Part shown: in pieces, positions 1 through 64,000 of the stretch
How positions within the stretch are numbered: the first letter of the stretch is position 1
How the letters are laid out: each line of letters begins with the position of its first letter
Origin: Clostridia bacterium
Lineage (GTDB): Bacteria > Bacillota > Clostridia > TANB77 > UBA1234
Reading direction: 5' to 3'
Length of the DNA: 64,000 bases
NCBI GenBank assembly: GCA_017462965.1
Contig: JAFTQC010000020.1
Location: forward strand, 990 to 64,989
The notes under the pieces: generated by a model
Database searches by the model: none
Told to the model about the DNA's origin: nothing
What the model saw: only the letters and a program-made list of their open reading frames with translations
Made by a program: the position numbers and the translations under genes

Positions 1-1290
1 CAGTAACGTCTCTTCTTTCCATCAGTCGTACAGGTTGCTGATTTTATTGTTGAATAACTTCCATAACTGTGGCCTGTTGCAGGTGCACCAGCCGCGCCAC
101 ATCTTTTACATGAAGATGATGATGTACATGTTGGTGTGCTAAAGCTGTGCCCTAGCGAGCTTCCGCTTGTAACACCACATCTTGTACATGTTGCTGGCGT
201 CGTACATGTTGCTGCGCTGTAGCTGTGGCCTAGTGAGCTTCCCGTTGAATAATAGCTTGAACTGCTTATTGATGAGCATCTTGAGCATTTATGCCAGTTT
301 GTTTGTGGCAATGAACATGTTGCTGATGTTCTCTTTGATGATGATGCTGCGCTGTAGTCGTGGCCTTTTGCCGCTATGCTTGCTGTGTCGCTTATTCCAC
401 ATTTTGAGCAGTATCTTGTTTTTACACCTGTGCTTGTACATGTTGCTGCTGTTGTTGTGCTATAGTCTCCCCAGCTGTGGCCTGTTGCCGTTCCTGTTGC
501 TGTGTATGTGTTTGAGCCTGCTGCTGAACATCTTGAGCATTTATAGTAATACACTGCGTTTGCCGTACATGTCGCTGGGCTCTTTAAATATGCTGATGTT
601 TGGCTTTGAACTGTAAAGTTGTGATTTAATGGATTTCCTGATGAATAATATTTTGAGCTTGCATATGAACATCTGTCGCATTTGTAGTAGTATGTTGCTG
701 CGTTTGTACAGTCTGCATTTGTTCTTAGATATGTTGATGTTGCCAATTTTGTATTGCATGCGTGTCCTAATGCATTTCCGTTTGTGTAGTAGTTTGTTCC
801 TGCTGCTGTACATCTGCTACATTTGTAATAATATGTTTCTGGCGATTCACAGTCTGCTTCGCTTCTCTTGTATGTGCTTGTCATTGATTTTACAGTGAAG
901 TCGTGATTTAACGCGCTTCCATATTCATATGTTGTGCTTCCTTTTGCTGAACATCTTATACATTTATAGTAGTATACGGCTTTTGTCGTACATGTTGCAG
1001 CGTCTTTTAAGTATGTTGCTGTCGCCGTTTGCGATGTGTAGCTATGGTTTAATGGCTCTCCGTATTCATATGTGTTTGTACCTTTTTCTGTACATCTTAC
1101 GCATTTGTAATAATATACGGCTTTCGTCGTACATGTTGCTTCTGATTTTAGGTATGTCGATGTCGTCGTTTGCGATGTGTAGCTGTGACCTAGTTTTTCT
1201 TCTTTTAGCAGGTTACAGTATATACATCTTGAGTCCGATACGCATGATACCACCGAATATTGATGCTCACATATGTTTGTGATTGTTATT
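1..1290 (-). repeat. Tandem His/Cys-rich protein repeats (at least 11 units; long units 47 aa = 141 bp)
   Basis: Units such as HSYTSQTTTSTYLKSEATCTTKAVYYYKCVRCTEKGTNTYEYGEPLN; DNA TTTGCGATGTGTAGCT at 1028 and 1169 (141-bp period). Confidence 0.9.
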
Positions 1291-4200
1291 TGGTTTGAGC
1301 CGATTGTGTTTCCGTTATGTACTGAACGGCCATATACTGTGCAGTCTTTTGTTATTGTTATTGCGCCTGTATAGTTCGTCCACGCGCCATTGTCTATTTT
1401 GTATTGCAATGTTGTTACTGGTATTTTCTTTGACATGGTTACTGTTAGTGAGGATACTAACGAATCTGTACTCTTGTTTATTGTTATTACGTCTCCTAGT
1501 ATGCTGAAGTTTACTGTTTTTGTGCCTGTGAAGTTTCCTTTTCCTGTGATTATTACTGCTGCTGTGTTCGTTCCTATGTTTACGTTGTTTGAGTATGATA
1601 CTGTGTAGTCTGTTCCTTCTACTAGGTTTCTGTTTTGCTCGTTTTCTTTTACCGTTACGTTTTGTGTTATCGCGCTTCCTGTGTAATCTTTGTTTGTTAC
1701 TCCTGTTACTGTTATGCTTGTTCCTATTGATTTTGGATTTATTGTTACTTTTCTACTTCCGCTGTGGTCGTAGAAGTTTGAGTTTACTATGTAGTAGTAG
1801 ATTGTGTTTGTTCCTACGTTTTTATAGTATATTGGACTTGTCTTTCCTGAGCTGTAGTTGCTTGAGTTTAACGCTGTTGTTGAGTAGTAGATTGTTGCAC
1901 CTGATGATGGCCATGTTGGTTTTACTGTGATTGTATGGTTTTGGTTGTCGAATGTTCCTACATAGTCTGATGCATCTACTTGCATTGTTGCTTTTGTTAT
2001 TTGGAACGTTGTCGTTATCGTTCCTGAGTAGTTTCCGCGTCCTGTTATTGTTATTGTTGCGGTTCCTACGTTTACGTTGTTTGAGTATGATAATGTGTAG
2101 TCTGTTCCGCTTACTAGTGTTGTTTTTCCATCAAATGTGATTGTTGGAATTGGTCTTATTTCGTTTCCTGTGTATGTTACACTTGCCAATGGGCTTACCG
2201 CGATTTTTCCGCCTGTTAGGTTATAGCTTGTTATTTCCCACACTAGATTTTTGGCTGTTGTGTTGTTTGTGTCTGACCACATGTAGTTTTTTGTGTCTGT
2301 TAATGTTGCTACTGCTGTGTATTTTCCTGCGTTTACTTGTGCGTATTGTCCGCCTCTTGTGTATTCTGTGCCGTTTGCTATTCCGTATTTTGTTGTTCCA
2401 TCGTATGCTTGCGGTGTTACAGCTACCGGTGGCGTTATTGGTTTTGGTGTTATTTCAAAGTATACTTTTATTGGACTTAATGTTAGTGTGTAGTTTGATG
2501 CTATGAATGATCCGTTGTTTGCTAGCGCTAATGTTCCTTTTTTGATTTCGTATTTTCCTACGTCTACGCCGATTTCTCTTTCTAGTACTCCTGAGAAGCC
2601 TGGTATTTCTCCTGTTACATTTCCTCTATATGAATATGTTAGTTTTGGTGTTACCGCCGTTCCATCGTATACTTTTTTCTGATTACTTGCTGGTGTTACT
2701 ACGATTTCTTTTTTCGATACTGTTACCGCTATTTCGCCTGTTCTTTCTAAGTATTGGTCGTCTTCTGCTATTCTTAACGTAACTATTGATGTTCCATAGT
2801 TTCGTGGTGTTATTGTTATTGTTTTTCCGTTTAGGTTTACTGTCGCTACTGATGTATTGCTTGATGTTACTGTTGTCGCTGATTCTTTTCCTCTGTAACT
2901 AAATCCTACTTGCGAGCTTGAGTCACCAAATACGAATGTTTTGCTTGTTTCATTTAGTGTTAATTGTCTTATACCTTTGTTTATTATTACTGTGATTTTT
3001 TCTGTGAAGCCTGTTCTGTCTTCTCTTACGTTTATTATCGTTTCGCCTACTTTTGTTCCTGGCACGATTGTTAGGATTCCATTGCTCTCGCTTCCTGTTG
3101 CTATTTCAGCATTTTCTGATGTTACTTCTATATTTCCTGTGTATAGTCCTTTTTGTACTGTTATTATTATGTTTGCACCATCTATTTGTGATATTCCTGA
3201 GTTTGAGCTTACTTTGAAGAAGCTTTCGCCCCATACTGCTCTTAGTGTTACGTCTGCGTTTAGTTTGATTTTTCCGCCTCTTAAGTAATCTACGTCACTT
3301 TCTGTGTTTCCTGGATTTACTGATGTTGACCATCCTAAGAATACGTAGCGCTCTCTTGCTAATTGGTTTGATGATAGTGTTAATTCTACGTTTTCTGCTT
3401 GGTATTGTGTGTCTGGCGCTCCTGTTCCTCCGTTTGTATCAAATTTTATTTCGTATATCATTATGTTTTCGACGCTTACATTTCCTGCCAAGTCTTTTAC
3501 CCAGAAATATTGTCTTCCTTTTTGTGTTACTTCTTTTTCTACTTCTACATCTTTTGTTCCTGCTTGTTCTGATTCCCACGCTATTGGCGCTATGTCTGAC
3601 GTTGTCCATGCATATCCTGCTATTATTCCTTCGTCATGCGCTGTTGCTATTAGTTTTATTTTTTCTGATCCTTCGTCTTGTCTTACTGTTATTGTTCCTG
3701 CTGGTGCTGTTTCGTCTTTCCATACCGCAAATAGTTCTAGGTCTTCGTCTTTATAGTATGTGTCGCCTGGTTTTAATACTACTTCATCTGATTCTTCTGC
3801 TAACGACCATCCTTTGAATACGAAGTCTTTTCTGTATGGCTCGTCCGTTCCTCCTGTTGGTACTTGGATTGTTCCTCCTTGCGATTTTATTTGTGGTGCG
3901 AATAGTCCGATTCCTCCGTTTTTGTTTCCTGTTCCGCCGTTTAGGTTGTATGTTATTGTGTATGTTTCTACGTGTTCTGCCCATACTGCGTAAAATACTG
4001 TATTTTGTAATACTGGATATGCATCTCCTGCATGGTATTGTGGCTCTTTTGCGTCTTGGCTTAGCGCCCAGCCCACGAAGTCGTATCCGTGTCTTATTGG
4101 TTCTAGTGTTGTTACTATTATTTCTCCGCCGTATTCTACTACTTCTGTTTTTGTTATTGTTGATCCTTTGTTGCCGTTGTATTTTACAGTTAATCCGTTT

Positions 4201-5699
4201 ATTTCATAGTTTGCTACTAGTTCCACGTCGTTATCTGGCATTGTGAATGTTGTTGATGTTGTTGTGGTGTTTGCCAAGTTTATTCCGCCGCTTTTTACTG
4301 TCCAGTTTTTAAATGTGTATCCTTGCGCTGGTGTTGTTGAGATGTATACTTCTCCTCCTGCAAGTCTTGCACCATTTCCTGTTACTGTTCCAGCTCCTTC
4401 TGGTTCTACTGTTACTAGTACTGTTTTTGTTCCTCTTTCCCATACCGCATATAGCACTAGATTTTCTGACAATGTTATTGTATCGCCTGCATGATATGTT
4501 GCTGTCGCTGCTTTTGAATCTGTGCTCCAGCCTTCAAATCCATACCCTGCTCTTTTTGGTACTTCTGTTGATATTATGTATTCACCTGTTAGGTTTTCTG
4601 CTCCTTCTGGCGCTCCGTCTCCGCCGTTTGCATTGTACATTACACTGTATGTTCTATTTTCGTCTGTTGTCCAGATTGCATATAGCACTGTGTTTTTGTT
4701 TAATGTGAATTCAGATCCTGGTTTGTATGTTGCTATTGTTTCTGTTGCGTTTTCGTTCCATCCCAAAAATACATAGCCATTTCTTAGTGGCTCTTGATTT
4801 GTTATTTTCATTATCACGTTTTCTGTTTTTGCTTGTGGTGCTGGCACGTTTGTTCCGCCGTTTGCGTTATATGTTATCGTGTATACTTCCGCATCTATTT
4901 CTGTTACTTCAACTGACGAGTTTGTTGTTCCTTGTCTTTCTTCTGTTGCTTTTATTTTGTATGTCTTATTTTCGTATACTGTTATTTCGTATTTTTCTTC
5001 TGTTCCTATTTCTGAAACTCTTGTTGCATCTTTTCCGCCAACTTCCACTGTTAAGTTTCCGCCGTTTATTTTTCTAACGACTAGCGTTATTTTTACACTT
5101 TTCTTATCTCCGGCTACTGTTTTATCTACCGACACTATTTCTGGTCCTGCTTTTTCTAACAAGTCTTTTGTGTAATACACTCCATCGTTTGTTTGGTATC
5201 CTCCAAGATAAAAGACTTTTCCGTCTTTGTCGTAAACGTATATATCGTCTACGCCAAATTCAGCCATGTTCGTTTCGGTATTAGTCGAGAATTTTTTATA
5301 ATCCCATCCTCTTTTGGCTTCGTCATCAAATTCTATGTATTCTAGGTCTACTACATATCCATAGATGGCGTCCTCGCTGAAGCTTACGAAATCTTCAGGT
5401 GGATTCTTTATTTTCGTTTTATAGAATCCCTGGTTTTCAATTGCTTCACCCGTTCCATTTATTTGATTGGCAAATCTCTTCTCCGAAGATTGCTGCTCTA
5501 CGAGCGACACTTCTTGGAAAAACTCAGCTCTACTTGCTTCGTTTATCGAATTCCCCGAGTATGCAAATGCAGCTAAAAGCAATATCAACAACACCACAAT
5601 CGTGATTACGAGTGTTATCATCGATACTCCTTTTTGATTTGACCTAGTATTAATTTTCTTCATCTCATCTTTCGTTTCTTCTAAGAAAAGTTTTGTCAT
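1..5699 (-). CDS. Giant surface adhesin-like protein, 3'-partial (>1,899 aa): prepilin-like leader, InlB B-repeat/Flg_new domains, Ig-like and MBG-like repeats, C-terminal His/Cys repeats
   Basis: Manual translation from ATG 5699 (RBS GAGGAGG): MTKLFLEETKDEMKKINTRSNQKGVSMITLVITIVVLLILLLAAF; repeats such as YTITYNANGG..GYVFLGW..LYAIW; YDGTAVTPKLTYSY..DVGKYEI..SNYTLT; TYTG..DYTLSYSNNVNVGTATITITGRGNYSG. Frame at position 59 matches the frame at 5699 and the ORF track lists no stop-terminated ORF in this frame. Confidence 0.9.
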   Translation of the reverse strand, partial: MTKLFLEETKDEMKKINTRSNQKGVSMITLVITIVVLLILLLAAFAYSGNSINEASRAEFFQEVSLVEQQSSEKRFANQINGTGEAIENQGFYKTKIKNPPEDFVSFSEDAIYGYVVDLEYIEFDDEAKRGWDYKKFSTNTETNMAEFGVDDIYVYDKDGKVFYLGGYQTNDGVYYTKDLLEKAGPEIVSVDKTVAGDKKSVKITLVVRKINGGNLTVEVGGKDATRVSEIGTEEKYEITVYENKTYKIKATEERQGTTNSSVEVTEIDAEVYTITYNANGGTNVPAPQAKTENVIMKITNQEPLRNGYVFLGWNENATETIATYKPGSEFTLNKNTVLYAIWTTDENRTYSVMYNANGGDGAPEGAENLTGEYIISTEVPKRAGYGFEGWSTDSKAATATYHAGDTITLSENLVLYAVWERGTKTVLVTVEPEGAGTVTGNGARLAGGEVYISTTPAQGYTFKNWTVKSGGINLANTTTTSTTFTMPDNDVELVANYEINGLTVKYNGNKGSTITKTEVVEYGGEIIVTTLEPIRHGYDFVGWALSQDAKEPQYHAGDAYPVLQNTVFYAVWAEHVETYTITYNLNGGTGNKNGGIGLFAPQIKSQGGTIQVPTGGTDEPYRKDFVFKGWSLAEESDEVVLKPGDTYYKDEDLELFAVWKDETAPAGTITVRQDEGSEKIKLIATAHDEGIIAGYAWTTSDIAPIAWESEQAGTKDVEVEKEVTQKGRQYFWVKDLAGNVSVENIMIYEIKFDTNGGTGAPDTQYQAENVELTLSSNQLARERYVFLGWSTSVNPGNTESDVDYLRGGKIKLNADVTLRAVWGESFFKVSSNSGISQIDGANIIITVQKGLYTGNIEVTSENAEIATGSESNGILTIVPGTKVGETIINVREDRTGFTEKITVIINKGIRQLTLNETSKTFVFGDSSSQVGFSYRGKESATTVTSSNTSVATVNLNGKTITITPRNYGTSIVTLRIAEDDQYLERTGEIAVTVSKKEIVVTPASNQKKVYDGTAVTPKLTYSYRGNVTGEIPGFSGVLEREIGVDVGKYEIKKGTLALANNGSFIASNYTLTLSPIKVYFEITPKPITPPVAVTPQAYDGTTKYGIANGTEYTRGGQYAQVNAGKYTAVATLTDTKNYMWSDTNNTTAKNLVWEITSYNLTGGKIAVSPLASVTYTGNEIRPIPTITFDGKTTLVSGTDYTLSYSNNVNVGTATITITGRGNYSGTITTTFQITKATMQVDASDYVGTFDNQNHTITVKPTWPSSGATIYYSTTALNSSNYSSGKTSPIYYKNVGTNTIYYYIVNSNFYDHSGSRKVTINPKSIGTSITVTGVTNKDYTGSAITQNVTVKENEQNRNLVEGTDYTVSYSNNVNIGTNTAAVIITGKGNFTGTKTVNFSILGDVITINKSTDSLVSSLTVTMSKKIPVTTLQYKIDNGAWTNYTGAITITKDCTVYGRSVHNGNTIGSNQITITNICEHQYSVVSCVSDSRCIYCNLLKEEKLGHSYTSQTTTSTYLKSEATCTTKAVYYYKCVRCTEKGTNTYEYGEPLNHSYTSQTATATYLKDAATCTTKAVYYYKCIRCSAKGSTTYEYGSALNHDFTVKSMTSTYKRSEADCESPETYYYKCSRCTAAGTNYYTNGNALGHACNTKLATSTYLRTNADCTNAATYYYKCDRCSYASSKYYSSGNPLNHNFTVQSQTSAYLKSPATCTANAVYYYKCSRCSAAGSNTYTATGTATGHSWGDYSTTTAATCTSTGVKTRYCSKCGISDTASIAAKGHDYSAASSSKRTSATCSLPQTNWHKCSRCSSISSSSYYSTGSSLGHSYSAATCTTPATCTRCGVTSGSSLGHSFSTPTCTSSSSCKRCGAAGAPATGHSYGSYSTIKSATCTTDGKKRRY

Positions 5700-5809
5700 T
5701 TTCAGACCCCTCCTCATACATCTTTTGCATATACTTTTTGCTCATTCTAATCCAATGTCATAATATCTCTTTTATTTTATATATTCTAGTGGATATTTTT
5801 TCATGAAGA

Positions 5810-5825
5810 TGTTTCACGTGAAAAG
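5810..5825. promoter_or_regulatory. parS-like site
   Basis: TGTTTCACGTGAAAAG versus consensus TGTTTCACGTGAAACA (2 mismatches at the edge). Confidence 0.65.
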
Positions 5826-5908
5826 CATTTACGGAAGGACTTTTTGCTCCTTTTATTAATTTTTTGTTACATTTTCTTTACCCATATATTACAAAAAAAC
5901 AAAAAAAC

Positions 5909-5934
5909 CTAAGAGAAACTTTCTTCTCTTAGGC
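5909..5934 (-). terminator. Intrinsic terminator downstream of the 3D-domain gene
   Basis: Hairpin CCTAAGAGAA..TTCTCTTAGG followed by a T-run on the minus strand. Confidence 0.65.
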
Positions 5935-5960
5935 ATTCTTGGGTTTGCAGATTCAAAAAA

Positions 5961-6788
5961 TTATTCTACTACGTACACGTTAACTTTTTTTCTTCCCCAT
6001 ACTAACGCTTCTTCATGCGTATCCATGTATAAATCTATTTTGTAATCTTTAATTGCACTTCCAGTGTCACTCGCTGTTGCGTATCCATAATCCCACGCAC
6101 CGTAAAGTCCTTCAACATAAACTTTAGCTCCAAGTGGAATTATTTTAGGATCAACCGCTATGACTTTCATCCCTGATCCAGGAACAATTCGTACGCCTGA
6201 AGCAGTCATACCGTAATTAGGATTTGATGGCGACTTGCCGCAACATTTTTTACACAAGCAATACGCCGTTGCCGACACCTCAACCACGCTCGAATATTCT
6301 TCAGGTTGATTATCCTCTGCTAAATCTCTATATGAAACATATTTTGTTGCATTCTCATTTTTGCTTTTATTTTCGCTTACACTATTCGATGTCACTTCAC
6401 TTACTGTTTCAGCTTTTTCTAAAATTGTATTTTCTCTAGTTCCTTTTCTTGATACTGTTTGCGCATTTGTAACTCTATCATTTTTTGCAATTTGTATTTT
6501 TCCCTCATTTGCTTTCTCAACTTCTCCAGATGTTGTCACTTCATTTTCCACAATTTCTTCCGAAATTTCTTGTACTGCAGCAAAAGCTATTTGTTCGATT
6601 AATATAATATCATTTTCATTCATATTTGTATTACTTTCTACTACATCATTTCCGCTTGCTACAGCCATTTTTTCATAATTTTTGAAATTGTTTCCTACCG
6701 CATAAACTCCAGACATTATTGTAAAAATAATTGTGAATAAAGCTAAAATCATTTTCTTTTGTAAGACTATACTGCCTTGTTCTTCCAT
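5961..6788 (-). CDS. 3D-domain cell-wall protein (YabE/YocH-like)
   Basis: C-terminal VSATAY..GMTASG..VIAVDPKIIPLGAKVYVEG..ASDTGSAIKDYKIDLYM; N-terminal hydrophobic segment; RBS AAGGAGG. Confidence 0.85.
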   Translation of the reverse strand: MEEQGSIVLQKKMILALFTIIFTIMSGVYAVGNNFKNYEKMAVASGNDVVESNTNMNENDIILIEQIAFAAVQEISEEIVENEVTTSGEVEKANEGKIQIAKNDRVTNAQTVSRKGTRENTILEKAETVSEVTSNSVSENKSKNENATKYVSYRDLAEDNQPEEYSSVVEVSATAYCLCKKCCGKSPSNPNYGMTASGVRIVPGSGMKVIAVDPKIIPLGAKVYVEGLYGAWDYGYATASDTGSAIKDYKIDLYMDTHEEALVWGRKKVNVYVVE

Positions 6789-6991
6789 TAAATACTCCTT
6801 CCTTGATATAACGTCGAACGTACCTGATTCTACTATTATTTTTACCAGTTGTCAAATTTTTATACATTTTTTGGGATTTTTCGTGACAAGGGGAAACGAA
6901 AAATTCCAAATATTGTTTGTTATATTAATATTCCGATTTGATAACAATAGTACTGACACAAAAATATTTACTAAATTTTATGGAGGTTTTT

Positions 6992-8194
6992 ATGAATTTA
7001 AAGAGAAATTTTTTAATTCTTACATCCCTTTTTATTATTCTTGGATGTAATTTAGCTTTAGCTACTACTGAACAAACTCCTACTGATCCCCCTGCAGAAA
7101 CTCCGGTTGTTTCAGGAGAATCTGGTGAGTCTGGAGAGGTAACAGGAAGTGGTGAAGTTCCACCTGCCGAAGAACCAGAAGGAACTGTAAGTGGTGAATC
7201 TGGGGAAATTAACGGTGACGTGTCTGGTGAAGTAAGTGGAGAAATTAGTGGCGACGTTAGCGGTGATGTTAGCGGAGAAATTGAAACAATTTTAGCTAGT
7301 ACTGCTTTGGATTCTACATTTACTATTAATATAAATGAAACTCTTTCTGCAGCAATGGAAGCAAGCGTTTCTGGTGATGAAACTTTCAATTTTGTAGTTG
7401 TTACAGAGCCTGCAAATGGTATTCTTGTACACGAAAACTCTGGCGATCCTGCTTTCACGTACACACCTAGTGGCGACTTTATTGGACTTGATTCTTTCGC
7501 TTTCAGATTAGAATCTGGCGAATATTATTCTAATATTGGTACTGTAACTATTGAAATCGTTGCACCTTCAGAGCCTGTTATTCCTTTTTATTATGAGGAT
7601 ATGCAAGATCACTGGGCTAATTTTTCAGCTTCTCATTTAGCAGCTAGAGGTTTCATTATAGGTGAAGAAATTGGTAATAATTTTTATTACTGGCCTGACA
7701 AACAAATGTCTCGTGGAGAATTTTTGTTGTTCCTTCTTTCTGTACTAAATATCGATGAAACGGCAAATGCAGCAGATGTAACTTTTGCAGATGAAGATTC
7801 TATCCCTGATTGGATGCTTGAAAAAGCTAAGATAGCTTACGAAATGGAAATAATCAGTGGCGTATCTGATGATACTGATTCGCTTTATCTATACCCTAAC
7901 GCACCAATTACTAGAGCAGAAGCGTTTGTGATGATTAACAATGCATTGCTTGTAAAAACAGAAGCTGTAAATACAACTGATGCAATTAATTATGCTGATA
8001 CAGAAAGCATTCCATCTTGGGCAACTCAAGCCATCAAAAATCTTTCTGCTTATCAAATAATTCAAGGTTCATCAAACAACAATGTTAATCCAAATAGCAT
8101 CGCATCACGTGGCGAAGCAGCCGAACTTTGCTACAAACTTTTGAAACAAATTGAAGCAAGTGAATTAACAACAGGTTCGGGCGATTTAAAATAA
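6992..8194 (+). CDS. Secreted S-layer-homology (SLH) protein with Ig-like (Big_9-type) domain and SG[ED] repeats
   Basis: Signal peptide MNLKRNFLILTSLFIILGCNLALA after RBS GGAGG; EPANGIL..FTYTPSGDFIGLDSFAF; SLH motifs YEDMQDHWA..PDKQMSRGEF, PNAPITRAEA, PNSIASRGEAA. Confidence 0.85.
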   Translation: MNLKRNFLILTSLFIILGCNLALATTEQTPTDPPAETPVVSGESGESGEVTGSGEVPPAEEPEGTVSGESGEINGDVSGEVSGEISGDVSGDVSGEIETILASTALDSTFTININETLSAAMEASVSGDETFNFVVVTEPANGILVHENSGDPAFTYTPSGDFIGLDSFAFRLESGEYYSNIGTVTIEIVAPSEPVIPFYYEDMQDHWANFSASHLAARGFIIGEEIGNNFYYWPDKQMSRGEFLLFLLSVLNIDETANAADVTFADEDSIPDWMLEKAKIAYEMEIISGVSDDTDSLYLYPNAPITRAEAFVMINNALLVKTEAVNTTDAINYADTESIPSWATQAIKNLSAYQIIQGSSNNNVNPNSIASRGEAAELCYKLLKQIEASELTTGSGDLK

Positions 8195-8196
8195 GA

Positions 8197-8257
8197 AAAT
8201 GGACAAAAGGACGGAAGCTTTTTTTCGGGACAAAGCTTCCGTCCTTTTATCCATTTT
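8197..8257. repeat. GGAC-core palindromic element / bidirectional terminator between convergent genes
   Basis: AAAATGGACAAAAGGACGGAAGCTTT..AAAGCTTCCGTCCTTTTATCCATTTT. Confidence 0.75.
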
Positions 8258-8265
8258 TAAAATTT

Positions 8266-9270
8266 TTATTCACCATCCAAATCGATGTCAAACGTGCTGA
8301 TTTCATACGTTTTTCCATCGCTTGAAACATGAATTGTTCCCTGAGTATCCGTTCTATAAATTTGAACGTCAGAGTCTTTTAGTGCAGCCATTACTTCTCT
8401 GTGAGGATGTCCATACGAATTTCCTTCACCGCAAGAAATAACAGCAACCTCAGGCATCGTCTGCTCTAGAAAATCATCAGAGCTACTTGTGCTTGATCCA
8501 TGATGTCCAACCTTAAGAACATCTACATCATTCCACAAACGCTTCTCTTCATTAGGAATTTCTGCATCTGCCATAAACAAGAATTTGTTTTTGCCATGAG
8601 TTGTTTCGACAATGATTGAAGTTTGGTTAGTCTCCTCATTATCACTATCAATTCCCATGATTTCACATCTTGCCTCGCCCACATAGAAAATATGTCCAAG
8701 CTTAGGAGCAACAGATGTTACGCCACTTTTTTTTGCTGCAGAAATAACATTTCTATATGTCGAAGAATCATATTCAATGTCTGGCATGTACAGATTTTCA
8801 ACCTCAAAGTTTTTTAATACATCATCAAGCCCACCAATATGATCCTCATGTGGATGAGTGCCAATTAAATATTTGACTTTTGATATTCCCATACTGATGA
8901 GTTGAGCCACTATAAGGTTGCCATCTTCGTTGTTCCCCGCATCAATAAGCATATACTCGCCATCACAGCTAACTAAAGTACAATCGGCTTGGCCTACGTC
9001 AAAATAGTATATGCCAAGTTCTCCATCTACTTCAGCCAAATCCTGCATACTTTCAAGAGATTCCTGATTTATGCTATCTTTCGAATCTATGAAATTATCT
9101 TTAATATAGTCCTGCGCACTCGCCAAAATATCATCCACAGAATCGGCTTCGATTATCTTATCAAGACCAACTTGTGAAAAACCAAAACCTAATGACAAGC
9201 CAATAATACACAAAACAGCAACTATTTTTATCACTAATAGTTTCCCAGAAGATTTACTCTTTTTACTCAT
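8266..9270 (-). CDS. ComEC/Rec2-like metallo-beta-lactamase-fold hydrolase, membrane anchored
   Basis: FDVGQADC, THPHEDHIGG, DVLKVGHHGS, YGHPH motifs. Confidence 0.85.
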   Translation of the reverse strand: MSKKSKSSGKLLVIKIVAVLCIIGLSLGFGFSQVGLDKIIEADSVDDILASAQDYIKDNFIDSKDSINQESLESMQDLAEVDGELGIYYFDVGQADCTLVSCDGEYMLIDAGNNEDGNLIVAQLISMGISKVKYLIGTHPHEDHIGGLDDVLKNFEVENLYMPDIEYDSSTYRNVISAAKKSGVTSVAPKLGHIFYVGEARCEIMGIDSDNEETNQTSIIVETTHGKNKFLFMADAEIPNEEKRLWNDVDVLKVGHHGSSTSSSDDFLEQTMPEVAVISCGEGNSYGHPHREVMAALKDSDVQIYRTDTQGTIHVSSDGKTYEISTFDIDLDGE

Positions 9271-9317
9271 TTGTTTTCCCTCCATCCATTACATCAATGT
9301 CTGAACTACCAAGAATA

Positions 9318-9893
9318 TTAGAAAATATATTCTTTCAAAATTTGATAAACCATGTGCACCGGCAATCCCATTACCGTTGCATAACTTCCATCGATTTTAT
9401 CGATATGAACACCAAACTCTTGTTGTACCGCATAAGCACCGGCTTTATCCCACGCATTTCCAGTAGCAAGCCATCTCTCGATTTCTGCCTCTGAAAGTTC
9501 ACCTATATGCACATCAGCAATATCACAATCTATATGCTTTTCGACTTTGCCATCTTTTCTAATTATTACTGCAATTCCTGTCATAACTTGATGAAAATCA
9601 TTGCTTAGCATCCTAAGCATTCTTCTAGCATCATCGGCATCTTTTGGCTTACCAAGTATTTCACCGCTTCTGCTAACAACAATTGTATCACTTCCAATAA
9701 CGATACAATCATCTTCACATCCAGCAAACACATCCTCAGCCTTTTGATTTGCAATCTCCTTAACTTGCTCAAAAGGTGTAAGCGACGCATCTACAACTTC
9801 ATCTGAAGAACTAACAATCACTTCAAACTCTTTCGTAATAAGCGATAGCAGTTCTTTCCTTCTTGGCGACTTTGAAGCTAAAATTATTTTCAT
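9318..9893 (-). CDS. maf: Maf family nucleoside triphosphate pyrophosphatase
   Basis: IILASKSPRRKELL, GSDTIV, GKPKD, DKAGAY, GSYATVMGLP. Confidence 0.92.
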   Translation of the reverse strand: MKIILASKSPRRKELLSLITKEFEVIVSSSDEVVDASLTPFEQVKEIANQKAEDVFAGCEDDCIVIGSDTIVVSRSGEILGKPKDADDARRMLRMLSNDFHQVMTGIAVIIRKDGKVEKHIDCDIADVHIGELSEAEIERWLATGNAWDKAGAYAVQQEFGVHIDKIDGSYATVMGLPVHMVYQILKEYIF

Positions 9894-9976
9894 AAAACTC
9901 CTCCCGTAACTTCATTTTTGCATACTTTATTATATATCAAGATAACTTATTATCAATAATTTTTTTCTTTTTTCAT

Positions 9977-10262
9977 CAAGAGGGACGCCCCTTTTTGAGA
10001 AAATTTTAATCAAGAGGGACACCCCTTTTTGAGAAATAAGATTTAGTGGAAATGTAGCTATTTTGTTCGCTTCAGCACTATCTATACAACAAAAAAATGT
10101 TGTTTTTTGGTATAGTCTTTATTCTTATTGCACCAAACATGCAATGAAAATATATTGTCAAAGCCCTGAAAACAATAGTTTTTTACATAACTCAAAAATC
10201 GTTTTCTCAAAAAGGGGTGTCCCTCTTGATGAAAATTTTCTCAAAAAGGGGCGTCCCTCTTG
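9977..10262. repeat. Composite REP/MITE-like element: two direct plus two inverted copies of CAAGAGGGACRCCCCTTTTTGAGAAA
   Basis: Copies at 9977 and 10011 (+) and about 10203-10228 and 10233-10262 (-). Confidence 0.85.
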
Positions 10263-10304
10263 CTAAAAAAGCATAAAAAAAAAGACAACCCAAAGTTGTC
10301 TTTA

Positions 10305-10396
10305 TGGCGGAGACAGAGAGATTCGAACTCTCGCGGCCCTTACGAACCCTAACAGTTTAGCAAACTGTCCCCTTCGACCGGCTTGGGTATGTCTCC
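10305..10396 (-). tRNA. trnS: tRNA-Ser (GCT)
   Basis: GGAGACATACCCAAG..ACAGT-TTGCTAA-ACTGT..long variable arm..GTTCGAATC..CTCCGCCA. Confidence 0.95.
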
Positions 10397-10403
10397 AAAT
10401 CTT

Positions 10404-10494
<91 letters not shown>

Positions 10495-10522
10495 AGATGA
10501 TTTGTCGCTGTCGACAAGAAAT

Positions 10523-10551
10523 ATATTAACATTTAAAATATTTCTTGTCAA
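10523..10551 (-). promoter_or_regulatory. SigA-type promoter of the tRNA-Ser pair
   Basis: TTGACA-17 bp-TAATAT on the minus strand just upstream of the first tRNA. Confidence 0.7.
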
Positions 10552-10562
10552 CAGTTATTTTC

Positions 10563-11336
10563 CTATTTATTTTTTAGATTTTCTAAATCTATTCTTGTAA
10601 CAAGTTTTATTGAGTTTTCAGCATTTACAATCACATCAGACTCTTTTCTTGGAGTTATATTCAAATTTGTAGAATCTTTATAATTTGATATGTCAGCTGT
10701 ATATACCCATAATTCGCTATTTTGCTCTGCACTTACAAGAAGAACTACCTGTTCTCTATAGTTTTTATTTAATCCAATTTCTTTTTTTGATACAGGATCA
10801 AAATATGCTACATTTGAGCGTAGGACTTCAGATACGCTCCATTCATACGAATAATAAAGTTCTAATATATCATCTTGATTATTATCTGCTAAAGCAAAAT
10901 TTAATATTCCTTTACCTCTTTTATTATTCCCTATCTTGTATATTTCATCTTGATAAACTAAGAAAGATTCGGCTGTATCAGCGAACTTAAAAATCTGGTA
11001 TTCCGAATTGTTAGCCACAAATTCAGGTGTGATATTGAAACAATTATTCATATCTTCAGATGCAGGTTTAATATTCTTCGTTTCCACTAATTTTAAAAAT
11101 TCGTCAACGCCGTTTTTAGTTCCTTTTAACGAATAGGTGGAAATAGAGGCGTATATATTACTTATTCCTGTTGCATTTTCTTCTTTATTATTGCCAATCA
11201 ATTCGTTAAAAAATTCACTGTTAAAAAATGTTTTTGCAAGAAATATTCCCGCAATTATTGTCACTACAGCAATTACCAAGATTACAATCTTCTTATTAAA
11301 TAATTTTTCTTTTAGCGTTCCCACTATATCCTCCAT
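10563..11336 (-). CDS. Hypothetical membrane-anchored protein
   Basis: 257-aa ORF with a single N-terminal TM; no family recognised. Confidence 0.7.
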   Translation of the reverse strand: MEDIVGTLKEKLFNKKIVILVIAVVTIIAGIFLAKTFFNSEFFNELIGNNKEENATGISNIYASISTYSLKGTKNGVDEFLKLVETKNIKPASEDMNNCFNITPEFVANNSEYQIFKFADTAESFLVYQDEIYKIGNNKRGKGILNFALADNNQDDILELYYSYEWSVSEVLRSNVAYFDPVSKKEIGLNKNYREQVVLLVSAEQNSELWVYTADISNYKDSTNLNITPRKESDVIVNAENSIKLVTRIDLENLKNK

Positions 11337-11350
11337 ATGATTTCAAAATT

Positions 11351-11875
11351 TTAGTTAACACTCATAAAATATTTATACCCACTTTGCTTTGCTATATTCA
11401 AAGCTTCTTCTTCCTCTTTTACTAACGTATATTTTGAAACTCCATGTTCTACTGGTTTTGCATATGTATTCGTCGTATTATCTCTTGAATAAATACCATT
11501 TAAGATAACACCATTGTCTTCAAAATCAAGAAGCGCAAGTGCAAAACACAAATCGCTTCCCGTATGTTGATAAGCATTATATCTAACCATACCAACCTTT
11601 TGAATACATTTATTCATATTCTTTTCTAACTCTTTACAATATTTCTTTAAACTTTGATTTTCTTCACTAACATTTAGAACATCTTGAATATACTTTCTAA
11701 GCATATCCGTTATATTCTCGCCATTTCCTAGTCTTGTCATAAATTCATCGTATTTCTTTTTTAAACGTCTTGTTGTCACGATACTATAAATCAATAATGC
11801 GAAATTTATAAAAAGCATTGTAAATATTACAATAATGAGTATTAAAAACTCCTTTGATTGCAGTATTGTCTCCAT
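11351..11875 (-). CDS. DUF4446 family protein
   Basis: N-terminal TM and coiled coil, IQKVGMVRYNAY..GSDLCFALALLD..NGVILNGIYSR; usual position downstream of parB. Confidence 0.8.
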   Translation of the reverse strand: METILQSKEFLILIIVIFTMLFINFALLIYSIVTTRRLKKKYDEFMTRLGNGENITDMLRKYIQDVLNVSEENQSLKKYCKELEKNMNKCIQKVGMVRYNAYQHTGSDLCFALALLDFEDNGVILNGIYSRDNTTNTYAKPVEHGVSKYTLVKEEEEALNIAKQSGYKYFMSVN

Positions 11876-11975
11876 ATTATCATCTCCTCGCTGTATTTTG
11901 CTTTTCAGAAAGTTTTTTCGTCCAGTGGGGACGTCCATCAAAAGGACGAAAAAATCTTTAAATCACAAATATTTC

Positions 11976-12866
11976 TTATCTTTCTAATAATTCTAAAATT
12001 CTTTCAAGTTCTTCAGATGTAAAATATTCTATTGTTATTTTACCCTTAGACTTTGTTTTTGGACTAAATGAAACTTTCGTTCCTAAAGCCTTTTTCAATC
12101 TATTTTCAATGTCCTTATAAATTATATCAAGCTTATCAACTTGCTTTTTCTTTTTTGTTTTTGAAGCTTCTTCTTTTTCTTCTTTTACAAGGTTTTCAGC
12201 CTCTCTAACACTCATGTCCAGATTAACAATATCTAAAGCTAATTTGTATTGTTTTTGTGGACTAGATATTGAGGCTAAACTTCTCGCATGTCCTTCTGTT
12301 AGTTTTCCTTCATTTACAAGTTCAATAACTCTTTCATCCAAATTTAAAATTCTTACTGTATTAGCAATCGCACTTCTGCTTTTACCAAGCGTTTTAGCCA
12401 ATTGTTCTTGTGTTAAATTGTGTTCTTCCATCAACTCTTTTATTGCTTTCGCTGTTTCAATTGGATTTAAATTTTCTCTTTGAATATTTTCAATAAGTGA
12501 AACTTCTCTTATTTTCTTTTCATCATAATCTCTTACTATTGTTGGAATTGTCTTCAAACCGGCTATTTTAGAAGCTCTCCATCTTCTTTCACCAGCAATT
12601 ATTTGATAATAATTATCTTTTTTAGCAACTATTATTGGTTGTAAAACTCCGTGTTCTTTTATTGAATCTGCTAACTCTGTAAGTTTTTCTTCATTAAACG
12701 ATTTTCTTGGCTGATTTATATCCGGCTCAATTTCGTTAATTTTCATTTCAACTATTTTTTCGTTAGAAGCAATTGGTGCATCTCCTCCAAGTGCACTTAC
12801 ATCTACATTTGATGGAAAAAGTGCTTCTAGTCCTTTTCCAAGTCCGCTCTTACCTAATCCTGCCAT
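11976..12866 (-). CDS. parB: ParB/Spo0J chromosome partitioning protein
   Basis: GLGKGLEALF, QPRKSF, GVLQPIIV, IIAGERRWRAS, SLIENIQRENLNPIE, HTH. Confidence 0.95.
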   Translation of the reverse strand: MAGLGKSGLGKGLEALFPSNVDVSALGGDAPIASNEKIVEMKINEIEPDINQPRKSFNEEKLTELADSIKEHGVLQPIIVAKKDNYYQIIAGERRWRASKIAGLKTIPTIVRDYDEKKIREVSLIENIQRENLNPIETAKAIKELMEEHNLTQEQLAKTLGKSRSAIANTVRILNLDERVIELVNEGKLTEGHARSLASISSPQKQYKLALDIVNLDMSVREAENLVKEEKEEASKTKKKKQVDKLDIIYKDIENRLKKALGTKVSFSPKTKSKGKITIEYFTSEELERILELLER

Positions 12867-12881
12867 AATTTTCAAACCTCC

Positions 12882-13652
12882 TTAGTTTCTTATTTTATTT
12901 TGTCTGATTATTTCGTTTGCAAGTGCTGTATATGCTCTTGACCCCTCAGATCTTTTATCGTACATACTTATAGGCAATCCATAACTTGGAGCCTCACTAA
13001 GTTTTACATTTCTAGGAATAATTGTTTTATATACTTTATTTTTAAAGTATTTTTTAACTTCTTCTATAACTTGTCTTGATAAATTTGTTCTTGCATCGTA
13101 CATTGTTAAAACAACGCCTTCTATATCAAGTTTTTGATTTAAATGTTTTTGAACTAAGTCGATTGTACTCATAAGTTGTCCCAAACCTTCTAATGCATAG
13201 TATTCACATTGAATTGGAACAAGAACAGAATCTGATGCTGTCAAAGCATTTAATGTAACTAATCCAAGTGATGGTGGACAATCTATTATTATATAGTCAT
13301 ATTCGTTTTTTGCCGCATCCAAAACTTGTTTTAATTTTGTTTCTCTTGAAATTTGCGAAACCAATTCAACTTCCGCTCCTGCTAAATTGATATTTGATGC
13401 ACATAAATCAAGGTTTTCAACTGCTGATTTTTGAACTACATTTGCTAATTCTTCTTGATGAATTATTAAATCATATGTAGATTTTTCTACATCTTTTTTT
13501 CCTCCAACACCACTTGTTGCATTTCCTTGTGGATCAGCATCTATTAATAGTACTTTTTTGCCAGCTAAAGCAAGGCAAGCACTTATATTTACTGAAGTTG
13601 TTGTTTTACCTACTCCGCCTTTTTGATTGGCTATTGATATGATTTTTCCCAT
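12882..13652 (-). CDS. parA: ParA/Soj ATPase
   Basis: IANQKGGVGKTTT, DADPQGNATS, DCPPSLG, EYYALEG, IPRNVKLSEAPS. Confidence 0.95.
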   Translation of the reverse strand: MGKIISIANQKGGVGKTTTSVNISACLALAGKKVLLIDADPQGNATSGVGGKKDVEKSTYDLIIHQEELANVVQKSAVENLDLCASNINLAGAEVELVSQISRETKLKQVLDAAKNEYDYIIIDCPPSLGLVTLNALTASDSVLVPIQCEYYALEGLGQLMSTIDLVQKHLNQKLDIEGVVLTMYDARTNLSRQVIEEVKKYFKNKVYKTIIPRNVKLSEAPSYGLPISMYDKRSEGSRAYTALANEIIRQNKIRN

Positions 13653-13666
13653 TTTTACCTCCATTT

Positions 13667-13682
13667 TGTTTCATGTGAAACA
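13667..13682. promoter_or_regulatory. parS site
   Basis: TGTTTCATGTGAAACA (1 mismatch to consensus) directly upstream of parA. Confidence 0.85.
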
Positions 13683-13813
13683 TATATTTTCTTATGTACA
13701 AAAATATTATATATATAATAAAAAAATTTGTACATACAGAAAACGAAAAAAAACAAAAATTTCTGGACAATGGGACGGGGCTTTTGTCCATTTTTTTGTT
13801 GAAAATTAGGACA

Positions 13814-13877
13814 GAGCTAAGGAAGGAGCTTTCAGCAAGAGGTCGCGACCTCTTGCTGAAAGCTCCTTCCTTAGCTC
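13814..13877. repeat. Perfect 64-bp palindrome with no spacer
   Basis: GAGCTAAGGAAGGAGCTTTCAGCAAGAGGTCG followed by CGACCTCTTGCTGAAAGCTCCTTCCTTAGCTC. Confidence 0.95.
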
Positions 13878-13898
13878 CGTTCCAATTTTCAAATTCAT

Positions 13899-13914
13899 TG
13901 TTTCACATGAAACT
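13899..13914. promoter_or_regulatory. parS site
   Basis: TGTTTCACATGAAACT. Confidence 0.8.
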
Positions 13915-13919
13915 ATTAA

Positions 13920-14624
13920 TTATTTTAGTGGTTCTTTTGTTGGTGTACCTACTTTTCTTGGATATTTGTTTGGTGTATTTTTTTCTTTTTTATACAATAT
14001 AATTGTTCTGTCAGCATCTATTTCTGATAATTTTATTCGTTCAATCTCGTCCTGTTTCATTCCCAAAATTTCTAGTGCACGTTTTGCTTCTTGCATTTCT
14101 TTTTCGGCATCAGCCTTCATGCATATAAACGTTCCACCAACTTTCAAAAATGGAGTACAAAGCTCTGAAAGTGTTGAAATATTAGCAACCGCACGCGCTG
14201 TAGAAATGTCAAATTTCTCTCTATATTCAGGATTATGAGCAATATCCTCTGCTCTTCCGTGTACTGTTTTGACATTTTTCAATTTGCATTTTTCTATAAT
14301 TTCATTCAAAAAATTAATTCTTTTATTCAATGAATCTAATAAAACAACTTCTATATCTTCTCTGACTATCTTCAAAGGAAGTCCTGGAAAACCCGCACCA
14401 GTGCCAACATCAATCACTTTAGCTCCTTTTGGAATATACTTTTCAATAGTAAGAGAATCAATAAAATGTTTTATTATTATTTCCTTATCTTCAACGATTG
14501 CAGTTAAATTAATTTTCTCATTCCACTCTTTCAACAGTTTTTTATACGTCATAAATTGTTCGATCATTTTGTCATTCAAATCAATATTAATTTTTTTTGC
14601 TGATTCTTTCAAATAAGTTTCCAT
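13920..14624 (-). CDS. rsmG: 16S rRNA m7G527 methyltransferase
   Basis: INLTAI, KHFIDS, DVGTGAGFPGLPL, GRAED, ARAV; synteny with mnmG. Confidence 0.95.
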   Translation of the reverse strand: METYLKESAKKINIDLNDKMIEQFMTYKKLLKEWNEKINLTAIVEDKEIIIKHFIDSLTIEKYIPKGAKVIDVGTGAGFPGLPLKIVREDIEVVLLDSLNKRINFLNEIIEKCKLKNVKTVHGRAEDIAHNPEYREKFDISTARAVANISTLSELCTPFLKVGGTFICMKADAEKEMQEAKRALEILGMKQDEIERIKLSEIDADRTIILYKKEKNTPNKYPRKVGTPTKEPLK

Positions 14625-14799
14625 AACTTCTCCTTTTAGTTTACACATGATTTATTTGGCGTTATTTGGTTCATATTTTGATTTTATTTTTCTGTCGTAA
14701 AATTTCACGCAACCAAATTAAAAATCAATTTTTGACCCATTTTTATCCCTCGAATTTTAATTCAAAATCAATTTTTCAAATTTACATTTAACCATATTT

Positions 14800-16674
14800 T
14801 TAATTTTTATTTTCCATATTCAAGTGAATCAAAAGAACATTTATATCAGCAGGAGAAACTCCTGAAATTCTTGATGCTTGGCCAATTGAAAGTGGTCTGA
14901 ATTTCTCTAATTTTTGTCTCGCTTCAATTCTAATCCCTAAAACCTTACTATAATCAATATCTTCAGGAATTTTCTTTTGCTCTAATTTTTTAAATTCTTC
15001 AATTTGTTCCAATTGCAAATTGATATAACCTTCATATTTCAATTCTATATTAACTTCTTCTCTCTCTTCTGGCGTCAATTCAGGTCTTTCAGCATCAATT
15101 GGAGCAAGCATATCATAATTTAATTCCGTTCTTCTTACTAAATCTACAAGTTTAAAACCAGTTGTAACCTCAGTAGTACCAACGCTTCTAAGTATTTCAT
15201 TTAATTTTTCAGAAGGTTTAATATTTGTTTTCTTAACCCTGTTTATTTCAGCTTCAATATGTTCATATTTTTCAACAAACTTTCTGTATCTTTCCTCTGA
15301 AATCAAGCCTATTTCATAGCCTTTTGGAGTCAATCTTTTATCACTATTATCTTGTCTAAGCATCAATCTATATTCTGCCCTAGAAGTCATCATTCTGTAT
15401 GGTTCATTAGTTCCTTTTGTTATCAAATCATCAATCAGAACACCAATATAAGCATCAGATCTATCAAGAATTAAAGGCTCTTTTCCTTTGATTTTTTGAG
15501 CCGCATTAATTCCTGCAATTAAGCCTTGCGCTGCAGCTTCCTCGTATCCAGACGAACCATTTACTTGTCCTGCGAAAAACATTCCGCTAACTAATTTAGA
15601 TTCCAAAGATAGCTTCAAATCAGTAGAATCAATACAATCATATTCAATTGCATACGCAGGTCTCGTAAATTCAACGTTTTCAAGACCAGGAATCGTTCTA
15701 TACATAGCTATTTGAACATCTTCTGGCAAACTACTAGACATGCCTTGAACGTACATTTCTTCAGTATTTTCACCCATAGGCTCTATAAAAATTTGATGTC
15801 TTTCCTTTTCGGCAAATCTAACAACCTTATCCTCTATTGAAGGACAATATCTTGGTCCAGTTCCCTCTATAACACCTGCAAATAACGGAGATCTATGAAG
15901 ATTATCACGTATAATTTGATGTGTTTTTTCGTTTGTATACGTCAAATAACAAGGGATTTGTTCTATCTGTAATCCGCTATTTTCAAACGAAAAAGGAGTT
16001 ATTTCATCGTCACCATTTTGTATTTCCATCTTTGAAAAATCTATTGTTCTCTTGTTGACTCTAGCAGGTGTTCCTGTCTTAAATCTTCTTGTTTTAATTC
16101 CTATTTTATTCAAGCTTTCAGTCAAATGTCTCGCTGGAAAAATACCGTCAGGACCACTTTCATAATTTACTTCTCCTATATGTATTTTTCCTTTTAAATA
16201 TGTACCAGAACACAATATAACAGCTTTAGCATTAAATATCGCTCCTATATGTGTTTTAACTCCCTTAACTTCATTATTTTCAACAAGATATTCTACTATT
16301 TCTGCTTGTTTAACGTCCAAATTTTCTTGCAATTCAAGGACATGCTTCATAGATTCTTGATATTTTCTTCTATCAGCTTGTGCTCTCAAAGAATAAACAG
16401 CAGGTCCTTTTGATTTATTTAACATTTTAGATTGTATAAATGTTTTGTCTATATTCTTCCCCATTTCTCCGCCCAAAGCATCTATTTCTCTTACCAAATG
16501 TCCTTTTGAAGTTCCTCCTATGCTTGGATTACAAGGCATATTTGCTATGCTATCTGCATTTATCGTAAATATACATGTCTTCATTCCTAATCTAGCTGAG
16601 GCAAGTGCTGCTTCACATCCTGCGTGTCCTGCACCTATTACTATTACGTCATATTCACCTGCTTTATATTCCAT
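14800..16674 (-). CDS. mnmG: tRNA uridine-5-carboxymethylaminomethyl modification enzyme
   Basis: [59 protein letters not shown]. Confidence 0.97.
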
Positions 16675-16708
16675 TTATAACATCTCTCCTTTTGAGTTAT
16701 TTTTTATT

Positions 16709-16724
16709 TGTTTCACATGAAACT
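16709..16724. promoter_or_regulatory. parS site
   Basis: TGTTTCACATGAAACT, identical to the 13899 copy. Confidence 0.8.
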
Positions 16725-16758
16725 ATTCTTTCTAAGTATTGATTTTACTATATTTTTC

Positions 16759-18108
16759 CTATTTCCCAACGCAGAATTTTTCAAATATTTTATTAAGAAC
16801 ATCCTCTGAAATTGATTCACCCAAAATTTCACCTAAACTTGTTATAGCGGTCTTAATATTTATCGAAATCATATCAATTGGAAGTCCCGTGCTAATTGTT
16901 TCTTTAGCTGTTTTTAAGCCCTGTTTAGCCTTATTTAACAAATCTTTATGTCTAATATTAGTGATAATTAATTCATTTTCCGAATCTAAATTTTTTAAAT
17001 TAAACAATTCTTCTATTTTATTTTCAAGCTCTATCATACCTTCACCTGTTTTAGCTGAAATACGAATTATATTTTCATCATTAATAGAAATTTCTTCATT
17101 TTGTAAATCGATTTTATTTATCAAAATGATATGATTTTTATCACCAATTTCATTCAAAATTTCCTTATCTTCAGACAAAAAGCCTTTACTTCCATCAATC
17201 AAAAACAATACTAATTCTGCATCATTTAGCACCTTTTTGCTCTTTTCAACACCAATATTTTCAACGACATCTTCCGTATTTCTTATACCAGCAGTATCAA
17301 TCAATCTAAGAGTAATTCCTTTTATATTTACACTTTCTTCAATCGTATCCCTTGTCGTTCCTGCAATCTCAGTAACAATAGCTCTATCCTCTTTTAATAA
17401 TAAATTAAGCAGTGAAGATTTACCAACGTTTGGTTTACCTACAATCGCTGTCATAATACCATTTTTAAGTATTTTTCCACTATTAAAAGACTCTTCTAAG
17501 ACGCTTAGTCTTGCTATCTGCTTTTCTAAAATATCCTCTATTTTTTCTCTTCTTACTTCCTCTATATCCTCATATTCCGGATAATCAATATTTGCCTCTA
17601 TATCAGCAAGTAAGCCTATAATTTCATCCTTTATATTTCTTATTTCATCGCCCAATTTACCCTCTAATTGTTTTACAGAAGCCTTGCTTTCTTTTTCACT
17701 TTTACTATTTATCAAATCTATAACCGCTTCTGCCTGAGTTAAATCTAATTTTCCATTCAAAAAAGCTCTTTTGGTAAATTCTCCACCCTCTGCAAGTGTA
17801 GCACCATTATTCAAAAGAAGTTCTAAAACCCTATTTACTGCAACATTTCCACCATGGCAATTAATTTCACAAACATCTTCTCCAGTGTACGATTTAGGGG
17901 CTTTAAAATACGAAACTAAAACTTGATCAACAGTATTATTTTTTTCATCAATTATATTACCTAAACGCAATGAAAACGGCTTAATTTCGCCTTTTTTCAA
18001 TGGTTTAAATATCTTTAAAACTATATTTAAAGCATCATCTCCGCTTATTCTAACTATACCAACTCCACCATTTCCAATGGCTGTAGATATCGCAGCAATT
18101 GTCTTCAT
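16759..18108 (-). CDS. mnmE: tRNA modification GTPase
   Basis: GKPNVGKSSLLN, AGTTRD, DTAGIR, NKID, IFEKFCVGK. Confidence 0.97.
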   Translation of the reverse strand: MKTIAAISTAIGNGGVGIVRISGDDALNIVLKIFKPLKKGEIKPFSLRLGNIIDEKNNTVDQVLVSYFKAPKSYTGEDVCEINCHGGNVAVNRVLELLLNNGATLAEGGEFTKRAFLNGKLDLTQAEAVIDLINSKSEKESKASVKQLEGKLGDEIRNIKDEIIGLLADIEANIDYPEYEDIEEVRREKIEDILEKQIARLSVLEESFNSGKILKNGIMTAIVGKPNVGKSSLLNLLLKEDRAIVTEIAGTTRDTIEESVNIKGITLRLIDTAGIRNTEDVVENIGVEKSKKVLNDAELVLFLIDGSKGFLSEDKEILNEIGDKNHIILINKIDLQNEEISINDENIIRISAKTGEGMIELENKIEELFNLKNLDSENELIITNIRHKDLLNKAKQGLKTAKETISTGLPIDMISINIKTAITSLGEILGESISEDVLNKIFEKFCVGK

Positions 18109-18262
18109 TTTCTTCTCACCTCTCTTAAAAACTCACAATATTATACTATTTTTTTCCTATTATTTCAATGTATTTACATAATTTTTAGTAAGAGGAACAA
18201 GACTTTTCGAACGATTTTCGGGACAAAAAAAATACTGATTCTTTCGAATCAGTATTTTCTCT

Positions 18263-18961
18263 TTATTTAAGTGAAATAACAACTTTTCTGTATGGTTCTT
18301 CACCTGTACTTACTGTTTTAACTTTTGGATGGTTTTGAAGTGCATTATGAATAGCTTTTCTTTCGAATGGATTCATAGGTTCTAATGTAATGCTTTTTCT
18401 CTTAGAAACAACTATATTAGCACGTTTTAAAGCAAGCTCTTCTAAAGCTTTAATTCTTTTCTTTCTATATCCACCAACATCAATAATTATTCTAACATAA
18501 TTTTTCATGTTTTTATTTCCGATAGTAGACGCAATCATTTGAAGAGCTTCCATAGTCTCTCCTCTGTAACCAATAATAATTCCTGTATCTTCACCAGTTA
18601 CATCAAACTTAAGAATGTTATCTTCTACATAACTGTTAATTTCAAGCGTTAATCCGAATCTAGCGAAATAATCATTTAAGAATTTTGTAACTCTTTCTTT
18701 AACAATATTAGCATCTTCCTCTGTAAATTCTTTTATTTCTCTCTTCTTTTCTCCAGCAGCTGCTGTTGTTTCTTGTGCTGGCATTGAAATTTCAGTAACT
18801 CTAACCTTTATTTGTCTTGGATCTAATATACTGAATATTCTCTTTTTTGGTTCTTCAATAATTTCTATTGAAACTTGTTCTTTCGTCAAGCCAACCTTGC
18901 TTAACGCATCTGCAACGGCTTCTTCATAGTTTTTTCCAATTCCTTCTGCAACCTTAGCCAT
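18263..18961 (-). CDS. jag: Jag/EloR (KhpB) KH-R3H RNA-binding protein
   Basis: Jag N-terminal domain, IIGYRGETMEALQ, LEPMNPFERKAIHNALQ, STGEEPYRKVVI. Confidence 0.92.
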   Translation of the reverse strand: MAKVAEGIGKNYEEAVADALSKVGLTKEQVSIEIIEEPKKRIFSILDPRQIKVRVTEISMPAQETTAAAGEKKREIKEFTEEDANIVKERVTKFLNDYFARFGLTLEINSYVEDNILKFDVTGEDTGIIIGYRGETMEALQMIASTIGNKNMKNYVRIIIDVGGYRKKRIKALEELALKRANIVVSKRKSITLEPMNPFERKAIHNALQNHPKVKTVSTGEEPYRKVVISLK

Positions 18962-19084
18962 CAATAAAACCTCCTTTATTTTTAATGAGGTTGAATCGTC
19001 CATTTAACGGACGTCCCTCATGGATGATTCAACCTCATCTTATTAACCTACGACTTATTTTATATTATTTATGAAAGATTTCAA

Positions 19085-20161
19085 CTATTTTTTCTTTTTC
19101 TTATTACCATTAGAACCTTTTGAATTGTTCTTTTTATTTGAATTATTAGCATTTACATTCTTGTGTGTTGTGTTTTCACCATCATTAACCACTTCATATT
19201 CAACATTTCTTACTTCATTTTTTTCAGCTAATTCTTTAACTTTCTTGTTTTTAGGATCTAATATAATTCTTTGGATAACAGTTTGAATTATACCAATCAA
19301 ATTGCTTGTAACCCAATACAAACCAACACCTTGAGGTATTGAATATGCTACAGAAAATAGCATTATTGGCATCATTATATTCATTACTCTCATATCTGGC
19401 ATAGGAATTTCCATATCTTCAGGTTTTGGTTGAACAATACCGTTTTTCTTATTAATATAATTGTTTAAAAAGACTGTTAAAGCTGTTAAAAGTCCTGATA
19501 ATACAGGAATTATCAACAAAACAAGATTTCCTTTATTTTTAGAAGCGGCTTCTCCAAGATTTATACCAAAGAACTCTAAATCCATGATTTCTTTTTCTTT
19601 AATAATTTCAATTTCATAATATCTTGGATCAATGAAATTACTGTCATCACCGCTATTAATCTTTGCGATTTCAGCATCTAAAAGATCTCCACTTAACTCA
19701 TCACCACTATTTGCAATAAGAAGCTCAATTGCTTGCTCTTTTCTATTTGCAACGATTTCATCTTTATATCTTAAAATTTCTTCTGAATCCATCTTCATAA
19801 TATGTGTAAGCGGACTGACTAACATATAAAACATTCCAAGTAAAATTGGTAATTGAATAAAATTAAGTAAACAGCCTGAACATCCAGTACTACCAAGCAT
19901 TGTAGTATTATTTTCTTTCAGCATTTTCTGATATTCTTGCATGAATTTTTCTTGATCATTTCCATATTTCTTCTGTAATTCTTGCATCAATCCTTGCATT
20001 TTTTGTGCTTTTTCCATCGATTTTTGTTGTTTTAAAGACATTGGTAACAACATCAATTTAACCAAAATTGTAAATATAATAATTGCTAATCCATAGTTTT
20101 GTACTATTCCACAAATAAAATTCATTAAATAACCAAATAAACCCGCTATAAAATTTAACAT
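19085..20161 (-). CDS. yidC: Membrane protein insertase YidC/Oxa1
   Basis: YGLAIIIFTILVKL, CLLNFIQLPIL, PQGVGLYWVTSNL; synteny. Confidence 0.92.
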   Translation of the reverse strand: MLNFIAGLFGYLMNFICGIVQNYGLAIIIFTILVKLMLLPMSLKQQKSMEKAQKMQGLMQELQKKYGNDQEKFMQEYQKMLKENNTTMLGSTGCSGCLLNFIQLPILLGMFYMLVSPLTHIMKMDSEEILRYKDEIVANRKEQAIELLIANSGDELSGDLLDAEIAKINSGDDSNFIDPRYYEIEIIKEKEIMDLEFFGINLGEAASKNKGNLVLLIIPVLSGLLTALTVFLNNYINKKNGIVQPKPEDMEIPMPDMRVMNIMMPIMLFSVAYSIPQGVGLYWVTSNLIGIIQTVIQRIILDPKNKKVKELAEKNEVRNVEYEVVNDGENTTHKNVNANNSNKKNNSKGSNGNKKKKK

Positions 20162-20179
20162 TACATCCTCCTATATTTG

Positions 20180-20512
20180 TTATTTCATCAAATTGGCTTT
20201 ATTTAGGCACTTCAAAAGACTTTTTTCAACGATATAAAAATCTACAGATTCTACTTTTGCACTGCTTTTCCAGACTATTACAATGTCATATCCTGAAGTA
20301 ATATTCATTTCATTAACTCTGTATGCCTCTCTAATCAAGCGTTTTAGATGATTTCTTATGACACTCTTCCCTGCTTTTTTTCCAACTGCAACGCCTATTC
20401 TATTAACTTCTTGTTCTTTTTTGCAAACATACATTGTTAAAACATCTGAATTATACCATCTACCACTTTTTAAAACCGATTGAAAATCAGAATTTTCCTT
20501 CAAAACTATCAT
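20180..20512 (-). CDS. rnpA: Ribonuclease P protein component
   Basis: RIGVAVGKKAGKSVIRNHLKRLIRE. Confidence 0.92.
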   Translation of the reverse strand: MIVLKENSDFQSVLKSGRWYNSDVLTMYVCKKEQEVNRIGVAVGKKAGKSVIRNHLKRLIREAYRVNEMNITSGYDIVIVWKSSAKVESVDFYIVEKSLLKCLNKANLMK

Positions 20513-20591
20513 AAGCGTCACCTCCAATTTCCGCAGATAAGTAAAAAGGCCCTTTACAGGGCCCGACTATACATGGTTTTTAGACTTTCTA

Positions 20592-20726
20592 CTATGCAGA
20601 AAGTTTCTTTCTACCTTTTAACATTCTTCTTTTTAATACTTTTCTTCCATTAGCTGTTTTCATTCTAGCTCTGAAACCATGTTCTCTTTTCTCTTGTCTA
20701 TTTTTTGGTTGATATGTTCTTTTCAT
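20592..20726 (-). CDS. rpmH: 50S ribosomal protein L34 (not in the ORF track)
   Basis: [54 protein letters not shown]. Confidence 0.97.
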
Positions 20727-20866
20727 TTACTATTGCACCTCCGATATTTTGGTTTATCTATTTTAGTATTATTTAATAATAACCTCAAGACTTATAGCAG
20801 TTGATATTTTACAATACAACTTATAATTTTGTCAACTATTTTTAATAGTAAATTAAAAAAGAATAG

Positions 20867-20921
20867 CAAGAGGGACGCCCCTTTTTGTGAAAATTTTTCA
20901 CAAAAAGGGGCGTCCCTCTTG
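20867..20921. repeat. REP-like palindrome (CAAGAGGGACGCCCC family)
   Basis: CAAGAGGGACGCCCCTTTTTGTGAAAA-T-TTTTCACAAAAAGGGGCGTCCCTCTTG. Confidence 0.9.
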
Positions 20922-21214
20922 TTATTCTTAACGCTTAAAATGGCTTTTATTTCGATTTTTTGTTTTTAATTAATAAAGGAATACGTTTTTTTAATAAAAT
21001 CGAAATTTAGCCTTTTTCATCAAAATTACATTTTTTGAGAACATAATTGATTCATATTTATAATACATAAATGATGAAATAGGTGTTTGCATTAAATAAA
21101 ATGCAAATTCACATTTTTATGTAAAATTATTATTTCTATTAACAAATTTTACGGAACTACGTATTTAGCTTTTTTTCTATAAATTCTTGCTTTTATTTTT
21201 TCAAACATATATAA

Positions 21215-21495
21215 TGTGGATAACTCTGAAAATTATTGATATATCAGTATTTAAAAAGGTTATTCACATAATAAAAATTATGTATTGTAGACATAAAAAT
21301 ATATTTATATTTCAAATGTTTGTTCGTATAAATTTCATGGCGAAAATAACCTTTCTTTTTAAAATCTACTGTTATCAACAGTTTGTCCATATTTAAAGTT
21401 TTCAACATTGATTTTGTTGGGGAAATAGCTACTTTGAGGACATTTTGAAGAGTTATCCACAAAATTATTAACAATTGTGAATAAAATGTTAATAA
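21215..21495. other. oriC part 1: DnaA-box cluster upstream of dnaA
   Basis: TGTGGATAA 21215, TTATTCACA 21260, TTATCAACA 21372, TTATCCACA 21453, TGTGAATAA 21476. Confidence 0.9.
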
Positions 21496-21522
21496 CTTTG
21501 TAAATTTTGTTAGGAGGCAGTT

Positions 21523-22884
21523 ATGCAAGAAGATATGAATGACGTATTAGCTAGGGCGAAAGAGCTTATACGTGAGGAAATACCACCGCTTAGATATAAT
21601 ACAGCTATTAAGCCAATGGAAATTCTTTCTCTTACACAAGACACTGTTCAACTAAAAGTTCAAACATCTTATCAAAAAACAAAGATACTTGAACCTTTTT
21701 GTGCAGATCTTATAAAAGAAGCTTTTAACATTGTTACAGAGAGAGAACTAAAAATAGAAATTATTTGTGTAGAAGAATTAGCCTTAAATAATAAAACTGA
21801 AGATGGAGAAGAATCAGATCCAACTTTACCTATTGTTCAAAGTCCAACATCAAAAGCTGCGAATAATGGTGTACTTAATCCAAAATATACTTTTGATTCT
21901 TTTGTCATTGGTAAAAGTAATGAACTTGCACATGCTGCAGCGCTTGCTACTGCTGAAAATCCAGGTCGCGCATATAATCCACTTTTCCTTTATGGAGGAG
22001 TGGGACTTGGAAAGACTCACCTTATGCAAGCTGTTGGTAACTATGTTTTATCACAAAATAGAGCTGCAAGAGTACTTTACATAACTGGAGAAAAATTTAC
22101 AAATGAGCTAGTTTTTTCTATTCAATCTAACAAAAATGAAGATTTTAGAGCTAAATATAGAAATATCGATTTATTATTAGTAGATGATATTCAATTTATA
22201 AGTGGAAAAGAGAGAAGCCAAGAAGAATTTTTCCATACTTTTAATGAACTTTACGAAAATAATAAACAAATTGTTATTTCTAGTGATAGACCTCCTAAAG
22301 ATCTTAACCCACTGGAAGAAAGACTTCGTTCAAGATTTGAATGGGGTCTAATTACTGACCTTAGCAAACCTGATTATGAAACAAGGTATGCTATTCTTAG
22401 AAAAAAGATTGAATCAGATAACATAATTATAGATGAAGAAATTCTTTCACTTATTGCGAATAAAGTTGAGTCAAACATTCGTGAACTTGAAGGAACTTTG
22501 AATAAAATCGTTGCAATGGCTTCACTTACAAATATGCCAATAACTATGCAACTTGCAGAAAGAGCGCTTGGTGATTTACAACATTCTAAAGAAAAAGTCA
22601 TAACTGTAGATTACATCCAAAGTGTTGTTGCAAAATACTATAATATAGATAAAAGTGATTTTAAAGTTCAAAGACGTTCTGGAGATATTGCATTTCCTAG
22701 ACAAATTGCAATGTTTCTTGCAAAACAATTAACAGGACAACCTTTAGTTGAAATTGGTAAGTCTTTTGGAGGAAGAGATCACACAACTGTTATTTATGCA
22801 ATTAATAAAATCGAATCAATCATAAAAACTGATCCGAATACGAGAACAATTGTAGATAATATTAGAAAAATGATAATAAATTAA
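21523..22884 (+). CDS. dnaA: Chromosomal replication initiator DnaA
   Basis: NPKYTFDSFVIG, YNPLFLYGGVGLGKTHL, DDIQF, RLRSRFEWG, FGGRDHTTVIYA. Confidence 0.98.
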   Translation: MQEDMNDVLARAKELIREEIPPLRYNTAIKPMEILSLTQDTVQLKVQTSYQKTKILEPFCADLIKEAFNIVTERELKIEIICVEELALNNKTEDGEESDPTLPIVQSPTSKAANNGVLNPKYTFDSFVIGKSNELAHAAALATAENPGRAYNPLFLYGGVGLGKTHLMQAVGNYVLSQNRAARVLYITGEKFTNELVFSIQSNKNEDFRAKYRNIDLLLVDDIQFISGKERSQEEFFHTFNELYENNKQIVISSDRPPKDLNPLEERLRSRFEWGLITDLSKPDYETRYAILRKKIESDNIIIDEEILSLIANKVESNIRELEGTLNKIVAMASLTNMPITMQLAERALGDLQHSKEKVITVDYIQSVVAKYYNIDKSDFKVQRRSGDIAFPRQIAMFLAKQLTGQPLVEIGKSFGGRDHTTVIYAINKIESIIKTDPNTRTIVDNIRKMIIN

Positions 22885-22887
22885 TCG

Positions 22888-23260
22888 TTATCAACACGCT
22901 CAAACCCTACGGAAGTAGTTATCCACATTTTGTTAGTTAATGTTAATAACTCGATTTGTTTATTTATCAATAGTTAATAAATTTTAGAATTTTTTGTAAA
23001 ATAATGTCGAAACTTACAGACAAAAGTTTTACAAGAGATACTAACATAGGAATGTTAAAAGTGTGTCAGTAAGTTGTTGATAAGTCGATTTCCACAAAAT
23101 GGTGTTAGTCAATGTGAATTATCGTGTTGAATTTCAACAAGTTATCCACAAGGTTTTAAGCTTACGGATCAACGGTTTAGACCACTTATCCACACTACTA
23201 ACATACACTACTACTACTACTACTAAATATTATTTATATTATATTTATAAAAAAGGTTTT
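22888..23260. other. oriC part 2: DnaA boxes, DnaA-trios and AT-rich unwinding element
   Basis: TTATCCACA at 22919, 23142 and 23186; (CTA)6 at 23208-23225 followed by an AT-only tract, the same layout as the B. subtilis dnaA-dnaN unwinding site. Confidence 0.88.
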
Positions 23261-23371
23261 CCAAAAAATTTTGGCAGAACATTTTATTAAATAGATTTAT
23301 TTATTTTACTAATGAAAATTATCTTTTATATATTAAGAATAAATAAGTAATAGAAAGACGAGGTTTTATTT

Positions 23372-24490
23372 ATGAAATTTATATGTGAAAAGGATAAATT
23401 ATTAATAGGATTAAATTCTGTAAGCCGTACTTCCGTAGGAAGGACTACTACACCAATCCTAGAAGGTATATTTATTAACGTAAAGAAAAATACAGTGGTT
23501 TTAACAACTAATGATTTGGATATTGGAATGGAATATACACTTGATGATGTTGAAACAATCGAAGAAGGAAAAGTTGTAGTTGATTGTAAAATGTTTGGAG
23601 ATATTATTAGAAAACTTCCAAATGAAAGAATCACTTTTTATATAAATGATAAAAGTTTACTTGTTATTGAATGTGAAGGTTCTGTTTATAAACTTTCTAC
23701 TATGAATGCAGATGAATTTCCTGTTTTACCTAAAATAGATGTTGAGAAAAGTATTTCTCTTTCTCAAGGTGCACTAAAGGAAATGATTAAAAAGACAATT
23801 TTTGCTGTTAGTGTTGAAGAGAATAGACCTATTTTTACAGGATGCTTACTTGAAGTTAAAAATGATGAGCTTAATGTAGTTGCTGTAGACGGTTACAGAC
23901 TTGCATTAAGAAAGGTACCAATGGGCCCAGGCATTGAAAAGTTTAACGCAATTGTTCCTGGTAAATATTTAAATGAGATAGTTAAAAATTTACAAGATAT
24001 AGATGAAGTTATAAATATAGGAATTTCTAAAAATCAAGCTTTGTTTGAAATTAAAAATTGTAAAATTGTTTCGAGATTGCTTGAAGGTGAGTTTTTAAAT
24101 TATAACAGTGTAATTCCTGTTGAGAAGGATACTAGAATAAAAGTAAATAAGAACGCACTTCAAAATGCTATAGAAAGAGCTGCTATTTTTTCTAGTTCTT
24201 CTGCAGAAAAAGAAAAGAAATATCCTATTAAGATGTTTGTAAGTCTTGGTAGTGTAATTATTTCTTGTACATCACAAGTTGGTGATGCGAAAGAAGAAGT
24301 TTTAGTTGAAACTACAGGTAAAGAACTTGAAATTGGATTTAACCATAAATATTTAATTGATGCATTAAAAGTAATTGAGGATGATGAAATTTATTTAGAT
24401 TTTGGAAGCAGCATTTCTCCTTGCATCATTAGACCGATTGTTGATGATAAATATACATATATGGTTTTACCTGTTAGACTTAAAGAATAG
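23372..24490 (+). CDS. dnaN: DNA polymerase III beta clamp
   Basis: TTPILEGI, NRPIFTG, VAVDGYRLA, SRLLEGEF, MVLPVRL. Confidence 0.96.
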   Translation: MKFICEKDKLLIGLNSVSRTSVGRTTTPILEGIFINVKKNTVVLTTNDLDIGMEYTLDDVETIEEGKVVVDCKMFGDIIRKLPNERITFYINDKSLLVIECEGSVYKLSTMNADEFPVLPKIDVEKSISLSQGALKEMIKKTIFAVSVEENRPIFTGCLLEVKNDELNVVAVDGYRLALRKVPMGPGIEKFNAIVPGKYLNEIVKNLQDIDEVINIGISKNQALFEIKNCKIVSRLLEGEFLNYNSVIPVEKDTRIKVNKNALQNAIERAAIFSSSSAEKEKKYPIKMFVSLGSVIISCTSQVGDAKEEVLVETTGKELEIGFNHKYLIDALKVIEDDEIYLDFGSSISPCIIRPIVDDKYTYMVLPVRLKE

Positions 24491-24509
24491 ATTGGAAACT
24501 TAGATACAT

Positions 24510-25613
24510 ATGATTATTAAAAGTATTTATTTAGAAAACTTTAGAAATTATAAAGCACAAGAGATTAAGTTAGATGAAAATATTAATGTTTTTTATGGTA
24601 ATAATGCTCAAGGGAAAACAAATATTTTAGAAGCTCTGTACTTTTGTGCTTTCGGAAGATCTTTTAGAACGCATAAAGATGCGGAGCTTATTTCGTTCGA
24701 TGATGATATTGCTAAAGTTGTTGTTGATTTTAATAAAGCAGAGAGAGACAAGAAAATTGAGATAGTGCTCAATAGGAAAGCAAAAAAACAGATAAAACTT
24801 AATGGTATTAAAATAAATAAAAATAGTGAGCTTTTAGGAAATATGAATTTGGTTATTTTTTCTCCAGATGATATTATAATCCTTAAAGAATCACCAGCTT
24901 CGAGGAGAAAATTTTTAGATATTTTGATAAGTCAGCTTAGACCTAATTATGCACATATGCTTAGTGAATATAATAAAGTTTTAGATAATAGAAATGCGAT
25001 GTTAAAATCTCAAAGACTTGATGGTATTGAAATTTGGAATGAGCAACTTGCAAGTTATGCAGAAAAAATTTGTGAATATCGCAGAGAATACATTGAAAAA
25101 ATTTCACAAAATATTAAAAAAATTACTCCGAATTTAACAAATGATAAAGAAATGTTAACAATTAAATATAAAACTCAGTTTAATGTTAAATCGGATTTCT
25201 TAGATCATTTAAATAAGAATTTGAAGATAGATTTAATTAGGGGTTTTACTAGTGTTGGTATTCATCGTGATGATTTTGAACTTTTAGTTAATGATCGTGA
25301 ACTTAATTTGTATGGTTCACAAGGCCAACATCGAACTGCGATTTTGGCTCTTAAATTTGCTGAAATGGAAATTATAAAAGAGGAAGTTAATGAGAAACCA
25401 ATTTTGCTTTTGGATGATATAACTTCTGAATTAGATCTTGAAAGAATTAAGTTGATTTTTGACAAAATTAGTGGGTATCAAGTGCTGATAACTTGTACGG
25501 ATGCTAATATTATAAGGAATTTTGAAAGTTTGACAAAAAATACAAAGTTGTATAGAATAGTTGAGGGTAGTTTGGAAATTGGGACGGTTCCTTTTTCCAA
25601 TTTAAATGAATAA
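24510..25613 (+). CDS. recF: DNA replication/repair protein RecF
   Basis: NFRNY, GNNAQGKTNILEA, SQGQHRT, PILLLDDITSELD. Confidence 0.95.
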   Translation: MIIKSIYLENFRNYKAQEIKLDENINVFYGNNAQGKTNILEALYFCAFGRSFRTHKDAELISFDDDIAKVVVDFNKAERDKKIEIVLNRKAKKQIKLNGIKINKNSELLGNMNLVIFSPDDIIILKESPASRRKFLDILISQLRPNYAHMLSEYNKVLDNRNAMLKSQRLDGIEIWNEQLASYAEKICEYRREYIEKISQNIKKITPNLTNDKEMLTIKYKTQFNVKSDFLDHLNKNLKIDLIRGFTSVGIHRDDFELLVNDRELNLYGSQGQHRTAILALKFAEMEIIKEEVNEKPILLLDDITSELDLERIKLIFDKISGYQVLITCTDANIIRNFESLTKNTKLYRIVEGSLEIGTVPFSNLNE

Positions 25614-25655
25614 TTAGTAAAATTGGAAAAAGGAACCGTCCCAATTTCCAAATTT
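25574..25655. repeat. Inverted pair of GGAAATTGGGACGGTTCCTTTTTCCAA repeats overlapping the recF 3' end
   Basis: Same unit recurs at about 27997-28025 and (inverted) 28186-28215. Confidence 0.85.
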
Positions 25656-25662
25656 TGAAGGG

Positions 25663-25935
25663 ATGTTTATGTACGTTCATATTGGTAATGATGAAATTTT
25701 AAATAGAGATGATATTATTGCGGTTTTGGATTTGTCTCAAATTAAACATAGTAGACAAAATTTGAGAATTATTAATGAAATGAAAGCACGAAACAATCCT
25801 AGTGATCAATCAGTAATAATAATTCAAAGAAATAATAAAGAAGAAAGAATTTTTACTAATATAGCAGTGTCAACTTTAAGAAAAAGACTTAGTACAAATG
25901 CATATACTTATTTTCCTGAGGAAAAAGATATTTAA
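25663..25935 (+). CDS. remB: DUF370 / RemB family protein
   Basis: MYVHIG..DIIAVLD..TNIAVSTLRKR; position between recF and gyrB. Confidence 0.8.
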   Translation: MFMYVHIGNDEILNRDDIIAVLDLSQIKHSRQNLRIINEMKARNNPSDQSVIIIQRNNKEERIFTNIAVSTLRKRLSTNAYTYFPEEKDI

Positions 25936-25943
25936 GCAACTAA

Positions 25944-27908
<1,965 letters not shown>

Positions 27909-27996
27909 TTTTTAAATAAAATATTAGTCATTTAAAATTTGCTACTATGTATAAATTTCATACACATGTGACATCTTTTAAATGACTTTTGTTTTT

Positions 27997-28220
27997 TGGA
28001 AATTGGGACGGTTCCTTTTTCCAAATTTCAAAATAAGAAGACGAGGTTTTTGGACAAGGGGGACGGAGAAATTTGTCCAATTTTATTAAAAGTTAAGTTA
28101 TTATTTAAATAAAACTCAAAATTGGACAAATTTCTCCGTCCCCCTTGTCCAAAAACCTCGTCTCTTTTTTACAAAAATTTTTTAAATTTGGAAAAAGGAA
28201 CCGTCCCAATTTCCAAAAAA
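27997..28220. repeat. Nested cluster of GGGAC-core inverted repeats after gyrB
   Basis: Outer GGAAATTGGGACGGTTCC pair encloses an inner GGACAAGGGGGACGGAGAAATTTGTCCAA pair (28052 and inverted near 28124). Confidence 0.85.
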
Positions 28221-28232
28221 GGAGTAAAGTTT

Positions 28233-29606
28233 ATGGAAATACCAAAGAATATTTTTAGAGGATATGATATTAGAGGTATCTATCCTACAGAGATTGACAG
28301 AGAGGTTGCAAGAAAGATTGGTCTTGGTTTTGCAACGTTAATGAAGGAGAAGGGTGAGACTAAAATTATTGTTGGTCATGATAATAGAAAGTCTTATGAT
28401 GATTTGTATCAAGGATTGACAGAGGGTATTACTGAGACAGGTATGAATGTTATTGATATAGGTTTTTGTGTTACGCCTATGACGTATTTTGCTAGAGAAC
28501 TTTTGAATAATAAACCTTCTATTATGATTACAGCAAGTCATAATCCAAAAGATTATAACGGTTTTAAAATTTGTGGTCTTGGTAGAGATACTATTTATGG
28601 AGAAGAAATTCAAGACTTGAGAAGATTTATAGAAGCTGGTGAATTTGCTTCTTCTGATATTAAGGGAATTATTGAGAAAAAAGATATAAGAGATGATTAT
28701 ATAAATTATATTGTTGATAAAGTTAAGCTTGGAGATAGAAAATTAAAGGTTGCTATTGATTGTGGTAACGGTGTTGGTTCTTTATTTGCTGAGGAGATTT
28801 TCACTAAACTTGGTTGTGAAGTTTTACCTGTTTGTTGTGAATCTGATGGAGATTTTCCAATTCATCATCCGGATCCTTCTCAAGAGAGTAATATGTTAGA
28901 GTTTGAAAAATTTGTTGTTGAGAATAATTGTGATGTTGGTCTTGGTTTTGATGGGGATGCGGATAGAGTTATTGCATTTGATGAAAAAGGAAATATCCTA
29001 TTTGGTGATGACTTTATGGCTATTATTTGGAGAGATTTGATGCCTAAATATCCTGGAGCAAAAGGAATCCTTGATGTAAAGTGTACACAAGCTTTATATG
29101 AAGAAATTGAGAAACTTGGCGGTATTCCTGAGTTTTGTAAGGTTGGAAGCTCTTTGATTAAAGCTAAAATTAGAGAAGAGAATTTGATTTTTGCTGGTGA
29201 GTATGCAGGACATATTTATTTTAATGATGAACATTATGGATATGATGATGCTATGTATTCTGGTGCAAGACTTCTTAGAATTTTATCTAATACGGATAAG
29301 AAGATGTCTGAACTTTCTGAGGGAATTCCTGTATATCCTGGAAGTCCAGAGATAATCGTAAAAGTTACTGATGATACGAAAGCTCAAATTGTTGAAAATG
29401 TTAAAAATAGATTTATTGCAGAAGGCTATGAGGTTATAGATATAGATGGTGCAAGGGTTATAATTGGTCATGGCTGGGGTCTTGTTAGATATTCAAATAC
29501 TGGTCCTAATTTGACAATTAAGTCTGAATCTACAACTATGGAAGCTGCAAATGAAATAATTGAACAAATCAAAAAATATATAAATGAAGAAATTGCAAAG
29601 TTATAA
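28233..29606 (+). CDS. Phosphomannomutase/phosphoglucomutase
   Basis: IFRGYDIRG, MITASHNP, FDGDADR, AGEYAGH, GLVRYSNT; RBS AAGGAG before ATG 28233. Confidence 0.92.
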   Translation: MEIPKNIFRGYDIRGIYPTEIDREVARKIGLGFATLMKEKGETKIIVGHDNRKSYDDLYQGLTEGITETGMNVIDIGFCVTPMTYFARELLNNKPSIMITASHNPKDYNGFKICGLGRDTIYGEEIQDLRRFIEAGEFASSDIKGIIEKKDIRDDYINYIVDKVKLGDRKLKVAIDCGNGVGSLFAEEIFTKLGCEVLPVCCESDGDFPIHHPDPSQESNMLEFEKFVVENNCDVGLGFDGDADRVIAFDEKGNILFGDDFMAIIWRDLMPKYPGAKGILDVKCTQALYEEIEKLGGIPEFCKVGSSLIKAKIREENLIFAGEYAGHIYFNDEHYGYDDAMYSGARLLRILSNTDKKMSELSEGIPVYPGSPEIIVKVTDDTKAQIVENVKNRFIAEGYEVIDIDGARVIIGHGWGLVRYSNTGPNLTIKSESTTMEAANEIIEQIKKYINEEIAKL

Positions 29607-29626
29607 TCTACTAAAGATTCGAGGTA

Positions 29627-30382
29627 ATGTGTATGGCTTTTAGAGGCAGAGGTGGATTTCCTGGAGGAAGGCGCTCGAGTACGGGAAATAGTGGTAATTT
29701 AGGGAACAAGGGAAGTAGAATATATAGACGCGGAGGATTTTTCTCTGGTCGACCCTACGGTAGACCAATATATATAACATATAACTGCAATGCGGTTTTG
29801 GTAATGGAAGTTGTTATTTTATTGGTTGCATTGTTCTTATATTTATATAATTTCGAGTCAGTGTATATAAGAGATCCAATTGAATATGCCAAAACTTCTT
29901 TTCTTGATGTTCAATTTGGTGGAACATTACTTTATACGATATTACTATTAATTATAAATGCTTTAAGAGATGTGCCTGAAAAAGCGTTAAAGTGCTTTGT
30001 AGGAGTTTTTGTTTTAGCAATTATTTTCTGTTCGTCGGTAGGTGTGGCTAAATTAAATATGGATAACAAGTATACAGAAGAAAAGTTTGCGGAAATGTAT
30101 AGTGAAGTTTATTTTAAAGATAAGACAAATGGAAATTTATTGAATATATCTTTAGATGGTGTTGTAAAAACAGAAGCAAATGAGGATATTTTTAAGAGAG
30201 AATGCGAAAGTCTTTATAAAAGTTTTACTTTAAAGGTTATGGTTGGATTTTTTGTACAGTTTGTATTACTTTTGCTTAATGGATATTTGATTATAAAAGT
30301 AGCTAAATCTAAAGAAAAGTTTGACAAAGCGCAGAAGGAAAATGAGGTTTTGTTTGATGAAGAGCAAAATATAAAAGTATAA
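29627..30382 (+). CDS. Hypothetical multi-TM protein with Gly/Arg-rich N-terminus
   Basis: FRGRGGFPGGRR..RRGGFFSGRPYGRP then about 4 hydrophobic segments; hairpin terminator at about 30386-30421. Confidence 0.7.
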   Translation: MCMAFRGRGGFPGGRRSSTGNSGNLGNKGSRIYRRGGFFSGRPYGRPIYITYNCNAVLVMEVVILLVALFLYLYNFESVYIRDPIEYAKTSFLDVQFGGTLLYTILLLIINALRDVPEKALKCFVGVFVLAIIFCSSVGVAKLNMDNKYTEEKFAEMYSEVYFKDKTNGNLLNISLDGVVKTEANEDIFKRECESLYKSFTLKVMVGFFVQFVLLLLNGYLIIKVAKSKEKFDKAQKENEVLFDEEQNIKV

Positions 30383-30541
30383 GAAAGATAGACTCAAGGT
30401 CTCGTCCTTGAGTCTATCTTTCTTATTTATTCTTGGAAATTTGAAGTTTTCATGTTATAATTTCAAATTGTAGGAGGTTTACCATACTTTGCAACTCGGT
30501 TTTTTCGAGATTGCGTGCCTAGAACAAGGAGGGAAATTCGC

Positions 30542-31555
30542 ATGACACCTACTGCCAATTACGACAAGCGGTTTCATTTCTTCGCCAATGACGGTGGGAA
30601 AGAGCTGACTGTTAGCTGTTTTCACGGGCTTTTGAATGCTCAAAGCCGGATTCGTGAAGACCAATACATTCGCATGTTTTTGGGCTTCATTGAACTCGGC
30701 GTTGTTGAAGCACTTGATGAGCTTGAAGTAGTTCGTATTGGAGGAAGGGGACTTTCGAGATTTGCGAGCGAAAAAACTGGGAACAGGTATCTGCTCATCG
30801 ATGCAAACTGTTTCACTCAACTGCTGGATAAGGATATTTCTTTGGAAATGTTCTTGCGGATTACGTTGCCCGATGTCATGGTCCATGTTGGGACTGAAGA
30901 AGAAATCGACAAATGGTGTTACTACAATAAGGCGAGAGTCTCGAAGTATATCAGATACTCGCATCCGCTGTGCTCGAGCGAAGAATTACAGCGAATGAGG
31001 GAAGCAGAAAAGAGGATTCTTTTCTGGGATCTGATGGATAACAGCAGAGCAAAGCTTTGGTTTTCGGCGGATTCTGGCGAGAATGCTCGTTGGAAATCGC
31101 GCTTGAACATCCAAAATTCCGAAGATCTTCGAGAAGCACTTCGTTCTTCCAAGAATGTATATGCATTCCTTGGAAACATCCAAATCAGTAGTGTTTGGCA
31201 TCAAGAAGATGCAAACAATTTCGTTTTCGATGGTGCTGATTTTGGATTGCTTGGAAAGGTTTTTCCGGATAATGAGGACTGTTTTGATCTGTGGCCTGAA
31301 CAGCTCGATGCGTTTTTGAAAAGGGAGATTTCTCTTGAAGAATTCGTGTATGTTGCATACGTCGAATCTTATGGAGAAGAGTCTGAATACGAAATCGCAA
31401 TTGCTGACGATGCAGAGGAGGCCTGGGAATACATTCAGGACGGTTGGACCTTAGTCTGCAGAGTCAAGGATATCATGTGTGAAACCGGCTATACCAACGG
31501 TTCGCCCGAACAATTCTCAAATGAAAGCCGCGTGCTTTTTGAGAAGGCGATATAA
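30542..31555 (+). CDS. Hypothetical protein, GC-richer than host, internally duplicated
   Basis: Long ORF with RBS GGAGGG before ATG 30542; terminator GGCATCCC..GGGATGCC at about 31607-31628. Confidence 0.7.
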   Translation: MTPTANYDKRFHFFANDGGKELTVSCFHGLLNAQSRIREDQYIRMFLGFIELGVVEALDELEVVRIGGRGLSRFASEKTGNRYLLIDANCFTQLLDKDISLEMFLRITLPDVMVHVGTEEEIDKWCYYNKARVSKYIRYSHPLCSSEELQRMREAEKRILFWDLMDNSRAKLWFSADSGENARWKSRLNIQNSEDLREALRSSKNVYAFLGNIQISSVWHQEDANNFVFDGADFGLLGKVFPDNEDCFDLWPEQLDAFLKREISLEEFVYVAYVESYGEESEYEIAIADDAEEAWEYIQDGWTLVCRVKDIMCETGYTNGSPEQFSNESRVLFEKAI

Positions 31556-31633
31556 CCGCTGATAAGATACTGTAAAACTTGTTCAACAAAATAAAATACA
31601 AAAAACGGCATCCCATTTTGGGATGCCTCTTTT

Positions 31634-32134
31634 TTATTTTACGTCATAAAACCAATCTTTAATATCCTCCTCAGATGCTACTGTTCCAGACGCTCTTGTT
31701 ATTGCCTTGTAAGCTAATACATTAAATGCGATTATGAAAACAAGTGTAAGCCCTAATAAATCGTAAAGTGAAGGATAATAATATCCTGTAAGTACAAGTA
31801 AATAATCTATAAGATAAGGCAAAGCACAAATAATATCGTAAAGTAATAACCAGCCGATTGATAAGCTAGAAATAATGATATTTCTTTTTGTTTTTTTGAT
31901 GTCTTCTTTATCACTTGCAAATATTGCAAAAATTGTAAAAACTAACGCTACTAATTCAAAAATGATACCGAAATCAAATTCGCCAAGCGTAAGAAAGAAA
32001 ACATAAGTTAATAGATCAAAAAAAAGCACAGCTAAAGAAAATTTTAGATAAGTATTTGCTTTCATAGAGTACGTTTTCTTTATATGAGCTTTTTGCTCTT
32101 CAATTTCTTCTTTTGTATCTAGTTTTATTTTCAT
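31634..32134 (-). CDS. Hypothetical membrane protein (about 4 TM)
   Basis: 166-aa hydrophobic ORF with RBS GGAGGG. Confidence 0.7.
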   Translation of the reverse strand: MKIKLDTKEEIEEQKAHIKKTYSMKANTYLKFSLAVLFFDLLTYVFFLTLGEFDFGIIFELVALVFTIFAIFASDKEDIKKTKRNIIISSLSIGWLLLYDIICALPYLIDYLLVLTGYYYPSLYDLLGLTLVFIIAFNVLAYKAITRASGTVASEEDIKDWFYDVK

Positions 32135-32276
32135 AATTCCCTCCAGTGAAAATAATATAATAATATTTTACAAATAAAGGAAAAAGTTATCAAGGGGGAC
32201 GCCCCTTTTTGTGAAAAATTTTGACGAAAAAAACTGCAGCAAAGATGATTCTTTGCTGCAGTCTTTGGCAGATGGA

Positions 32277-32516
32277 TTAGGCTGAGAGTTCGGCAATCCA
32301 ATCTGCCATGGTCATGGGGTGACGCTTGCTTACGAAAGCTATGGCTTTGGTGAGCATTTCACGGTCTCCCCATACCGTGAACATCTGATGAAGCTTGAAG
32401 TTTTCTTCATCAGACAGCACTTTCCGGGCCACCTTGATTACACCCTTGAGGGTGATGTCTGCGCCGGTGGATTCAGGGGTAGTGGTCGTCATTACTTCTT
32501 CTTGCGTTGTCTGCAT
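32277..32516 (-). CDS. Small hypothetical protein (79 aa)
   Basis: RBS GGAGG before ATG 32516 (MQTTQEEVMTT..); terminator CTGCAGCAAAGA..TCTTTGCTGCAG downstream. Confidence 0.55.
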   Translation of the reverse strand: MQTTQEEVMTTTTPESTGADITLKGVIKVARKVLSDEENFKLHQMFTVWGDREMLTKAIAFVSKRHPMTMADWIAELSA

Positions 32517-32719
32517 TTTAACCTCCTGTTTTTCCTCGGTCGAGTACGTTGAGTTGCTAGATGGAACAGTACCATTTAGCCTCTGCAAATAAGCTTTTAC
32601 ACTTACTGCAATTTGACTTGCAAACCTCTCAGAGCGCGAGATTTACATTAAAAGGGCGTCAAATTACACCATATATTATACCACAAAATGCAAATTATGT
32701 AAAATGTTTATGAATTAAG

Positions 32720-32748
32720 TTGACAAAAAACATGATGCAAAGTAAAAT
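32720..32748 (+). promoter_or_regulatory. SigA-type promoter
   Basis: TTGACA-17 bp-TAAAAT upstream of the protease gene. Confidence 0.55.
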
Positions 32749-32869
32749 GCTTATGTAAATTACGCCCGAGAAATAGGAATATTTGCACAAAAGAAAAAAG
32801 AGTTAGTAATTTGTAAAAATTATTTAATTTCTCAATTTTGAAAGTCTGGAAGTATTGAGGTTTTGTGCA

Positions 32870-43502: not shown

Positions 43503-45197
43503 ATGGGATGGAGATATAGAAAAAGCATTAATCTTGGTGGAGGTTTTAGAATTAATTTAAGTAAATCTGGAATAGGGTATAGCTGGGGTGTTAAGGGATT
43601 TAGAATAACTCAAACTGCTAGTGGACAAACAAGAAAAACATATTCTATTCCTGGAACTGGCATATCATATGTAGAAACAAAAAAGAATAATTACATACAA
43701 CCCCAAATACAACCTAAAGCGGAAAAAGTACTTACTATTGGAGAAACAACTTATTATACTAGTGAAAATTTAGATGAAATGTCTAAGAATGACATTATTT
43801 TAAAAAAGATAAAAGAAATACATACATTAGATAAAATAGCTAATATATTGTGTTTGTTAGTTGTTTTTATACCAATTGGACTTTTGATAAAGTTATTTAT
43901 TTCAGTTAAAGGAAAAATCAATTTAGAATATGAATTCGATTCATATTCTAAAGAAAAATATGATTCTTTAAATACAATAGTTACTGAAATGAAGCAAAAT
44001 AAAAAATTGTGGAGAGTAAATACTTCAGTAAAAAATGCTGATCTTAAGTATTCTTCAGGAGCTACAAACTCAATTTCAAGAGTAGTAATAAATATAAAAA
44101 AAGGAATGCCTTGGTATATAAAGACTAATATTGATATTTATTATATTGAAAATGGAAAGAAAAAGATATATTTAACACCAGACAGAATAATAGTTTTGAA
44201 TGGATTTAAAGTAGTTGGATGTAAATATAATAATCTTGATTTTAATATATTTAATTCAAGATTTGTTGAAGAAGAAATTGTACCTAAAGATGCAACTATA
44301 ATCTCGTATACTTGGAAATATGTAAATAAGAATGGAGGACCAGATAGAAGATTTAATGATAATAGACAACTTCCAATTTGTGATTATGGCGGAATGTCTG
44401 TAACATCTACAGATGGTATTAATTTTAGAATGCAGTGTTCTAATATAAAGATAATGGCAAGTGTTTCTGAACATTTAAATAAATTTGTAGAAATAGTAAA
44501 CAAAGAATTAGAAAGTGAAAATGTTTATTATAATTTTGAATGTATTACTGAAGATGAGAACCTTACTAATGAAGTGAATGTTTTAGAAGAAACAGAAGAA
44601 AATGAAAAGGAAACAGTAGAAAAAGATAATGTTAAAATAAATGAAAGTGTAGAGGATAAAAAAACATCAGAAGATGATGAGCAAACGACAAATAAGAAAA
44701 TAAATAGTGCTGACATTATTGAATTATTAAAAAGATTTTTGAAATTTTCTTGGCTTACATTTAAAGTTTTTTTAGCAGCGTTATTCATTTTATGTAGTTT
44801 GTTGAATGAAATGTATATTGCAAGTTTATTGTGGTTAATTTTTGGAATCTTATCTATATATTCACATAAAAATAGAAAAACTTTATTTAAAATTATAAAT
44901 ACACTTTTATTTGTATTTGCCTTTTTTGTTTTTGTTTTCTCAGCCCCAAAAGAATATGATGGTTTATATAAGTCAGACTCTAATATACAAGTTATTTTGG
45001 AAAATAATATTGCCTATATAATAAATGAAGATGGAACAAAGCTTGAAGGAAAAGTTGTTTATAAAATAAATAATGACGTAAAAGAAATTATTATAAAAAT
45101 AGATGATGACAAAGAATATTATTATTTATATGATTCAGAAAATGGAGTACTTTTTGGGAATGATAAAACATGCTATAAAAGAGAAAATGTAGAATGA
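43503..45197 (+). CDS. DUF4236-domain membrane protein
   Basis: MGWRYRKSINLGGGFRINLSKSGIGYSWG..SIPGTGISY; WKYVNKNGGPDRRFNDNRQLP; several TMs. Confidence 0.8.
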   Translation: MGWRYRKSINLGGGFRINLSKSGIGYSWGVKGFRITQTASGQTRKTYSIPGTGISYVETKKNNYIQPQIQPKAEKVLTIGETTYYTSENLDEMSKNDIILKKIKEIHTLDKIANILCLLVVFIPIGLLIKLFISVKGKINLEYEFDSYSKEKYDSLNTIVTEMKQNKKLWRVNTSVKNADLKYSSGATNSISRVVINIKKGMPWYIKTNIDIYYIENGKKKIYLTPDRIIVLNGFKVVGCKYNNLDFNIFNSRFVEEEIVPKDATIISYTWKYVNKNGGPDRRFNDNRQLPICDYGGMSVTSTDGINFRMQCSNIKIMASVSEHLNKFVEIVNKELESENVYYNFECITEDENLTNEVNVLEETEENEKETVEKDNVKINESVEDKKTSEDDEQTTNKKINSADIIELLKRFLKFSWLTFKVFLAALFILCSLLNEMYIASLLWLIFGILSIYSHKNRKTLFKIINTLLFVFAFFVFVFSAPKEYDGLYKSDSNIQVILENNIAYIINEDGTKLEGKVVYKINNDVKEIIIKIDDDKEYYYLYDSENGVLFGNDKTCYKRENVE

Positions 45198-45225
45198 AAA
45201 ATATAAGTGAAATTTTAGGGGATTG

Positions 45226-45285
45226 GGGCTTTTGCCCCATATTCTGAATTTGAAGTATTACAAATTCAGTGCTTGCTATGTAGTA
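45226..45285. other. Candidate oriT-like stem-loops
   Basis: GGGGC-TTTT-GCCCC followed by CTGAATTTG-AAGTATTA-CAAATTCAG and CTTGCTAT, next to the TnpV/RepA module. Confidence 0.3.
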
Positions 45286-45394
45286 AAAATCGCAAAATTA
45301 AAAAGAGCTGATTTTTTGAGGTTAAAAATTTCTTCAAAAATTCAGCTCGTTTTTTATCTCAGTTCACAAAATTTTCACTAAAAATTTTTGTGAT

Positions 45395-45733
45395 TTACTC
45401 TTTTAAAATTCCAATGTTTTTAAAATAAAAGTAGGCTTCTCGACCTCCTAAAAAGAAGATTTCTTGTTCTTCAAAATTTTTAATTTCGAGGTTCAAATTG
45501 AAAAGCTTTTGGAGCATTTTGCTATCATTTTTATTTAAAGATATGTCCTCGTCATCTTCACAAATCAATTGCAAATTTGGATGGTTATCCATTATTTTTG
45601 CTACTTCATTTTGTAATTTTTTATACTCAAGATTCTTGTTTCGTAAGGCAACTTTTGCCTTATCAATCATCTCACTAAAATCTATATTTTCTATATTAAA
45701 TAATTCAAATTCATTCATTAGTTTATACCTCAT
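45395..45733 (-). CDS. Hypothetical protein of the rep-tnpV operon
   Basis: 112-aa ORF following tnpV. Confidence 0.65.
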   Translation of the reverse strand: MRYKLMNEFELFNIENIDFSEMIDKAKVALRNKNLEYKKLQNEVAKIMDNHPNLQLICEDDEDISLNKNDSKMLQKLFNLNLEIKNFEEQEIFFLGGREAYFYFKNIGILKE

Positions 45734-45746
45734 TTCTTTTGAAATT

Positions 45747-46100
45747 TTAATTATAAATTAGTTCGTTAAGTAAAATTTCTTCAGCTCGATTTTTAATATT
45801 ATTCATCTTTTGCACCCATTCAAATTGATTAGTAGTTTTTAATTTTTCCGTAACATTTTCTTCTTCAGCAAGTTGTCTTATAAGTGTTTCTAAATAGCTA
45901 CAAGCTTGATTATTTATTTCAACTAGGTGATCAATTAATTCTTCTTTCATTACCAAGTGATTAAAAAATCCAGGTTTTGAATTTCTTAAATAGTTTTCTC
46001 TTAATCTTGCGTATTTTCCTAAATTTACTCTTTTATTATTGTTTTGTAATTCAATATTAGGTAAGTAGTAATCGCCTCTTTTTACATATTTTAAATCCAT
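45747..46100 (-). CDS. tnpV: TnpV family protein
   Basis: GDYYLPNI..LGKYARLRENYL..LIDHLVEIN..LAEEENVTEKLK..EWVQKMNNIKNRAEEI. Confidence 0.85.
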   Translation of the reverse strand: MDLKYVKRGDYYLPNIELQNNNKRVNLGKYARLRENYLRNSKPGFFNHLVMKEELIDHLVEINNQACSYLETLIRQLAEEENVTEKLKTTNQFEWVQKMNNIKNRAEEILLNELIYN

Positions 46101-46101
46101 T

Positions 46102-46689
46102 TTAAAGTCCTCCTTCATTTTTTATAAAATCATTTGCGTTTGCTAGGAATCTATCTAAATTTTCATATTGACCTGTGGTATCTCTAAATCTATTATCAAA
46201 ATTTTTAAAGTTAAAATTATTATCTATATTAGTTTTATTATTATTAGTCTTATTAGGTCGTAAATTTTCCGACTCTGGAGTCGTAGAATTTCCGTGTTCA
46301 GAATCGTAATTTTTACGACTCTGAGCAGAACTACCCAAATAAGGTTTTATTTTACCTATGTAAATAATATTTGGCTTTGAGCATTGCTGCCTTTTTTCAT
46401 AGATTAATTCGCAAGCTTTTAGTTCCTTAAATGCTTTAGTAACTGTTTTATCTGATAAATGTAGCAGTTCTTGGATTTTCTTTCTTGTGAAAATTAAATA
46501 AACATTACCAGTTTCTTTATCTATCCAGTTATGTTTGATAGACAAGCTAAGTCTATCTAGCAAAAAGCCATATATTATCTTACTATCTGAATTTAAATGT
46601 TTATAAAGTGGGTTAATGAATAGGTCTTTTGGAATTTTGATATATTGATGGTTAAAGCATTCATTTGCTTTATAGGCTAGAAACGCCAT
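46102..46689 (-). CDS. RepA_N-type replication initiator A
   Basis: KIPKDLFINPLYKHLNSDSKIIYGFLLDRLSLS..NWID..GNVYLIF..KPNIIY. Confidence 0.85.
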   Translation of the reverse strand: MAFLAYKANECFNHQYIKIPKDLFINPLYKHLNSDSKIIYGFLLDRLSLSIKHNWIDKETGNVYLIFTRKKIQELLHLSDKTVTKAFKELKACELIYEKRQQCSKPNIIYIGKIKPYLGSSAQSRKNYDSEHGNSTTPESENLRPNKTNNNKTNIDNNFNFKNFDNRFRDTTGQYENLDRFLANANDFIKNEGGL

Positions 46690-46744
46690 ATCTATTGCTC
46701 CTTTCATTTCGCTTAAAGAAGCATAAATACTGATTTTTGAAGAT

Positions 46745-46798
46745 TCGTGAAATTTCGTGAAATTTTGTTTTGAAATTCGTGAAATCAATTCGTGAAAC
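46745..46798. repeat. Four TCGTGAAA[T/C] repeats, right end of element A
   Basis: Copies at 46745, 46755, 46777 and 46790. Confidence 0.75.
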
Positions 46799-47431
46799 AA
46801 AATTGATATTTTGCGGAATTTTTAGATATTTGTAGAAATTAAAAAATACCGCCATAATCAACTTAATTCCTTGATTATAGTGGTATTCATGTTTTTAGAA
46901 TTTTCTCAAATTCTTATCCGTACCCTTGAAAAAGGGTAAAAAATGGTCGGGGTGACCGTTGTTGATAACACTAAAACCCTTGTGGCACAACGGTTTTAGT
47001 CTCTTAACAGTGAAAAAACATGCGATTTTCATGCAATTTGTGAAAAATAGTGCAAAAAGATATCAAACGAAAATTAAAAAAATACTTGTAATAAAAAAAT
47101 CAAAGTGATAATATGAATGTGTGATATGAAATTCACAAGTTGTTTTTATATAAAGGGGGTACGCTAAGGCGTTCTAATTTTAAAACAAATTTAAAAACAA
47201 TTAAATTGATTACAACAGATGTTGCCAAAGGGTATAATTTATATAGTTATATTCAAGACGGTTATAACATAACTGAAAATCAAGACAAATTATTAAAATC
47301 TAAAAATTTTGATAATTACCTAGTAACAATGTTATTGGGTTTGTTTTGGTTGACGGTTATGTTATAGTCGTCTTTTTTTCGTGCAAAAAAATATGACGAA
47401 CAAAATTAAAATTATAAGGGGGGTATTTTCT

Positions 47432-47629
47432 ATGAAAAGAAATAACGAAATAAGAACAGCGATGTTGTACGCTGGAGTAAGACAAAAGGAGTTAGCGTGC
47501 GAGCTTGGCATGTTGCCGAACAATCTATCGAGAAAGCTTGCAAGCAGATTGACTCAAGAAGAAAAACAAAAATACTTAGAAATCATCAAGAAGTTAAAAG
47601 TGAAAAGAGGTGTTAAAAAGGAAGAATAA
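47432..47629 (+). CDS. Small HTH (Cro/XRE-like) protein
   Basis: AGVRQKELACELGMLPNNLSRKL. Confidence 0.7.
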   Translation: MKRNNEIRTAMLYAGVRQKELACELGMLPNNLSRKLASRLTQEEKQKYLEIIKKLKVKRGVKKEE

Positions 47630-47885
47630 AGAATTTGTAAAGGTTATACCCGAGGAACAAGAAACAATAATAAACGTAGACTACTATGAGAAAGCGTTCC
47701 ATGTTTATACGCAAAAAAAGTCAGTCTTTTATAAGTTGTATGACTTATTAGGTGAGCCTGACATATTAGACACAATAGGTGGAGTGCCTTGTTCGGGGCG
47801 TTGGAAAATTCCGTTTGCTGATAGAGAGTTGTTGCGCAAATTGTTGACGCTAAATACTTTAATAGGACAAATTGGTAAAAAATAA
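47610..47885 (+). CDS. Hypothetical protein
   Basis: 91-aa ORF (EEQETIINVDY..YTQ) overlapping the HTH gene. Confidence 0.6.
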   Translation: MLKRKNKEFVKVIPEEQETIINVDYYEKAFHVYTQKKSVFYKLYDLLGEPDILDTIGGVPCSGRWKIPFADRELLRKLLTLNTLIGQIGKK

Positions 47886-48298
47886 CAATGAAGAGGGACA
47901 TGTTTCAATTCCACTCCGTGTCACTTTTTAAAATTAAATGTACCAAATCTTCGGTTACATATTCAAATATCACTTTGAAGAGGTTTTAACGTGTTTTTCA
48001 TCTTTAGGGTATATTCCTTTATTACTTTAAAAATAAAACTTCCGAAATATGGGGTGTACCCTATAAAAAAACATCAAGAATTTGATTTTAGAATGATGTG
48101 TGAATGTAACTTTTAAAAATAGCAGGAAAAATAAACAGAGAGAAAAGAAAAAAGCAAATATAGAAAAAGGAATAATCCGTTAACTACATTTGCCATATCA
48201 AGTGTTATGTGTTGATATGAGGTATACCGCGGTCTGCAATATGAATTATAACACATGTGATATATCTTTTCAATCAATAATTAGGAAAGAGGTCAAGA

Positions 48299-48946
48299 AT
48301 GAAAATTGATAGAGAAACAGAAATGCAAAGTTTCGTATTTTATGATAGCTTTTGGAAAGCTTTAAAAAGAATAGAGAATGAGGGGGAACGTTGCAATTTG
48401 TACGACGCAATATGTGCATATATATTCGAATGTGAGTATCCCGAAAATTTGACTAACGAAAATATGTCTTTGTTTGAGTTAATACAGCCACAGTTAGACG
48501 CAAATATAAAAAGAGCCATTAACGGAGGAAAAGGTGGAAGACCTAAAAAAGAAAAAACCATTGGTTTTGAAAATGAAAAACCTAATAAGAATATAAATAA
48601 GAATGAGAATAAGAATTTGAATTTGAATAAGAATGAGAATGAAAATTCTTGTTCGAATTCTTATAAAGGAGAAAAAGAACATATAAAAAAAGATTCTATT
48701 CCAAAAGAAACTATACAAGAAATTTTCGATGGTGTGTTTTCGGTTTTTGAGAATGAACTTATGATTTCAGAAAAAGACAGGCAAGAAAAAAACGCATACT
48801 TCGAAAAATTTACGATGATTGTGGAATATGGAAAAATAGGATTAGCTGAGTTTGTGCCAAGGGCTCAAGAACACGTAAAAAATTATGGTGTGCATGCTTC
48901 ACTTGATGTATTTTTAGAAATATTGTCTTTTGATGCAAAAAAGTGA
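48299..48946 (+). CDS. DUF6291-like phage/satellite replication protein
   Basis: SFVFYDSF..LYDAICAY..IQPQLDAN..NGGKGGRPK followed by an Asn/Lys/Glu low-complexity linker. Confidence 0.7.
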   Translation: MKIDRETEMQSFVFYDSFWKALKRIENEGERCNLYDAICAYIFECEYPENLTNENMSLFELIQPQLDANIKRAINGGKGGRPKKEKTIGFENEKPNKNINKNENKNLNLNKNENENSCSNSYKGEKEHIKKDSIPKETIQEIFDGVFSVFENELMISEKDRQEKNAYFEKFTMIVEYGKIGLAEFVPRAQEHVKNYGVHASLDVFLEILSFDAKK

Positions 48947-49101
48947 TATTTAGGAAGACGTTGTGAGGTTTTAAGATGTTTTAGTGTTTGAGCCATAAAG
49001 AGATACTAATAAGAGAATAAAATAAGCTAAAACCTTTTGTCGTGACTTTAAAGCATAAAAAAAGATATGAGGTTGCACCCCATACCTTAAAAGAAAAAAT
49101 A

Positions 49102-49356
49102 TTACAGTTTACGCCCACACATTGGACAATACGAAATCGGTATTGTGTCATTCATGAAAACTTGATATTTTACATGATTGATTTCGTCGCGTGGTGATTC
49201 GTTCATAACAATATATTTCAACATGCTTCCTTTGTCTTTTGTGTGACGTATTTTGATTTCAACCTCTGTTAAAGGAACAAACGACGAGTCCTCGTCATAA
49301 AAACCGTTATGATAAAGGATTTCTCGTTTGTCAGTAGTTGTACAATATTTACACCT
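49102..49356 (-). pseudogene. 84-codon Zn-ribbon ORF (CKYC..YCPMCGRKL) with AGG at the expected start position
   Basis: Open frame 49356-49102; RBS AAGGAG 10 nt upstream of an AGG codon; first in-frame ATG is about halfway through the ORF. Confidence 0.5.
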
Positions 49357-49376
49357 TTGTGTTACACTCCTTTGTT

Positions 49377-49601
49377 TTATATTTCTTTGAGTATGTTGCC
49401 GTCTTCGTCTTTTATTATGAATTTGGCTTCATATTCACAATTCAAGACTCTTGCGATGTCTTGTAATTCATTTTCGGAAAAGTTGTCACGTTTCAGTTTG
49501 TTTGTTATGTTTTGAGGTTTAGTGCCTAAACGTTCCGCTAATTCAGTTATTGTGAGGTCTAATTCAAGTAATAAGTGTTTGATTTTTTTAGCCATTGGCA
49601 T
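49377..49601 (-). CDS. XRE-family HTH repressor
   Basis: LTITELAERLGTKPQNITNKLKRDNFSENELQDIARVL. Confidence 0.85.
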   Translation of the reverse strand: MPMAKKIKHLLLELDLTITELAERLGTKPQNITNKLKRDNFSENELQDIARVLNCEYEAKFIIKDEDGNILKEI

Positions 49602-49638
49602 AGATGCATCGCTCCTTTTTTATTGTATATCATAATAA

Positions 49639-49739
49639 TACACTAAAAAATGTAATTAGTCAAATAAAATCAAATATTAAAAACTAAAAAGTGTAAAAAT
49701 ATTATATTAAAGTGTTTACAAACTACACTAAATAGTGTA
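49639..49739. promoter_or_regulatory. Three operator-like palindromes TACACT-N4-AGTGTA between divergent genes
   Basis: 49639-49654 (1 mismatch), 49680-49695 (2 mismatches), 49724-49739 (perfect). Confidence 0.7.
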
Positions 49740-49786
49740 AAATAATAATAAAGAAAATGAAATAAAAACAAAGGAGTGTAAAAAGT

Positions 49787-50056
49787 ATGAAAAATAGTGA
49801 AGAGGGTCTAACTTGTTTAGATGTATTGGAGAACGTTGAAATGAATTTGTTAGTTGTTCAAGATTTAAGCAGAATCATGGTGGACAATTGCTTTTATGAT
49901 GACATTAACAACTTAAAAGAAACAAGCGCAAGAATAATGTTGAAAAAAGCTAAGACACTAACGTTTGCTATTAGCGAAATAATGGAAAAACAATTGCAAA
50001 TTATAAAAGATCGTATATGTAAAGAATATGAAGAGGGGAGCAATGAAAATGAATAA
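49787..50056 (+). CDS. Hypothetical protein
   Basis: 89-aa ORF with RBS AAGGAG. Confidence 0.6.
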   Translation: MKNSEEGLTCLDVLENVEMNLLVVQDLSRIMVDNCFYDDINNLKETSARIMLKKAKTLTFAISEIMEKQLQIIKDRICKEYEEGSNENE

Positions 50057-50294
50057 ATTACAAGTAGTATTTACAAAAGAAATGAAAGGAAAAAAAGCGT
50101 TGCTATATAGTCCAATAAATGGAGCCAAAAGAGATTATATGCTTTTAATGAATAGCAATGCAAGACTTACAAGAACTCGACAGTTAATAGAAAAAGTACG
50201 CAAAGAGATTCTAGAACGTGACAATGTAATAATAAAGGACACAGACATTATGTTTGTGCATGTGGATATGGATATGTCTTTTTGTAAAATATAA
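50049..50294 (+). CDS. Hypothetical protein
   Basis: ORF overlapping the upstream stop, RBS GAGGGG. Confidence 0.55.
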   Translation: MNKLQVVFTKEMKGKKALLYSPINGAKRDYMLLMNSNARLTRTRQLIEKVRKEILERDNVIIKDTDIMFVHVDMDMSFCKI

Positions 50295-50375
50295 AATTTT
50301 TAGAGAGTAACTGCACCCCCTGGGGTCTATTCAAATATAGGGGTGGGGTGGTATTAGAGAAAGGAAGCGCAAACA

Positions 50376-51563
50376 ATGGGAACAAGAAATTTTAACGGCG
50401 AGGGTACTTGCCATTATAGTAAAAAAAAGGGTGCATGGGTGGGACAGATAACAGTTCCAAGCACAGGGAAAAGAAAAACAGTTTGTACAATTAAAGGAGC
50501 AGAAACAGACAAGAAAGCCGAGAAAGAATGTAGAGCAAAAGTGCGTAAAGCGAATGAAGACGCAAAAAATGGAAGATACGCCAATAGTTCTACAGTAACT
50601 GTGTGCGAATTAGCAAAAGCAGTTATTGAGAGTGATTTTGCAGGTAGTTTTTTTCAAGCTGTTACATATACGCGAAAATTGAACACATTAAAGATAATTG
50701 AGAAAACATGTATAGGCAAAAAACAAGTGCGAAAAGTTAAAAGAGTTGATGTAATAGAAGCGTTGAATAGCATCACACATTATTCTAATTCAAATATAAC
50801 TAAAGTCGTACAAATGTTAGGAAAGACATTCAAGGAAGCATACTTACGTAAAATAATAATAGACAATCCGATGTATGAAATAAAAAAACCAAAATCAACA
50901 AGAGAAGACGACATTGTAATTGCATTTACACTTGAAGAACAAAAAATATTTGTAGAAGCACTCGAAAATGAAGAATACAAAAACATATTTTTGATTTGTT
51001 TGTTTTTAGGTTTGAGAATAGGTGAAACATTAGCGTTAAAAGTTGAAGACGTTGACTTTGAAAATAAAATATTGCATGTTTCAGACACTATTACTGAAAA
51101 CAAAGAATGCAAAACAATATTAAGAGATAAAAGGAAAACAAAAACGAAAGCGGGAAAAAGAGTTTTAGAACTTGACGACAAAACAATTGAGGTATTAAAA
51201 GAAAGTATCAAAAATATGCGTGTAAATAAAGACCATTTAATTTTTACATACTTCGACAAAAAAACACAAGAAATAAAGTTACACACAAATAATACAATGA
51301 ATAGTGTATTTCATAGAATATGCAAAAATGCAGGAATTAAAACCAAAAAAGAAGATAATCAAAAATTGACTGTACATTCTTTAAGGCACACTTATGCTAC
51401 AAGATGTTTAGAGGGTGGAATGCCTACACATGTTTTACAAAAGTTATTAGGACACACAGATATTGAAACAACAGTAAATACATACGTTAGTGTTACAAAA
51501 GAATACGAAAGCCAATATACAAAAAAGGTTTATGAATACCTAAAAGAAAAAAACATAATATAA
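50376..51563 (+). CDS. Tyrosine integrase
   Basis: RNFNGEG..WVGQI N-terminus; GLRIGE, HSLRHTY, LLGH, TVNTY. Confidence 0.92.
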   Translation: MGTRNFNGEGTCHYSKKKGAWVGQITVPSTGKRKTVCTIKGAETDKKAEKECRAKVRKANEDAKNGRYANSSTVTVCELAKAVIESDFAGSFFQAVTYTRKLNTLKIIEKTCIGKKQVRKVKRVDVIEALNSITHYSNSNITKVVQMLGKTFKEAYLRKIIIDNPMYEIKKPKSTREDDIVIAFTLEEQKIFVEALENEEYKNIFLICLFLGLRIGETLALKVEDVDFENKILHVSDTITENKECKTILRDKRKTKTKAGKRVLELDDKTIEVLKESIKNMRVNKDHLIFTYFDKKTQEIKLHTNNTMNSVFHRICKNAGIKTKKEDNQKLTVHSLRHTYATRCLEGGMPTHVLQKLLGHTDIETTVNTYVSVTKEYESQYTKKVYEYLKEKNII

Positions 51564-51651
51564 TCGAGAAAAGAAAAAGCTTGTATGTAATAGCCGACCA
51601 AAGCACACATACAAGCCCCACACAATCGACAAACGAGAGGAGAAAAAACAA

Positions 51652-51897
51652 ATGACAAAACTACAAAAAAGAAAAATCAAAGCATTATCAATTTTTATTT
51701 TGAAAGTTTTAACAATTATATTGATATTACAAGGTCTTATACACCTTTTGAAATATCCCGAAATATGTTCAACTACTCTTCGTCATCAATTGCATCAAGA
51801 TTTAACAAACAACGACGCAGACGCGTGGACATATTACGAGAATAATTACCTAGCGAGCGACATTGTGTTATTTCAAGATATTATTAGCTTAAGTTAA
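51652..51897 (+). CDS. Small hypothetical membrane protein
   Basis: RBS GAGGAG; one TM. Confidence 0.55.
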   Translation: MTKLQKRKIKALSIFILKVLTIILILQGLIHLLKYPEICSTTLRHQLHQDLTNNDADAWTYYENNYLASDIVLFQDIISLS

Positions 51898-51974
51898 AAA
51901 GAATGTAATGTCAATGATATTTTTATATAATAATGTGGTAGAATAAAAATGAATTGAAGTGAAGAGGTGATATC

Positions 51975-52664
51975 ATGGAAATAGAGGAAAAAAGAAGAAT
52001 TGAAGAGGGCAAAGAAAAGATAGCGTTTGAAGAAATAAAAGTAAAAAGTAAAATGAACGAAGAACTAAAAGAAGTAGAAAAAATGAATTTTAAAAAGAAA
52101 ACAGACAATGTATACATGGTTATTATGGAATCAATGTTTGTATTAGTAGCTCCATTTGTCATTTTATCGCTTTTGGTCGATGTTAATTGGGTGAATCTCA
52201 CACTTACATTTGCTTGTATTCTTTTATGGCTTGGAATATATACTGAAGAAAAAGCAATTGTGAAAGAGCAAGAAAGTCGAAAAGAACAAGAAAAAGAAAA
52301 TGTCCAAAAAAGTTATAGTGAAACACTAGAAAAGTTTAACGAAATGAAAAAAGAGTTTTTAACAGAAGAGGAAAAAGAAGCTATAAGACGAGAAGAAGCT
52401 GAAAAACAAAAGAAAGAGGAAGAAATACGAAGAGAAGAAGAAAAAAAACAAAGAGAAAAAATGCAACAAAAAATAGAAAAAGAACGAGAACGCGAAAGAA
52501 AAAGGAAAAAGTTTATTTCTACACTTGAAACAATCGGGGCAGTAGCGCGTGTGCTTAATATGATTCTAGATGTAGTACTCTGTATAGTATTTTTGCCTTT
52601 GGGATTGTTTGCTTGTTTTTTGACAGCAGTTGCGAGAAGCGACAACAAAACACATAGAAAATAG
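51975..52664 (+). CDS. Hypothetical membrane protein with charged coiled coil
   Basis: 2 TM, E/K/R-rich helix, then C-terminal TM; hairpin at about 52688-52711. Confidence 0.65.
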   Translation: MEIEEKRRIEEGKEKIAFEEIKVKSKMNEELKEVEKMNFKKKTDNVYMVIMESMFVLVAPFVILSLLVDVNWVNLTLTFACILLWLGIYTEEKAIVKEQESRKEQEKENVQKSYSETLEKFNEMKKEFLTEEEKEAIRREEAEKQKKEEEIRREEEKKQREKMQQKIEKERERERKRKKFISTLETIGAVARVLNMILDVVLCIVFLPLGLFACFLTAVARSDNKTHRK

Positions 52665-52924
52665 ACTGTTTTTATAAAGAATAATGAAGAGGGTAGCCAA
52701 AGACTATCCTCTTTTTATTGATATATTGAGAAAAAAGTATCATTAAACAATAAAAAAATGCATGCAATTTTCATGCAATTAAAAAGTATTTTGACGTATT
52801 TTAAAGTATTTCAAAATATGTTTAAGTATTTCAAAATATGTTTGAAAAATAAACAAAAACCTTAGTATAACTGCTTTTGCAATCACACCAAGGCTTCTAC
52901 GCTTTAACACATTTTTGTGCTTAA

Positions 52925-53000
52925 TGGTCGGGGTGAGAGGACTCGAACCTCCGGCCCCATGGTCCCAAACCACGTACTCTACCAACTGAGCCACACCCCG
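52925..53000 (-). tRNA. trnP: tRNA-Pro (TGG), integration target
   Basis: CGGGGTGTGGCTCAGTTGGTAGAG..CGTGG-TTTGGGA-CCATG..GGTTCGAGTCC..CCCCGACCA. Confidence 0.96.
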
Positions 53001-53170
53001 ATACAATTTGAAAGTATAACACGGTTTTTGAGGTTTGGCAATACAAAATTTAAATTTTTATATTTTTTATTTTTAAATTTTATGAAATGTCTGAAATTTC
53101 ACTAGTTTCAATAGAATTGTCAATTTCTTCTAAATCTTGAGATGAATTTTCGATATTTTTGTTATTTTCA

Positions 53171-54259
53171 TCATTTTCCCTCCTTCAAAATTTTATAAAC
53201 ACATTTATTTTGTTCTTGTTTCTCGAAGTTCCATGTATGGAAAGAGCCTCCTAGGCAGTAGTCCCAGTAATCACATTTTTGACAAGATTCACATGATGTT
53301 CGATTACTGTTTCTAAATTCTTTATATTTATTGTCCCAAACTTCTTTGAAATTATCTGTTTTGATGTTTCCTTGTACGTATTTTTTCATTCGTGGAACAT
53401 TTGGACAAACATATAAATCGCCGTTGTAAAGGATACTTGCAATGTTTATTCCAGTTCTGCAGAAGAATAAATATTTTCGAACATCATTTTCATACTTTAA
53501 TCCCAAAAAACTTGGGCATCCATACGAAATTTCTAATTTTCCTTTTTTATTTTTTTCGACTATGAAATCCAAAAGTTTTTCAAAATCTTGTTTATCAAGC
53601 ATAAGATCATCATGTTCCTTCGCTCTACCGATTGGATCTATTGATGCAACTCTCCAAGATGTTAAGTCAAGAGAGCACATAACTTCATAAATTTCGTTTA
53701 GTTGATGGATATTGCTTTTGTTAAAAACAGTGGTAACTTGCAGATGTTTTACAAAATTTGCTTTGCGTAAACTTTTTATATTTTCAATAATTTTTTTGTA
53801 TGAACCTGGTACACCTCTAAATTCGTCATGCGTATCTTTTAATCCGTCGATACTAATTGAAATTGTCTCCATTCCGGCACGTTTTAAACTTTCGATATTT
53901 TCGGAATTTAGTAAAATTCCGTTTGTAGTCATACCCCAATGAAAACCAAGACTCACAGCATATTCCATAACTTCAAATAAATCTTTACGAACAAGAGGTT
54001 CGCCACCTGTTACATTTATAAGAATTTTGCTTGCATCAAAATCATCTGCTATTTGTTTGAATCCAGCCTTTATTTCGTTGGTAGTAAGTTCATCAGGATA
54101 ATTTTTTGTTTCGGCGGAACTTCCACAGTGCTTACATTTGGCATTACAATTTAAAGTGGTTTCCCAAAACAAATCAATAAGATGATGTTCTTGATATTCT
54201 TTTTCTTTATATTGTTTCAAAAGTTCAAATTTTCCTAATTTATAAATCTCTTTAAACAT
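53171..54259 (-). CDS. Radical SAM/SPASM protein
   Basis: LFWETTLNCNAKCKHCGS (CxxxCxxC), TGGEPL, SIDG..HDEFRG, CRTG..YVC..CESCQKC..CLGG; RBS AGGAG before ATG 54259. Confidence 0.92.
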   Translation of the reverse strand: MFKEIYKLGKFELLKQYKEKEYQEHHLIDLFWETTLNCNAKCKHCGSSAETKNYPDELTTNEIKAGFKQIADDFDASKILINVTGGEPLVRKDLFEVMEYAVSLGFHWGMTTNGILLNSENIESLKRAGMETISISIDGLKDTHDEFRGVPGSYKKIIENIKSLRKANFVKHLQVTTVFNKSNIHQLNEIYEVMCSLDLTSWRVASIDPIGRAKEHDDLMLDKQDFEKLLDFIVEKNKKGKLEISYGCPSFLGLKYENDVRKYLFFCRTGINIASILYNGDLYVCPNVPRMKKYVQGNIKTDNFKEVWDNKYKEFRNSNRTSCESCQKCDYWDYCLGGSFHTWNFEKQEQNKCVYKILKEGK

Positions 54260-54316
54260 AGTTAGCTCCTTATATAAGTAGTTAAATTCATTATATAAAA
54301 GCAGCAACAAGAGTTG

Positions 54317-54403
54317 CAAGAGGGACGCCCCTTTTTGAGAAAATTTTCTCAAAAAGGGGCGTCCCTCTTGATAAGTTTTTTGCAAAAAGGGCTGTCCCTC
54401 TTG
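54317..54403. repeat. REP-like palindrome plus extra half copy (CAAGAGGGACGCCCC family)
   Basis: Palindrome 54317-54370, additional inverted half at about 54380-54403. Confidence 0.88.
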
Positions 54404-54461
54404 CTAATTTTGAAATATAATATTGATGGATACGTGCATGAAAAGAGGAGAGGTGATTTTT

Positions 54462-54674
54462 ATGGAAAAATTATCGAGTGAAGTTATAATGAATCCTATA
54501 GAGGTGGTTCCAATGTATGGAGTACAACCACCTATTGAGAAAGAAAAAACAGTTGGAATTCTTGTTGCAGCTGTAACGGGAGTTGTTATTGTTGCTGTGG
54601 GAATAGTTGCTTTCATAAAAAGAAAAAATAAAAAGAAAAAGGGAGAGATTTCAAATGAAGAGATTAAAAAATAA
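54462..54674 (+). CDS. 70-aa membrane-anchored peptide with PMYGVQP motif
   Basis: Strong RBS GAGGAGAGGTG; MEKLSSEVIMNPIEVVPMYGVQPP, then TM, then KRKNKKKK. Confidence 0.7.
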   Translation: MEKLSSEVIMNPIEVVPMYGVQPPIEKEKTVGILVAAVTGVVIVAVGIVAFIKRKNKKKKGEISNEEIKK

Positions 54675-55092
54675 TTCAGGTATTTCAATAACAACACTTG
54701 TTATAACGATAGTTGTAATGCTTATTATCGCTGGTATAGCTGTTGGAACGTCAACGGAGATAATTGATGATTCTGTTGATGCGAAAAAAGAAGCTGCAAT
54801 TTTTGAAGATAATGAAGAAATTCGTGCATTATTAATGAATGCAATTACTGATAAAAGTGTTATAACAGGTTTTGCTTTAGTTGATGGATCGATTGAAGTT
54901 GTTGATGAAGAAGGTAATGAGTATGGAACTAATTATTATCTAATCCCTGGTGGAGATGAAGAAGATTTAGCTGCAATTAGGGAAAAGACAGGAGATGCTA
55001 GTGCTAGTGCATATAAAGGAATAACAGCTCCTTATGTTGTAGATTATTATACTGGAAAATATCATAGAATTGAGGATGTTAAGTTTAAATAA
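54655..55092 (+). CDS. Type IV pilin-like protein
   Basis: MKRLKNNSG-ISITTLVITIVVMLIIAGIAV class III-like signal peptide. Confidence 0.7.
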   Translation: MKRLKNNSGISITTLVITIVVMLIIAGIAVGTSTEIIDDSVDAKKEAAIFEDNEEIRALLMNAITDKSVITGFALVDGSIEVVDEEGNEYGTNYYLIPGGDEEDLAAIREKTGDASASAYKGITAPYVVDYYTGKYHRIEDVKFK

Positions 55093-55125
55093 AAGTTTTT
55101 TGTAGTTTTGTTTGGAGGAAATGTG

Positions 55126-55854
55126 ATGAAGCAGATTTTAAGTAGCGTGAGAAAAGCAATTGATGAATATGGAATGATTGAAGAAGGCGATAGGATTGCG
55201 GTTGGACTTTCTGGTGGAAAAGATAGTGTGACGCTGCTTTTAGCGCTTAAAAATTTACAAATTTTTTATCCTAAAAAGTTTGAAATTGTTGCGATAACTA
55301 TTGATCCCGATTCTAATACTTTTGATACATCGGTTTTAGAAAAATTATGTGCGGAGTTGAATATTGAATATGTAATTGAAAAAACTAATATTAAAGAAGT
55401 TGTTTTTGATATTCGAAAAGAAAAAAATCCTTGTTCGCTTTGTGCGAATTTGAGACGCGGTGCGCTTAATGGTGCTGCGGAAGCACATGGATGCAATAAA
55501 GTTGCGCTTGGCCATCATAAGGATGATGTTATTGAAACGTTTTTACTTAGCCTTTTTTACGAAGGTCATATTCATACATTTTCGCCAAATACTTATTTGT
55601 CTAGAAAAAATTTGATGGTTATAAGACCGATGATTTATCTAGAAGAAAAGGAAGTTAAAGCTTTTGCTAAAAGAAATAATATTCCGATAATGAAGAAATC
55701 ATGCGAAGTTGATGGGAGTACGAAAAGAGAGTTTATGAAAACAATTATAATGGAACTTTCTAAGCGTATTCCTCGTCTTAAAGCATGTATCTTTGGAGCG
55801 ATTGAGCGCTCGAATATAAAAGGGTGGGAAAAAGTAAATTTAAAGGAGGAATAA
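55126..55854 (+). CDS. ttcA: tRNA 2-thiocytidine biosynthesis TtcA-family protein
   Basis: GLSGGKDS (PP-loop), CSLCANLRRG, ALGHHKDD, VIRPM. Confidence 0.88.
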   Translation: MKQILSSVRKAIDEYGMIEEGDRIAVGLSGGKDSVTLLLALKNLQIFYPKKFEIVAITIDPDSNTFDTSVLEKLCAELNIEYVIEKTNIKEVVFDIRKEKNPCSLCANLRRGALNGAAEAHGCNKVALGHHKDDVIETFLLSLFYEGHIHTFSPNTYLSRKNLMVIRPMIYLEEKEVKAFAKRNNIPIMKKSCEVDGSTKREFMKTIIMELSKRIPRLKACIFGAIERSNIKGWEKVNLKEE

Positions 55855-55859
55855 ACAAA

Positions 55860-58673
55860 TTGAAGAAAAAAGTTTTTGGAGCGATTGCTGCAATTGTTAT
55901 GATTTCTCATTTTTCATCTGCCTATGCATTAACTATGATAAATGAAAAAATAAAAGAAGAGCAAATTACTTCGGGTGTTGTTCTTAAAAATTATGATAGA
56001 TTTACTGAGAAGGGATGGCTAAATATCAACGTTTTAGAGGTTGATTTGAATGATGATAATACAGAAGTTGGTCTTTTGAATTCTGAGAACGGACTTAATA
56101 CTTTTCAGACAGTTTATCAGATGGCAAGTAAAGATAATATTGTTGCTGCGGTAAATGGTGATTTTTTCAATGGAACTTCAGCAAATGGAAATACTGTTGG
56201 TCTTTCGATTGCTGACGGCGAGCTGCTTACAACTACTTATTTTGAAAATGAACTAAAGGATACTTTTGCTAGTTTTATTTTAAATGAAGATAATGAGGCT
56301 TGGGTGGATTATTTTACGCACAAGATAACTTTGAGAAATAAGAAGAATAAAAAAGAACTTCTAATTGGTGAGTATAACAAGGTTTCAACGAATTATGAGT
56401 ACCCTGTAATTTATACAAGTGAGTGGGGAAAATATTCGTATGGTTCAAAACTTTCACTTACCGAGATGTTAGTTAAAGATGGAAAAGTTAAAGAAATTAG
56501 AGAAAATGGAGAACCTTTTGAAATTCCAGATGACGGATTTGTTGTTGCGGCGTATGGCGAAGCTGCCAAGAATATGATTGAAAATTTCAAGAAGAATAAT
56601 AAGGTTGAAGTTGATATCGAAATGGATTTGGATATTGATGAAATAAAGATGGCTGTTTCTGGTGGTGCTGTTCTTGTTAAAGATGGCGAAATTCCTAAAA
56701 CTTTTTCTTCAAATATTTCTGGTTCAAATCCTAGAACTGCAATTGGTGTTTCTGAAGATGGAAATACGTTGTATTTGATAACTGTTGATGGCAGGCAAGC
56801 TTCAAGCATTGGTATGACGCAAATTGAACTTGCTGAGTTTTTGAAGGAAAAAGGCGTTTATAATGCAATTAATTTAGATGGCGGTGGATCTACAACTATG
56901 GTTGCTAGAAAGCTTGGGGAAGCTGCAGTTAAAACGATAAATTCGCCAAGTGGCGGTGTGCTTAGAATGGTTACAAATGCTATTGGAATTTATAATAATA
57001 AAAAGACTGGATCGCTTTCAAATTTGGTTTTGAGAGTTCCTGAAGAAAATGTTTTTGTGAATTCTAAGATGCAGATTGAAGTGCTTGGTTATGATAAATA
57101 TTATAATCCTGTGGATGTTGATATTGATGATGTTGATTTTACAGTGGATGGGGTTCTTGCCACAGTTGAGGATGGAATGATTGTTGCAGGAAGTGATGCT
57201 GGAACTGCAAAAATTACAGCGAAAAAGGGGAGAGCTACGGCGACAATTTCTGTTGATGTTTTGAGTGCTCCGAATGAGATTGAAATATCACCTAAAAAAG
57301 AAGCTATAAATCTTGGCGAAAGCGTTGAATATACGATAACTGCGAAAAATAAAAATGGTTATTATGCTACGCTTCTAGGGGATGATTTAACTTATAAAGT
57401 GATTAGTGGCGATGGTGAATTTGCTGGAAACAAATTTGTTCCAAACAAAGAAGGCGATCATGTAATTGAAGTTTCTGTTGGAGATACGAAATCGTATGCG
57501 CTTGTAACTGTTGGTGAATCAAACAAAAATGTTATAGATAGTTTTGAAAATCAATCTTTTAAATTTGTTTCTTATCCCGTTGCTGTAACGGGAGAGGCGT
57601 CTGTTACATCTAGTGAAAGCGCACATTTAAAAAAATCTGCAAAATTAGAGTATGACTTTACTAAGACAGATGCTACAAGAGCTGCATATTTGAGATTTGA
57701 AAGTCCGATTGAAGTTTCAGAGGATGCAACGGAAATTTCTTTTAAAGTTTATAGCGAAGAAGATATTGATGATTATATAAAGTTGAAATTTGTTGATGCT
57801 AAGGGAAATACTGAACTTGTAATGGCCTGCAAAGGTGTGACTGGTGGAGAGTGGAACGAGCTAACATACGATTTGAATTCAATTTCTCTTCCTGCGACTT
57901 TGACTGATGTTTATGTTGCGCAGGATAAAGCGGAAGTTAAGAACGTGGGAACAATTTATTTTGATGAGTTAGCAATATTGACAGATAAGAATGATAGTGT
58001 AAGTGAGGTTAGACTTCCTCAGGATATAAAAGGTGTTTCTAGTCTTGAAGAAACTACAGAATTAACGAGTGGTGAATCTTTGAAAATAATTGTATTTGAT
58101 GAAATTCGAGAGACGGAAATTTTGTTAGATAGTTTGGTTAAGAATCGAGTAGAACAAAAGATGAATAATACGGCTGAAGTTGTTGTATTCACATCTCAAG
58201 AAAATGAGGATTTGATTTCGAATGTTGGTGCTGAAAAAATAATTCCTAATGGGTATTCGAAGCAAACGATTGATGGTTCATTATTTATTAATTTGGATGT
58301 TTCAAGTGGAGGCGTAAGAATATCAGATTATAATCAATGGTTGAACTTGAAAAACGATGTAACTATTTCAAGTGAAAAAAATATTTTTATTGTTATGAAT
58401 GGTTCTTTAAATGATTTTACGGATAAAAAAGAGAAAAAGTTATTTATAGATACACTTTGTGATTTGAAGAGAAAAACTTCTAAAAATATTCTTGTTATAC
58501 AAGATGGAGAAAGTACAGAAATATCAATGGAAAGAGGCGTTAAATATATAAGCGTAAATAATTGCTTTATTGATAATAAGGATCCACTTGATGTTGTACG
58601 AAATACGAAATATATTGAGATAACAGTGTCAGAAAAAGGCGAAGTATATTGTAGTATTAAGGATGCGATCTAA
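55860..58673 (+). CDS. Secreted phosphodiester glycosidase (NAGPA/DUF2233) multidomain protein
   Basis: AAVNGDFF, NPRTAIG..LITVDGR..SIGMT, AINLDGGGSTTM; Ig-like repeats; TTG start after RBS AAGGAGG. Confidence 0.82.
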   Translation: MKKKVFGAIAAIVMISHFSSAYALTMINEKIKEEQITSGVVLKNYDRFTEKGWLNINVLEVDLNDDNTEVGLLNSENGLNTFQTVYQMASKDNIVAAVNGDFFNGTSANGNTVGLSIADGELLTTTYFENELKDTFASFILNEDNEAWVDYFTHKITLRNKKNKKELLIGEYNKVSTNYEYPVIYTSEWGKYSYGSKLSLTEMLVKDGKVKEIRENGEPFEIPDDGFVVAAYGEAAKNMIENFKKNNKVEVDIEMDLDIDEIKMAVSGGAVLVKDGEIPKTFSSNISGSNPRTAIGVSEDGNTLYLITVDGRQASSIGMTQIELAEFLKEKGVYNAINLDGGGSTTMVARKLGEAAVKTINSPSGGVLRMVTNAIGIYNNKKTGSLSNLVLRVPEENVFVNSKMQIEVLGYDKYYNPVDVDIDDVDFTVDGVLATVEDGMIVAGSDAGTAKITAKKGRATATISVDVLSAPNEIEISPKKEAINLGESVEYTITAKNKNGYYATLLGDDLTYKVISGDGEFAGNKFVPNKEGDHVIEVSVGDTKSYALVTVGESNKNVIDSFENQSFKFVSYPVAVTGEASVTSSESAHLKKSAKLEYDFTKTDATRAAYLRFESPIEVSEDATEISFKVYSEEDIDDYIKLKFVDAKGNTELVMACKGVTGGEWNELTYDLNSISLPATLTDVYVAQDKAEVKNVGTIYFDELAILTDKNDSVSEVRLPQDIKGVSSLEETTELTSGESLKIIVFDEIRETEILLDSLVKNRVEQKMNNTAEVVVFTSQENEDLISNVGAEKIIPNGYSKQTIDGSLFINLDVSSGGVRISDYNQWLNLKNDVTISSEKNIFIVMNGSLNDFTDKKEKKLFIDTLCDLKRKTSKNILVIQDGESTEISMERGVKYISVNNCFIDNKDPLDVVRNTKYIEITVSEKGEVYCSIKDAI

Positions 58674-58679
58674 AAATAA

Positions 58680-58715
58680 AAAAAGGACAAAGGGACGGGG
58701 CTTTTGTCCTTTTTT
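58680..58715. repeat. GGACAA-GGGACGGGGCTTTTGTCC hairpin element
   Basis: Nearly identical to the copy at about 13765-13790; lies between convergent genes. Confidence 0.75.
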
Positions 58716-58719
58716 CCTT

Positions 58720-59334
58720 TTACACCTTGCGTTTTCTTTTTTTCTTATTGAAAAAGTTGTTGATTGTGTTTACAACATCACTTTCAATTATTAAATTTCC
58801 ATATTCTAAAAGTCTTGATTCCATCAATGATGATGATTTTTCGATGTCTGCATATTCTAAGATTGACGTTGCAGGTATCATTCCTGCTTTTAAATAATAA
58901 TTGTTGTTATATGAATAAAGTTTTGTATCTAAAATAGAGTTAATATCTGCAGTTTTGCAAAATGCACAAACATCATCAAAATTTTCAAATTTGTATAAAC
59001 CGTTTTTTATAAAATATGGTATTTTTTTTCTTTTTAATTTTATAACATCTCTAGCTTGCTTAGAAGTGTTGAATTTAACTACCGGTTTTTCTTTTGTTTT
59101 GGTAACTATGAAAGTGAAGTTTCCACTTCCTGAGGTTGAGGCTTCAACATAAATCATTGAGTCATCAACATTAAATCCATATTCTTTTTCAGCCTCATTC
59201 ATAACATCCCAAAACAAATCTTGTGACTCCGGAGAGTTGTAAACAAATGAATACAAATCAATATTTCTAGCTTGTAAATCATCTATCGTAATAGTGATTT
59301 TTATTTTATCCTCGGCTAATTTCTCAATTTTCAA
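58720..59334 (-). CDS. mecA: Adaptor protein MecA
   Basis: KIEKLAEDKIKITITIDDL..LFWDVMNEA; C-terminal FENFDDV..LLEYGNLII. Confidence 0.82.
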   Translation of the reverse strand: MKIEKLAEDKIKITITIDDLQARNIDLYSFVYNSPESQDLFWDVMNEAEKEYGFNVDDSMIYVEASTSGSGNFTFIVTKTKEKPVVKFNTSKQARDVIKLKRKKIPYFIKNGLYKFENFDDVCAFCKTADINSILDTKLYSYNNNYYLKAGMIPATSILEYADIEKSSSLMESRLLEYGNLIIESDVVNTINNFFNKKKRKRKV

Positions 59335-59623
59335 AAGAATGCCTCCCTTCACTTTAGAATACAATTAAATTATACATTCTAAAGAGCGTGAAATAAATGA
59401 TAAAAATCTGGTAAAAAGCCTTTGAATTGCCAATTTGAAGGATGTGGCAAAACCAATCTTTTAATAATTTAAATCATAATATAGTATATTAAAAATTTTT
59501 AATATAGTACGTTGTACGAGTCGAATTATACTGATAAACATATTAAAAGTCAATGAATGTTTTGTGAAATAAATGGCATATTTTTGAGGTACTCACGTAT
59601 CTTTAAAAAGAGGAGGATAAGCT

Positions 59624-60115
59624 ATGAAGAAATTTAAACTTTTATTTTTAATTGTACTTTTTGTAGGATGTATTTGGTATACGAATGCGTTAGAGCAGCA
59701 AGAGGTTGCAGCAAATGATTTAGAAGTTGCAAAAGAGAGTGGTGAAAATTTAAGTAAGGTATTACTTTATTTTTTAAATAGTGAAAATGAACTTGTTAAT
59801 GAATATCGTTTCGTGTCTTTAGATGATTTGAAAACAGACATGCCTAAGTTGATTATGACAGAGCTTTTAAATGGACCAAGCATAGAAGAAAACAAAAGTG
59901 CTTTGCCAGATGGTGTTCAGTTAATATCAATAGAAATTAGGGATAATGTGGCAAGTGTGAATTTTTCAAAAGAATTTGTTTCTCAAAGCGAGGGGGAAGA
60001 CGCTCGATTAGCTAAAATAAGTGCGGTTGTGAACACACTCACAGAAATTAAGGAAATTGATACGGTTGAAATTTTAGTAGAAGGAGAAGTGTATGAAGTG
60101 AGAGGGAGAATTTAG
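59624..60115 (+). CDS. GerMN-domain secreted protein
   Basis: LYFL..LVNEYRFV..ELLNGP..ALPDGVQL..ASVNFSKEF..AVVNTLTEI..VEILVEG. Confidence 0.8.
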   Translation: MKKFKLLFLIVLFVGCIWYTNALEQQEVAANDLEVAKESGENLSKVLLYFLNSENELVNEYRFVSLDDLKTDMPKLIMTELLNGPSIEENKSALPDGVQLISIEIRDNVASVNFSKEFVSQSEGEDARLAKISAVVNTLTEIKEIDTVEILVEGEVYEVRGRI

Positions 60116-60169
60116 CAAGAGGGACGCCCCTTTTTGAGAAAATTTTCTCAAAAAGGGGCGTCCCTCTTG
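60116..60169. repeat. REP-like palindrome (CAAGAGGGACGCCCC family)
   Basis: Identical to the 54317-54370 copy. Confidence 0.9.
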
Positions 60170-60266
60170 ATGACTTTTGATGCTTCTTGCGGCAATTTCT
60201 AAATCCGTTCTCGTTGACTTTTTGGGGGCTCAAATATATACTATGGTTAGATTGTTTTAAAGGAGG

Positions 60267-60851
60267 ATGAACATGAGTAAGTTAATTGAAATTAGATGGC
60301 ATGGTCGTGGTGGACAAGGTGCTAAAACTGCATCATTGTTACTTGCCGACGCTGCATTCAATACAGGTAAATATATTCAAGGTTTTCCTGAATATGGTCC
60401 TGAAAGAATGGGTGCGCCAATCACTGCATACAACAGAATAAGTGATGAACCTATTACAATTCATAGTAACATATATGAACCTGATTTCGTAGTTGTTGTA
60501 GATGATACACTACTAGAAGCTGTTGATGTTACAGCTGGATTGAAGGAGGATGGTGCAATAGTTGTTAACTCGACAAAAACACCAGACGAAATAAGAGGTT
60601 CGTTGAAAGGATACAAAGGAAAGGTTTGTACAATAGATGCTAGAAAAATATCTGAAGAGACTTTAGGAAAGTATTTCCCAAATACACCTATGCTTGCAGC
60701 AATTGTTAAAGTTAGTGGAATAATGGACGAGCAAGCTTTCTTAGATGATATGGTTGAGTCTTTCAAACATAAATTTGCGAAGAAACCTGAGGTTATTGAC
60801 GGAAATATGGAGGCGCTTCGTCGTTCTCTTAATGAAGTTAATGGACTTTAA
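60267..60851 (+). CDS. porC: Pyruvate:ferredoxin oxidoreductase gamma subunit
   Basis: EIRWHGRGGQGAKTA, FPEYGPERMGAP. Confidence 0.9.
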   Translation: MNMSKLIEIRWHGRGGQGAKTASLLLADAAFNTGKYIQGFPEYGPERMGAPITAYNRISDEPITIHSNIYEPDFVVVVDDTLLEAVDVTAGLKEDGAIVVNSTKTPDEIRGSLKGYKGKVCTIDARKISEETLGKYFPNTPMLAAIVKVSGIMDEQAFLDDMVESFKHKFAKKPEVIDGNMEALRRSLNEVNGL

Positions 60852-60885
60852 GTTGAATGAAAATTTTAGATAGGAGGTAATTTAA

Positions 60886-61182
60886 GTGTCTGAAAATAAA
60901 TGTAATATAAATGCTAAATCAACATGGAAAGAACTTACTCCTGGTGGCACAATTTATGATGCTGCGAATTCAGAAGGATTCCACACAGGAGACTGGAGAT
61001 CTAAGAAGCCGGTTTTTCATGCTGATAAATGTAAACAATGTGGACTTTGTCTTCCAGTTTGCCCAGATAGTGCTATTTTAATGGACGAGTCTGGAAATAG
61101 AGGAGATTTTAATTTTGATTTTTGTAAGGGTTGTGGAGTTTGTGCGAAAGTTTGTCCTTTCGGCGCTATCTCTATGGAGTAA
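60886..61182 (+). CDS. porD: Pyruvate:ferredoxin oxidoreductase delta subunit (2x[4Fe-4S])
   Basis: TGDWRSKKPV, CKQCGLCLPVCP, CKGCGVCAKVCP. Confidence 0.9.
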   Translation: MSENKCNINAKSTWKELTPGGTIYDAANSEGFHTGDWRSKKPVFHADKCKQCGLCLPVCPDSAILMDESGNRGDFNFDFCKGCGVCAKVCPFGAISME

Positions 61183-61183
61183 T

Positions 61184-61540
61184 TTGAATGAAAAGCAATA
61201 TCTTGTGAAATGTTTCAAACTTGTTCCGTACTCAACGTACCACAGTACGCCTCCGTGCGTCACTAAGTTTGAAAATTTCGCAATATATCACTTTTGATTC
61301 AAATTTAACTTGCAGTGAGTTGAAATAAGATTAACATTTTGAAAAAATTTTAAATTTAAATACAGAATAAGAGATTTTATAAAATTAATAATAAAATGAT
61401 TTTAAAAAAAGAAAGTTCGATTCAAATCAAAATTATTAGATTGTGGAATTTTTTAGCTAGTGCGAGCGCGGAAGCGTACGTGGGTACGCTGAGCACCAAA
61501 CTAGGTAAAAATATTTCACAAGATGATGATTTTCATTTGA
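61184..61540. mobile_element. MITE-like insert with about 85-bp imperfect terminal inverted repeats between porD and porA
   Basis: 61184-61267 pairs with 61457-61540, e.g. GTACTCAACGTACCACAGTACGCCTCCG versus reverse complement GTGCTCAGCGTACCCACGTACGCTTCCG. Confidence 0.6.
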
Positions 61541-61562
61541 ATCATAGAAGGGAGAAAATAAA

Positions 61563-62747
61563 ATGAGTATCAGAGAAAGACTAAGTGGAAACGAAGCCGT
61601 TGCTAATGCAATGCGCCAAATTAATCCAGATGTAGTTGCTGCATTCCCAATTACTCCTTCAACAGAGGTTCCACAATATTTTTCAACATTCGTTAATAAC
61701 GGTAGTGTTGATACAGAATTTGTTCCTGTTGAAAGTGAGCACAGTGCTATGAGTGCTTGCGTTGGTGCGGCTGCAGCAGGTGGACGTGTTATGACTGCTA
61801 CTTCTGCTAATGGATTGTCATTAATGTGGGAGATTTTATATATTGCTTCAAGTTTAAGACTTCCAATCGTTATGTCTTGTGTAAACAGAGCTGTTTCTGG
61901 TCCTTTAAACATACATAATGATCATTCAGATTCTATGGGAGCTAGAGATTCTGGTTGGATTCAATTATACTGCGAAACTAACCAAGAAGCTTATGATAAT
62001 ATTTTGATGGCAAACAGAATTGCTGAGCATTTAAATGTTCAACTTCCTGTAATGGTTTGTTATGATGGTTTCATTACTTCTCATTCAATTGAAAACATTG
62101 AGCTTGAAGAAGATGATAAAGTAAAAGCTTTTGTTGGTGAATATAATCCAGAGCATTACTTATTAAATAAAAAAGAACCAATCGCTGTTGGCCCTCTTGA
62201 TTTACAACCATACTTGTTTGAGCATAAGTTCCAACAAGCTGAAGCTATGAGAGCTGCTAAAGACGTTATTTTAGAAGTTTCTGAAGAATTTGCTAAAATG
62301 ACAGGAAGAAAATATGGTTTATTTGAAGAATATAAAATGGAAGATGCTGAAGTTGCAATTGTTGTGTTAAACTCAACTGCAGGAACAGCAAAACATACAA
62401 TTGATGAGTTAAGAGAAAAAGGCGTTAAAGCCGGCCTTATCAAACCAAGAGTATTTAGACCATTCCCAGTTACAGAGATTGCACAAGCTCTTAAAAATGT
62501 TAAAGCTGTTGCAATGCTTGATAAATGTGATAGCACAAATGGTGCTGCAGGTCCTTTATATACAGAGGTTACATCTGCACTTTACACAGAAGGTATCACT
62601 GGAGTAAAAACAGTTAACTATGTTTATGGTATCGGTGGTAGAGATGTTAAATCTGATGATATCGAGAAAGTATTTACAGATTTACAAGAAATCGTGTCTA
62701 CAGGAAAAGTAGAAAATCCATTTAGATATTTAGGTCTAAAAGATTAA
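61563..62747 (+). CDS. porA: Pyruvate:ferredoxin oxidoreductase alpha subunit
   Basis: SGNEAVA, AFPITPST, VESEHSAMS, TATSANGL, YGIGGRD. Confidence 0.92.
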   Translation: MSIRERLSGNEAVANAMRQINPDVVAAFPITPSTEVPQYFSTFVNNGSVDTEFVPVESEHSAMSACVGAAAAGGRVMTATSANGLSLMWEILYIASSLRLPIVMSCVNRAVSGPLNIHNDHSDSMGARDSGWIQLYCETNQEAYDNILMANRIAEHLNVQLPVMVCYDGFITSHSIENIELEEDDKVKAFVGEYNPEHYLLNKKEPIAVGPLDLQPYLFEHKFQQAEAMRAAKDVILEVSEEFAKMTGRKYGLFEEYKMEDAEVAIVVLNSTAGTAKHTIDELREKGVKAGLIKPRVFRPFPVTEIAQALKNVKAVAMLDKCDSTNGAAGPLYTEVTSALYTEGITGVKTVNYVYGIGGRDVKSDDIEKVFTDLQEIVSTGKVENPFRYLGLKD

Positions 62748-62771
62748 TTTGAAAAGGAAGGAGTAATAAAA

Positions 62772-64000: not shown

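Follow-up and report, generated by a model that had tools for sequence, protein, structure and literature searches.

A divergently transcribed gene pair in the window (the whole analyzed stretch of 64,000 nt from a gut Clostridia bacterium, contig JAFTQC010000020.1), in which one gene encodes a radical SAM (rSAM)/SPASM enzyme and the other a 70-aa membrane peptide with a Tyr-Gly (YG) motif, raises the question whether the peptide is the substrate of the enzyme and, if so, what reaction takes place at the motif. The explanation that we consider the best, with a probability of roughly 0.45 for the whole of it, is that the enzyme is a maturase targeting M18-Y19-G20 of the peptide, that tyramine is excised at this site, and that the resulting ketoamide is exposed on the cell surface. 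The first-pass annotation had described an intact rSAM/SPASM enzyme, a divergent 70-aa ORF with a strong RBS, the segment VVPMYGVQPP, one transmembrane (TM) helix and a polybasic tail, and a pilin-like gene overlapping the 3' end of this ORF; all these features are present (Table 1), the overlap being 20 nt.

The frame of the enzyme in the ORF list (404 aa, TTG start, 53171..54385) is longer than the true gene. Since every orthologue begins at an internal ATG (MFKEIYKLGK), with AAGGAG located 7 nt before it, the gene was assigned a length of 362 aa. The CxxxCxxC motif and seven further Cys residues (C248, C267, C285, C326, C329, C335, C353), which form the SPASM pattern, are invariant in 32 orthologues, and the Pfam models match accordingly (Radical_SAM, 2e-26; SPASM, 4.6e-11). 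The RRE domain is absent from the enzyme, in which only about 30 residues (with a predicted helix 2-24) precede the cluster motif. The top PDB matches of the AF2 model (pLDDT 92.9) in the Foldseek search are the peptide-modifying SPASM enzymes SkfB, SuiB, anSME and CteB. The best match by sequence (CteB) and the best one by structure (SkfB) are both just generically similar to the enzyme, and no solved splicease structure for comparison was found in the PDB search.

The resemblance to the rSAM/lipoprotein-system family TIGR04133, stated in the first-pass annotation, holds in that this is the best NCBIfam family for the enzyme (330.8 bits, E 8.1e-99; next family 189 bits), aligned over nearly the full length (enzyme residues 11-354 vs profile positions 7-345 of 350), but the score falls short of the curated cutoff of 425 bits. 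Other scores are 189 bits for AhbD, 180 for TIGR04053, 165 for NirJ2, 151 for MftC, and 125 for the PlpX model TIGR04103 (IPR026482), whose cutoff is 725 bits, and hence the enzyme is not assigned to the latter. Relatives at 39-48% identity have 266-391 bits against TIGR04133. None of 300 sampled Clostridia genomes yields a score above the TIGR04133 cutoff, which is exceeded by the B. thetaiotaomicron control. The distribution of the enzyme family in Clostridia is patchy (7 of 300 sampled genomes). The word-indexed search with the enzyme produced 2054 clusters (90% identity) at E <= 0.001 among 4895 candidates, the best 120 of these clusters being 67-92% identical, and the exhaustive search produced 456 clusters (50% identity) at E <= 1e-30. 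No relevant paper came up in full-text literature searches for TIGR04133 or TIGR04134, and no functional test of the family was found. The system of which the locus is a variant is thus catalogued but uncharacterised.

The start codon of the 70-aa ORF is the ATG at 54462 (not 54463), preceded by a good RBS, AGGAGAGGTGA. Residues 1-30, including the motif, have a net charge of -2; the predicted modification site, M18-Y19-G20, corresponds to nucleotides 54513-54521, and the YG motif is separated from the TM helix by 13 residues (12-32 in the family). The topology predicted from the sequence by the positive-inside rule is N-out/C-in. The peptide has neither a lipobox (there is no Cys anywhere) nor an N-terminal signal peptide, and shows no match to TIGR04134 at E <= 0.1. 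No significant NCBIfam or Pfam family was found for this peptide or for the partner ORFs of related loci. Being short and without a family match, the ORF might be taken for a non-gene with a motif that arose by chance. This is highly improbable, as the RBS is strong, six lineages with syntenic homologues (32-78% identity) share the frame, the TM helix and the basic tail, independent gene callers annotate exactly the same 70-aa protein in public assemblies (P0121), and the strict motif YG[VIPML]x0-2P is present in just 4 of the 1220 (0.3%) small hydrophobic ORFs in the six-frame translation of this genome.

Table 1. Features of the enzyme-peptide locus (positions in the window)
Feature	Position	Strand	Basis
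Remnant of a YG lipoprotein gene, downstream of the enzyme gene	53080..53170	-	DNA alignment with G019, G016, G013
rSAM/SPASM enzyme gene, 362 aa, TIGR04133-like	53171..54259	-	NCBIfam, Pfam, orthologue alignment
SPASM region, residues 248-353, auxiliary clusters	53201..53518	-	Pfam SPASM and invariant columns
Radical SAM [4Fe-4S] motif C38-N-A-K-C42-K-H-C45	54125..54148	-	Read from sequence; invariant in 32 orthologues
REP-like palindrome, 21-nt arms CAAGAGGGACGCCCCTTTTTG and reverse complement, third arm	54317..54403	.	About 240 arms genome-wide
70-aa candidate substrate: MEKLSSEVIMNPIEVVPMYGVQPPIEKEK, TM helix, then KRKNKKKKGEISNEEIKK	54462..54674	+	Sequence, public gene calls, syntenic homologues
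Motif V15-V-P-M18-Y19-G20-V-Q-P-P24	54504..54533	+	Fits family consensus from 134 unique sites
TM helix (residues 31-53) and polybasic stop-transfer KRKNKKKK (54-61)	54552..54644	+	Read from sequence

The pairing of the enzyme with a YG peptide is not restricted to the window. We considered 78 loci with orthologous enzymes (54-94% identical), the majority of which come from uncultured Clostridia of the gut or rumen. According to a simple filter, 72 of the 78 loci have one to three adjoining ORFs for small membrane proteins or lipoproteins that contain x-Y-G-[V/P/I]-P (as the loci are phylogenetically related, these counts overstate independence), and the strict motif is found beside 59 of the 78 enzymes. 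The remaining six loci have Y-A variants (LYAPP, LYAPA, MYAVDP), a partner missed by the filter, or truncated ORFs. No conserved third small gene was seen in the orthologous loci. The sequences of the partners vary freely, while Tyr and Gly are near-invariant, and the consensus of 134 unique sites is L/A/V/M in position -1, followed by Tyr, Gly, V/P/I in position +2 and Pro in position +3. The presence of a YG-peptide neighbour beside homologous enzymes was one of the points on which the proposed pairing could have failed, another being the conservation of the motif among homologues of the peptide itself; both hold.

In particular, the divergent peptide occurs in six lineages as PMYGVQPP, PLYGPQPP, CLYGVPEP, CLYGVPEP with a frameshift (in G013), ELYGPP and PSYCVQPP. 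Thus, Y-G is kept in five of the six lineages (one of these five being the frameshifted one), while the flanks diverge, and Y-C is found in one, the nearest sequenced relative, whose enzyme is 94% identical and whose peptide reads S-Y-C. The usual partner in the wider Clostridial clade consists of a signal-peptide-like N-terminus, one or several YG motifs, and one or two TM helices. The signal-peptide-like N-terminal segment typical of most partners is missing from the 70-aa peptide, and hence the latter could be a poor substrate, if this segment acts as a recognition or activating helix.

The suggestion that the YG motif here resides on a TM-tethered peptide rather than on a lipoprotein is correct for this genome, but not for the lineage, as close relatives have a YG lipoprotein encoded downstream in addition to the divergent TM peptide, and this lipoprotein has been deleted here. 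The intact lipoprotein gene of relatives encodes MKKILRF..LFGITAC..ALYGVPS; in one relative, its product has 14.2 bits against TIGR04134 (cutoff 39.8, E 0.033). Compared with relatives, the remnant lacks about 136 nt that comprise the start codon, the signal peptide, the lipobox and the YG motif, and retains the acidic 3' tail; a remnant built in the same way is found in an ENA contig of 68.6 kb. The scan of this genome for other small membrane ORFs bearing the motif gave no credible candidate, the matches being spurious or intramembrane. With the lipoprotein deleted, no credible substrate other than the 70-aa peptide remains.

The same deletion allows for another reading, in which the loss of the lipoprotein has orphaned the enzyme, and the 70-aa peptide is decaying or unrelated and is kept mainly because it provides the RBS and the start of the pilin-like gene. 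Indeed, S-Y-C in the nearest relative and the frameshift in G013 show that decay of the peptide can occur alongside an intact lipoprotein, the conserved C-terminus GEISNEEIKK is encoded across the start region of the pilin-like gene, and the N-terminal segment typical of partners is lacking. We consider this reading improbable, since the enzyme is intact and lacks none of its catalytic Cys residues, the peptide retains the consensus P-M-Y-G-V-x-P-P at a family-typical distance from the TM helix, and Y-G is preserved in most lineages of the peptide, which is absent wherever the locus could be viewed without the enzyme. Moreover, the pattern of losses is complementary, each examined genome keeping at least one intact YG partner. 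In G020, the pilin-like gene is directly beside tRNA-Pro, and the peptide, the enzyme and the lipoprotein are all missing, which suggests that these three are gained and lost as one module.

Two neighbouring elements were rejected as parts of the system. The pilin-like gene (145 aa, starting at 54655) has orthologues with TtcA, without the peptide and the enzyme, in four genomes (G020, G007, G015, G021). Its product has a conserved motif of its own, N/E-Y-G-T-G, which differs in type from x-Y-G-[VPI]-P. The 203-nt intergenic region between the divergent enzyme and peptide genes contains a perfect palindrome of 54 nt and, in addition, a third arm, but the arms are repeated throughout the genome, and Rfam gives only sub-threshold generic hairpins, which argues against a system-specific regulatory element.

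Additional data on the target come from more distant relatives of the enzyme. Single-ORF fusions of a YG segment with the enzyme exist among family relatives (P0158, P0154, P0161), and in the JAMM-like fusion clade upstream soluble partners carry C-L-Y-G-C-P. Judging by their sequences, these sister-clade fusions and partners point to the YG motif as the target. For the natural fusion P0158, AF2 modelling docked no YG motif with confidence (pLDDT of the extension 30-57). Based on these comparisons, we infer that the Met-Tyr-Gly site of the 70-aa peptide is very probably the target of the enzyme.

According to the best explanation, the 362-aa rSAM/SPASM protein would be a cytoplasmic maturase acting on x-Tyr-Gly-x-Pro (M18-Y19-G20) in the N-terminal tail of the peptide before or during membrane insertion, so that the modified tail would end up outside, and the Lys-rich tail inside the membrane. 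The most likely reaction would be the excision of a tyramine equivalent (C8H9NO, -135.07 Da), as performed by spliceases at X-Tyr-Gly. The carbonyl of X would thereby become bonded to what had been the Tyr carbonyl, and the peptide would be left with an alpha-keto-beta-methionine amide, which is electrophilic. Tethered at the surface, such a ketoamide might, by analogy with spliceotides, inhibit or trap Ser/Cys proteases there. If the pairing is correct, the analogy with spliceases makes the odds of the splicing chemistry about even.

A substantial minority possibility is that the same pair and the same site are involved in other radical chemistry, such as a Tyr cross-link (e.g. a three-residue cyclophane linking the Tyr ring to the +2 beta-carbon), attachment to the adjacent Pro or Val through a C-O or C-C bond, dehydrogenation or epimerisation of Tyr or Gly, or cleavage of the Tyr side chain with the backbone left intact. 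On the PlpX model, the enzyme scores below its values for AhbD, TIGR04053, NirJ2 and MftC, which counts against splicing, and its position nearer, by HMM score, to the AhbD, NirJ and MftC-type SPASM enzymes than to PlpX is consistent with such chemistry. Its structural neighbours (SkfB, SuiB, CteB, anSME, PqqE) are cross-linking or oxidising maturases, and the conservation of positions +2 (V/P/I) and +3 (P) could be explained by a cross-link from Tyr to the +2 residue. Moreover, Y-A, Y-C and Y-D variants, found in otherwise intact partners, count against the best explanation and in favour of a different reaction. Still, no cyclophane-type maturase family is present among the 25 best NCBIfam matches of the enzyme, and a near-invariant Gly after Tyr with a free position -1 is, to our knowledge, not a feature of known cyclophane motifs. 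Splice sites, on the contrary, are marked by just this combination (PMC9811515, PMC10533398).

It is conceivable, though on balance doubtful, that Clostridia of the gut and rumen and, more broadly, the TIGR04133-like superfamily use tyramine splicing for cell-bound ketoamide products or perform a wholly new Tyr-Gly radical reaction. If this were the case, TM- or lipid-held peptides with alpha-ketoamide warheads, rather than diffusible RiPPs, would be situated on the external face of the membrane, and such a coat could trap or inhibit host, dietary or phage-associated Ser/Cys proteases in a covalent-reversible manner. Tyramine splicing would place backbone beta-amino-acid ketoamides on proteins anchored at the surface of common gut anaerobes, and spliceotide biology would extend beyond secreted inhibitors into the chemistry of the cell envelope. 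Protein engineering would gain a compact pair, a 362-aa enzyme without RRE and a recognition context of about 10-30 residues. Any other reaction would be a new radical modification directed at Tyr-Gly. The enzyme family is large, and the locus, with one enzyme, one 70-aa candidate substrate and the paralogous substrate deleted, is a minimal natural test case.

Among known systems, MftC and the AhbD/NirJ group resemble the enzyme in being among the next-best SPASM scores (151-189 bits). MftC acts on Tyr next to Gly-Val (C-terminal G-V-Y). However, it needs the C-terminal Tyr carboxylate and an RRE partner, while AhbD and NirJ act on tetrapyrroles, and none of these enzymes has YG-motif membrane partners. 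The TIGR04133/TIGR04134 pair of Bacteroidota (e.g. Bacteroides thetaiotaomicron), described as hypothetical equivalogs, is similar in having small exported YG-x-P proteins beside the enzyme, and close relatives of this genome do have a true lipoprotein directly downstream. Unlike in that pair, the partner in the window is a bitopic membrane peptide, divergently transcribed and without a signal peptide or lipobox, and an adjacent TIGR04134-type lipoprotein is represented by the deletion remnant only.

The closest parallel is provided by spliceases, of which 939 systems were reportedly predicted by Scott et al. in 2022 (Chem). In most partners the conserved N-terminal segment could serve as the activating helix that spliceases have in the Y protein or the leader, but the window peptide lacks one. 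As in PlpX/PlpY-PlpA, PcpXY and the binary RhaX, RasX and RcsX systems, an rSAM/SPASM enzyme, the class that acts on XYG in spliceases (PMC11414181, PMC9811515), is encoded here beside a candidate X-Tyr-Gly substrate, and multi-site substrates are found in relatives. The two-gene layout without an RRE protein is also shared with binary splicease systems (PMC11414181, PMC10533398, PMC11626197). Native splice tags PIRPLYGLPI and AVAAMYGVVFPG, with the contexts P-L-Y-G-L-P and A-M-Y-G-V-V, and native sites that include MYG and LYG (PMC10533398, PMC11626197) closely resemble, at the level of sequence, both the family consensus and PMYGVQPP. The locus differs from spliceases in that leaders of the Nif11 or NHLP type are absent here, and the putative substrates are membrane-anchored or lipidated and apparently cell-bound, while those of spliceases are leader-cleaved diffusible peptides.

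The enzyme carries the motif CNAKCKHC and seven invariant C-terminal cysteines, and the Pfam domain search found no RRE domain in it. An AAGGAG precedes its true start codon, the ATG at 54259; a longer TTG-initiated frame was rejected, being used by no orthologue. The solved folds closest to its AlphaFold2 model (pLDDT 92.9) are SkfB, SuiB, anSME, CteB and PqqE, all of them peptide-modifying SPASM enzymes. The best NCBIfam model is TIGR04133 (330.8 bits, E 8e-99, under the curated cutoff of 425 bits), followed by AhbD (189 bits), TIGR04053 (180), NirJ2 (165) and MftC (151), and the PlpX-type model TIGR04103 yields 125 bits. As relatives at 39-48% identity also score below the cutoff (266-391 bits), there is a TIGR04133-like superfamily, of which the curated model covers the Bacteroidota core only. 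Among 300 sampled Clostridia genomes, seven have a family match at E <= 1e-60 and none passes the cutoff, which the Bacteroides thetaiotaomicron control exceeded in the same survey. This is a large family: the word-indexed search with the enzyme produced 2054 clusters (90% identity) at E <= 0.001, the best 120 being 67-92% identical to it, and in the exhaustive search 456 clusters built at 50% identity reached E <= 1e-30.

Features of the locus in the window, from left to right
Feature	Coordinates	Strand	Remarks
tRNA-Pro(tgg)	52925-53000	-	leftmost feature of the region
Lipoprotein gene remnant, 91 nt	53080-53170	-	directly downstream of the enzyme gene
rSAM/SPASM enzyme gene	53171-54259	-	between the lipoprotein remnant and the intergenic region
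Intergenic region, 203 nt			between the enzyme gene and the 70-aa ORF
70-aa peptide ORF	54462-54674	+	divergent from the enzyme gene
145-aa gene, pilin-like N-terminus	54655-55092	+	20-nt overlap with the 70-aa ORF
TtcA-like PP-loop gene			rightmost feature, after the pilin-like gene

Small ORFs with a Tyr-Gly site (partners) accompany most orthologous enzymes. The sample comprised 80 orthologue loci on one-genome-per-species contigs, mostly from uncultured gut or rumen Clostridia (a few are labelled CPR or other phyla). Of these loci, 78 contain a complete enzyme ORF, and in 72 of the 78 at least one small hydrophobic YG-containing ORF adjoins the enzyme. Three of the six exceptions have Y-A partners in place of Y-G (LYAPA in locus L063, MYAVDP in L089 and L092). 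L060 has an LYAPP partner plus a YG ORF dropped by the filter as having no TM segment, the PMYGVPDP partner of L050 was dropped by the overlap filter, and L055 has a truncated partner ORF and no other. The sole partner ORF of L090 is truncated, yet was scored positive by the filter.

A typical partner begins with a Lys-rich, signal-peptide-like segment ending in KVFA or KIYA. After it come at least one and up to four x-Y-G-[V/P/I]-P sites, then a TM helix that starts 12-32 residues further on, KKSKSSKKKK and often a second TM helix; lipoproteins also occur (e.g. ..LLSGC..AVYGVPA). Except for the motif and the anchor, partners have diverged almost past alignment. Y and G alone are constant among the 134 unique sites. 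L precedes the tyrosine (position -1) in 65 of them and A, V, E, D, K or M in the others; V, P or I occupies position +2, and 60 sites have P at +3. Per 100 aa, the enzyme neighbours contain 0.79 YG pairs, and the remaining ORFs at these loci 0.23. The strict motif adjoins 59 of 78 enzymes, and among 1220 small hydrophobic ORFs read in six frames from the window's genome it occurs in 4, though the 78 loci are phylogenetically related and such counts overstate independence. In one partner (L049:1516-1845) ALYDVPTP is N-terminal to the TM helix, and the basic stretch is followed by RLYGPPRQ and VLYGPPRK; since motifs lie on both sides of the helix, at least some sites may stay cytoplasmic. One enzyme orthologue (L010, G007:C9) has three in-frame TAA stops beside an intact YG partner, a sign of decay or possibly an assembly error.

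Three of the 50%-identity representatives are single ORFs that join YG segments to the enzyme. In P0158 (L131:100-1449) the enzyme part is preceded by three V-Y-G sites, but this ORF is known from one 1.5-kb contig and may be an assembly or frameshift artefact; in its AlphaFold2 model the extension is of low confidence (pLDDT 30-57) and none of the YG motifs is confidently docked. The C-terminal part of P0154 places TLYGPPP between zinc ribbons, and that of P0161 includes VIYGPPE. A C-terminal HxH..S..D (JAMM-like) extension is found in at least 11 clusters (Prok-JAB match weak, E 0.0013), two of which have soluble upstream partners with ..C-L-Y-G-C-P.. near the end. In the JAMM/MPN+-like sister clade (L132:77-2173, L133:2457-4632) the enzyme is 43-46% identical with a ~200-aa extension, and the soluble partners (148-183 aa) have C-L-Y-G-C-P ~25-35 residues from the C-terminus, which suggests a protease-coupled form of the same system. 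The Tyr-Gly site thus accompanies the enzyme in membrane-anchored, lipidated, soluble and fused settings, and this tracking is strong comparative evidence that the site is the enzyme's target.

The first 30 residues of the peptide itself form an acidic head with VVPMYGVQPP, and the next 23 make up a hydrophobic segment that leads into KRKNKKKK; the positive-inside rule predicts an N-out/C-in topology (signal-peptide and topology assignments here are all derived from sequence). It is found in synteny in six lineages: intact with PMYGVQPP in the window, with PLYGPQPP in P0122 (six metagenome contigs) and with CLYGVPEP in genome G016; with CLYGVPEP and a frameshift in an A-run ahead of the TM helix in G013 (possibly an assembly error); with ELYGPP in G009, whose contig stops short of the enzyme position; and with PSYCVQPP, Y-C replacing Y-G, in G019. 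When these versions are aligned, the tyrosine, the basic tail and two of the prolines do not vary.

The peptide, enzyme and lipoprotein genes behave as one module, as all three are absent from G020, where the pilin-like gene and TtcA directly adjoin tRNA-Pro; the pilin-like gene was therefore rejected as a member. The pilin-like protein has no family match in Pfam or NCBIfam, and its N-terminus, K-N-x-G-[IFV]-S-[ILM]-x-x-[LV]-[VA]-I-T-I-[IV]-V, is common to dozens of proteins in the genus, including 2700-3100-aa frames.

Directly after the enzyme, the G019, G016, G013 and P0122 contigs have a gene for a 74-80-aa lipoprotein with one or two [LM]YGVP sites. In the window this gene is short of ~136 nt, so that the start codon, signal peptide, lipobox and motif are gone and the acidic tail remains; a 14-codon out-of-frame ORF now begins at the old RBS. 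A 68.6-kb ENA contig, possibly from the same sample, is identical over 3.2 kb including the deletion. A whole-genome scan found no second credible motif-bearing small membrane ORF in the window's genome and, the lipoprotein gene being deleted, the 70-aa peptide is the only candidate substrate left there. Retention looks complementary across four close genomes, four being too few for proof: the lipoprotein is intact in G019, G013 and G016, where the peptide has Y-C, is frameshifted and is intact, respectively, and is lost in the window, where the peptide retains M-Y-G. Such a pattern is what would arise if one enzyme had two redundant substrates. Taken from sequence comparison, the probability that the 70-aa peptide pairs with the enzyme as its substrate is roughly 85%.

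The intergenic region contains a REP-like repeat (54317-54403), with further arms starting at 9977, 10011, 20867, 32191 and 60116. The unit is a 21-nt arm, CAAGAGGGACGCCCCTTTTTG, and its reverse complement ~13 nt off, tandem in places, and ~240 arms (<=3 mismatches) are spread over the genome of 2.07 Mb. At the same intergenic site the related contig L126 carries a palindromic insert that is larger and of a different kind. Beyond tRNA-Pro (48981-52700) there are a tyrosine-recombinase gene (50376-51563) and small phage/plasmid-like ORFs, and the cargo differs in relatives (TnpV and RepA_N genes in L126-L128), so this tRNA-Pro looks like an integration hotspot at the edge of the three-gene module.

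Given the pairing, splicing, i.e. tyramine excision at X-Tyr-Gly, would by analogy have about an even chance, its main rival being a different Tyr-directed radical reaction. Native splice sites include MYG and LYG, and splice tags include PIRPLYGLPI and AVAAMYGVVFPG (PMC10533398, PMC11626197); the family consensus [P/A/T]-[L/M/A/V]-Y-G-[V/P/I]-P and P-M-Y-G-V-Q-P-P of the window fit this context well. Binary splicease pathways without an RRE protein are many (PMC11414181), and spliced products inhibit Ser/Cys proteases (PMC11626197). Against splicing, Y-A, Y-C and Y-D variants occur among partners, and the window peptide is missing the N-terminal segment of typical partners, which could serve as an activating helix. 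By HMM score, several other SPASM families match the enzyme at least as well as TIGR04103 does.

The TIGR04133/TIGR04134 pair is already catalogued, its function being uncharacterised, and spliceotides are already known. Scott et al. reportedly predicted 939 splicease systems in 2022, and part of the present system may already be among them. Unlike TIGR04133 proper, the Clostridial subfamily falls under the model cutoff, and it is accompanied by TM-anchored partners instead of TIGR04134 lipoproteins. What is left of the putative system in this genome is a single enzyme with a single leaderless peptide of 70 aa, predicted to be bitopic.
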